Assembly: GCF_041956535.1 (NCBI RefSeq)
Contig: NW_027192207.1
Coordinates: 400,757 to 464,756, forward strand
Length of the DNA: 64,000 nucleotides
Reading direction: 5' to 3'
Source of the DNA: Calcarisporiella thermophila CBS 279.70
Lineage: Eukaryota; Fungi; Calcarisporiellomycota
Made by a program: the position numbers and the translations under genes. Of the stretch, positions 1-64,000 are shown piece after piece. The notes under the pieces were generated by a model. It worked only from the letters and a program-made list of their open reading frames with translations, ran no database searches and was not told where the DNA came from. Each line of letters opens with the position of its first letter. Position 1 is the stretch's first letter.

Positions 1-1626
1 AGCTCACTGCCAGCCGAGGCCGAGCACAGTCGGGTGTTGAACCTGTTGCGGGTGTTGCACGGGTTGAAACGCCTTCCACTGGAGGAGTACTCCGATCGAG
101 TCAACGGAAACGGGGATGGGGTCGAGGGCCAGAGGCAGTTGGCGGTTCGGGATGCGATCAATTTCGTCAACAAAAAACTCACCGCCAAGGTCAATCGCCA
201 GCTCGAGGAGCCGCTCATCGTGGCAAGCTCGTGTCTTCCCCGATGGTGCTTCGACCTCGCTCGCTCATTCCCATTCCTGCTCCCCTTCGAGACCCGCTAC
301 GTCTTCCTCCAGAGCACCTCGTTCGGCTACTCGCGCTCCATTACCCGCTGGCAGACGCAGCACCAGCAGCAGCAACAGGGCGGTGCGGAGCGGAGGGATG
401 ATATGAACGTGTTCCTGGGAAGGGTGCAGCGGCAAAAGGTGCGTATTTCCCGTCACCGGATGCTGGAGTCCATGGTGCGGATCATGGAGCTCTATGGCCG
501 CTCGTCGTCCTACTTGGAGGTGGAGTATTTTGAAGAGGTGGGGACGGGGCTGGGGCCCACGCTTGAGTTCTACGCCACGGTGTCCAAGGAGTTCTGCCAG
601 CGCTCCGTCAAGATGTGGCGGGACAATGGGGCGGAGGGGCGGTATGTGGACACCCGCGGGGGCGTGTTCCCGATGCCGATGAACGAGGCCCAGGCGGCAA
701 GCGAAAATGGAAAGCGGGTCCTGCAACTGTTCCGGGTGCTCGGGCAGTTCGTCGCCAAGGCGATGCTCGACTCGCGGATCATTGATATACCATTTAACCC
801 CCTCTTTTTGCGCCTGGTGCTTGGGGAGGTGGAGGAGGGGGTGGAGAGCGGGGTGCGGACGGTGTCCCTGGTGGATCCGGCGCTCGGGAGTTCCCTGGCG
901 GACCTGGAGGCTGCGGTCCGAGAGAAAAAGGAGGTGTATGCGAACAAGGAGCTGAGCGCGGTCCAGAAGCAGCAGGCGCTCAAGGCCATTCGCGTGCGGG
1001 GCGCGTCGGTGGAGGAGCTGGGCCTCGACTTCACGCTGCCCGGCTTCCCGGAGATCGAGCTGAAGCCGTCGGGGGCTGACATCGAGGTGACCATCCACAA
1101 CGTCGACGAGTATGTGCGCGCGGTGTCGGACATGACCGTCCACAGCGGGGTTGCGCGCCAGGTGGAGGCGTTCCGCGACGGGTTCAGCACCGTGTTCCCC
1201 GTCCAGGACCTCCGCGTTTTCACGGCCGAGGAGCTGGTGGCGCTGTTTGGGAATGCCCGGGAGGACTGGTCCGTGGAGACCGTGATGGACTCGATCAAGG
1301 CCGACCACGGCTACGGCATGGACAGCCCCTCCGTGCAGCGCCTGGTGGAGATCATGAGCGAGCTGACCCTGGCGGAGCGGCGGGAATTCCTGCAGTTCGT
1401 CACCGGCAGCCCGAAGCTCCCCATCGGCGGCTTCAAGCAGCTCACCCCGCAGTTCACGGTGGTGCGGCGGCCCCACGAGCCCCCGCTCACCCCCGACGAC
1501 TACCTGCCCTCGGTGATGACTTGCGTCAACTACCTCAAGCTCCCCAACTACTCTGCGAAGGAGATCATGCGCGAGAAGCTGTTCGTTGCGATGAGAGAGG
1601 GCAGAGATGGATTCCATTTGTCTTGA
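1..1626 (+). CDS. UFD4: HECT E3 ubiquitin ligase, UFD4/TRIP12 family (3' part; gene starts upstream of window)
   Basis: KLTAKVNRQLEEPL, FPFLLPFETR, LEVEYFEEVGTGLGPTLEFY, FLQFVTGSPKLPIGG, YLPSVMTCVNYLKLP (catalytic Cys) and C-terminal FHLS are typical of UFD4/TRIP12. Confidence 0.95.
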   Translation, partial: SSLPAEAEHSRVLNLLRVLHGLKRLPLEEYSDRVNGNGDGVEGQRQLAVRDAINFVNKKLTAKVNRQLEEPLIVASSCLPRWCFDLARSFPFLLPFETRYVFLQSTSFGYSRSITRWQTQHQQQQQGGAERRDDMNVFLGRVQRQKVRISRHRMLESMVRIMELYGRSSSYLEVEYFEEVGTGLGPTLEFYATVSKEFCQRSVKMWRDNGAEGRYVDTRGGVFPMPMNEAQAASENGKRVLQLFRVLGQFVAKAMLDSRIIDIPFNPLFLRLVLGEVEEGVESGVRTVSLVDPALGSSLADLEAAVREKKEVYANKELSAVQKQQALKAIRVRGASVEELGLDFTLPGFPEIELKPSGADIEVTIHNVDEYVRAVSDMTVHSGVARQVEAFRDGFSTVFPVQDLRVFTAEELVALFGNAREDWSVETVMDSIKADHGYGMDSPSVQRLVEIMSELTLAERREFLQFVTGSPKLPIGGFKQLTPQFTVVRRPHEPPLTPDDYLPSVMTCVNYLKLPNYSAKEIMREKLFVAMREGRDGFHLS

Positions 1627-1927
1627 TATACTACTGCTAGATAGATAGGGTGGGTGGGTGTGTAGGCGTGGGTCCATAGACGCCCATACACATAGCGTAT
1701 TTTTTTGGGGGGTTGTCTGTAGGTGTCTTGTACAAAGCAAGTGGAGGAGTTTTCTTTTTATATTGTCTTGTCTATTTTCATATTATTGTCATATTACATA
1801 AAACGGGAATTGCCTAAATTTTCCAACGGTGCACCGTCACACAAGCCGTATGACGACTTTTTATTTGGGTACAAAATAGAGGAGTGAGAGGCGGTGGTTC
1901 CTGAGAGCCCATGGGATTTGTGGCAAA

Positions 1928-3638
1928 ATGCAGTCGCTGTTTTTCCAATTGTCGCGGCATCTCCTCTCGTGCCTCATACTGCTGATCACCCTCACTCTCT
2001 CCTACTACGTAGCATACTCGCTCGTGGCCACTCGCCCCGTGGGCGACCTGCGAGAGTATTCGTGGGAGTTCCTGCGGGACATGGAGACGCTGCGGGTTGA
2101 GCGGGGCCGGCTGACGTCGTCGTGGCAGTGTGAGGGCGAGGGAAAAAAGAGCGTGTGCGTGGTTGAAAATCTGTGTGTTGATCGAGAGAGGGGTAAGTGA
2201 GCATGGATGGCGGTTGGAATGGGGAGGCCATTATCTCAAACCTACTGTTTTGCTACTAGGTGCATTTGTCGTCGAAAGCTCTGCAGAAGCGCCACTCTAC
2301 GCTAGCATGGACGCGAATGCGCGCGAGGAGCAAAATGATTACTGGGCACCGCGAGTGATACCGGAGATGCCCGGCGGGCTCTATGGCTTCGTCAATGAGA
2401 CTGTGTTCGTGTATGGGTTCGGAAGCGAAGATATCAACGAGCAGTACTTTAGGACAATTCTGTCACTCTGGAGGTAATGTAATCAGCTTGCCGTCTCGTA
2501 CTCGCTTAATTGGATTGCTAACCTCACCTATAGCACGATGAAAGATCACGGGGCCACTGCAAATTCCTGGCTGCTCCGTCCTTACTCTTCGGCTAGCGAC
2601 TCGAAGGCTCTCCAGTTTGACATATCCTTTTTGGCGCCTCAGGGCCGAGAGGTTGTCTTCTCTGCCAAGCACCGATCCTCCCACTTCCAGATCGAGCCCT
2701 CCAGCAAGCCCCTGTGCTTCCGCCGAGCGGTGGTCGGGCTCAAACACAGATGCGCCCTAGCTTCGTGTAAGAAGAAAATAGGTGGCGAGTACGCCACTTC
2801 GTTGAGAGCTCATATCATCGGAAACCGCCGGCCAGTGGATGTGCATACACCCGTCGTTGGTCTCCTCGAGGTCGAGGCGGGCGGTGGCCCTATCGCGAAT
2901 TTGGATGAATTGGACGCCGCACTTGCCAGAGAAGGATTCACAACGAGACGCGTGCGTCCGATCAGCATGACGCAAAGCTTTGGGGAACAGGTCGATGAAT
3001 ACGCAAAGTTGGCAGTGTTGATTGCACCCGGAGAAATGGGTCTGGTTCCCGCCGCACTAATGGCTCGTTCGGCCACCCTCATTTCTATCAACGCCCAGCA
3101 TGCGACCAACGAAGAAGCGTTGCAATACCCCATGCTGGCGGTGGGGCGAAGAGTGTACGCTTGGGAGTGCCGCAGCCCCAATTGCACCATAGTGGCGGAG
3201 GGGGTGGCGCGAAAATGCTTGGAGGAGGCGGGACTGGGGGCGGAGTGGATAAAAGAAAACGACAAAGCATTTTCTAAGCTGACAAGGCTTGAGCCCATCT
3301 TCTGGTCGGTCCTGAACTCATTCGACGAGGAAGATGAGGTGCGAGAGGCGCGGAGGTGCTACGGGCGGCGGGTACCCAAGCGGGTGGAGGTGAAGACGCT
3401 GGTGGAGATGGTGGGGAAGATCATTGCGGGCATGGGATACTCCGAAAAGGGGCATCAGTTTGGCGAGGAGTTCGGCGTGGTGGAGGGGCTCGAGTTTGTG
3501 GACATTTGTCGGGCGGCACGGTGTTGTGGCCCCTCCTGCGAGGAGGCGCTGGCGACGATGGTGTTTGGGACGGAGAACGTGTGGGGCCTAAAGCCGGGAC
3601 CCATGGAACGCGATTTAAGCTGGGAGCTGGAAGCATAG
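1928..3638 (+). CDS. Type II membrane glycosyltransferase family 61-like protein (3 exons), possibly catalytically degenerate
   Basis: N-terminal TM anchor; CVVENLC, PLCFRRAVVG and IANLDELDAAL...SFGEQV...LAVLIAP layout resemble GT61/DUF563. Introns about 2193-2260 and 2474-2532 (GT..AG). Confidence 0.6.
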
Positions 3639-3874
3639 CATACGTTTTTTTTATATTTGATGTCTATTTCTAAGTAAATATTTCAATCGTGTATTCTTCT
3701 CTATTTTCTCTATTTTCTCTACTTTCGCTTGGAGCAAATAACGATTCATTTTTATTCTAGCCCTCATCGCTACATAGATCACAAATCAAATGTGTCAGCT
3801 ACACCTACCCCTCTACCCCTCTTTTTATGAGAATGCTATCAAACTGGAGGACACGGCTGGAGAAAAAGAATGCG

Positions 3875-4916
3875 CTACCAGCATGTGTATCCGCCATCCA
3901 AAACCAGGTCTGCTCCTGTCATGTAGGAGGAGGCCTCGCTGGCCAAGAAAGCAACCACTCCACGCAACTCTCGTGGCTGGCCTATTCGCCTCATCGGGGT
4001 GAACCCTTCCCAAAGCTTCCGTAGCGAAGGATTCTCCTCGAGTACGGCGTGTAGCTCCTCGGTCTCCATGTAGCCGGGGCTGATCACGTTGACTCGGATC
4101 CCATGAGGGGCCCACTCGCATGCCAGCGACTTGGCGAGATGGGCCACCGCAGCCTTGGACGCGCTATAGGCAGGCTGAGCCATCGGTCGACTTACCGTTC
4201 GGCCCGCTCCACTACCGATGAATATGATCGAGCCGGTTTGACCGCTGACGAGCATTTGACTACACACAATGAAATGAAGCACATTAGTAAGAGTCATTAT
4301 ACCTGCGCCTAGACAGTAGGCTTGCGTACTTTGCCGCGGCTTGGGCGCAGAAGAAGGTTCCGTTCACGTTGATATCCATCACGCGCCTGAACTTGTCCGC
4401 GGGATACTCTCGCGCTGGGATATGCTCTACGATGCCGGCCGAGGTCACAAGAATGGTGACCGGCCGTGAAAACTCCTTGCCGATCCATGAGAACGCACCA
4501 GACACCTGTTTTTCGTCCGCCACATCGCACATGTAAAAGCGCGCCTCCACCCCGTACATCTTTGCGATTTCCTCGCACGCCCGAGTTCCCTCTTCGACCA
4601 AGAGATCAAGACAGGCAACATCCGCACCACATGCAGCAAGGGTTCGCAGCATTTCAAGCCCAAGCCCACGAGAGCCGCCCGTAACTAAAGTAGAGCCAGT
4701 GTCTATATGAAATGCCTACGGTGCATTAATGCTAACATAGCACTGACCAGCCGCGACACGCCCTTTTAACGAAAAGAGCTCTCGAATGTCCTCCTTTTGC
4801 TTCCCGCTTCCTCCCGCTCCCTCCTTGGCGGACGGAGTCAATGAGAGGGTGCCGAGATCTTTGGCGAGCGTTTCCTCGGATGAGGAATGCTGATCTTGCT
4901 TTGATTCTTTCGACAT
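3875..4916 (-). CDS. Short-chain dehydrogenase/reductase (sorbose reductase / arabinitol-mannitol dehydrogenase-like), copy 1, 3 exons
   Basis: LFSLKGRVAA|VTGGSRGLG Rossmann motif across an intron, DINVNGTF, YSASK (YxxxK), IRVNVISPGY, DGGYTCW. Confidence 0.92.
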
Positions 4917-5217
4917 GAAGGGGAATTGTGGATAGACAAGTCTCACACAGGGCAAGGCCTCTCGAAGTTATATGCTTTCCCTCGAGCCAACGCAATTTTA
5001 CGTGGAGTTGCCTCACCATTGGCTAAAATCTTACATATAAGGTAAGGCCTGAGCACGGCGATATGTGGAGGGAAGCCACTGATTCGGTAGAGACCAAGGT
5101 GCTCCCTTCTCGGTCAAATCTCGTTTATTATCCTGAAGCCTGAGCAAGTACATATGGGGAAGGTACAACGTATAGGAGATCTAAGCAACCGCGGTATCAC
5201 TCGACAATAGGCAAGAA

Positions 5218-5488
5218 CTACCAGCACGTATAGCCGCCGTCCAAAGTCAGCTCTGTGCCGGTCATATAGGATGAGGCCTCGCTCGCTAAGAACGCGATGA
5301 CCCCGTGCAGCTCCCTCGGCTGGCCCATTCGGCGCATCGGGGTGGACTCCTCCCAAATTTTGCGCAGAGCAGGGTTCCCGGCAAGCACTTGGCTCACCAG
5401 ATTTGTCTCCATGTAACCCGGGCTGACCACGTTGACCCGAATTCCGTGCGGAGCCCACTCACAGGCCAAGGATTTGGCGAGATGGGCC

Positions 5489-5520
<32 letters not shown>

Positions 5521-6265
5521 GGGCTGTGGCCGGTTCACGACCTGACCAGACATGCTGCCAACGAAGATGATGGAGCCGGGTTTGCCACTGGTAAGCATCT
5601 GGCTACAAACATAGAGACAAGCATACGCCAATGAATATCGAATATGGTTAGCTCCCAAAAAAAAAGCGCCTGTATATACTTTGCAGCAGCCTGAGCACAG
5701 AAGAAGGTTCCGTTCACGTTGATATCCATCACGCGCCTGAACCTGTTCGACGGATACTCTCTGGCCGGAATGTTGTCCACTATCCCCGCCGCTGTCACAA
5801 GAATAGTGACAGGCCGCGAAAACTCCTTGCCTATCCATGAGAATACACTAGACACCTGTTTCTCGTCCGCCACATCGCACATGTAGAAGCGTGCCTCCAC
5901 CCCATACGTCTTTGCGATTTCCTCGCACGCTTGAGCCCCCGCCTCGACCATGAGATCAATGCAGGCAACATCTGCACCACAAGCAGCAAGCGATCGCATC
6001 ATTTCAAGTCCAAGCCCGCGAGAGCCACCCGTAACTAATGTAGAGCCAATGTATATGTGAAATACTCCCGGTCATCAAAAATTAACTCTCACTGACCGGC
6101 GGCGACCTGGCCCTTTAGCGAAAAGAGCTCCGGGATATCCACCCTTTTCAACTCTTCCCCGGGTTTCGCGTCCTCGGGGGATGGGGTCAATGAAAGGGTG
6201 CCGAGCCCTTCGGTAAGCTTCTCGTCGGCCGAGGAGCGTTGTCCCTGGTGTGTTTCTTTTGACAT
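5218..6265 (-). CDS. Short-chain dehydrogenase/reductase (sorbose reductase / arabinitol-mannitol dehydrogenase-like), copy 2, 3 exons
   Basis: Same exon structure as copy 1; GSMSGQVVNRPQPQAAYNASK is the canonical motif of fungal polyol SDRs. Confidence 0.93.
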
Positions 6266-6550
6266 TGTTTGCAATGCCGTAAGACAAGCAACAGTATTCA
6301 GTAATAAAGCTCTAGACGTTCCGGGTGCCTTAATTTTTTTGTGGGGCTAGCATTCCTTCAATGGCTTAGCATCCTAATTCTATCTAAACTTGCTTGTGCT
6401 CGTGTGACTGAAGAGATATTTTTATAACACAGGGAGAAGCCTAGATCCAAGTTAAGCTTCGAAAGAGCGACTCGGGTGGGAAAAAAAAAAGAAACAATAA
6501 AAATAAATCACAGCTAAGCTAATACAAGTAACTACAAGGTGAGAGCTGGG

Positions 6551-9500
6551 TTATAAAGCCATGGTCACTGTGAGGCTTTTCCCGTGGATAAGTAGTGTGG
6601 TGGGTAACCCTTTCACTAATATATCCAAGTTCTCTACGTACTCTAGGGAGGCCTCCTCCGACTGGGAGGTATCGGGCTCAGGGGCGGGGAGGGTGGTGAG
6701 GATAAGGGCGGTGTCGTCGGAATGGAGGCGCATGATATCGTTGAGGATGAGGTGTTGTGCGCGAGCAGGGAGCTCATTGAACTCGAACTGCGTGCGGAGC
6801 GCGTTCGGATTCTCCCTGTCACCTCCTGACAAGGTGCGCGAGCGTGCCGCCCGCTCTCGCAGCTCAGGGCTAAACTGGCGTGTCCGCTCTCGGTGCGCGG
6901 GAATGGGCGGCGATGCAAAAGTGACCGAGTGTATGGGCTGGTCGGGCATCGCCGAGCAACGACGCTGCCTGGCAGGCCGTTCCTCGGGGATGTCGAGAGT
7001 GATGCTGGAGTGATCGCAGGGGGCCGAGCTCATCGACGCGCATCGCTTCAATCTTTCCAAATATTCGCCCGTTCTGGCCTCGTGCTCACCCATAACGCTC
7101 TCTTCTTCGTGCTCGGTTTCGTCGCCGGAAGAGCTCTCATCGATGACCAGCGTCGGGTCCGGCAGGGGCATATTGATGGACATGCTAAGCCGGAGGTAAG
7201 AGGGCAGGGAGTTCCCTGGGAGCTGGGCGATCATTCTCTCCGGCGAGGACGAGAGAGACATTGGGTATTCCTCCCCCGATACCTCCTCGCCTTCGTGCGC
7301 ACCCTCTCCTCCTTCTCTCCCAGCCGGGCCCGTCATTTTCAGAGACGAAGCTGCCTTCGGGTGTACTGACGACGAGTTGAACGGGCCCGGGGTGGGTTGA
7401 GCTTTTGCCTTTTCTCGGGTCTGCTTCAAATTTTCCCACCATGATATCCCCTTCAGGGCCTCCTCGACGGCCAATGGCGCCGGCTTCCCCCTACAGATAG
7501 ATTCGTAAGCACGCACCCGCACGTTATCGAGGCTGAGAACGATAAGTTCGCCGGGGATTCTAAGGTTATCAAGCAGCAACTGCACCCGCCGTTTCTCCTC
7601 CTCTGTGTCGCTCTCGTACTCTACAAAGCACATGATGCGCAATTTGAAATGTGCTCTCCACGTAGGTACGGTATGCAAAATCGTTCCCCTAATTTCGAAT
7701 AAAGGAGTGAGTGTTCTCCATCCCAACTCCCTTTTTTTCTATCACAAGGATCAACACTTACAAGTTTAGTATCATTGTATAGGTATTAAAATTGGACAGC
7801 AGAGCGGGTATTGACTCTTCGCCCGGAGCGCCAGAAGATGATCCCTGAGGCAAAACAGGCGCCGTCATCTGAATCGGCCACAGGTCGATGAACTGCTTTT
7901 TCCTTACTCCATTCTCCGAGTACATTGCGGCTTGGATCGCTCCACGTAAATTATGCCAGCGTGGATGTCGAGTGGGGACGGGCATCTCCAGTGCTTGGAA
8001 GTTATACGCTACCGCCACGGCTTTATTCAGCAGCAAAACGTCCTCAATAATACCGCACCAGTTGGTAATTGAGATGGGGGTTTCGACCCGGTCGCCATCG
8101 GTAGGGAGAGAGCCAGGAGCATCTTGAGATGCAGACGTGGGATCAGCGTCCAGTTCTTGGCGCTGTTTGGAGGCGTGGTATTTTTGCAGGTTGAAAAAGC
8201 CGAGCACGACAACATTGGGTCGCATACCTCCTAGTCCAGAGTCCTATTGGGTATCCGCCAAAAAACCATGTTAGCAACCCTCTTCGCGCATAAAGCAGAA
8301 CATCGCCGCCTACCAATACAAGATTTCTCGCACCTTCGCGCTCGTTTGCCGCGATGTTCAGTTGCACAAACGCCTTTATCTTCGTCACATCCACAAACCG
8401 AAGCCAGGCATGATTCTGCCGAGATAGTTCGCCGAACTGCTCGCGAAAATCTCCCTTGATGACGTGTCCAAGTATATAGAGCGAGCCTTTTTTTAGGGCG
8501 TTACAGAGCTGCGTGAGTTTGTAGCTGGTACGAGGGCTGTTGATGAGCAGGAGAATTTGAGGACGCCAGAACTTGACGCTCTCCTTGCGAGAGTCCAGAC
8601 GAAGCAGATATTTCCGTACCTATAAATGAATGCGTTATTACAAATTGGGGGGAGGGGGCCCTTGAAATCGAAAAAAAGTACATATGCACGTGTATACCTA
8701 CTTGGTGATAGATTAAACTTTGCGTCACATCTCCCCAACTCTTCGGGGGACAAGAGTAGTGTATCCACAAAAATAGAAGGCCCGTCACCACTATGCTCAC
8801 GGTAGCGGTGGCAGGATCCACAAAATACATGGCGCCAATGCACAAAAGCATTCCTGCGAAGGCAGTATGCCACTCGAAGTATTGGAACTTGGGCCGGAAA
8901 TTGGGCGCCGACGCCGCCTTAAGCAGGAAACAGGCAAGATTGAGAATGGCAAAGGTGAGCAGTGATGTCATTGTCACAAACGATGCCATCAAATTAAGAT
9001 TGGTGTTAAGTAGAAAGAGCTGGGAAAGGAGGTAGGTAAGAAAGATTCCTCGGATCGGCTCGTCCGCCTTCGCAGTGCCTTGGGAAAAGGGAAACAAGAA
9101 AGAAAGGAGGTTGTCCCTAGAGAAAGAAGGGTGTTACAAACTACACGATTAGAGAATCCAGACAATCTCGAGAAATACCTTGCAATGGCTTGCAATAGCT
9201 TCGCACTGGTAATAAGCGAACTTAAGACCGCAAAGAGAGCGGCCGCGTACATCCCAGCTACCACAAGGTAAGGCGAGAGTGCGATCTAATATTGGGTATA
9301 GGATTATAGGACTCTTTCACTTATTCCGCGCACTCTGTCATCACTCACATCCTGCAGCACCATTAGATCGGTATACATTGTGATTCGGCCAATGCATGCA
9401 CCCATAAAGAGAATAATAACATGGTATGCGATATAGGTAACTCCAACCGCCCACAGGGTTCCGGTAGGAATTGACTTGCTAGGTTGCGCCAAGTTTCCTG

Positions 9501-10856
9501 ACATAGATGCGCCTATATTGGCCAATAAAACAGAGTGAGACCTCGGAAAGATGAAATTGTAAGTAAGTTGATGCATACCTTGGAGGATACCTATGCAAGC
9601 TGGAAACAGCACTCCAAAGACGCTCTGGAAGGTCTCTGGCGTCCCATCTCCTTTGCCTCCGACAGCAACTGTAAACTTTGGCCAGAAATTGTCCCAAAAT
9701 GTCTCCATGTTGAAGCCCGTGTATATGATATTACGCTCTGGATCACTAAATGGTTGTTGAATTGCGAGGGACAAGAATATGGCGAAGGTGGAAACAACAA
9801 GCAAAAGCGCAAGAATGAGGGAGGTACGAGCAAAGAACTAGATAAAAAAAGATCGATGCGATTGAGTTGGATTGCCATTGATTAGTGTAATCTATAGCTT
9901 CTTACCTTTGACCCGGCAAGGCAAGTCAGGGTGGAGACGAAGAGTAAGATAGTTCCGTATAAAAATTCCCACCACTAAAGGGAGCAAGCATCAGGCCAAT
10001 GTAGTTTATACCCGTACACGTAGGGACAAAAAGCGTACCTTTCCCTCTGGTAATATGCGCGCAATGGTACCGGAAGATACGGAGAAATTGCTCAATAATG
10101 GCTCGCAAAACCCAAGCACGTTCATACTAGTGTTGATTACATTGCCGAGATAGCAAACAAGCCCAATTGATCCTGTGGAACCCAGAAAAATCAGGTTAGC
10201 ATCCATAAGAAATGATCCATAGCACTTCAATATACCTCCGAACTCTGGTCCCAAGCTACGGGAAATCATGTAATACGGCCCACCCCCTATGTAAACAAAG
10301 GAATAAGCTTAGGTTTGAAGTACGTCTAAAATAACCCCCGTACCTCTTACGGTTCCATTAGTGGAAATAGCGGAAATACTCAAGGTAGTGAGAATAACTA
10401 TGGTGTAGCTAAAACAAAATCCGATGCTTTAGCGATGGATGTGTGTCAACAACGCGTAAAAAAAAGTCCCATTTACCCTGCAAGAAATAGAAACACCGTG
10501 CCAAGGATCCCTGCTTGTCCGATGACAAAACCGAAGCGAATAAAAAAGATAATACCCCATATACTTAGGACGGTAGGGACGAATACGCCATCAAATGTGC
10601 CTAATTTTCCATTAGCTTTGCCATCTGTCCGCTGTTGAGAGAATTGAGATGGTGTGTCCCCTCCGAGTCGCGACTCTATGAATGTGATTGAGCGCTGAAG
10701 TGAAAGGTCCGTAGCGCCATAAGAAGGGACGCTTGAGTACAGAATGGAGGCGTAGCGCTCTTGAGAAACAGGCCCAGTATCGGAGACATTGCGACGTGTG
10801 AGGTACTTTTGGAGGATTTCTGTGGAGGAGCCTAGTCGACTAACAAAGCGTGACAT
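6551..10856 (-). CDS. VHC1: Cation-chloride cotransporter (SLC12 family, Vhc1-like), multi-exon
   Basis: [101 protein letters not shown], C-terminal TVTMAL. Confidence 0.93.
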
Positions 10857-11084
10857 TTTTGTAAATAACAACTAAATGCATTTGAGTGAGAGAACACAAA
10901 AATCCTCGCTAAATATGAGTTGATGAAAAAAAGTAATAAAGAGAGGTGCCTCGATAGTAGATTTACACGATCGTGGAGAATCTTTTGGCTGACATTAAAG
11001 TTGCCAAACTGAAAATCGCGAGTCACAGAGCTGCGTCGTCTCGAAAATAAACGGCACGCGAAACTCTACTCTAATATATTAACA

Positions 11085-12658
11085 ATGACATTCAAGTGCC
11101 TGAGCTGTGCGTTACTCGCTAAAGAAAGCACCCTGCGGTTAGCGAATCCCAGAATACTTTCTCTCGCTCCAAGGCGGTTCAACTGTACGTAGCTTTTTAT
11201 ATCTGAATATTGCAGTAAACTGAATTTATTGATGTATGAATTTTAGCAACTTCGAAGAAACAAATCCATGACAAACCCACATTCATAAAGCCGAGCTTAA
11301 ACTACCGTTACATTCGCGATAATGTCGACCACATATTGCAAAATATGGTGCGCCGAAATTACAGTGGAGTTGATGTCAAAGATGTAGCTAGAAAATACAA
11401 CAGTTGGTGCGAGATGAGGACGCGACTCGATCAAATGCTCGCTCATCGCAATGAGGTGGCCCTAAAGCTACAAAATAAGAACATCTCACGAGAGACACGG
11501 ACATCATTGATCGAAGAGGGACGTAAACTCAAGGAAGAAATACAGCAAAGCGAGTTACGCCTCAACACTGAAGAGCAAGCTCTCCTGGAGCAAGCCCTGC
11601 TTATCCCAAACGATACCCACCCAGACGCTCCAATAGGAGATGAGTCTCATGCTCGCGTGCTCCGTACGTTTGGATTACCGCCTCCTCCTGACCATCCAAA
11701 TAAAAATCACCTGGACATTGCCCAAAAGCTTGATCTAGTCGACTTTGAAAATGCTGCCAAAGTTTCGGGTACTTCATTTTACTACCTAAAACGTGAAGCA
11801 GTTCTACTCGAATTAGCACTTATACAGCACGCTCTCTCTAAGGCAGTATCGCATGGCTACACCCCAGTCACCACTCCAGATCTTGTTCGCACTGAAATTG
11901 CACATGGATGCGGATTCCGCCCTCGAAGCACCGAAGCTTCCCAGATTTACGAAATCGAAGACACTGATTCCTCCCCACTCTGTCTTGCTGGTACGGCTGA
12001 AATTCCCCTGGCTGGTATGCATGCCGGTGCCCTGCTCAAACACTCAGATTTACCTACGCGACTTGTTGGGATCGGCCGAGCTTTCCGCCGTGAGGCAGGC
12101 TCACGAGGCGCGGAAGACCGGGGCCTCTACCGTGTACACCAGTTCACTAAAGTTGAATTATTCGCCTTTTCACTGCCACAAGAGAGTGAAGCAATGATGG
12201 GGCAAATGTGTGAACTGCAAGAAGAGATCATCCGCGATCTAGGCTTACACTATCGGTTGCTCGATATGCCGACCGAGGAACTGGGCGCAAGTGCTTACCG
12301 AAAATACGATATCGAGGCATGGATGCCTGGTCGAAATGGATGGGGCGAGGTATGATTGTTTTCTCTTGATTGAAATGGATGATTTGCTAATGAATTTCAA
12401 TAGATATCCTCTCTTTCAAACTGCACCGATTACCAGTCGCGACGACTCAACATCCGATATCAACCCCCTGGTGTGGGTGCTGGCAATAAAAAGCCCCATA
12501 CTGAGTTTGTGCACACTCTGAACGGCACCGCAGTGGCCATTCCACGAGTCATCATCGCAATTCTGGAACAATACCAGACCTCTGATGGCCGTGTGGCTAT
12601 TCCAGAGGTTTTGCAAAAATATATGGGTGGCTGTAAATACATTGAATCCCGCAAATAG
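11085..12658 (+). CDS. DIA4: Seryl-tRNA synthetase, mitochondrial type (3 exons)
   Basis: Presequence-like first exon; [71 protein letters not shown]. Confidence 0.93.
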
Positions 12659-12802
12659 ATCACCCATTTCTTTAGGAAGGAAATAGGAATAAAATTCTTT
12701 TTTATTAGATATTATTAGGCTAGAAGAGATAGCCAAGCATAAGAAACAAAAGAGAATAGTTCACAGGGACAAGGAAATGATATAAATTAAAAGTTGGATG
12801 CA

Positions 12803-15800
12803 CTATACTATTTCAAAATGTGCCTGTCTAGAAGCGAAAAAGTGGAGGCCTTCGATTTCAGGAGGGGGTGGAGGGGGTGGTTGTGTCAGGTTGGTTTGCG
12901 GCGGCGGAGGCAGTAATATTGGGAAGATCCCGTCCTGATTGGAGACCCATTCTCCTGTCATTGTGCCGTAGATGAGGTTCCCTGCGGTGACCGTGATATT
13001 TCCACTCTCCATAATCTTCTTTGGTAAGTTAGGACCATTAAAATCGGTATTCAGCCCATAAAAAGCAAGGTGTTCTCGCCCTATATCAAATATCACTTCT
13101 TTTGTCTCGCCTTTTTTAAACATCAGCTTTTGGAACCCGGCAAGTCGATCCGCCTCGGGGACCACGCTGCGTACATCTTGATGCACAAAGCAAAAGACGG
13201 CATGCTTTCCATCGTAAGGGCCCAGATTTTTGATAGTCACTGTTACTCTTATTTTCTCTTTGTCGCCAATATCTTTGGAGAGACTAGTGTCCGAGAGCTT
13301 GATGTCAGTGTAGTTGAAAATGGAGTAGCTAAGACCCCATCCGAAAGGATAAAGGGGAGCATAGCCCTCGGAAGAGCTACGCCAGTATACGCTCCGACTG
13401 TCGCCAACGAAACGCGGATAAGTGATCGGTAGCCGACCTGAGGGGTTTGTAATGGGGGGAGTGTTTGAGTTATCAATAAAGAGCAAGTCAGCCAGAGCCG
13501 TACCGCCCCAGGGACCAGGTAAATAGGTCCAAATCCAGGCATTCGCCAAGTCGGGAAGATCTATCGAGAAACGATCATGAGTATCAAATGAGGGAGAGAA
13601 AACCTATACTCGCTTGCCAAACATTACCTCCCATAATTCGTGTCCTCGCCGTAACCGAGACAAGCACTACCTTTTTGTCTTTAGGCATACTCGAGATGTA
13701 ACTTTTCGCAAACTCAATTTGCCCACTAGGAAGCGTTAAATCGTGTATGTTCCCCATATATTCCTACATAAAATACACATTATTTCAGCGCTTTCACTAC
13801 CAATAATCTAACTTGGTCATATTACCGAATAAGAATCTTCTGCAACAAAGAGCAAAGTGATATCCGCCTTCCTTCCTTGTTCGATTGCCTTTCTCAAATC
13901 GTTATCTGTATAGTTTCCATAGAAATCGAATCCTTCCATGTGAGATACTTTGCACTTTTTATGTTTTTCACACCGTTTTTGGACGGCTTGGAGATACGTG
14001 ATTCCCCCTCCCGCATATTTGTAATATTCATCGCCAGTAGCCGCGGGAGGACCCTGCCAATCGATACTCCTACAAGTTATACATTCTCACATATGGCATC
14101 AAGTGCATCAGGAGCTGAAAATATACAAACTTACCAACCGCTCGTCTGTAACCGTAAACTGTTAGAGCCGGCTCCAACCAGAAAAATGTTTTTTATTTTG
14201 CTCAAGTTAATGGGGAGCGTGCTATTCGCATTTTTAAGTAGTGTCATAGATTCCTGAGCGGTTGCATGTGCCAAGTCCTTGTCGGCTTGTTGGCCGATCG
14301 TTTTCAACATTGGATTTTTCTCGCTAGGGATAGCGTTTTTGAAAAGGCCAAGATCCTTTTTGAGCTGCAGCATTTTGCCGGCAGAGATATCAATCCTGGA
14401 TTCGGGGATTGCCCCTTCCTGCACAAGCTGATACACGTTCTCTGCGAATTTGATATCAGATGGAACCATACTAAATCAAAATAATTTGTGAGTTAATATA
14501 CGAATCCACTCATGAAGACAGATGATTGAGCCATTTCCCAAATTACCTAACATCCACCGTTCCTTGCATTATAGCCTGCTGTGCTGCATCTTTCTGAGTA
14601 CGAGCCGTCTTGTGAACATCTACGAGCTGATTTATTTCCGCCCAGTCTGACACAAGAAGCCCTTTAAAACCGATCTGATGACGGAGAATATTCTTTAGGT
14701 ATTTGGCCGAGCTAACCACCGGGTCACCATTGATACTGTTCTGGCTTTCCATTGTGGTACTCACACCAGCGTCTGAAGCAGCCTTAAACGGGGGAATAAT
14801 GTTGGTGTAAAGGAAATAATCGGATATAAATGCGGGTTCCGTATCTTGACCTAATATGAACGAGAAAAGAGTAGTAGTATCAAGTTCAATGCGCAAATAA
14901 GCTAGAGCATAGTACCTGAGAAGGGCAAAGAATAACCAAGATAGTGCTTCATAGTCGCTGCTACCGCACCTCGCGGGTCTTTCAGGTTGCCATTTCGCTG
15001 CGATCCAACCACATGTGCCACTCCAAATTTGCTTACCACCAAGGGATCCTCACCAAAAGTCTCATGCACACGGCTCCAATATTTCTCAATAGCTACCTCC
15101 AGCACCTATTGATTAAAATTGTAAGCAGAAGAGACTGTAGATAACACTTTATATGGATGCTCACCGGAACAAAATTCCATCTTATTCCGACAGCTGCCAT
15201 ATCTTTGGCTGTTACTTCTGCGATTTTACGCGTATAGCTTGGTTCAAAAGTTGCTGCTCTCCCAAGCTGATGAGTAAACCTTTTAGAAGCACAACGTGGT
15301 AAATATATGAAATCGGGATGGACCAAAGATGGCTTACATTACTGCCCCCATTATATATCCCGCTCCATGTACAGAATCTAAACCGTAAAGGATCGGAAGA
15401 TGTGGTTCGCGCTCAAGATTTATTTTCTAATTGAATGAAAACGTAAATATTAGCACTACTGATAAACACGCTATTAAGATGTACCTGAATCTCGGCTTGG
15501 AGCTTGATCCAAGTTGAGACATTAAAGCCAGGACGATTGTCATCATCAAAATTGTCTGGGCTGTCAATATAAGTGCCTACAAGCGAAGTATATAGTAGTT
15601 AGAAGCATAAAAAATCCCGTCCCTATTGGACTTACTGCTAGTACTCACCAACATAATACTCCTCCGCAAACTCTTTCACAGCTGTTAAGTTCAATTCTCG
15701 AGTTTCTTTTGTAATGATTTTTCCAAGTTGAATCTGGGTCATTTGCCCAATCTTTTGCTTAAGAGTTAGCTTGGATAGAATGGAACGAACATCGTCGTCC

Positions 15801-15955
15801 AGAATAGCCGGCTCATAGTCATAATCTCCTTTCGCTGAGGGTTTTTTCGCCCCATCCCTCCTTGTAATGGCACTTCGGGAAGGTAGTACTGAAGCACAAA
15901 CAAACGACACTAGTAAACATAGTATGAAGAAGACAGAATGTATGTTGGTAAACAT
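12803..15955 (-). CDS. Secreted glycoside hydrolase family 3 beta-glucosidase, multi-exon
   Basis: Signal peptide; LTLKQKIGQMTQ, YGLDSVHG, ETFGEDP, TMKHYLGY, GFKGLLVSDW (nucleophile Asp), ESMTLLKN, PLYPFGWGLSYS, FnIII-like C-terminal domain. Confidence 0.93.
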
Positions 15956-16492
15956 ATCGTGGACACTTCTTCACCCCTTTTACTTTCTTGGAGTGAGAGC
16001 TTGAGGTTAAAGAGATATGCGCGTAAGGGAACACTGGAATTTATATTTCTCTAATTTGGACAATCCATTTGGAGCCCATTCACGAAATTCATGGAAAGTA
16101 CCCAATCAGCATCAAGCTTTGCCACCAGATATTACATCCGACCGCAAAACATAGTCACAAATTGATATACTTTGCTAGAATCTCAATATTTCTCCAACTC
16201 CTTTCAGCGGAACAGTGAAAATAGGTTGAGATAAAACCACAGCTCCTACACTATTTTCAGATGTATATGCTACCATGGCTTAAAGGAAGAAAAACTGATT
16301 TACAGAGGTACTAAATTTGAAAAATGTAAATTCTTATATATTGCTGTTTTTTTTGGAAAATAAGAATATTTTTGTAAATTGGAGGCTCTTTGTTCATTTA
16401 TTTGATAATTTTATGTCTCTTCTCGTTTATCCAAACAACTTAACCACTATTTGCGTTTTTTAATCAAAAATTAAAGTGAAGATTTTTCAAAC

Positions 16493-16775
16493 ATGATACA
16501 CCCTAGCATTATTCAGCTTGTTAAAGAGGGAAAATCCTCTTACCAAACCGCCGATGTATTGGACATTCATTTCACTAGGGCAGCTGAGATTGTAAGAGAA
16601 GAAGTAAAGCGATACTCCGATCTTAAAAGGCCACCCGCTGGTTGACCTCGTATTTTGAGGAAGAGAGAAGAGAGAAAGATAGCTAACTTGATGACATTGG
16701 GTCAGTGCAAAACTCATCCGATGGAGGAATTATTTAAAAGAGGAATACAATAGAGAATTGTCCACTGATACCGGG
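16493..16775 (+). mobile_element. Decayed Tc1/mariner transposase fragment (paired-like HTH region)
   Basis: Translates as IIQLVKEGKSSYQTADVLDIHFTRAAEIVR...AG*PRILRKREERKIANLMTLGQCKT, then after a frameshift LKEEYNRELSTDT. The GRPR motif is broken by TGA at 16643-16645. Confidence 0.7.
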
Positions 16776-17537
16776 AGAATCGCTTCGTAGAAGACATATT
16801 CAACCCACATTGAAACGAACAGGAAATGCATTATACTACTCGATTTATAATATTACCTAAAACAGGGAAATACGACTTGCTTTCGTGTAGAAATTAGAAT
16901 CTAGGGTTTATACAACTGTGTATTAACTATAGCTTTATACTTATATTACTCTCCAAATAGAAATCCTATCAGTTGCATTGAGAATGCGAGGATTAGGATA
17001 AATATTCGTAAAGTGTAAGGTTATTAGTTCTCAAAGATTTGCTTAAAATACCAGAGATTTATATTTTAATGATTTTACCAATTAATTTTCATATTTCCTT
17101 TAGGATTCGGTTTCTGATATTAGGTGAATTTTCCCAATTAGGTCCCTTAATTCAATTCTAAGATAGGAGAATAAGTTTTCATTAATATCTTGCTATTCGG
17201 TTTTTATTAGCTTATTTAAACTCTCTGCAATGAGTTGTATCCATAATACAAAAAGAATAGAGTGGATGGATATTTTTTTTTGGTACAGTTCACGCCCGGT
17301 TATTGGAGGGCATATGTGTTTTCTAGAAATACACAAGGATAAAACACTGCATTTGAGAAGCGGATCAAACAACCACCAATATGAATAGGATTTGATATTG
17401 AAAATGCGAACACCGTATGTTTTGATAAGATTTAAAAGACTCATAAAATCTCCTTCATTAAAGAGCCACGAATTCAGCAAATCGTTACAATACTGTTAAA
17501 TAAAATGACGTGAAAGTGAAAGCAAATTTGTCATGCC

Positions 17538-18595
17538 CTAATATCCACCACGAGGAGGTTGCTGACCATAAGGTGGATATTGCTGGTATTGCCCTTGTGC
17601 GGGCGGTTGTTGTTGATACTGCTGTTGGTAGCCAGCACCTCCCGATTGCTGGTATTGCGACTGTGGTTGTCCTTGCTGGCGGTTATACCCGCCAAAACCA
17701 TAAGCAGCAGTGGGATCAGTAATGGCACCCGTGGTGGGTGGCTGAGCATAGGAGCCATAGCCTTGCGTGGGAGCACGGAACTCTTCACGTTCAGGCTCCA
17801 GCATGAACAATTGGTTGAGATTATCATATTGCTATTTTAAGTTACAAAATGGTATTAGTTTGTATTGAAAATGGGAGGCAAAATATATGTTACCTTTTTC
17901 TCGTATAAAATAACTACATTGGAACAGAAAAAGAGAAATTAATCAGAGAAAAGAGTGTATATATTGTGCTTCTGACTTACTCTGAGCTCCATCTTTATCT
18001 GCATCACCTCTGATGTCAACAACGAGCGAGGGGGACTCTACTGGGAAAATAAAGCCATCTTGAAAAGCGAATCTCTGGTTCTTGGCATCGTTTGCGTGTT
18101 TTCGAGTATACTGGCACAGGCCAGCGACGGATTTCAAATTGCCTGTTAAAAGATGAGATTATTTCACGAAGCGAAACAGTAGTACACGGAAACTAACCCC
18201 CGGCAACATCTAGGACGAGTCCTGAATGCTTATTAACAAGAAATCCATCTTCGTAAGACCATAGCTGATTGTGTCTGTCATCCCCTAGCTTCTGGGTCCA
18301 TAAAATAACTTTGGCGCCAGGCTACGAAAGAAAAAAAAAAATTAAAGACACTGCATAACTTTATCAACAAATTTTTCTTATAGAGCTCACCTCTTTGGAA
18401 CGATCGAAAACCTAAAGGGAATAATGGAATATAAATAGAAAATTAGAAATTGCATATTACTAAAATATATCGAATGGTATCGAAGCGTATAGCGCCTAGG
18501 AAAAATAAAACAAAGGGACTTACATCAAGTACACGCCCATATTTGCGGCTCTTAATATAAAAATAACCGCTGGGGAAGTTGTTTTGAAAAGACAT
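17538..18595 (-). CDS. Cytosolic ricin-B (CBM13) lectin with Q/G/Y/P-rich C-terminal tail, 6 exons
   Basis: Spliced: MSFQNNFPSGYFYIKSRKYGRVLD|VFDRSKE|PGAKVILWTQKLGDDRHNQLWSYEDGFLVNKHSGLVLDVAG|GNLKS...NQRFAFQDGFI...VVDIRG|...|QYDNLNQLF. Three QxW/F repeats; no signal peptide. Confidence 0.88.
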
Positions 18596-18800
18596 TGCAG
18601 ATTCTCGCTTGAAAAGTAAGAAAAAAGTTATATGGAAAAATAGAACGAACGCCGTCCTCTACTTTTACCTCGAGGCGAATGTTATAATGAAATGATACGC
18701 TGCGCCACTAGTTTGGCTGCCAAATTATGAGAGTATATAGAGAGGTGATATATATTGACTCGCTCTTTCAAGTTGGTGTCTTAACGAAGAAAATCGCACA

Positions 18801-21800
18801 ATGATGTAAGTAAATTAGATAACTCCCTACAATGTGGTCTATTAACAGAAACTGAATTGGAATTCATCCCTTAATTCTTTCTAGTTTCGAGATCGACGGC
18901 CTTCCGGTTCATTTTCCTTATGACAAAATATATCCAGAGCAGTATGCTTATATGTGCGATCTGAAGCGATCACTCGATGCACATGTAAATTCCTACCAGT
19001 AGTATATGTTAATATATATTATCTTTATAATTAACTGTTTATTCTATACCTAGGGGCACTGTCTGCTGGAAATGCCTTCAGGCACTGGCAAAACCGTATC
19101 GCTGCTCTCACTAATTGTCGCGTATCAACAGGTTTAATTCAACTCATTTTGAGAATTTATTTCGATCAGCTTACCACAACCGCATTTGCTTAATCAGTTT
19201 TATCCAGAAAAAAGGAAACTTATCTACTGTTCTCGAACCGTTCCGGAAATTGAAAAAGCTCTTGCCGAGTTGAAAAGACTTATGAAATACCGCAAAGACT
19301 GCGGCATTGAGGAGGATTTTCTCGGCATCGGCCTAACAAGTCGTCGTAATTTGTGTCTTCACCCAGAGGTGAGCCGTGAAAAGAAGGGCAAAGTTGTAGA
19401 TGCGCGGTGTCGGAATATGACTGCATCTTGGGTGCGGCAGAAGGCCCAAGCGGATACAGAACATGTAGAGCTTTGTCAATTTTATGAAGTAAGTCCCATC
19501 AGAGAGATATGCATAATTTAATATTCATTCGAGCTTCGGCTTTAGCAACTTGAAAAATCAGACCTTCCATCTGTGATTCCTAGTGGAGTATATACGTTAG
19601 ATGAATTACGTGGCTTTGGTCAACAACATACTCTGTGTCCATACTACCTATCCAGACGACTGGTAGCAGCCATGCATTAGAATAGATTAGAGTTGGTTGC
19701 TAACAATTACTTTTTATTTATAGTTGACGTTCGCAAATGTAGTTATATATAGTTATCATTATCTTCTAGACCCAAAAGTCGCAGACCTAGTATCAAAAGA
19801 GATGGCAAAAGACTGCATTGTGGTGTTTGACGAAGCACATAATATAGGTATAACGAGCGTTGCTTGAAGTTTCGCGCCTTTTCAACTAAAGAATATTTTT
19901 ATTGTAGATAATGTTTGTATTGAATCGTTAAGTATTGATATCATGCGACCAACTCTGGAAGCTAGCTCACGAAGTGTCCAGCAACTTGCCGAAAGAGTGG
20001 AACAGTAAGAGCCTATATATGCTGATGTGTTTAGATGGTCTTGTAATTTTAATACGGGGTAATACTTTTAGAATTAAACAGCAGGACTCGGAAAAATTGA
20101 AAAATGAGTATACAAAGCTTGTTGAGGGACTTCGCGAAGCTGGTCAAGCAAGAGATGAAGATACTTATATGGCGAATCCAGGTAGAGTTGTGTTGTAACC
20201 GATAGAATTGCGTTCCATTATGGTAGCTTATATTATCTTTTTTATTAGTTTTACCCGACGATATTTTAAAGGAAGCTGTCCCCGGTAATATTCGGCGGGC
20301 AGAGCATTTTGTCGCATTTTTAAGGCGATTTATTGAATACCTTAAAGTAAGAATACTAAATATTTTATTTATATTAAATGCCTGCTGAACTTTCCTCTTG
20401 CCAAACAGACTCGCTTGCGAGTTATGCACGTGGTTGCCGAAACGCCAATCTCATTCCTGCAGCATTTGAAGGATGTCACTTATATCGAGAAAAAACCTTT
20501 AAGGTTGCTCTTTAATGTCTCTTTGGTTTGGTTTGAGAATAGCTTATTGATTTTCGTTTTTGTGGCAGATTTTGTGCAGAAAGACTCAATTCTCTCATCC
20601 GCACATTGGAGCTCACCGATTTGGATGACTACGCCTCCCTAAGCAGAGTGGCTACCTTTGCCACGCTGATTGCGACTTATGAAAAAGGTTTCCTCCTTAT
20701 TCTGGAGCCTTTCGAATCGGATGCCGCAACCGTTCCCAATCCGGTGTTGCATTTTACGTTAGTATGAAAATGACCGATGTTTTGCCCTAGTTTAATTTAG
20801 AGTATACCTTCACAGATGCTTGGATGCCTCCATAGCCATAAAACCGGTATTCGAACGTTTTCGTAACGTGGTCATCACCTCTGGTACGCTTTCTCCGCTC
20901 GACATGTATCCCAAGATGCTCAATTTCCGGGCCGTGGTGCAGCAGAGTTATTCCATGACCCTAACACGCAACTGTTTTCTCCCTCTTATTATTACTCGTG
21001 GCAGTGATCAAGTGGCCGTTAGCTCACGTTTTGAGGTCCGCAACGATCCTGCGGTTGTACGCAATTTTGGACAAATCCTTATTGAGTACGCAAAGATCGT
21101 ACCGGATGGGATTGTGGCATTCTTCCCAAGTTATTTGTATATGGAGCAGATTGTGTCCATGTGGAATGAAATGGTTAGTAAGAACTAATTTTGCATTTTG
21201 CTGACTTTGTTTTGACCTCCACTTGACATCCTTTAGGGTTTACTGAACGAAGCCTGGAAATATAAGCTCATATTTGTTGAGACGCCTGATGCTGCCGAAA
21301 CCAGCATTGCACTTGAGCATTACCGCAAAGCATGTAACAATGGTCGTGGCGCTATCATGCTCTCTGTCGCTCGAGGCAAGGTTTCTGAAGGAATCGATTT
21401 TGATCACAACTACGGACGTGCTGTCATCATGTTTGGGGTCCCTTACCAATACACAGAGAGTAGAATTCTCAAGGCACGCCTCGAGTATCTACGTGATAAC
21501 CATCGTATTCGTGAAAACGATTTTCTCACCTTCGATGCGATGCGGCATGCGGCCCAGTGTGTGGGGCGAGTATTGCGAGGGAAAACGGATTACGGTCTGA
21601 TGATATTCGCCGACAAACGCTTTGCTCGAGCGGATAAGCGACAGAAATTGCCTAAATGGATTCAGCAATACATCACAGACGCAAATACCAACATGTCAAC
21701 CGATACTTCTTTGGTCGTGGCACGTAAATTCTTGCGAGGTATGGCCCAACCTTTCGAGCCGCAGGAGCAGGTGGGAGTCAGCTTGTGGACCCTAGAGAAT

Positions 21801-21929
21801 GTCCTAATGCGACAGAAGAAGGAGCGAGAAGAGAGGGATACACGCATGGCGCAAAAACCAACCACAGAAACGGGCGAAACAGGACTAGCTGCTGCCGAAA
21901 CCGACGTGGAAATGGTGAATGCTTACTAA
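18801..21929 (+). CDS. RAD3: TFIIH 5'-3' Fe-S DNA helicase XPD/Rad3, multi-exon
   Basis: [84 protein letters not shown]. Confidence 0.97.
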
Positions 21930-22165
21930 CTATATCATCCTTCTTTCTCATAATAAACTATTGTACATAACCATTCCTCTCTATCTTTTTTTTTATCACT
22001 ATAAATATTTAATTTGCTCCAGTTACTATTTCTAGTCGCTAAAATATTATCAAAATCATTTTATTTATTATTTATGACTATCCTCCGGAACGGTATACAC
22101 CTTTGGAAAAGAAAGAAAACAGTTAATTTTTCTTCAAGAATCACCATTATATTTAAATGGAATAA

Positions 22166-22268
22166 AATTCTCAGAAAGTAGACATTCAACATTGCGTTAA
22201 CGCCTGTACACAATTTAATAGGCAACTCTGTCCGCCCGTCTACGTTGTCTTCCTCGAAATCACAATTA
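22166..22268 (-). ncRNA. snR70: Box C/D snoRNA snR70/U43 homolog (18S Cm1639-equivalent guide)
   Basis: GACGGGCGGA-CAGA (guide plus variant D') is antisense to SSU ACCGCCCGUC, with D+5 on the decoding-centre Cm. Downstream TGTGTACA can pair with the adjacent rRNA UGUACACA. Degenerate C box GTGATTT 22263-22257, D box CTGA 22174-22171, internal GTAGAC/GTCTAC pairing. Confidence 0.85.
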
Positions 22269-22384
22269 AATGAGAAAATAAACCTACCATAAACAAGGTT
22301 CCGCAAACATAAGCCTAATTAAAACAGCATAACGGTTAGAACTCTGTTTACACTTTGTATAAAAAGAGTAAAATAGAATCGAAA

Positions 22385-22465
22385 ATCTTCAGACAAGGCT
22401 GATTTTTCTGTCGATCATCTTATTCAGAGATCTTGGTGATATGGTCATAATGGTCATCATATAAG
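22385..22465 (-). ncRNA. Box C/D snoRNA with U24-type (25S Cm1437-equivalent) D' guide and snR41-type (18S Gm1126-equivalent) D guide
   Basis: C box ATGATGA 22460-22454; TATCACCAAGATCT-CTGA is antisense to LSU AGAUCUUGGUGG; TCAGCCTTGT-CTGA (D box 22392-22389) is antisense to SSU GCAAGGCUGA. The D+5 rule lands on the conserved Cm and Gm positions (rRNA sequences recalled). Confidence 0.85.
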
Positions 22466-22617
22466 AAAAAGTAGTAAAATAAAGCAGGATAATTACCTTA
22501 AGACATTTTGGAGTATATTTTAACAAAACGCGAAAAGAAATAAAAAAAGTGAAAATAGAGAAAAAGTGAAGAATATGAGAGAATAATAAAAAAGAGAGTT
22601 AAAGAGTTTGTTGCCTT

Positions 22618-22625
22618 CTTATATA
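22618..22625 (-). promoter_or_regulatory. TATA box of the snoRNA host gene
   Basis: TATATAAG about 27 nt upstream of a CTCTCTTTTTTT pyrimidine tract and the first exon. Confidence 0.6.
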
Positions 22626-22800
22626 GGGTAAAATGTAAACAAATCTTTGCGGAGATTGATTTGCTGCGCGATTTTTTAGATATCCCAGAGATATTTACTT
22701 TGAAGTGAACTGGATACTCAATTATAACTCCAACTAGTATACCATGGAATTTATTTCAGCAAATTCGATGTGCTATTTATATTGTATTATATTGTGACAA

Positions 22801-23110
22801 CTATAAAATAAGGCAATCCAGGCCACGCCAGTGCGTTCGTTTTGCTGAGCCAAAAGGATCATCACTACCCGCGCCGCCCCATACAGAGGGTACAAGATAG
22901 TCTCTAGTATTATTGATGTAGTTCATGATACTAACAATAGTGTATGCATAGTATAAGATATCTATCTGAGCCACTTGGGATACGGTAGAATACTTACGAT
23001 GTACATGCCTCGGACATTGGAATGTACTCCTTGTTCAGTTCTTCCTCCAATTTTTTATTATCCTCGAGAAGCTTCTGGAGCTTCGGGTCAAGTGTGCCAT
23101 TTTGCGTCAT
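22801..23110 (-). CDS. Heterotrimeric G-protein gamma subunit (2 coding exons; not in ORF track)
   Basis: MTQNGTLDPKLQKLLEDNKKLEEELNKEYIPMSEACTS|IMNYINNTRDYLVPSVWG...DPF...DCLIL*; intron 22997-22931; CAAX box. Confidence 0.92.
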
Positions 23111-23713
23111 GATAAAATCAGGAATACCGAACCAAGCTATAATACGCCGCTTGCGGGTCTAGATAGGCAGTTATCACGCGAGGGGATATGGAACTAACAA
23201 GTGAAGGAATGAGATAATGAGGAGATGGAGCTAAAAAAAAGTAAAAGAAAGTTGAGAGAAAAGAGTGCAACGCTCTAAGAGTTGTGTTTTCATTGCATAT
23301 TGTGCTGTCCGAACCCGTTAATCAATATAACTAACCAGAAAACAAGTCTTTTCTCGAGCATTCTCCTCCGCGCAATTTTTTTCCATCAAATATGACCATT
23401 TTCGACTCCGCAAGAAAAAGTGCGACCGAATTAGGAACCGCTTCTATAAATCGAAGGCGTGGTAAACCAAAAAAATTAAGAATAGCGTATATGGTTCTTG
23501 TAAAACGAAATGACTTTCTATCTTCCTGATATGTTTTGATATGAGACAATAACAGCGCCCTATCGCCCGGCTGCCTTCCTTGATATCGCCAAGTGAAGTT
23601 CCTAGGAAAAATTGATATGCCACAATTTTAATGTGACGCAGCCCTGCATTCCACTATAATTCGGCGTTTTTTCGCGTTTTCTGTTCAGATAGCTCTCTAA
23701 CTACTTCGATAAC

Positions 23714-25151
23714 ATGCAGCACAAAGTGGCCATAGTTGGTTCCGGTAATTGGTGAGAATGAACCTCGCACCATAACAGCAATGACTCTTCTCTCACAAAT
23801 TATGGTACAAGGGGTTCTGCCATTTCGAAGATAATAGGCACCAATGTGAAGAAGCAGTCTGACTTCTCTCCTGAAGTGCGAATGTGGGTGTACGAAGAAG
23901 AGCTTGACGGTGAAAAACTCACCCACATAATCAACACAAAGCATGAGAATGTAAAGTAAGTTTAGAAGCGTGGTTCTCCTGGAGAGATACATGCGTAATG
24001 TCTGATCTGAACTCTTTGTGCAATGATATTGCCACCCTTTTACAAAACAGATATTTGCCCGGTATTACTCTCCCAGATAACGTGGTTGCTGTGCCCGAAC
24101 TACTGGACGCATGTGAAGGTGCAACCATTCTAGTGTTTGTCTTACCACACCAGGTTGGTAACTTTTTTTAGCTCGATAGAGTTTGAAAATCTGGCATTTA
24201 ATGCATTGTAATTCAACAGTTTGTAAAGGGAGTGTGTAAGAAACTTGAGGGCCATGTCTCGCCAAATTGCAAAGGAATTTCACTTATTAAAGTAAAACAT
24301 ACCTCTCCAAACTCACTTATATTTTTGCTAACTATATTCCTTTAGGGTCTCGAAACGTCCGAAGGAATGGGTCTCATTAGCCATATCATTTCCAATATTC
24401 TTAAAATCGAAATGAGCGTGCTTAGCGGTGCGAACATTGCTAATGAGGTAGCTGCGGAAAAGTTCTGTGAGACGACGATTGGATCCCCGTCTCGTGAAAG
24501 CGGGGAGCTATTTCGCAAGCTGTTTCACACATCCTACTTCTTAGTGTCAGTGGTTGACGACGTTAATGGGGTGGAGTTATTTGGGGCTCTGAAGAATATC
24601 ATAGCAATTGCAGCGGGCATTACAGATGGATTGGAGTGAGTAGCTGCGCATTGCTCAGTCAAAAATGTATGCTTATCCCCATCCGTTTATCTAGATATGG
24701 AGACAATACAAAAGCAGCCATTATCCGGATGGGAATGCTCGAAATTCTAAAGTTCGGTAAAAAGTTTTATGAGGGAGTTAAAAGTGACACTATCTATCAG
24801 AGCTGCGGTATTGCTGACTTGATTACAACCTGTTACGGAGGGCGCAATCGCAAAGTCGCAGAGGCCCATGCTCGAACAGGAAAGGTAACACCATCTTGAT
24901 CTGATATATTCAATTTGAAAGGAAAAGTGATGAACACCAGATTTCATTAATAGTCGTTCGAGGAGCTTGAAAAGGAGATGCTTAATGGTCAAAAGTTGCA
25001 AGGTACCCTCACAGCAAAAGAAGTGTACACTTTTCTTAAGTCAAAGCAGCTCACCCAGGAATTCCCATTGATGACCACCGTATACCGTGTTTGTTATGAG
25101 GACTTATCCCCATCGGACCTGTTCAAAGAACTTGCAAGGAATTATCGCTAG
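23714..25151 (+). CDS. GPD1: NAD-dependent glycerol-3-phosphate dehydrogenase, multi-exon
   Basis: [77 protein letters not shown]. Confidence 0.96.
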
Positions 25152-25518
25152 ACATGAGGATTAACTGAATGTGTTTTGAGAAGGAGGTTGTTCAAGAACA
25201 TTCCCTCTGAACTCTACATATCCATTGTCACAAATTTCATTGTATGGGAGTACCATGTCTTCAAACTCATGTGATTTTATTGCGCTTTGTATGGAAAACA
25301 ATTGTGTGTAAATGAGAAATATTATCGGTCGAAAAAAAAAAATAATATGGAAATAAAGTAAAAAATTGAGGGTGAAATATCGTAACTAAAGGCAGAAAAA
25401 ATAGGAAGCAATCAATGTAGTTATACACAAACTTTGGTGTAGAAAAAGAGTATTAATATGGTAAACGAAAAAAAACAAGTGCATACAACACGGTAAAGAA
25501 ACGGCTTGGGCAAGGTAT

Positions 25519-26514
25519 TTAGCTAAAAATAGAGACATTTAGAAATACCTCGATAAACGTTTATCTTATTTATATTTACCAAGCGCAACCACTCGATGCT
25601 TGGGGACGGGTCAAATCCAGTGTTCGGGGATTCTGGGCTGCATTTTTTGCACGTTGGTTAGCGGCCAACTGCTCTAGCGGGAGTTTCTGTGCAATTGCTA
25701 GAAAAAGCTCATTAACATTCTCTGCCGTCTTCGCTGAAGTCTCAAAGAAGAGAAGTCCAGCCTCTTCCGCATAGGCCTGTGCCTCCTATTCAAACGCAGC
25801 AAATTAATTAACTATTTTGGATCAAATACGTAATGGATAATGGGCAAGAAAAAACCTGTGTAGAAACAGCACGCTGCGATTCCAGGTCCTTTTTATTGCC
25901 CGCTAGCGCGATAATAATGTCCGGGAGCGCCTGGTGTTTAAGTTCTTTTATCCAAGCCTTGGCTTTTTCTAGTGAGGACGCATGTGATATATCATAGACG
26001 ACTACAGCGCAATTGGCATTGCGATAATACATTGGCGCCAAGCTCTTGTATCGCTCCTGTCCAGCAGTGTCCCAAATCTCGAACTTGACTGTTGTGTTGG
26101 GATCAAGTGATACCGTTTGTGTCAAAAATGCAGCTAAAAAAAAATTATTTTAGTGGATCCCTAGTGGAAGGTTTGCCTCTATTTTGAACAGAGCGTATAC
26201 CTCCGATGGTACTCTCCCTATAATCATCGAACTGATTTTTTACAAATCGCAATACCAAGCTGTACATATGAAAGCAAGCGGAAAACATTATAAATTATAT
26301 TAATTGAGGGGATTACACCTTATTGTAACCTCTAACCTTGATTTTCCAACCGCCGATTCACCTATAGTTTTTATTGGGCCAAGAGACATTGTAAGTAGGA
26401 ATAACGGATAAGGTCATGGCACATTAGGATGAGATTACCAAGAAGAACTAGTTTGAACTGATAAAGTTTTCCAGTGGTTGTCTGAGAAGCCGGACGCCTA
26501 GCGGTGGTGGTCAT
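25519..26514 (-). CDS. Rab5-family GTPase (Ypt52/Vps21-like), 6 exons
   Basis: QFKLVLL|GESAVGKS|SLVLRF...ESTIG|[27 protein letters not shown]; C-terminal CAC* is completed by a final intron 25579-25523. Confidence 0.95.
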
Positions 26515-26752
26515 GCTAATCTATTAGTAAGAAGTGGCCTTTAAATTTCAAAGAACTATATCTTCCCAAAAGAGAAAGTAAAAAAAAGGAGTAAAAATGC
26601 CCGCTTAATCAAAATCCCTAACCGAGAGAATTTTGTGACTGTCATTTGTTGTCTTATTAAGCATGGCGTTTCATGATAATATAAAAACGCGTCTGCTTCA
26701 TCCCTCTTCCCTAATTCATTAAACATATTCCCTACTCTATACTATTATTACA

Positions 26753-27617
26753 ATGCTCAGCTCTGCAGTCCGTTTCTCCCTTAAACCCTCAGTCTTGAAA
26801 TCAGCACCTGCGTTGGTTACTGCGCGTACCAAAGTAACCCTCCCCGATCTTCCCTACGACTATGGGGTAAGTTAGTTATAACAGCGAAAGTGTAGCTTCA
26901 CATATACCAAATACTTTCCACACCATTCAGGCCCTTGAACCTTACATTTCGGGAAAAATTATGGAACTCCATCACTCAAAGCACCATCAAACTTATGTTA
27001 ATTCGTACAATACTGCTGCCGAAAAGCTAGAGGACGCAATCAAAAGCGAGGATGTCGTAGCCCAGATCGCTCTTCAGAATCAAATCAAATTTAATGCAGG
27101 AGGCCATATCAATCACTCTCTTTTCTGGAAGGTTAATATTTTTCACTTTTATACCCTTGCCAATGGTTTTAAACTCATGTTTTGTCATATTGAATAGAAT
27201 CTCGCTCCTTCCAAACAAGGCGGCGGAGAACCCCCCAAAGGAGAGCTATTGAAAAAGATTGAGTTCCAGTATGGTTCACTTCAGCAGTTCATTGAGAAAT
27301 TCAACACGACGACAGCGGCAGTACAGGGCTCTGGTTGGGGTTGGCTTGGATTCAATAAACAGACCAAGGCACTCGAGATCGCAACCACTCAGAACCAAGA
27401 TCCTCTGCTTGGATTGGAACCATTACTTGGAGTAGACGTTTGGGAACACGTATGTTCTAGCGATTAGTTATATCTTTATTTTCTTCTAACTATAATTCCT
27501 TTAAACTAGGCTTATTATCTTGATTATAACAACCGTCGCCCCGATTATCTCAAAGCAATCTGGAATGTTATCAATTGGGAGGAGGTGTCGAAGCGCTACG
27601 CCAAAGCTGCACTCTAA
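26753..27617 (+). CDS. SOD2: Mitochondrial Mn superoxide dismutase, 4 exons
   Basis: Presequence; [44 protein letters not shown]|AYY. Confidence 0.97.
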
Positions 27618-28037
27618 TTTACTCAGAGAGCAACTCTATCAATTTTACCCATTATTTACTTGATTTAGAAACTACCATCTCAACGTTGTTATTTATCGTA
27701 TACTCAACTATTTATTCTCTAGAACTTGTTAAATTCATATGTCAAATTTTTGCGATCAGATTCATATCAGAGTTATGCTCAAGGATCAGTCATATCACAA
27801 AATAAAATACTTGCCAATTTCCATTAAAGTATTTCGTAAATTTCTGATTTACTAGAGTGTCTAGGGAGAAGAAAAAAAGACGCGGATTTTTCACCGCGGA
27901 ATTCCTTCGAAGAGATTGATATTCCTTTCTTCTTTAATGACGTGTTAATTGCGCTAAATCTATCCACTTTGTTCACGCCGACTTATTTTTCTCTGAGCAT
28001 CAAAAAATTTGACGTTCTCGATCTGAACCAAAGAACA

Positions 28038-31000
28038 ATGCTATACGCTGTGACAGCACAGAAGCCGACCTCTGTGCAATTGGCGGTGAAAGGAAATTTC
28101 ACGGGGCCTACGGATCTAAATCTTATAATATGGTGAGCAATAAACCCTCATGCTATACTAGTTTTATTATACTGTTTAAATCAGCAAAATAACAACGCAA
28201 TTTTCACATTTTCACATTTTCTGCGACGTAATCGAAACTAATATTTCTATTATAAATCTAAATAAGCAAGGGAACGCGGATCGAGATTATGCTCGTTACT
28301 GCTGAAGGTCTGAAGCCTCAATTTGACTTCGGGATCTACGGGCGTATAACGGGAATGGAATTGTACAGACCTTCAGTATGTCCCTTTTTAATGGTTACTT
28401 AGCTGCTTGAGATATAATTTATTCCCATTATAGAATCGCTCGACGGATCTGCTCTTCCTTTTTACAGAATCCCTGAAGTTTTGTATTCTTTCATATTCTC
28501 CCGAAAGTGGTCAGATTGTCACTGAGGCAAATGGCGACGCGAGAGATCGGACGGGTAAACCCTCCGAGTATGGACCGATCTCACTTGTCGACCCTAGTAG
28601 TCGAATGATTGGATTGCATTTGTACCAAGGAGTTTTTAAGGTTATTCCCATTGAAACTGCAGCTAGTGGGAAAATGCCTGCCCATCTGGCAGCCTCGCGA
28701 CTGTCACGCTCGAAAGATGTAAAGTATAAAGTAGGCGATTTACACGAGGCATATAATGTTAGGTAGTATATATTGTTATCGTACTTTGGAAGATAGGAAG
28801 AAACTGAAATTTTAATCTAGGCTCGAGGAACTGATCGTACACGACATGTGTTTCCTACATGGATGTCCCAGACCTACTCTAGCAGTGTTGTTCGAAGACG
28901 CAAAACAAGCTAGACACGTTCGCACGTATGAATTCGATTTGCGTGCTAAGGACAAAATCAATGGACCATGGCAATTTGATGATGTCGAGCCAGCTGCCAA
29001 CATGCTAATCCCCGTTCCAGCACCAATAGGTATTTATAGACAATTAAAGTCCAGGCAGAAAAAACACCTTCACTTACAAAAAAATTATTATTAGGCGGTA
29101 TTCTCGTGGTAGGAGAGCAAACCATTACTTATCTTTCTGGACAACAGGATCCTGTCTCATTATCGATGCCTTTAACTGTGATGAAATCGTACGTTATCAC
29201 ATTACATCATACAAATATTCTTTCTATTAAATCTTCTTGGTAAAATTTAGATACGGGAGGGTTGATGAGGAGGGTAAACGTTATCTACTCGGAGATGGTT
29301 TGGGAACATTATACCTGCTGAATCTGTTAGAGCATGGGAGTAGAGTGGAAAATCTAGAAATCACACAACTCGGCGAAGTAAATCTCTTGAATTTTTCTCT
29401 CCCAATACTTCCACGCGTAGGCTTATTATTATTTTAAAATTTCGGCAGACTTCAGCTGCTTCTGCTTTAGTATATATAGATAACAGTGTTGTTTTTGTTG
29501 GTTCTCATGGAGGAGATTCCCAGTTGATACGATTGCGCGATCGCAAGGGCAACGATAACAGTTATGTGGATATCCTCGACACCTACACTAACCTTGCACC
29601 CATTTCTGATTTTTGTGTCGTTGATCTCGAGCGACAGGGGCAAGGTCAGATTATCACTTGTTCAGGGATATATAAGGATGGAACTCTACGGGTAATACGT
29701 AACGGGGTTGGAATCAATGACCAAGCTTTCCTTGAAATGGAGGGAATAAAAGGAGTGTGGTCTCTAAGGCCGACATTCAATTCGGAGTTTGAGGATACTC
29801 TAGTTATCACATTTATTGGAGAGACGCGCGTACTTCAGTTGGCAGGAGAGGAGATGCAAGAGGTAGATGAATTTTATGGTTTCAAAATGGACGAGATGAC
29901 TCTCGCGGCTGCCAACGTGTTGGGAGATTATATAATTCAGGCAACACCAACATGCATATGTCTTATTGATCCTAAAGCGCAGCGACCTATTTCAGAGTGG
30001 AGGCCGCGCGAGGGTCTAAGGATCAATGTTGCTAGTATTAACCCAACGCAGGTGGTTGTAGCTTGTGGAGCAGGCTTGTTAGTTTACCTTGAAATTAGGA
30101 GCACAGAGCTAGTTCAGGCTGGTCAGACACAGCTTGAGCATGAGATTGCCTGCTTGAGTATCAATCCTTTTGATTCTACCCATGCACATTCTTCTCCTCT
30201 GGTCGCTGTGGGACTCTGGACGGATATCAGCGTGCGTTTATTGCGATTGCCAAGTCTGGAACCAATTACAAAAGAGCTTCTAGGAGGAGAGATTATTCCT
30301 CGTTCGGTTCTACTGGCTTCGTTTGAGGGTATACCCTACTTATTTGTTGGGTTAGGTAAGAGAATTACTTGTTACTAACTACAGCGAACATCTTTTTTAA
30401 TTACATAACATATTCACTTTAGGTGATGGTCAACTCTTTAGTTTCGTGTTGGATCCAAAGACGGGTGAACTGAGAGATCGCAAGAAACTTATGCTTGGCA
30501 CACAGCCCATTCATCTGAACACTCTCAAATCCAACGGAGCAACCCATGTATTTGTTGCATCTGATCGGCCGACTGTCATTTATAGTAACAATCAGAAGCT
30601 ACTTTACTCTAATGTCAATTTAAGAGTATGATATACTTTTTTCATACTCCTCCCAGTTGATTTATATATCTTATATTTTAAACTTGAGTAGGAAGTGAGC
30701 TATCTTTGCCCATTCAATTCGCCCTCATTCCCTAATTCGCTAGCTATTACTAGCGAAGAAGGAATGACAATCGGCACCATCGATGAAATCCAAAAGTTAC
30801 ACATTACTACAATTCGACTTGGAGAGTTGCCACGCCGCATCTGCTACCAAGAATCTACACGTACTCTCGGCCTTCTAACAACGAGGATGACCCTAGACGA
30901 TTTAAGTGAGGATGATCAAATATCATTTTTCAAAATTCTCGACACTCAAACTTTTGAACGTAAGTTCCCTATCTTTCACGTGCTCTAATTCTTTTTTTTT

Positions 31001-32120
31001 TTCTAAGCCCATACCTTTATAATACCTAGTTCTTGATGCCTACCAAATGGATACTTATGAATCCATTGAGTCAATAATCTCACTTACGTTCGAGAATGAT
31101 CCGCAAGAATATTTTGTGATCGGCACAGCGTACGCTATTCCCCCAGATGAAGAAGCACGCCGTGGCCGCATTTTAGTTATGCAAGTGACGGAACAGCGAC
31201 AGCTTAAGCAGGCGGCGGTATTGGAACTCAAAGGCGGTGTGTTTGATATGAAACCAATGAATGGTAAGCTAGTGGCAGGCAATAATAACAAGGTAGAATT
31301 ACTTCGATATCAATTTTTGAGTATATAGAGCTAATTTTTTTACTCCATTTAGGTCACAGTCTACAAATGGGAACCTACTGGCATTGCTGAGAGTATGACG
31401 CTTGCACCTGTCTGCACTCATTACGGTTTTACACTTGTATGTAGACTGCAGACACGAGGAGATTTCATCGTCGTCGCTGACCTCATGCGGTCTATCTCTC
31501 TCCTCCTCTTTCGCCAGCAGGATCAAACCCTTGAGGAAATTGCACGCGATTACAACACTAATTGGATGAGATCAGTGGATGCACTTGATGACGATACATT
31601 CGTCGGGACGGAAGAATCCTTTAACTTGTTTGCAGTACAGCGTGTCCCCGAGGTGACCTCGGACGAAGAACGGCGAAAATTACAGGTTGTTGGAGAATTC
31701 CATTTGGGTGAGGGGGTTAACAGATTACGACATGGATCTCTCGTGATGAACTTGCCTGAAACAGAGGCTCTTCCTGCCGTTCCTGTGCTGTTATACGGAA
31801 CAGTGAATGGTGCGCTTGGTGTGTTGGCGATGGTCCGAGACGAAGATACTTTTGCGCTCTTGCGTCAGCTTGAGCAAAACCTAACGAAGGTGATCCAAGG
31901 CATCGGTGGATTCGATCATAAAGAGTGGCGGTCATTCCGTAATGAACGCCGCACGACCGAAGCTTTCAACATTCTGGATGGCGACCTGATCGAGTCATTT
32001 CTAGATTTGAAGCGTCCCGAAATGGAAGCAGTTGTAGCAGGTGAGAAGGGTGGGGTTGCACTGGGCAAAAGTGTTGAAGAAGTTATCAAGATGGTTGAAG
32101 AGCTGATGCGGATTCACTAG
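28038..32120 (+). CDS. DDB1: DNA damage-binding protein 1 (CUL4 adaptor), multi-exon
   Basis: [91 protein letters not shown]. Confidence 0.97.
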
Positions 32121-32547
32121 CTTCGGATATATTCACCTGATTCAACTAAAAGAAAAACTGGATACATTGGATGCCCCGTTTATCTTCCACCCCCTTTCTC
32201 TTGTGTATATATACATATGTTTTTAACCATTTCTAGCTATGTTTGTTCTTTCGGATGGATGCGCTCGGGAAAGGAAAAGAATAAAATAATCAATTTATAT
32301 ATTATATTATATATAAATTCCACAACAAGGCAAAAAGAAAAAGACCCGTCAAAACAAAGAGTTCTCCGCCAAAAACGCAACCACAAGCGTGCAAGAGTAA
32401 ATGAAAAAGTAAACATTAGCAATCCACAAACGGCAAATGAAAAAATAAAAAAGAGAGAAGAGGATAGAAAGAAAACACTGCAGAAATATAAAATATATAA
32501 TAAAAAAAATAAAAAAAATGAAATAAAAATCAAACAACTATGTTCAT

Positions 32548-33846
32548 TTATTCATTTAGGGCAATAACCGTCATCATGGCCAAACCGACAATCATGGCAC
32601 CAAATTCACTAAAGGCTTGCCGAAGATCTGTTGCGCGCTTTCCGGTTACTTCTAATAGCTCAGGAATCACACCGACTGTGGCAATGTAAATAAACCCTCC
32701 GGCAGTGAAGGGAATGACCAAATCGCCAGCGGACAAGTCAGGGATGCCGAAGAGAGCCGAGTGCTCCTTGCTCGATACCGCAGATTTAGTCCACTCTTGA
32801 ATGAGAATGCCGGCGATGGTGCCCATAAATGCACCCACTGCCGTGACGAATTGTGCAGCCATAGCACGCTGTCGCGAGAAGCCTGACTGAATAAGGATGG
32901 CATAATCGCCGACCTCATGTGGTATTTCGTGGAAGAAGACGGCTACTGTGGTAGTGGCACCAATAGCAGGAGAACTGTAAAATGAGGCAGCCATGGCGAG
33001 ACCATCAGTGAAGTTATGAGTCGCATCGGCAAGAAGATTAAGGTAGGCGGAGAGCTTTACACTCCCATTACCAGCACCATTTTTCTGTTGTGTCTGAACA
33101 GCATTTACGTCGTTGGCGTTAGTCTCAGGAGAGGAGGATCTTTTCCTTTGACGAAGACCATCCCGGGATGCCTTTTTCTTGGGGGACTTCTTGCTGCCAT
33201 TTGCCTTTCCGTTTCGTTTCTTCTCCTCTCCCGAATCATTCGAATATGTATGGTTAACTTCTTCATGTCCGTGGGCGTGTCCATGTGCATGTCCGTGGGA
33301 ATGTCCGTGAGAGTGTCCATGGGAATGAGAATGTGTGTGCTCGCCTCCGTTAAGCACTCTCATCATCTTATCCATCACGAAAAAGAAGCCCAACCCCCCG
33401 AAAATTCCCAGGCCTAGAATCACATTCTTCTTTTCATCCACTCGAACCATCACATCGCCCTCACCAACGTGCTCGCCCATGAATGTGTGTGGTAATAAGT
33501 GCAAGAACACGTCACCCAGTAGCCCACCCACTGCAAAACTAACTAGGGTGTTGAGTGAGGCTGGATCAATATTCGGCGGAACAAAATAGAGTAGCAAGTT
33601 TGGGATGATCGAAATATAAAACGTGCCAAGCAGCGAATTCACTGCCGGTCCGGCTGGAAACAGTACACTAAATATGTGCCGCATGAGTGAAACATCGTGA
33701 GGGGACGCACTGCATTGGGTTCCAGGGGCACAATGCTGCGAGTGAGGATGTGATGCAAAAGATGTTCTAAGCATTCCGAGAAGAATGAATGAGATGGCCA
33801 CATAGAAGACGGTGCAACGGTTGACCCGTTGAAAAATAGATCCCAT
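32548..33846 (-). CDS. YKE4: ZIP7/Yke4-type ER zinc transporter (intronless)
   Basis: SFAVGGLLGDVFLHLLPH, His-rich GHSH repeats, YLNLLADATHNFTDGLA, FFHEIPHEVGDYAIL, PFTAGGFIYIATV. Start taken at MGSIFQR. Confidence 0.94.
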   Translation of the reverse strand: MGSIFQRVNRCTVFYVAISFILLGMLRTSFASHPHSQHCAPGTQCSASPHDVSLMRHIFSVLFPAGPAVNSLLGTFYISIIPNLLLYFVPPNIDPASLNTLVSFAVGGLLGDVFLHLLPHTFMGEHVGEGDVMVRVDEKKNVILGLGIFGGLGFFFVMDKMMRVLNGGEHTHSHSHGHSHGHSHGHAHGHAHGHEEVNHTYSNDSGEEKKRNGKANGSKKSPKKKASRDGLRQRKRSSSPETNANDVNAVQTQQKNGAGNGSVKLSAYLNLLADATHNFTDGLAMAASFYSSPAIGATTTVAVFFHEIPHEVGDYAILIQSGFSRQRAMAAQFVTAVGAFMGTIAGILIQEWTKSAVSSKEHSALFGIPDLSAGDLVIPFTAGGFIYIATVGVIPELLEVTGKRATDLRQAFSEFGAMIVGLAMMTVIALNE

Positions 33847-34752
33847 TTTTATATACAGATTTTCAGCGGCAGGAAAAGAGCGTAGGTGACGTTGAAGGAG
33901 TATAATAAATATAAACAAGGAGCGAATGAGTAAAGAATGGAGAGCAGAGATGGTGCTGTGGCTAAGTAGAGATGCCGATCCCACCGTGTTATTTTGGGGT
34001 GACTGAGTATCGAAAGACAGCACAGAACGGCAATATTCTGTGAAGAGCTCGATGATTTCACACCAAGTCGATGAATAAAGCAGGGAGAATAAGAATACCG
34101 TGAGCCCTTGTCACAGGCCGAGTCATCGAATTGAAAATTTTCGATCTCCACGGCTCCTACTCGAATTAATAAAACTCCCCCTGTTGCTCCAAGAACCGTT
34201 TTTTCTTGACGAGTCTTGAATTCAAACCTTAATCAAAGGGCATCCTCTACTAAATGCGAAATAATAGTCTAACTTCTTATTATACAGTTTTCAGGATAGA
34301 CTTTACCCTGAAGTCACTGAAGAAAACATCGCTCCATCTTCCTTATCCGCCACTGCTACTATGAGCCCTTGCTTATGGCTTTATCGATTCCAATTTCTTG
34401 TAGAATCACAAGTGCTCGGATGCATGATGCTCACATGCTTTCAAAGCCCACTTTTCGTCATGCATTTTTTTGATGCGAAAGGGACATGACAGAATGATCC
34501 ATGTAGTCTCTCTGATAAAACTTTGCGTTTTTATCTCACGGTATATAATAATATTCTTGCTTTTTGATAATTAATACAAATTGCCCGGATTGATAAATAA
34601 ATTTCAGTGTCTTCTAAGTCCAAAAAAAAACATTTATATTTATTTTGTTCCTTCTAGTGTAATATAAAAAAACATACGAAGAATTTCCTCCTCAAGCTTG
34701 AAAAAAAAAAGTAAATTGAGATTAAAATGAGTGTAAGAACAGAAAGAGACGT

Positions 34753-37036
34753 TTAGTCAATTTTGATTGAGCCATAGATCTTGCGTACAAAGATCAAGCA
34801 TGCAAAGAACCCAATAGTGCCGGTCAGCACAAAGAAGATCAGTACAAAGGTGAAACTCCAGCCGAAGTAGAGAATCGTGCTTGTGAGAGAGTCAATATTG
34901 AGCTTACTGAAGTAGTAGAGCATTGAGTAAAGCATCACATATATTGAGCTCGCTCCACTCGTGAGGAAGGCACGCCACCACCAGTTGTAATCCTCAGCGC
35001 ACAGGTGGAAGTAGCACATCAGTATTGTGACCTCGCTACAGGTTAGGATCAACACACCAAAGACAAGGAACAAGAAGCCAAACACGTAATAGAGGCGGTG
35101 GAACCAGATGCTGTTCATAATGAAGTAGAGCTCGATGAAGATGGCTCCGAATGGGAGGACGCCGCCCATAAGCATCGAGGGGATTGGTTTCAAATAAAAG
35201 ATTTGATCTGGAATTTGGCGAGGAATCTGGTTCGTGCGCACAGGGTGTTCAATTCTCTGTACCATTCAATTGTTCAAACAAGAAGATAAAATGTCCCATG
35301 AGTGAAGGCATTGGAAATGGATGCAAGATGTTATACATACCGCCTTCTTAAAACCAAGGTAGGATCCAACAAAACTAAGTGGAAGAGAAATCAGGAACCA
35401 TAGACCGACAATAACGAGCATAGTGCCAAATGGAACTGCACCCGAGGAATCAGCGCCCATCAGGAAGAAGTTGAGGATGAGCATAATCGTGAAAATAAGG
35501 CTAATATTTGTTTCAGGTCAGCTAATTAACAAATGCTATATTGCAAAAAATAATTAAGAGAAGCAAAATTACCCAGGGAAAAGAACAGAAGTGAGGATAA
35601 TATTCAACTTCCACTTCTCTCCACCGATCATCTTATACATGCGAGCCGATACATAGCCAGCCACGCTACCGAAGAGCAAGAAGAATATGATCATGACAGT
35701 AGCCAGCGAACCACGATTCGAAGGTGAGAGGAAGCCAAGAATAGCAAATACTAGAAAGATTAAAAAAATGAAATGAGATGATTTCCTCGCGCTCTTGAAG
35801 GAAGCTTAGATTTACCAAGTGTAATAGCCGTCATACAAATTAACTGTGCTCCATTGCCAAGTAGCACTGAGAGGAGCATTCCATGAGAGGGTGCACGGAA
35901 AACGTCACCATGAACGAGTTTCCAACCGAAATCTTCTTGGAGATCCTCCTGTACTTCTGCCGAGTTGTATCTTGCGATATCTTTGTGAAGAGCACGGAGC
36001 AGGATCATTGCAACCATACCAGTAAGGAAGAGAACGATGAGAATGGAGTTGACTAGTGAGAACCAGTGAATTTTCTGGTCATAAACGTGCAAGTAGAGGT
36101 CCCAACGAGTAGCCCACGGAGTGTCCGAATACTGTTAATAATAGGAGTAGGTCTCAAGCAGGGTTTCGAGGCAAAATCTCAACAAAAAAATAGGCAACAT
36201 ACCTGCCATTTCACACTGTACGTATAGGTAACCTTATTGTCATGATTCTCATCCAGCATAACCGGCGTGTTCGTGTTACATATCGGCTTCCCCGTTGCAT
36301 CCATTTTAATATCCAGACTCCTGGGTGTAACAAGTACACCGACAACGCGGTAAGTTTCCTTGTTTTTGTTATGGAACTGAATTGTAATATCATAATGGTT
36401 GTGCAGTATCGGGCGATCGCCCTGTAATTCACCGAGTTCGAAACCAACACTATAAAACTCTTCGCCGGTACGATCATCCCTCTTGGGGCGTGCAGCAGGT
36501 AAACCGTCAATAATCCAGTTTATACCATATCCTTCACGAATTTGGTCATTAATGAACTTGGCATCTTCCTTGGGGATAACGTCAGATGTACAGAGAAGTT
36601 TGCATTCTTCTGTCTTTTGCATTTGAATCTAAAAAACATACACGCACGCAAAGGTTATATAAACTCCCCGCAAATAATTAGTTCACCCATCTCAGTCTAA
36701 ACTTACATCGAAAAGTGAGTTTTGAATGCGATCACCAAACAATACACTTCCCAGGCCTCCAGACTGGCTTTCGATAGGGTGGGGGGGACAAAAATGGAAT
36801 TCTTTTTTATAATAGTCGAACGAAATTACGCTTTTGAGCTGCTGATCGCGCGCCGATGACATGGGAGTCAGCGCATTGACATAGAGCTCCACTTTATCGC
36901 CTTTTTTGTAGTCCTTGGGGGCCATACCAGGGAGATAGAAGCCATTAGCTACCGTGGTAAGACTCGCAGCTAACACGGTAAAGATGGCTGCACGTGGGAG
37001 CCAGCTTGCCCACGGACGACGAGATGATGATGACAT
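34753..37036 (-). CDS. EMP70: TM9SF / endomembrane protein 70 family, multi-exon
   Basis: Signal peptide, FYLPGMAP, TPWATRWDLYL, IHWFSLVNS, GWKLVHGDVFR, PVRTNQIPRQIP, GGVLPFGAIFIEL, C-terminal KID motif. Confidence 0.96.
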
Positions 37037-37521
37037 GGCTTTTGCTTAAGATAAAAATAAAATGAAATTGAATCCGAATACGACTTATCCACCCTCCCTT
37101 TTCTAAGCCTCAATACGGGAATTTACTGTAGAGCGAAGGATCAACCTCCCCTCTCTTTGATTTAGCCTGGATCAGGGGTATAAAAGATATTAAAATTAGC
37201 ACCACTGATTGACTTGATATTAAATTTCCTCGCAGGGTAATCCTATATCCAATTATTGAAACGCCCTTTTACCGAGGATACATCATTGACTACGCTAAAA
37301 ACCCAAGTTTAAATTTACTTAGACGGACATGATTCTCTATTTTATTCGAGGTGCCCGTAGCTCAAAAATCCAAAACGATGATTAGTTAAAATCCCCATTA
37401 ACTGAAAAGAGCTCAAAGAGCATTGTTGTTTTAATATATATCATTTCTATTTGAGAAAGTCCCATGAATAAATTATTTACATCTGAAACTAAGAAATATT
37501 TATATAAAACAGAGTTCATCC

Positions 37522-40500
37522 TTAGACCCCATCCACGATATTCTTCAGGATCCCATGCCGACGGAACAGGGTTTCGATGGTAGGTGTGACCACTTTGCGT
37601 GATCGCAGAGGTGATGGCTCGGTTGTAATTTGAGAGAGGCTTGATTCCTCCACAAGGGGTATTGAATGCATAAGGTGTGCTTTTTTGGGTAACTTTTGGA
37701 TCTAGTAAAGGTTGAAGGCCAGGTTTAAGCAAAAGCATTCATTGCAACTATACTAATTAGAAACATATTTACCCATCCATTCGTCTGCATTAATGTCAAA
37801 AAGGTTGCAAATAAATCGGTGCTCTGAAGCGTTGTCTTGGACCCAAATACGATCAACTTGCTTTTAGCCCGCGTAAGAGCAACATTGATGCGTCTCCAAT
37901 CTCGTAACAAATCTCCAATCTATTTGATATGAAAAAAAAAAAATTAAAAGAAGATTTCATTTTGGATACGTGTAAAAGCGGCCTACATTTTGTTTCGAGT
38001 TTGATCGCACCAGTGACAGGAGGATGCACTCCTTATCTCTACCTTGGTATTTGTCCACCGTGTGGATTTCAATTTGCGGCCGGGCTTTGAGTAGATGTGA
38101 AATAATTTTTAATTGAGAACGATACACAGAGATAACGCCAATAGATGTCTGATCTATTCCGCAAGAAAGGAGAGCTTCCACAACCTAATTAAAACAAATA
38201 CCAAGGTCAGGAGTGAAGGAAAAAAATAGGTCAGACTGGCAAGCTAGAATCACCTGGTGGACCAAGATGGCTTCAATTTCATTTTGCACCAAATCTCCAG
38301 ACCTAGAGTCGGGTGCAGGAATCTCATCGGTATCGACAAATACCACTTTGCACATGGGATCAATTAGTTTCCAAAGCCAACACTTTCCTACGCACTTTAC
38401 GCTCGTCTCCGAGTGAAATCGTGAATCCAAGTTTGACGCTGTTAGAGACAAAGTGCGCTCTGCGACCTGCGCAGTCCCGCATCGTAATTTGTAATCGTAG
38501 ATGAGAGTATTTGATAAAAGCATGATTTCTCTATTCATGCGGTATTGATGCTCGAGATGAACGACTGCTTCGGGATGAGCCTCGGAGAGAAGCTTAAATA
38601 GTGAAGTGGTCAGACCCTCTTCCTTTGCTTCCAGATTTCGCACCTAATTATTGAAGTGTGAGTATCAATAAAAAGATGTTTAATAAATTAAAAATGCAAA
38701 CCAAGGGCGGCAACTGGTACTGATCCCCTACTAATACAAATACATCTGCAAATCGGAGCGGTCCCACACTCACTGGCAGAGTCAACTGCGACGCTTCATC
38801 CACAATGCAATAATCGAATCTTCTCTTGGTAAAAATGGGGCTACATTGAGGCAAATTGACAACATTGAAACGAGAACATCCAAAATCTATCTTGAAGTCG
38901 AGGGGCCACTTACTGTGAGATCCCGAGACAAGTAGTCCCTACTACTGGGCGACTGTTATAGAAGGCGTCCAGTGCAGCCACACTATTGATGCTTCCGTCG
39001 TAGTTGGGTGTACATGGACGAATGCTTGGGTGAATTTTCTCGCGATTACCAAGTCGTACCACATCGATCCCATCTCGTTGCAGTTTCAGTAATACGTTGT
39101 CTACTGCGGTATGTGTATAGGAGGTTAAAAGGATGGTTTTGCCGTTGGAAACCAGCGTGCGTATCAAATGTGCAATGGTGGTGGTTTTGCCGGTTCCAGG
39201 CATACCCAGAATCAGTGCGTAGTCGTCGGCTGCATATTTAAAGATGAGTAATTTTTCGGTATGGTATCAGAGATGTAATGCAAAAGTATACACTTACCAC
39301 AAAGAACCTTTTGAATAGCCTTTTTCTGGTCGGAGTTCAACTCTTCTCCTAGCTTTGCACAAGTCAGCTCTACTTGACGGAAACGCGGTGCCGCCCTGTC
39401 AATAATTAATCGCTGTAATCGGCGATCTCCATCCGACATCAGCAAGTTCACCAGATTCATTCGCACCGTGCTCATCCCGCTCAAAATCTCGTCTTTATCA
39501 ATTCGGTATGTTGTCACATCCTCCTGAGAATTGCCCGAACGGCTAACGCGACTTTGAACGTGGGCTTTTGGGAGGTCTCTGTCCTCAATATCGATTATCC
39601 CGGTAAAGCATTGATTTCTCATATCTTCAAAACCCGGCATTTTTTGCGGCGGTCCGTGTAACGCGCGATCCACCGTCAGTTCGATGACGTCAGGCTGGAG
39701 TGATGTTACAAACCCAATGGCAAGTGCATAGTGGCCATCCTCAGAAGAGACGACGATTGGATCGCCGACGTTTATGTATGAATTAAGGAACGAGAGCTGG
39801 ACCCCCTCTTTGTTGGTGGGCACTCTACGGCGAAACTTGTAACTGAAGCGTGACACGCCGGTTTTGCTGAGTTGTGCTTGTTCAACCAGATAGAGGTTGC
39901 TCCAACACCTTGAAAAATTCGATGGATTAGTAGATTAAAGGGAGTATTGAAAAAATAATCTTCATTGTGCTATGTTACCTTCCTAGTTTCTCGCGATCGG
40001 ATGAATGCATATTCCATATTTCTCTTCGACTTCTCACCAATTCCCCCTCCTCAAGAGATATTAGCCTTTCCCACTTCTCGAAGAAGGTTACATGCCTTTC
40101 TTCTAGGTGCGCAGTTTTGCGGTCAAAAAGTGCTCCTAGGCCGCTTGAAATGGCAGTTCCGCGCTCTATAGCTTTGTGGAAGAGCAAGCATGCATCCATG
40201 GTGTAACACTTTTGGCACTCGTGCAGGTTCTTGATCATAGCAGGGAGTTTGGCCTTATTAACGATGTGCTGAGCTACCTCATTCCGCCCAATAATGATAC
40301 CACGAATTTCATCTCTCACCGCACGAATTCGTATTGTTTCTCCAGTCTTGAGGTAGTAGAGGATGCCGGATGTAATATCCGTGTCTAACATCCCCCCAAA
40401 GAAGTGTGTTTAAATAAGATAAATTAGTACAATTGAGTCGAAGCCATCTACTCAAACCACCATACCATAGCGATCCGACATGAGTAGGGTATATAACAGT

Positions 40501-42622
40501 GTTTGCGCTCGATGTGACATCACCTTAGAGCTGCGACCAGTCTTTAGCTCGAAAGGTGCGGTTCTGCGAGTTCCATCTTGCTCCTCCACTTGGATAGACG
40601 CATCAATGTTTCCCTTCAGCCCAAACATCGGCGACCACACATGCTCCTCAATATCAAGGATTTTATTTATACATAGATTGGATTTTTCCTTGGAGAAACC
40701 TTGATGCTCAATTACTAATGCGTCTTCCTATATGTCGAAAAAAAACCTAATTAGACTATCAACTTATTAAAATGGAGAGAATTTTCAAAGAGATTACCTT
40801 GGGTCGTGGAACCACGAAACGATTCGCCCACTCTTGCATCACCGGTACAAGCTCCTTTAATTTTCTTAATGCGCTTGACTCATCTTCACCTGCACAATAC
40901 AGGGCCTCCACCGTGCGGATAACAAGACGCTCGACCTCAGCCAACATGAACTCTGAAGAAAAATCGTTTTCTCTAAGTGACGACTGGAGCAACTGATGCA
41001 AAATTTGACCGTGTACAAGAGCTTCGTTGTACCCGCCTGTAGCCCGGACACGGTCATCAAGGACAGCCTTGCGTTGGCAGCGGAAGCTGTCAGCAAGCAC
41101 GGTGCTCGAAATGAGACAGTCTGGATGCAAGATAAACAGATTGTTTTCATTGTCAATAATACACCGCTGCTGCTCAAAGCTTCCCACCACATTTGCATAA
41201 TCACCTAAAACAAGAAAGAAGTGTGAGAACAACAGAGTGCACCACAGGGAATTGGCAAGGTGAATGTTTAAAAGATTTACCAACGAAGACATTTGTGTGC
41301 CACCAGTCTTCCCGCAAGTGCACGTACTTTTCCAAGCTTTCATTTTCCTCGAACATCCTCAGCACTTTTTCGGGACGCTGCACTCCATCCTCCGTCACGT
41401 ACGCAGAGTGGTTGATCTCTAGCACTAGGAACCGCTCGTATCGCCTGCGAGCAGGAGGCCTTGCCTCCTCGGTCAAGCTTTTCAGGTCGGTGCTCATGAA
41501 ATCGAATAGATTACTCGGCAGTAGCGATTCACTGATTATCCCCTGTTTATCTCCATCCACGCCACTAGATGACTGAATTTGCTCGCCATCATACAAAGAC
41601 ATCATGGCATCCAACTCATTTAGTGCATCAGATCCCATTTCGTCTGTGCCAAAATCATCTGAATGCGGTTCGCGTTGGAAAATATGTCGCCGAGCGAGAG
41701 CAGTAGTCGTCGGGCTACTTCCGATGGAAAGACTCACATTTTCCTTTCCATTGCGCAATTTAGAGGAGGATGCAGTATGCGGCTGCGATGTCACTTTATC
41801 CTGAGCCTTGCCAATGTGATTATCAACGGGGCTTAGATGAAGCTTTGGGGAAGGAGTGCGTGATCGTGGGGATTTTCGAGGAGTAAGCAACTTTATATTC
41901 GCTGGATCCACCTCTTTACCTTCAATACTTGTATCATCTACCAGTGAATTCTTCTCTTTCCCCTTCCCCTTTGCCCTTGTTGTTTTCCTTCTTTTGGTTT
42001 CCTGGCCCTGCCTAAACGCCACTTGCACCTGGTCGATAAGGTCCAAGAGCACTTTTTTTTGCCCCGTAGATTTCTCTCTCTCTGGCGGTTGTGAGTTTGT
42101 CCCCGGTAGACTCTTTGAGTGACGCTTGAGTGTTTCGCTCGATGAAGAGATTGCACGCTGAAAACGCCTACCAAGCCCAGAGCGTGAACCCGTTGGGGAC
42201 AATAAGAGCTCCCTGTTAATGCCAATGCTTGATAATTTTGTGGCCTGTTGGTCGTTTTTAGAGGATTTGCAGGGCTTGGCGGGTTGTTCCTTGAGGGAGA
42301 GAAAGGTCAACAGGTGAGTAATTGAATGAAAAATGGCATTAGCATACTGTTTCATCGCTGTGCCGATTATTCTCTCGAATGAGGGAGGTTTTTCGACCAA
42401 AGCGTTCTGCAATATCAGATATTTCCTCGATGGTTTCTAGATCGCTGCTTCCAGATGTTCCCGATGCTTTTGAAGAGAATGGGTTGTTGTTATTTAACAT
42501 CGCCAACAACGGGTAATTAATAATATACCTTTGAATCTAGTCGATTTCATTAATGACTTTGCGGGTGGTGAGATCTTCCATATGACATGATTTTCTGGTG
42601 TTCCTTTTTCTTTGCGTTTCAT
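37522..42622 (-). CDS. DNA2: DNA2 nuclease/helicase, multi-exon (start uncertain)
   Basis: [51 protein letters not shown], CxxCxxxxxC Fe-S cysteines, [36 protein letters not shown]. Confidence 0.95.
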
Positions 42623-42717
42623 TACTCTTCTATCGTTGTGAATCCTCTATTTTGTCTTTAAACCTGCAATTCTAAACTATTATATCCATACAAAGAACCA
42701 TTGAATTTAAATTAAAA

Positions 42718-42751
42718 ACGCGAAAATCGAATAGCGCGTATTTATTTCGCC
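42718..42751. promoter_or_regulatory. Cluster of SCB/MCB/E2F-like G1/S elements upstream of DNA2
   Basis: ACGCGAAAA (42718), GCGCGT (42734) and TTTCGCC (42745) within 34 bp of otherwise AT-rich DNA, about 100 bp upstream of the predicted start. Confidence 0.55.
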
Positions 42752-43264
42752 TCATAATCCACTTTTTTAACTCTCCTTAATTGTTAATTAAAGCATGATG
42801 AATGAAGGAAAGGACTTTGAAAGCTTTCTCATTCCTTGAATTCGCTGGGATCTTTACAGCAATTAAGTCGGGAAACAAAACCATATGAAGCTTTAAAATT
42901 TAATCAAAACAGAATGATTAACAACATTAACCTTGGAAAATATAGTGTTCCGTGTAGACGATCCTCACAGTGACAATACGAATCTTGGTTGCTTGGTTGG
43001 TTAAGATTTGTCATGATTGCTTATTATCCCATTATACAAATATGCTAGCGCGATGATATAAGTAGTGTTTTGATTGCGAATGCATAACATATTGTTTTAG
43101 TTTCAAGACAACATTATTATTACTATCACAATGGTAATAAAAAGGAGGGATAGTAAAATAGTAGAGATAATATTACATTCAATGGCAGAGATGGAGAATA
43201 ATGAATGGATTATATCTGTACAGCCTATCCAGCGCTGGTTGTATATATATTTTTGGAGAACCCT

Positions 43265-43975
43265 CTAAAAGGTCCAAAAGGAGCCAATTGTGGAGCGGCG
43301 CCGCATTTTCACCATCTGAGTCCGCTCTTTCGGTTTGACAACCACAACTGGACACTCGCATTTATTGACGAGTGCATGAGATACGCTACCGATCAGTTTG
43401 CGCTGTATTGTATTCAATCCACGTGAGCCGACTATGCACAGATCTGCCTTAACCTCCTTGGATAGCTCCACAAGCTTATCCTTTGCGTCTCCCTTGAGAA
43501 CAACGACTTGTGCAGTGATCTAAGTAAATGGAGCCACATTAATAGGAATGCCTCGATACAGCCTCGATGTCCACTCATATCTGCTCTGTTACAGGTATGC
43601 AGTGGGGATAAAGGGTAGACCCCGTATACATACACCGTTCTTATTCAGCCTTTCGACCAGTGGCCTCAACAGTTCATTTGTCTGCTCTCTTTCCTTGAAG
43701 CTCAACCGCCTCGAATGGCCATGCAGACCCTTGGCCGACTCTTTGCCAATATGAATGGTCAAAAATGTGGACTCCTGCACATCCAAAACGGAGGCCAAGA
43801 TGACATGGTCAATTTCTGAATGAAGAATGTTGCCCAGTGCCCAATCGAACATATAGCTGGAGGATGGGGAGTTGTCCCAGCAGACGAGGACCTTGCGGCG
43901 TTGATGCGGTTCAAGGATTCGAGAAGGGCTTGCGGGTGGAGTAGGAATCAAATGAGAGAGAATATACTGCTCCAT
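43265..43975 (-). CDS. Universal stress protein (UspA domain), 2 exons
   Basis: RKVLVCWDNSPSSSYMFDWAL, GDAKDKLVE, DLCIVGSRGL...LIGSVSHALV..CECPVVVVK. Confidence 0.92.
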
Positions 43976-45177
43976 TCGTGAGGATTTCTAGTAGAGGGCG
44001 TGCTTGAAAGAGAGGAGAAGAGATATGGAGTGTGTGAGAAATAAGCAGAAGGGCTGTTTTTATTTTCCAACGCGCCTAGAAATATATATGTGAGGAAAAC
44101 AGCATAGTGAGGCTGCACGCAGTATTCATATTTCTATAATGGGTGCCCGCCAACCAACGTCATTGTGGGTATACTGCCAAGATTTCTGCGTGTCAGTTAT
44201 ATTTCGGACCCTTATTTTGGGACCTCAACTAACCTTGACGAACCTAAAAACACGGAGCATATCCTCCACGAAGCTCAATCAAACAATCCTAAACGGAAGC
44301 CACCAATTAGCTTGATTGTGGGCCGAGCAATAATCGCCTCTCCTCAATACAAGTTGATATACAGGTTGGATTTATGAAGCCAACTCATCGAAAGATGCAC
44401 ACCTCCGTTGCCAGAGCACCACTCGCGCAAAGCCCAACTTCAACAGTGTTTTTTGTGCCAGTTTACCGTAAGCCTCTCGGGTAATTTCAGTGGAAGGAGG
44501 AAAATGCCGCTTGGAACAGCACATCCACTACGAACATGACAGCTCGTAGGCTGGCAGCAAGCGCTTCATTGAGATCATAAAACAAGGCATAATAGCTCCC
44601 ACCGTGGAATTGTTATCCTTTCCATTAACTTCTTTTGGTTGTTTTTTTTGCTGAAAAACAGCCCTATTCCAACGAAGAAAAAAAACAAAGATGTTCTAAG
44701 AAGAATTGTCGAAATACACCAGGTGTAACCTGCAACTCCCAGTGCTCGAACCCTATATGATCGTTAAGATCTGCTTGTAGATAAACCCATCTCACACTCT
44801 CTTCCCAAATACAGTCAGGGTACGGCTTTCATCCACTATTTTTTCCTTACTGGCAACACCCAGTGTCATTTGACAAGAGAAAGGGGGGAACTGGGCCGAA
44901 TAGAAATTGAAATAAGCTAATAGGCTTGTTCTTGTTGTTGAGCTTAGATGTAAGTATCATTAGCCCATGGTACACTCCAACTAGAAACAAAACAGATTAG
45001 GAGACAAATTGGAGGATAGAAAGAATGAAAAGGGGTGGGAAAAAATTCTCAAAAAAAAAAAAACAAAAAGCGAACAAAGTCAATCGATAACATTAGGATT
45101 AGCATTGATTAAAGTGAAAGATAAATGAGTATAGAGTGAAATAGATGCAAGTTTGTGGAATAAATTACGCCACCCTA

Positions 45178-48100
45178 CTATGTGTGAAATTCCGCGGTCA
45201 AAGCAACCGTGCGTATGGCTTCCTGTGCGTGGGATATATCCGTGTGCTCCTGGGTTTCCGGGGTGGTATGCTCTTTCAGGTCATTAAGCAATAGACAGTA
45301 GCGAGTCAGTCGCTGCACTGGCATAATGAGATAATCCTCCAAGTTGAGCCGATTCGCCTCGCTTCGCCTACGTGGATCCTACAGAGTGAAATGAAAGAAT
45401 GAGAGGCGAAAGGGTTAGACGGCTGAAACGGGAAGGAGCATTTCCACGTGGAGCAAACGGGCTTATTTACCTGCATGAATTTACGGTATTGCATGCTTCC
45501 ATGGTTGGCTTTTCGTAAGGTCTCGATGGATTGCGGGTAATTGTTGATGTAGCCAACATACGCCTCAAAGGCTAGAGAACGGGCAAGGAATAGTCTCCCC
45601 ACCTTGGGGTCGCCACCCTTTTGGATGGAGCGACGCAAGTCCCGAACTAGCGCCGAACTCAGGTCGATCAACGAGGGAATGAAACCAAAAATGAGGTCAA
45701 ACTCGGCGGGACGCACCAACGGGGAAGATGTATAAATGGAATCTTCAAAGGGCTCCATAAAAATCTGCCCAAGAAAGAAGCACACGGTAAATAAAGTGAT
45801 TCAGGGAAAGTGAAAGTATAGAACATCACCTTTTGCAGAGTTTTTAGGTGGGATAAGTAATTCTCCTCGGTTGAAACGATTTCCTCGATAATGTGCCTTC
45901 GAGCAAGGACCGCAGGGTCAATTTTCTCAGGAGGGAGTTCCTAAACAAAGAGGAGGGTTAGTTGAATAGGAGACAATTGAATATGCACCGAAATAAGATG
46001 GTTTACTTCGGATGAATCGGCTGAAATAGGTTGAGCCTGGACAAGGTCGGTAGTTGCCATAGCGCTCTCTTCATTATCCTGGCCGCCCTCACTTGGACAC
46101 ACGTCAGGGACAGCTGGCACCGAAACAGGGACTTCAGACTCCATCGTCTTAGGCTCCTGATCAGCAATCTCTTCTTCGGAAGGCTCTTCAGAAACTGCTG
46201 GAACCGAAACGGGTGCTTCTGGCTCAACCGCTTTAAGCTGTTGTTCAATATTCTCTTCATCCCCAAGGGGTGAAGAGGGTAGCACATCAGGCTTGGTCTC
46301 TTGCACCATTTCATTTGTATCTGCCACAGCAGAAATGGGTCCGTCCTTTGACTCAACTGACTCCTTCTCTAAAGTAGAGATATCAGCAGACTTAGCGGGT
46401 TCATGGTTCAGCTCTCGATCTTCGTTCAGTGGAGATGGATCCGCATTTTGAGCCGAAGAACCTTCCTGCTCGAGCTTTTCGGGGGCCATCTCCTTTGTTG
46501 TAGAGAGAAGCGGTGTAGAAAATTCGGGCGAAGATTTCTGGTTTTCCATCTCACACGTTGTATTGTTTGTCGAACCTGTCAAAGTCTTGGCCTCATTAGC
46601 TTTGGACTCCTCCACGGTGGAGGGTGCAGGTAGACTAGTTCCATCTTGAGCTTCAACTTCACCTAGACTCTCTGGTCTAGTTTTCTCCGCCGGCGAATCA
46701 GTGGATTCGGTAGATTGCGACTCCTTGGGGACGGACGATTGCATTACTGTTGAATTCGCAGAAGATGGCTTAGATACTGCTTCTTTGACTCCGTTTTCGC
46801 TTAGTGTATTTGCCGTAGCCATGGGCGCAGAAACTTTGCTCTCTGATCCTTTCGGTTCTTCCTGGGCTTGCTTCTCCATGTGTGGTTTCGCATTGGCAGC
46901 AAATTTAGCTCCTACAGAGGGGAATCTCCTTTTGGGCGTAATCACAGGGGCAACGGGCTCACTTGCAAGCTTTTTAAGCTCTCTTTCACGCCAGATCTGC
47001 TTCGCAGAGAGAGTGGCAGTCGGAAGCTTTTCGACCTCTTGCTTCTTGAAATCCTTACGAGGGTTGAACCTGGAGGCAGGAGTAATAATATCAGGCTTTG
47101 GCAACTTGGATTTTAGCTCGCTGAGGACCTCTGGCGGGAGCTTTGCAGGTGCAGAGGCGTCCTTCTTTTCCCGTGATGCGACCTGCTCTAGCGGTTTTTC
47201 AGGGCGAACGATGGGCTTGCTCTTCGCATTTTCGCCGTTTTCACTTTCGGTCTCCTCGCATGGAGTGCGCTCGGACACCGGAGAAACTGGAGCAGAAGGC
47301 ACAGGGTTCGCCTCTGTCTTCAGTGCCTCGGAAGGTGTGATTCGATCCGCGATTTGGATGGAGGAAGGGGGTGCCTTTGGCTCAGGCTTTTTCACCTCAC
47401 TACTTTGAACCGGAGCTGCGGGTTTGCTTGAGGAGGGTGCCTGCTTTTTAGGATCTAGCAGTGAAATTCTCTCCGCAATAGAGATAGAGCCTGAGGATTT
47501 GGGGGGAGGAGGCGCCACTGTTTTGGATTCCAGGGCCGCGATTCGTTTGGCAATAGAAGAGGAAGGAACGGCAAATTTGGCCGGGGAAGCCGACTTCTTG
47601 GATTCAAATTGCGCAATTCGCATGGCAAGGGAGGATGAAGAGGAAGCCGATCTGGCCACGGGTTGTTTAGGATTACCCGGCGAAAGAGATTTGGCCGCTT
47701 GGGAAGAGCTAGAATCCCGCTTGAATTCCGTCTCATTGGCTCTCTCAGTCACATCCGCTTTAACCGCATGTAAAGTTGTCGCTTGGGAGGAGCCCAATGA
47801 CTTTGACGGATCTTTCTCGCCGGAATTTGCTTCCTCCAACCCAGGATCAGAAACTGGTTCATTCAAGGAGGCCGGTGCAGCAGCTGAGCTCGCAATCGCG
47901 CCATTACGCTCCGTATCTGTGGGATTCACGGGACCTTTTGCCACATCAGACGGGGAAGAAATCTTACATTCGGACTTGATTTCATTGGACTTGGAAATGG
48001 AAGAAATGGTAGCCTCAGGTTCTACAACCTGAGCAACTTCAGACATGGGTGAGGGCTCACTCTTCTCCGAGATCTTAGAATTCGTGCCTGTGACCTCATT

Positions 48101-50222
48101 TGAGTTAATCAAAGAAGTTGCCGGTTCAACCTGCTTAGCCAGTTTGGCGCCATCCACTTTAGGTTTAGCTAGGTCCCTGGTAGTGTCCTTACCCTTCGCA
48201 ATGTCCTGTTTGATTTCTTGCTGCGAAAGGTTGGTTTCATTTATACACGTGGCATCAGGATGATTCGGTGTTTCTTCCAGCACTATGTCTGTTGATAGCG
48301 TCTCGTGACTTTGCTTTTCGTTTGTAGAGTCAGCCTTGTTAAAGTCATTCGCTTGTTTAGCAGAATCTGCTACAGCGGTTTGCCCAACCACTGGGCTGAG
48401 TTGTCCTGAAGTCACCTTCTCTATGATCTGCTCTACCCTTTCTCGTTGGTCTACTTCAAAGTTAGCTATATTAGGCATGTCCTGTCTAAAATAATATCGA
48501 ATATAATCCACTAACCAGGGGAAGGATCCTTCACTTCGCACGCAGTTTGCTTTATCTCTAACAAATGCTCTTGCTTGCCAACCACCGCCTCAACCTCTAA
48601 CTCTCCATTTTCCGCATGCTGTGTCTCCGAAGCTTTTGCAAGATCTTTCGTGACTTCTCCATCTCTTGTGATGCCACGATGATGAGCGTAAGTCTTTTTC
48701 TTCTGCACCCGCTCGCGAGCCAGGCTCTTAGGAGTAATAATGGGTTTTTCCGGTTCACTCTGAGGGCTTGGTTCTGGAACGTCTGCGAGAGCCGTTGGAT
48801 TAGTTTAAAAATTCAGAAAGGTACAACTAATTCCTATTTACCGTGGCGACTAGATTGAATCTTAACCTGCCTTGCATCGACTTGCTTCGATTCTTTAGCA
48901 CCCTCCTCCGATACCGCATGTTGCCTTTGCGATGAAATCGTCTCTTTTTCCGGTAGGGTTTCCGCCACTTCTTCTACGCGTTCGACAGCGGTTGCCTCCT
49001 GCTTCTCTTCCTCTTGTTGCTTATGGATGTGCAATATCGAACCATTGGTTATAGCTTCTTCATCTGGCGAAACGGCTTCTCTCGTCTTCAATTGAGGCTG
49101 AGGCTCGCTGCTACCTTCTCTGGCCATGAGTGGACGCTGGTGTTCTACCACCACTGTCTGCTCCACCAGACCCTCCTCAGTTGATCCTTCTCCCTCTTCA
49201 ATCGTTGGCTTTAGTGGAGTAACCGACACCATCTCTCTCAACCTATTTTGCGATTGCAATGGCACTGATAACGAGCGCCTCGACGGAGCTGTCTCTTTCT
49301 CGAAAATATCCTTCTCGTATTCCAAATGAGCTTCATGTTTCCCGGGTTCAGCCGCCTCCTTCTTTTCAGACGCACGCGTCATTGTTGGAGGAGGTGGAGG
49401 TGGGTGGCGGGGTGGCGGAGGTGGGGGAGGAGGCACTGGCGGAAGGTTATTAGGCCCGAAAAATGTCGCCGCGCTGTTTCTATCGATGAAGGATGATTTC
49501 GAGAAGGAGGAATGCTCTCGCCTCTTCTCATCCCAGGTATACTGAGGGTTCTCCACGAAGGTTAAGGAGCTCCGTCGGCTATCCAATTCGCCCTGTTCAT
49601 CCTGCCTCTCCATCCTAGACCTTCTAGCCATGGCATCACTTGCTCTGAAAGCAGAGAGCAGCGATTTACGCCGCAAGCGTCTCTTGGTGGGCTCGGTGCC
49701 AGCCTTTCGGCTAGGATAGTCGATGTCAATTTTGTTTCCTGTGTGAAGCTGGGGTGAACTCTCGTGTGCCAGTGAGGAACCAGGCCGGGGATACCAGTAG
49801 GACATGGCATCTTTTTCCCAGCTCGAATCCCCCCCGCCGTCGATGGGCGAGGATGTTTTTAATGATACGGATTCGCTGTCTGTTTCGCAGGCCAATTCGC
49901 CCACTCTTGGCAGGACAAGCGTCTCCAAGGGGGTATCGAGCGAAAACATAAGCTTCCGCATATAGCTGGCAAATTCTTCGTCAAAGAATTCAGAAACCTC
50001 CTCTGGGATTATGTTGTCCAGGGGTGCTGGTTCGTCTTCTGGCACATCGACATCGGAGGGTGGAGGCGTGACGAAATCGTGCTTAGGATGCTTGTGGAAA
50101 CGGAGAAAGGAGAAGAGAGAGGTGAGCTTTTTCGGATGGCGATGTTGCTTAATATCATGGTCGGAAAGATGGTCATTTTGAGAGGATGCAGGGAGCGGAG
50201 GGAGGTCCTTTGCGACGGACAT
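45178..50222 (-). CDS. Large Rho GEF: long disordered N-terminus plus C-terminal DH domain, no PH domain
   Basis: RRHIIEEIVSTEENYL, FDLIFGFIPSL, FEAYVGYINNY, LEDYLIMPVQRLTRYCLLLNDLKEHT; stop at 45178-45180. Upstream exons (ORFs at 48834-50222, 48511-48708, 45941-48541) join via plausible GT-AG introns. Confidence 0.8.
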
Positions 50223-51042
50223 CTTTCAAAACGACATGCAATGAGGAGGGGGGGGAGGGGAAAAAAACCAGTGAAATTAGAGTAATATTGAAATGAGTGA
50301 GAATGCGGGTCTATCAAATAAAAAACACGACTTATTGTCTACTAATGAAGGGAAGGGATGATGAAATTATACAAGGGTGAATGTGCCAATTTAAAACATA
50401 GGAGTCTTAAAAAAGAGTCGCAGGTTTTATGAAGAGGTTAAACACCCTCCCTAAAAACTAATATGTAAAAAATTGATTATAAACTGTTTTTTAAAAAAAA
50501 ATAAATGCAAATATCTGCAAATCTTGCATAATGCCCTACTAGTCGTCAGGTTAGGGGCCTTCTCATTTGTATAAGAGAGTTAGAATATTCCGGCCAGATG
50601 CCTAAAGAAGCAATGGGATTTGGTAATGGCAACACCGAATCAGATCAGAATAGCGGCCATCGCCGTCCAATAAGGCTTTGGTTTTCCCAAAATGTGGGGA
50701 AATCCCCACAGGGCGCGATTCACCATTTATCTCCTCTTCATCTCCACTCGCCACAACTCAAATTTATGCCCCCACCCTGTCGTATCCATCCAACACCCGG
50801 CATGACGGAGGGCCAATATGGATATATAAGCCTACGCCCGAGATGATCTCTCGGCAATCTCTAGCAAACGGCAACACCATGTCTTTCCTTGGGCAATGGA
50901 AATGCACCTTCCAAAGATAAGCCAAGGCAAGCGTGGGGGACGATAGATATTAAGCCACAAGGTGACAAAAGAGGTAATTGAAATCAAACTAATTTGTTTA
51001 ATTAATTTAAATACAACAAGTTAATTTTCTAAACAAAAGACT

Positions 51043-52336
51043 CTATGACAAGAACCATGTAATAAGCCCAAGCAGTACAAAGAGGGCCTTACTGAGTTCG
51101 TTCTCAGGCACCCCATTCACGGGGACTGAGCTTAATGGCGAAGCAGTCATCCGGAACATCGACGGCACGCTCAAAGGAGATGTCGCCCTTGTTATCATGC
51201 TGTAGTTGAAGCTGGTGGAGGTCCAGTTCACGGCGGTGGTCATCGGGAATCTCACGGAGGTCATAGTTGGTCTCACTGAACCCGACCCGGTGGAGGCCCA
51301 GTAGCCACTTGAGAGCGGCTTGTCTTTGCCCCCATCGTTGGAATAATCGTCGGCAGCTTTGCCTTCGTGTGCGGAACTATCCGAGTAAGTTGAGTCTCCG
51401 GCATGGTTATAATTTCCGTTATCATAATTTCCATTGCTATAACTTCCGCCATCCCCATTTCCGCTATAGTAGTTATTGTAGTTGCTACCATAATCCGCGC
51501 CGCCACTGTTATCGGAGTACATGCCATTATTTGATGAATAGCCACCGCCATTAGCATAGTTGGCATTGCCCGACCCGTAGGCCATGTTATAATTGTTGTT
51601 ATCTACAGGAGCATAATTTTGCGTCCCGGAATCCTAGAGAAGGGAGATTTAGGATGAGCGGGGCGGGGAAAGGAAATGGATTAGTGCGGAGGGATCTTAC
51701 TGCTTGTGGAGTATATGCCGGCTCGGCCTGGGTGGTCATTGGAGCGACGTCTGGCGCAACTTGCGCTGGTTGCTGCGTTGGTTGCGCCGCCGCCTCTGTA
51801 GTATAGGGTTGGTACTCGGGCACATTCTGTGCGGGGGCAACGTTTGGCGCGAGATTGGGGGAGGGGGGCGGGGGAGGACTGGGGGTGTTCGAAGGCTCCT
51901 GGTGGTGGAAGAAGTTCAGGATCTTTTGGAAAACATTGCCTGCGGACTGCATTTGCTGCTTGCGCTGCTCGTGCTCCTCCTTAGCCCGCTGGATTTTGTT
52001 GCAGACGGAGTCGAACCAGTTTATGAGCTTGTCGAAGGGATTCTGGAAGAGCTTGACTGAGCCCTGGGCCGGAGCAACAGGCTCGGGCTCGGGCCCGGGC
52101 TGCGAGGCATCGAGGGGCGGGGTTAGGGCGGGGATCGGCTGGGAGTTGGGGTCCAGTGCGGCTGGGGCAATGTCCCGCTCCAGGAAGCCGGCTGCATTGT
52201 TGGGAAGAGGGTAGAGAAGGTTAATGCACCTGCTCGCAATGCTGTACTACTCTCTCAATAAAAATCCAAATGTCCTACCTGGACTGGCCGAGACCGTGCA
52301 CAGGAGAAAGATCATAAAGAGTGGGTGAAGCTTCAT
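51043..52336 (-). CDS. Secreted, probably GPI-anchored low-complexity surface protein, 3 exons
   Basis: MKLHPLFMIFLLCTVSASP signal; Pro-rich, then N/Y/G-rich, then S/T-rich segments; hydrophobic C-terminus ALFVLLGLITWFLS; upstream TATAAAAG. Confidence 0.7.
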
Positions 52337-52660
52337 GTTGTGAGCGCGATGGTTTGAAGATGGAGCATCCCTGCTCGCGCCTTTTGGCGCCATGCCCCCG
52401 CGCTTTTATAGCGGCCATTAAGCGGAGGACAATATTGGATGATATTGGGATTATCATCCGCGCGGCGAGGACAATTCGGGAGCCGGCTCTGGTTGGGATT
52501 GGAATGGAGGCAGGGCAGGGCCTCGGGGGGTTTCTTCCAGCCAGCTTCAACTCGTTGCGTTCAGGTTAAATTTCATCGAATGCAATTATGGACCGTTGGT
52601 CAGTGCACCCTCATCGAGGAGCGCGTGACCCGTTTGGCTTTTTTCCTCGACCAGATTGTC

Positions 52661-54016
52661 ATGTCCAATTTTTTGTCCTCCTTCCCGCTTCTCCAACCCA
52701 TCTACTTCTCTCCCCTCTGCTCCCCATCCAACCTTTCCGGAATGCTGAAATCCGCTAGCCCATGCACCTCGTGGGCCAACCCCGCTGACCTGCGCGTCAA
52801 GGCGGCCAAGTACGTCACCTCGCTCGACTCCCGAGGCTATATTCCTGGTATGTTTCAGCTGAGAAAGCATTCCGCCCTGTCTGTTCCATCCCACTGACCC
52901 TTATTTCACAGTTTACGAGTACGACATTCCCGGAGGGCACACCATCATGTGGGATAGCGAAACGGGTAAGCATCCCCTCCCCTCCATTGGATTCTAGCTA
53001 ACCCCATGCTGACGATATCTACCCTTCTTCTGCAGAGGAGGTGCACTTCACCGGAATCTGGAAGGCTCTGGGTAATTCGAAGGCGGATATTGTGAAGATT
53101 GTCGACTCGAATCCCGAACTCCAGGTCAAGAAGATTCGCGGAGGCTTCTTGAAAATCCAAGGGACATGGTATGTGTTGAATAGGGCTCCCGTCCGACAAG
53201 GCCATGTTCTAATCCACAGCTCCCACTGCCCCTCATAGGATTAAATATGAAGAGGCCAGAAAGCTTGCCCTTCGCACCTGCTACCACATCCGGCATGAGC
53301 TCGTCCCGCTCTTTGGCACCAGTTTCCCTACGGAATGCGATCCGTCGAAGCCGGGCTATGGCTGCCTGCTGCTGAGTGCCTCGTCTCGTGGGCCGATGGT
53401 CAGCAAGCGGCGACGACAGAAACAGCGCCATAGCGATGATGAGCAATCCAAAGACATGAAGCGGATCGATAGCGGGACTGCTGTGTCCGATGTCGACGAG
53501 GAGTTCGATGAGCCATCGGAAACGCCCGCCAAGAAACACAGGGCGTGGGAGCCTTCTAACGAGCCTAGGCGCGGCAGGCGTCCTAAGAACTTGTCGCTGT
53601 CCCGCTCGCCGCCGCTGACGCCTCCGTTTCCCCGCCGGTACTCCGCGCTGCCTTCCTCTCCCATCAAATTCCGAGATATGGCCGAGAACGAGTATGCGAC
53701 GGGCCTCCCTGTCTCCCCGCCTCTGACCGTGCGCCACGGCACCTCGACTTCCCCCGCAACCTCTCCTTCGCCTCTATCCACCACCTTTCCCCTCAAATCC
53801 CTGTCTCGCCCGGTCCTCACCCTCGTGTCCAAACCTGCGTATCCCTCTGCAGAGGAGGAGGTTCCGGCCGATTGGGTGGAGATGATCACGGCGACCTTAC
53901 TTTTGCAGAAGCTGTCTCAAGACGATGGGAAACGCCCGTTTAAGCCTTGGTATGAGACGCTGCTTCCGCGATCGGTGTCTCTGGGCGAGCGCGAGTTCAC
54001 GGTAGTGTGGCACTGA
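52661..54016 (+). CDS. APSES/KilA-N transcription factor, Xbp1-like clade, 4 exons
   Basis: KYVTSLDSRGYIP|VYEY...IMWDSET|GEVHFTGIWKALGNSKADIVK...KIRGGFLKIQGTW|IKYEEARKLA...IRHELVPLFG. Confidence 0.9.
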
Positions 54017-54433
54017 GTGCTTCTATTTGCTCCGCTGAGCCATTGCCGACGTTGCCTCTTATTTATTATTTACTGCTGGATATCCCCCCCATTCTACCGG
54101 AAGGGAGAGTGAAACACTAGAGAATTTCCTTTTCTCTCGCATCCACTCCCTTCTCCACTCAATCTTATTCACGTACTTTTTTTTTACCTCCATAAGCTTT
54201 TCATAGTATCTATCTTTTTTTTTTTTCTCTTCTTTTTGTTGATTTTGTTATCTGTTCTATTCTTGTTGTATGTATGTACAATTATTTTTGTTTTCCTCTT
54301 TCTTCTACTTTTTTTTATCGATATCAGCGAAGGTTGTTTTTGTATATAACTTTTTTATTATCTTATTTTATTATTTCTCGATAGTGTTCTATTTCATTAA
54401 ATATTAATTTCTATATGCAAGCGCTTGGTTTAT

Positions 54434-55088
54434 TTACAATGAAGGTATCTTGAGCAGCTCCTCCTTCTTCACCGGGTTCAGGTCATACACGCTCGTCCGA
54501 TTTGTCTGCTGAAGCTGGTCAAGAAATCGCACCTTGTGCTTGATATTGGTCTCGATCTGGGCAATGCCCTCCTCGATCTCCTTTTGATCTAATAGCAAAA
54601 TGTCAAGCATCGTCCATTCTAAGGAGGGGGATCCATCTCCTTACTGTTTCGGATAATACTCTCGGTCTTCTCCTTTGGAAGTTGGATGAAAAATCCGCCC
54701 ACATCCAACCAGGTACTATCTACTCCAAAATGAATCGTCAATGGAATGAAGTAATGAAAGGGGGTTGCATGCCATTGGAACCTTCTTCGGATTTCTTCAA
54801 CGCATTGATCGCCTCGCGATTTTTCTGGCGCTTCTTGTCAAGTGCGATTTTCTAAATGTATAAGGTTTGGTTCATTAGGTGGGAGGAGGAAGGGAACGGG
54901 CTTTCTTGTCGACGTACCATTTGCCTATCACGGTGGATCTCTTCATAAACCTGCTCTTGCTGAGCTTGGGCTTCGATTGATTAAAGGAAAAAGAGGGTCA
55001 GAAACAGAAGTAGAAAGGGGCAATCCACAAAGCAGTAGTTAGTACCGTGGAGGACTGAGGTCGCCTCTGATTGTTTGTGTGAGGCCAT
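54434..55088 (-). CDS. PDRG1: PDRG1-like prefoldin-family protein, 5 exons (not in ORF track)
   Basis: Spliced: MASHKQSEATSVLH|AQAQQEQVYEEIHRDRQM|KIALDKKRQKNREAINALKKSEE|DSTWLDVGGFFIQLPKEKTESIIRN|NQKEIEEGIAQIETNIKHKV...; LDxxRxxNREA and GxxFIxLP match PDRG1. Confidence 0.8.
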
Positions 55089-55320
55089 GGTGAGGGAACT
55101 CTTTCCAAAAGGACAACAGTGTAATTTTGGGCAATAAAACCTTGAACTAAATTGGACTTGGGTAGATGGGCTTCACCATCGCAGTCACCCTGTATCAGAG
55201 TTCCCCACGCGTGTTTCTTTTGCTATTCTGGTTTTCCCCCTCCCTTCCGTTGCTTTTCTCATAAGCCTTAATCTCTCCATTTCATCATCTCTGCTTGGCC
55301 CGCATCCCATTGGAGAACGA

Positions 55321-57264
55321 ATGCCAAAGAAAAGAAGCTCTTCGTTATCCGCACGGCCTAGGCTGGCCGCCGCGACAGAACGAATGCGCAACTCAATGCG
55401 TGGGCGTATTCCATCATGCCCATCGCTGCCTCATCGAGTGCAAAGGAGAAGTTTGCGGGATTTCGAATTTGGACGCACTTTGGGCGAGGGATCGTATTCA
55501 ACGGTAAATACCCATGCGTTATACATGGGGCCCCCACTCTTGTCGTCCCGCTTGCCCCTCCTCCCGACCTCCTCCTCCTCCTCTAACTCAACGGCTCTTC
55601 TTAGGTTGTCGCAGCCACAGAACGGGAGACGGGGCGCGAGTATGCAATCAAGATCTTGAACAAGCGGTCCATTGTCAAGGATCGCAAAGTCAAGTATGTC
55701 AAGATTGAAAAGCGGGCATTGATACGGCTCCGCCATCCTGGTGTCGTTCGGCTTCATGCGACTTTCCATGACAATACCAGCCTGTATTTTGTACTAGAGC
55801 TTGCAAAAAAGGGAGAACTTCTCACCTATATCAAAAAGGTGTGTGTTTGTGTGTTTGCATAGCGTGGCTCTCCTATGATGCTAAGGGCGTGTTTCCTTGC
55901 CATAGTTTGGATCCTTCGACATTTCGTGTACAACATTCTATGCCGCACAGCTGGTTACTGTCATTGAATATATGCACTCCAAGGGCGTGTTACATCGAGA
56001 CATTAAACCCGAAAAGTACCTATTGGTTGCCTGGGATGTCTTTCCCTTTTCGACCTGGCTCTAACTCTCTTTGCAACGTAGTATCCTGCTTGACGAGAGA
56101 ATGCACATCAAACTAACCGATTTTGGCACCGCGAAGTTAATTGACGAAACAAGCGACGAGGACGAGGACGAGCAAGAAGATCCCCTCCAGCTGCACGTCA
56201 CCGAGCTCAACGAGAAGGACGATAGCCCGCCCCTGATGGGCAAGCCGCTTGTGAAGATCCCCCGGTTCCTCTTCCATAGCGTGCCCAACCTTAAGGGGGC
56301 GACGACCCTCGCCCACCATTTGAAGCAATACCAAGACCACCACCGAACCAAATCATTTGTTGGGACGGCGGAGTATGTTAGCCCCGAACTCCTCAACCAG
56401 CAGCCGGCATGCAAAGCGAGTGACTACTGGGCGCTCGGATGCATCCTTTATCAGATGCTCACGGGGAGGGCGCCGTTCAAGGCCGCGAACCAGTACCTAA
56501 TCTTCCAAAAGATCAGCAGGCTGGAGTACGAGTTCCCGCCCTCATTCCCCGACACGGCCAAGGATTTGGTGCAGAAGCTGCTTGTGATAGATCCCAAGCA
56601 ACGGTTGGGTTCGCCGGAGAAGGGTGGACCCGCGAAGTTGAAGGCCCATCCGTTCTTCGAATCCATAGACTGGAAGAGCCTGTTTTCGGACCACGCGCCC
56701 CCGCTGCAGCCGTTTGCCGCGCGGGCCGCGGAGGAGGCGGCGGAGGAGGCCGAGAGAAAGCGGAAAAAGCAGCTTGACAAGGCCAATAGAGGTGTGGGCG
56801 GGGACGAGGGTGTGCCCGAGAGCTTGACTAATTTTGATGAAAGCATGGTCGCCCCCGGAGACATTGCCAACGGGGAGGAGAAGGAGGGCGGGATGAGCCG
56901 GGAGAAGGCCGAGAAGCTAAAGGCGCAGCAGGCCACGTCCCGTTGGCAACCCTTCATGCTGAAGAACGAGCTGATCATGCGGGCAGGCCCGGTGGTGTGC
57001 AAGCGCCTCCTCTTCCTCCCGTTTCTCGGGAAGCGGAGGCAGCTCATTCTGACGGATTATCCACGCCTGCTCTACATCGATGAAGAGCACATGGCACAGG
57101 AGGGAGAGGTGCTTTGGAGCACGCGAATATCGCCCGAGCTCAAGGGGCGCAAGTGGTTTGTGGTCAAGACGCCAAGCCAATACCTACGATTCGAGGATCC
57201 CCAAGGGGAGGCGAGCAAATGGGTGGATGCGATCGAGGAGGTTCTATGTCGGCATTTCTCATAG
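55321..57264 (+). CDS. PDK1/Pkh/Ksg1-family Ser/Thr kinase with C-terminal PH-like domain, 4 exons
   Basis: DFEFGRTLGEGSYST, YAIKIL, HRDIKPEN, DFGTAK, SFVGTAEYVSPELL, NQYLIFQKI, KRRQLILTDYPRLLY. Confidence 0.93.
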
Positions 57265-57612
57265 TCATGGCACCATTTTTTTTTCCCGCGCGCTTTAACT
57301 TATTTCCTATTTCACATTCTCCTAATGACACATTTCTATATCGTCTATAATGCTACTCTATTTTATCTACTTGCTATTGTTCTGTTCTTAAAACCATCCG
57401 CGAAAAGTATCTGCTCTTGCTATTATTTTTCATGTTATTGTCCTATTCTTCAATCGTTTATTATTGTTTTTCCTCCCAATGGAAGCCGATTTGTCCCTGC
57501 ACTACTCATTGTCGTGATGTGAATAAGGGGATGGATGTGTCACGCTCCCTTGATTAGAAATCTAGAGTCCAATTTAAAAGGCCGAAGTCCCCCCCCTCTA
57601 TTTCTAATCACT

Positions 57613-59359
57613 ATGTCAACTTACTCCATAGTCATCGGGGACCGGCCGTTCCGTCTCTCCGGGGCGGCCCTGGCCAGCGATGCGCCCAACCTCTTCACCC
57701 GAGTGTTCTCCCGCCCTCGGGAGGCCTCCACGCGAACCCTTGCCCTCCCCGACAAAAATCCGGAGATCTTCGAGCTCATTTTCAGACATTTGCAAGGCTA
57801 CTGCATGCTCCCCAAAGACGAGGTAAGCCGCTTCTTGATCCCCGTAGGATGAAAGCCATGACTGGCTGACACCGTCTTCTGATCCACTCAGGTGCAGTAT
57901 GCGAATCTGCTGACGGATGCGTACTATTTCGAGTTGAAAAAGCTTCAGTCCATTTTGCTTGAGTACTTTTTTATCAATGTTGGCGGTAAAGTCTTTCGGA
58001 TCTCAAAGAACATAGTGAAAAATGGTAATCTGATGTTCTCACCCTAGCACATCGAATGAGATCATTGATGGCTCCATAAACTTTTTTTTTCCCTTCCACC
58101 TCCCTTCAGACGGCCCAAATTATTTTGGAATGCTAATAGCGCGAAACGAGGAAAAAGATATCCCTGAAGTGATTCATAGAATAAGGCAGCCCCATTACAT
58201 GTATCTATCTCCGCTCGCCCTCTTTCTCCCTATTCCCCCGTCTTTATCTCTGCAGCTGTTGGAGGAGTAATAACGATGCTCTCTCTTTCTTAGTGATAGG
58301 GATCCGGCACTCTTTGAGGACGTAGTGCTGCATTTGCGTGGCTACGATGTCCCGATTCGCGACGAGTCCCACCGCCTGAATCTGCTCAAGGACGCCAGAT
58401 ACTACGCGCTGCGTGGGCTGCGCGAAAAGCTCATGAGCAACCAGCTGGCCTCCACCCTCTCTATCCCCCACGCTGGCCTGCTCATGAAGCTGGAGGACAT
58501 CCGGATCGTATCCATCGTGAAGGACTCGGCTCCCTCCAAAACCGGCGAGACGGCCGAGGACACCAACCCCCCCAACCTCTCGTTCCCCGGCATCGCCCCC
58601 CTGGACTCCTTCTCGCGCCCCCGAGAGCCGATTCTCTACAAGCTCTTCGAGAACAAGTCCCCTCTCCTGGTCCAGATCACGGACGCACGCCTCGAGCTCC
58701 GCTATACCCACTACGAGATCTCGCAACTGTGGGCGTTCGAGTGGCGCGTCGCCGAGAGCACGTGCCGCAACCCGAAGTGCGCGGTGTATCCGTCGAACGG
58801 GGGCAGCGAGCACGTCCAGCTCGACCTGCAGCTGCGGGCGTCCGAGAGCGCCAAACTCCGGGACCTGGCGCAAAAGGTGGGGGTGGACCCGCGGTTCCAG
58901 ACGCGGCTGGACGACGGCTGTGCCATCGCGGTGGACGGCTGCGAGCTGCTGCCCGCCGAGCTGTACAGCCTGCCCATGCTGCTCTTCGTCAGCAAGCGGC
59001 ACCAGATGGGCGAGACCCGCATCCACGACTTCGGCAAGGAGGTCAACGGGCAGGCCGGCGACCTCCTGACCCCGAGCCTGCTCGACCCCGACTCGTGGCG
59101 CCGGCCCTCCTCGCTGTGGAAGGTGCTTGAGATTGCACGATGGGTCAAGCCCAATCTGGTGACGGCCAGCGACATCTCCGACGCCCATGGCGCCGAGGGC
59201 AGCCCCGAGTTCCGCGTGCTGGACGTCTGGATCCGGCGCTGCATTGCGGGGGTGTACCTCACGCAGGGGAGCACCCAGCTGCAGCTGGACATCCTGCGGC
59301 TCGACGGGTGGGTGTCTCCTCACAAAATCAACGGGCAGGTCATGAAGTTTTTGGGCTGA
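57613..59359 (+). CDS. Double BTB/POZ-domain protein (YLR108C/YDR132C-like), multi-exon
   Basis: IVIGDRPFRLSGAALASDAPNLFT, DKNPEIFELIFRHLQGY, NLLTDAYYFELKKL; second repeat INVGGKVF, DGPNYF, DRDPALFEDVVLHLRGY, LLKDARYYALRGL. Confidence 0.88.
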
Positions 59360-59513
59360 AGACCTCCAGGACACTTTTTATTCTGGGAGGATGCCTCCCA
59401 CGTTTTGTACTATTAGAGCTGCCTATTTATTTGTATGCTTGCTTTTATTACGATTTTAATGTTTAATATGGCTTTATAATCGAACGCGTTACCTTGGACA
59501 TAATAGAGGAAAA

Positions 59514-59539
59514 GGGGGGGGGGGGGGAAGGGGAGGAGG
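59514..59539 (+). repeat. G14 homopolymer plus further G tracts (potential G-quadruplex)
   Basis: G14-AA-GGGG-A-GG-A-GG between two convergent genes. Confidence 0.6.
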
Positions 59540-59796
59540 AATCATATTAGATGCTCTCGATGCTCCTAAACACCATGACAATAGATCACAAAAAACAAAT
59601 TCACATGAGGCAAAGGGACAAGATAAATTTTAATATAAATACATCAAAGCAAAAAAAAAAGGAAACAAATCAGCAAACTTCTCCCTTCCTTCAAAGATGG
59701 TGGATACGCTGGGCGAGCGTTTGCGGAGATGGGGGAGAGAACCAGAAGAGATCACGGGAAGGAGACCACGCCCAATTAGCCTCACCTCTTGTTACG

Positions 59797-62309
59797 TCAA
59801 GGCATCTGCCTTCCTTGTTCATAACCTGTCTGGGCCTGATTTTTCTTATGATCCCCGCTTGCCTCTGAGATATTCGACAAAGGTTCGGCGGAAAAGTTAT
59901 TTTTCGGGCTGGCCACCATGCGCGGGTCGGTGAAATGGACCGTTTGGGGCGGGGCAGGGGGCGGTCGGTAGCCAGCGTAGTTCATGGGGATATGCGAGAT
60001 GGACCAGCGCGCGTGAGGATGGCGTTCATCGTCCATGAAGTGAGAGGAGCTCGATGGGGACGGGGGCGGTGGTTGAGAGGAGTGGAGGGGCCTAATGGGC
60101 GAGCTGTTGGCCGGGGGCGAGTGCTGCATCATGTAATACCCTGCTGGGTCGGCGACGATGTAATATTGAGATGTGCGCCTCGATGGCGAACCCGCATCTG
60201 ACGCCCCAGAGGGGGTGGTTGAAGACGGGGAGAGGATGGGAGAGGGCAGGGTGATTGGCTGCATACTGGCGGGCTGGTTAGACCCTAGAGGGGGAGCCGA
60301 AGAGGTGGAGCCTGGGTGCGAAGGCGAGGCGTGCAAAACCGGGTAATAGGGGTCCATGATGGGGTAGCCGGGAGGCACCGGGATCGGAGAACCACCTGGA
60401 ATAAATGCAAATGGGTATCCACCAGAGTACGGGGGAGACGCCACGGTAGACGAAGCAGCACCGACGGGATACATGGAGTGGTGCGGGGGATTAGGGTGGA
60501 AGGGGAGGAATGGCTGTGGAGAGGCGGAAATTTGTCCCACACCTGCGATCGCATGGCAGTCCGAAGAAGGGGGGGGAGTCTTGTGGGGGGGTGGTAACGG
60601 GCTGGTATCGATTCTTATTGAACTCAACGAATTGGCCGAGCGCTTTGCATCTGAGGGCGGGGCCGTGGTGGGAATGAGAAACACATGTTGAGGCTCCGGG
60701 GCGTTATCGGCTTCGTTCGCGTTTGTGTCCGGCTTATGTATAGAGGGTGAGCGGGTAGGGCTTGCTAACTGGCTGGAGGGGCTCTCAGCAGGACGATCGG
60801 AAATGGGCGAAGGGGAGACGTCCTCGCCGGGTTGGATCACGTTAATGCTCATGGGTAAGCTTCTGTGCCTGTCAGATGTTTGGCTGATCGAGTACGCCCG
60901 CTTAGGGCCTGACCCGGCCGATCGGTGCGAGTACGCCAGCGAGGGCTTGCGTCGATACAGGTTCAAGTCGGCCAGCAGTTTGGAGCCCACGACAACGGGC
61001 AATTCCAGGGTCACCACCATATACTCGGTGCCGGCTACGTTAAAGCGGGCGAAGTCGACCACCACGCGCACAAAGTAGGAGATCTGGATGATGGCCGTGG
61101 AGGTGGAGAGGGGAGTGTGGCGGGGGACTTTGATGTATTCGCAAATATCCTGCTCCTGGGTATCGGACTTGAGCATGAGGGTGGTGGTCATGGTCGCGAT
61201 GGTTTCGTTTCGGATTTTCGAGGTTCTAAGGTAGAATGGAGAAAGAGCGCACGGTTGAGCGGCCACGCCCCACTTCAGACAAACTACTCCAGCAAAGACT
61301 CACCCGAACCCATAGAAGGCGCTGTGCCGCACTACGGTGAGCTCCATGACCACCGGGGTGTTGTTCGAGAAAAAATGCTTGATTCGAAGATGCACTGGGA
61401 CGTCCTCCTCCTGGACGAAGAATCGCCTGTCTATCCGAGCCGTGACCGTCACCAGTCCCATCTGACCCGGCTCCCACTCCGAGTGCTCAACATCCTGTCC
61501 ACCATTGAACCCGAAATCATTAGCAAACAAGAAGGACGGACCCTTGATGCTATAGGCTTACCTGAGGAACTGCCATCTCCAGCTCTCCTTTTCGCTCCAA
61601 TGGGCTGTCGAGCGCACGTTTTGATTGGTCTATCCGTTCGATGACGGTGATATCTAGAGAGGTTTCGGTGTGGTTATTGTTGGAAAAAGAAAAGGCAATG
61701 TTTTTCGATTTCAAATGAAAGGCCTGAAGGGTATATATGATTGATCCGAAAGGGAAGGCCTAATTGAAGAGGAGAGTGAGGGATGAGCGAAATGGAAAAT
61801 TGAGAAAAATGGGGCGGGAAACCAATTTCTTCATGGTGGCAATTTGGCTCACCTTGGGATCGTTCAGGGTTGAAGGCAGCGGCCGCTCCATGACAGGGAT
61901 TGTGACGCTAAAGGGCCAGCAGTGGGCGCCCTTGTGAAGCACCGTGGATTGATATTCCGCGTCTCGGTAACCCGCCCCCTCTTTGTCTCCCTTTTTCTTC
62001 ACGGTACCAAACAAGAGCACCTCGTGGTCCAGCGGCACCTGCTTGCGCGGATACTCGACCTGCGTCTTGATCTTGCAGCTTAACCGCAACAGCACAGCAT
62101 GGGTCTTTACGTCTTTGGGGAGGGATAGGCACACCTGTCCTGAGGAAATGCAAAGAGGGGCTGATTAGACTTCCACTGGGCGGATGCATTAGGATTCTCG
62201 GAAGAGCACCTGAGATAGTGTCTCCAGTGGAAAAAAATCTCTTCTGGTCCTCGTTAAGGATAATCTGCAGGGAACTAGGATCCGAGTGAGTAGCGTTTCT
62301 TTGGATCAT
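59797..62309 (-). CDS. Alpha-arrestin-like adaptor with Pro/Ser-rich tail, multi-exon
   Basis: FSTGDTISGQV, LHKGAHCWPFSVTIP...LPST, GSIIYTL, IIQISYFVRVVVD...LELPVVVG; tail carries PPGY (PPxY) and SPPY. Confidence 0.85.
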
Positions 62310-62955
62310 GGGCAATGGGTGCGGGGATTCGCTGGAAATGAATGAGGAGAGGGAGCGAGGAAGAGAGAGAGAATGGAGCCCGGGAGGAATGGAAGCGGAT
62401 GGAGAATGGATTTTGGAAATGGAGACAAGGCAGCTCTGGAAGAGAAGAGCACGCGTGGTTTTTGAGGGTTGTACTGGAGCAACCGTCTCTATGCTCAAAG
62501 ACTTTCCAAGAAAAAACTCACGAATTTAATACTATCCAACCAGCTCAACCATCAACTTTAAGGGGTTGAACAAGCATGCGGTGGCTCATCCCATTCAACC
62601 TCTCTCCACCGGCTCCCGCCATGGTCCTCCGCGCCCATTGGCAAGCTTGTCGGGACGGCTCTCCCCTGCGGCCCTCGTCAAAAATCTTTTTGCCATCTGT
62701 CGCCGCGCTCAATTAGTCATCTGCGCCATATCGAACCAGTATCGCCACAAAACTTAAGTGGCGTCGGAGTTTGAGCAGAAGGGGGGGAAGGGCGACAAAG
62801 AAGGTTGGGTTTGCATAGAGGATTCCATTGGAACAGCCGAAATGAAAATCAGGAAAATGAATAAAAATAGGCAGCTCGAATATAAACAGATGGCATAAGG
62901 TTGACACGCTAAATACAGAGAAGGGAAGAAGGGGAGCAAGAGGACAGCCGGCTCA

Positions 62956-63543
62956 CTACCCGTCCTGGTTGACAAGCCAAAGCCCAGAAGACACAATAAA
63001 CAGCAGAAACACCCCAAACATGATGTACGCCTGGTAGCCTCTCCACGCCGCCGCCCTGCCCACAGACTCGTCTCCCTCGTTGTATGCAAGCCACTCGTAC
63101 TCATGTTTGTTGAAGCCAAACGCGGATGGGTTGTTTACGCCCTCGTTCTCTCCCTCCAGGCCCGGGAACAGGGAGGAGATGTATTTATCCTCCTCCCGTC
63201 CATTGGCCTGCTCCTCTGGGAAATAGAATTCTAGGAGAGGGTCTTTGACAAGCCGAAACTCCTCGTTCCCGAAATAGCTACGACGCTGCAAGCGTCGCCG
63301 CTGCTCCACGTCAGGCTCCGGGAGGGCGGTTGCGTCGTCATTTTCGCCCTTGTCCTCCCCCAGCTCGTCATCCTGCCAAGGGAACCGATCGACAGCCCGC
63401 TCACCGATCCAGATGGGTACATGTGCACTATTCAACCCATTTCTGACGCGATCGATGTGCTGAAAACTGGGTGGGAGAGGACTCGCCGCTATCAATGAGA
63501 TCCATGAAATTAGAAGAACACTGAATATATGTAAAAAGTACAT
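62956..63543 (-). CDS. Hypothetical single-pass membrane protein with signal peptide
   Basis: MYFLHIFSVLLISWISLIAASP signal, acidic luminal part with LQRR site, C-terminal TM YIMFGVFLLFIVSSGLWLV. Confidence 0.6.
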   Translation of the reverse strand: MYFLHIFSVLLISWISLIAASPLPPSFQHIDRVRNGLNSAHVPIWIGERAVDRFPWQDDELGEDKGENDDATALPEPDVEQRRRLQRRSYFGNEEFRLVKDPLLEFYFPEEQANGREEDKYISSLFPGLEGENEGVNNPSAFGFNKHEYEWLAYNEGDESVGRAAAWRGYQAYIMFGVFLLFIVSSGLWLVNQDG

Positions 63544-64000
63544 TCGATCACTAAGTGATGCAGGAGAAATGATAAATGGTGTGAATATAGAAAACAGATG
63601 CGAATTCAATAGCTTAAAGAGGGTTCCGTAAAGGGGAAGGGGAGAAAGGAAAGTTGGAGGGAGAAAGAACAATAATTTATCAATGAATTAATCCAGATTG
63701 ACAGCAGCATCTACCAGAGACGCAATAAAAAGAACCAAAGATGCGCTCAGAGCATTCAATGTTCAGAGAGAAAGGAGCGAGATTATATCAGAGAGAAAGG
63801 AGAGATAGAGAAGAAAGGCTGGAAAACAAAAGATAGAGCGGGTAGCGCTGCTTACAAAATTAATAGGTGTCACGTAGCACACATCAATAATTCTCAGGAG
63901 GAGGCTTATATCACGGGCCTAAATTGTTACATATGTTACTTTCAGATCTTCTTAATCTCTGTCTACGTAGCTACGTCATCATTTATTGGATATATGGGAG

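Follow-up and report, generated by a model that had tools for sequence, protein, structure and literature searches.

A candidate non-coding host gene carrying two intronic box C/D snoRNAs between the RAD3 and G-gamma genes of Calcarisporiella thermophila

What is encoded in the short interval between the RAD3/XPD and G-gamma genes of Calcarisporiella thermophila? In the stretch of 64,000 nucleotides that we analysed (the window), the plus-strand gene RAD3/XPD extends to 21929, as judged from exon matches and Helicase_C_2 relatives. The G-gamma gene, recognised by matches to PF00631 over two exons, lies on the minus strand and has its stop codon at 22801. A sequence-only reading had placed between these genes a hidden non-coding host gene whose two introns each carry a box C/D snoRNA, and we find the unit in that position. 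Our analysis indicates that it is probably an independent RNA polymerase II gene that has no protein product and would serve to supply a box C/D snoRNA from each of its two introns.

The unit extends on the minus strand from 22625 to about 22040. It consists of a TATA box, a pyrimidine-rich stretch, three short exon-like pieces and two introns, as follows.

22618..22625, minus strand: TATA box TATATAAG, preceded by ACCCTA; putative function
22497..22598, minus strand: exon 1, with its predicted 5' end at the CTCTCTTTTTT tract
22315..22496, minus strand: intron 1, 182 nucleotides, with donor GTAATT at 22496
22385..22465, minus strand: box C/D snoRNA 1, recognised by its boxes and guides
22288..22314, minus strand: exon 2, 27 nucleotides
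22101..22287, minus strand: intron 2, 187 nucleotides, with donor GTAGGT
22166..22266, minus strand: box C/D snoRNA 2 (snR70/U43 type), recognised by its boxes and guide
22040..22100, minus strand: exon 3, with AATAAA at 22069-22064 and a predicted 3' end

The pyrimidine run CTCTCTTTTTT starts at 22598, which is 27 nucleotides after the TATA box. The sole ATG of exon 1 begins the frame ATG-TCT-TAA (22506-22498), which is followed by G22497 and then by the donor at 22496. Intron 1 has the branch sequence CTAAC at 22339-22335 (branch A 22336) and the acceptor AG at 22316-22315, and intron 2 has TTAAC at 22126-22122 (branch A 22123) and AG at 22102-22101, which places the branch A 21-22 nucleotides from the AG in both cases. 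Each intron holds one box C/D snoRNA flanked by good donor, branch and acceptor signals. The D boxes are CTGA at 22392-22389 in snoRNA 1 and CTGA at 22174-22171 in snoRNA 2. From the end of the D box, the acceptor G lies 74 nucleotides away in intron 1 and 70 in intron 2, and the branch A lies 53 and 48 nucleotides away, respectively. Exon 3 converges on the RAD3 stop at 21929.

The architecture described in the sequence-only reading is thus present as drawn, including the TATA box, the pyrimidine tract, the two intron lengths, the 27-nucleotide exon, the Met-Ser-stop frame that ends 1 nucleotide before the first donor, and the distances of both D boxes from the acceptors. The introns had also been called about three times the local norm, and they are, because the G-gamma intron is 67 nucleotides long and successive RAD3 coding matches are separated by about 44-64 nucleotides. 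Coding potential was checked piece by piece for each exon. Taken exon by exon, the host unit contains no ATG-started frame of at least 20 codons, and frames read through the host introns have no Pfam match. The neighbouring G-gamma gene (window 22801-23110, minus strand) has exons of 38 and 43 codons that are joined through a split Ser codon across its intron. Each of these exons corresponds to one half of PF00631, and the C-terminal residues of the protein are CLIL.

To assign targets to the two RNAs, the organism's own rDNA was located on contig C53 with two short primer-like patterns, and the guides were tested against this rRNA. SnoRNA 1 carries a C box (ATGATGA, 22460-54), a D' box (CTGA, 22427-24), a C' box (GATGA, approximately 22420-14) and the D box given above. 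Its D' guide (22441-22428) forms 14 base pairs, one of them G-U, with LSU 1531-1544 and places C1535 at position 5, and its D guide (22402-22393) forms 10 base pairs with SSU 1125-1134 and places G1129 at position 5. LSU C1535 is the U24/SNORD24 site (yeast 25S C1437), and SSU G1129 is the snR41 site (yeast 18S G1126). In Neurospora crassa, 18S-Gm1122 is listed as the function of snR41-II and 26S-Cm1418 as that of U24 (PMC2780460).

SnoRNA 1 therefore joins a U24-type guide for LSU C1535 to an snR41-type guide for SSU G1129. The cores of its guides are also found in the Rfam consensus of SNORD24 and Afu_455. At the stringency used, each of the two guides occurs only once in the 28-Mb genome. 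A genome search at one mismatch yielded no other credible U24-type guide, so the hybrid RNA may be the only guide for the LSU C1535 site in this genome. A second exact U24-type match (C5) lies in GC-rich, coding-like sequence with no snoRNA boxes around it and was rejected.

SnoRNA 2 has the guide GACGGGCGG at 22240-32, followed by a D' box (CAGA, 22230-27), a C' box (ATGTTGA, 22192-86) and the D box at 22174-71. The guide forms 9 base pairs with SSU 1643-1651, in which C1646 takes the fifth position. This nucleotide is 161 nucleotides from the 3' end of the SSU rRNA. Yeast 18S C1639, in an rRNA of 1800 nucleotides, is likewise 161 nucleotides from the end, and so we take C1646 to be the snR70/U43 site. 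A guide for this decoding-centre C (yeast 18S C1639, human C1703) located upstream of an internal D' box is what characterises snR70 and SNORD43. No second copy of the guide motif was found in the genome at the stringency used, and the target of the guide is a site of the decoding centre that is universally conserved.

For the degenerate C box of snoRNA 2 there are two readings, GTGATTT at 22263-57 and AGGAAGA at 22254-48. The sequence-only reading chose GTGATTT, which is present at that position, but in comparison with a relative found in metagenome data (contig L008, described below) it is the other heptamer that occupies the homologous position. AGGAAGA aligns with the ATGATGA of L008 and has the same 7-nucleotide spacer to the guide, whereas in the relative the counterpart of GTGATTT is the terminal-stem strand. 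In the cluster I snoRNAs of this genome, a C box of the form GGATGA(G/C), with no canonical U, is frequent, and AGGAAGA is thus one change from a locally used form. The guide region of snoRNA 2 also takes part in a 6-bp inverted repeat, formed by GTAGAC, which overlaps the 5' end of the guide, and GTCTAC, which lies just before the D box (window 22237-22242 and 22178-22183, minus strand). In the predicted fold the repeat extends with GGAAG/CUUUC. L008 does not share it, and it may have arisen by chance or represent an internal stem.

How much weight do these features bear? Box C/D elements are present in both RNAs, with the C box of snoRNA 2 being the degenerate one. If a guide is required to have at least 9-10 base pairs directly upstream of D or D' and a known methylated nucleotide at the fifth position, the three guides qualify with 14, 10 and 9 base pairs. 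Among the 399 CTGA motifs in the window there are seven chance cases of perfect box-adjacent complementarity of 10-11 nucleotides, and the length of the helix alone is therefore not decisive. It is the boxes, the fifth-nucleotide rule and the three known conserved sites in combination that are decisive for predicting that both are real snoRNAs. One further C/D-like candidate in the window (48680-48763) is GC-rich, lies beside an ORF and looks like a chance occurrence. By folding energy the two snoRNAs do not surpass shuffled sequence, a result to be expected of C/D snoRNAs.

A search for Rfam covariance matches had been proposed as a check, and it yields sub-threshold matches at most. The window contains no match at gathering level. 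At relaxed thresholds snoRNA 1 matches SNORD24 (22 bits), snoR17 (29 bits) and Afu_455 (17 bits), whereas snoRNA 2 has no match. A search of the whole genome with the SNORD24 family returned nothing. As a control, the snoRNAs of cluster I match SNORD52, SNORD65, snR76, snR75 and SNORD27 in the expected order, all of them below gathering. Since these clear snoRNAs also fall below gathering, sub-gathering scores count for little.

The cluster I host gene was found through the guide for 18S A28 and offers a comparison within the same genome.

L036:350-2190 (G000:C16:447461-449301), plus strand: cluster I host gene, same genome

This gene has a TATA box (TATAAAAAG) followed 34 nucleotides later by a CT-rich stretch, and the distance from TATAAAAAG to the CT-rich stretch is similar to that at the snR41/snR70-type locus. 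Its exons are 46-54 nucleotides long. Its seven introns of 172-198 nucleotides hold one C/D snoRNA each (snR78-77-76-75-74-73-73, in this order). The final two intron units duplicate each other almost exactly, and the sequence after the last AG restarts with GTAAGT.

In the seven cluster I introns, the distance from the D box to the branch A is 51, 50, 49, 57, 48, 62 and 51 nucleotides (median 51). When the two introns of the present locus and the two of L008 are included, 11 of 11 intron units have a spacing of 48-62 nucleotides. [quoted passage not shown] In N. crassa, the distances between snoRNAs and splice sites resemble those of animals (PMC2780460). The C. thermophila genome encodes an Aquarius/IBP160 homologue (G000:C14:310802-312442, plus strand; L028), recognised by five exon matches to PF16399. 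For the introns predicted here, the rule of animals that places a snoRNA about 50 nucleotides from the branch point holds too.

A relative of the locus was sought in metagenome data with two scans. The first, which looked for the hybrid snoRNA 1, gave no match. The second used a pattern composed of an snR41-type D guide, TGAT and an snR70-type guide at suitable spacing, and gave two matches, one of which is a true relative (contig L008). The other match (L009) is GC-rich and was rejected as a chance match. L008 carries the same two snoRNAs in the same order, in two consecutive units of the form GTAAGT...CTAAC/CTAAT...AG. Its introns are 216 and 176 nucleotides long, and the D boxes lie 54 and 52 nucleotides from the branch. 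No other homologous locus was found, and this one is truncated on its 3' side by the end of the contig.

What is shared between the two loci is concentrated in the snoRNAs. The 17-nucleotide block GACGGGCGGACAGAGTT of snoRNA 2, which spans the guide, the D' box and beyond, is identical in L008, as is the C' box. The L008 homologue of snoRNA 2 has a weak match to SNORD43 (16 bits, E 2.9). A global alignment of the two loci is uninformative, with exons and intron flanks not alignable, and the 27-nucleotide exon 2 is not conserved. Its counterpart in L008 consists of the 4 nucleotides AATT between the first acceptor and the second donor (L008:210-213), which makes the introns there juxtaposed. 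Juxtaposed introns are described for fungal snoRNA clusters in a published survey (PMC3596301). The relative of snoRNA 1 in L008 and the N. crassa RNA CD9 each have the snR41-type guide only and no U24-type guide. Because L008 does not carry the U24-type guide, the U24/snR41 hybrid is specific to the present lineage.

The upstream neighbour of the L008 unit is a divergent ORF, which makes it impossible for the unit to belong to a 3' UTR of that neighbour. This observation bears on the strongest alternative to an independent gene, in which the snoRNA introns belong to the 3' UTR of the G-gamma mRNA, have no separate promoter and release their snoRNAs from the G-gamma pre-mRNA. G-gamma is encoded on the same strand, and its stop codon is only 175 nucleotides upstream of the TATA-like motif, an arrangement in which read-through could supply the transcript. 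However, an AATAAA at 22755-22750 lies 46 nucleotides past the G-gamma stop and before the TATA box, and the combination of a TATA box and a CT-rich stretch is the same as at the cluster I host, while the homologous unit in L008 follows a divergent neighbour. Introns located far downstream of a stop codon expose an mRNA to NMD, and we infer that two of them far past the G-gamma stop would expose the mRNA of a signalling gene in this way. The cluster III hosts that have been published are separate non-coding genes (PMC3596301). On balance, we regard an origin of the snoRNAs from G-gamma pre-mRNA as unlikely.

Still less probable, in our estimation, is a mono- or dicistronic precursor that is not spliced at all but is processed by endonucleases and exonucleases as in Saccharomyces cerevisiae, leaving the splice-like signals unused. 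Complete sets of donor, branch and acceptor signals flank each snoRNA, with the branch A 21-22 nucleotides from the AG, and the spacing between D box and branch stays within 48-62 nucleotides in all 11 units. The genome is also rich in introns, and outside the Saccharomyces group the clusters in the published survey are intronic (PMC3596301). Finally, it is very improbable that one or both snoRNAs, and snoRNA 2 in particular, are decaying pseudogenes in a dead host, since the points in favour (a C box of AGGAAGA or GTGATTT in place of RUGAUGA, the missing Rfam match, and a fold no better than shuffled, though this is expected for C/D snoRNAs) are outweighed by the identity of the guide and D' block and of the C' box in a distant relative, by a guide for its decoding-centre site that has no counterpart elsewhere in the genome at the stringency used, by the many cluster I C boxes that also have no canonical U, and by intact splice signals.

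We therefore favour the independent host gene, which would operate as follows. A primary transcript would start about 30 nucleotides after the TATA box and undergo two splicing events. The excised introns would then be debranched and trimmed by exonucleases to the cores protected by snoRNP proteins. SnoRNA 1 is predicted to guide 2'-O-methylation of LSU C1535 and SSU G1129, and snoRNA 2 that of SSU C1646. The D boxes, at 53 and 48 nucleotides from the branch, would occupy the position that couples snoRNP assembly to splicing in animals. The spliced exon RNA of about 190 nucleotides would be a by-product.

Does the locus belong to a known class? Three snoRNA clusters have been surveyed across fungi, including cluster III, composed of snR41, snR70 and snR51 (Luo et al. 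2013, PMC3596301). The cluster III snoRNAs of Euascomycetes, Basidiomycota and the zygomycete Rhizopus oryzae are all intronic and their hosts are non-coding, and 83 introns were confirmed by EST or RT-PCR in that survey (PMC3596301). The C. thermophila locus has a feature of this cluster, in that an snR41-type snoRNA is followed by an adjacent snR70-type snoRNA on one strand. It also has, as judged from the DNA, one snoRNA per intron, canonical splice signals and exons that carry no long ORF. Thus, the guide order, the placement of the snoRNAs and the short, poorly conserved exons agree with those of the published fungal clusters. It differs from them in having no snR51 and no U45/U55 introns, and in that its snR41-type RNA has only the G1126 guide, with a U24-type guide in the other position.

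The sequence-only reading had found no snR51 guide here, and our results agree, as the interval between G-gamma and RAD3 contains no further box-adjacent rRNA guide. A search of the whole genome for an A100-type (snR51) guide gave no credible snoRNA, and one candidate (C4) was rejected because it has no C box. The proposal that the locus is an intron-encoded form of the snR41-snR70-snR51 cluster is supported by the sequence matches to the organism's own rRNA targets, by L008, by the cluster I host and by the literature (PMC3596301, PMC2780460). The locus is predicted to be of a known kind, and its twists are the missing snR51 and the U24/snR41 hybrid guide. The design had been presented as hidden, a description that does not fit, because it is the published norm in fungi other than Saccharomyces (PMC3596301, PMC2780460).

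The hosts of N. crassa were named UHG-like and likened to gas5 (Liu et al. 2009, PMC2780460). As in C. thermophila, they are non-coding and have short ORFs only, an snoRNA of about 80 nucleotides has its 18S G1122/G1126 guide at the D box, and the snoRNAs lie at animal-like distances from the 3' splice sites. Cluster III of that species comprises CD9 (snR41-II, 18S-Gm1122), CD17 and the exon-encoded CD6 (PMC2780460). The partners in N. crassa are therefore a U45-type RNA and an exonic snR51, and U24 is a separate gene there, whereas the introns of the host described here number just two and its exons measure 27-100 nucleotides. The S. cerevisiae snR41-snR70-snR51 cluster shares the adjacent 18S G1126 and 18S C1639 guides in the same order, but it is unspliced and processed from a polycistronic precursor, its snR41 also guides A541, and its third member is snR51.

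[quoted passage not shown] Its exons and introns are far smaller than those of the vertebrate hosts, and the hosts are unrelated in sequence. The likeness to GAS5/UHG had led to the suggestion that the host RNA is a 5'TOP transcript degraded by NMD, and both parts of this suggestion are best treated as analogies. Assigning 5'TOP status requires a mapped start site, at a C with an unbroken run of pyrimidines after it, and growth-dependent control of translation. The CT-rich stretch that follows the TATA box is found at the cluster I host as well. NMD of the spliced RNA would be purely conjectural, as it is deduced from the three-codon ORF upstream of two junctions.

The best relatives of the ORF for a ZIP zinc transporter (window 32551-34023, minus strand) share about 60% identity with it and come in equal measure from Mucorales, Mortierellomycotina and Glomeromycotina. 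A query with the last exon of RAD3 retrieved only distant fragments with at most 82% identity, and exact look-up of five window ORFs found nothing. Two contigs fetched through the RAD3-exon matches contained no snoRNA motifs. The ZIP and RAD3 results together point to an early-diverging, Mucoromycota-like fungus that has no close relative in the collections searched.

A broader reading of these findings is tentative, and we would put it somewhat below an even chance. It holds that cluster III was cut to two introns and rewired in an early-diverging lineage, such that the A541 guide of snR41 was replaced by the U24 guide for C1437 and snR51 was lost or moved, and that splicing-coupled assembly of C/D snoRNPs predates the split between fungi and animals. 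On this reading, the spacing of 48-62 nucleotides in every host intron examined, together with the Aquarius homologue, would mean that position-dependent assembly is older than that split. The predicted locus is of value chiefly for annotation, since it would explain the methylation of three conserved rRNA sites in a fungal lineage that has been poorly sampled and would escape both protein-gene callers and Rfam at curated thresholds. It adds a data point outside Dikarya to the fungal snoRNA clusters in non-coding hosts and opens no new question.

Two minor features of the promoter region deserve mention. The presumed start region (window 22590-22603, minus strand) contains a perfect 14-nucleotide complement to LSU 384-397 of the same organism (TTTAACTCTCTTTT). 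This segment is of low complexity and has no adjacent box, and it probably matches by chance. In addition, a telomere-repeat-like ACCCTA(A) motif adjoins the TATA box at window 22626-22631 on the minus strand (ACCCTATATAAG), and the same motif is found in exon 1 of the cluster I host (L036:425-433, ACACCCTAAAC). We presume that it resembles the Tbf1 or telo-box sites reported at the promoters of snoRNA and ribosomal-protein genes.
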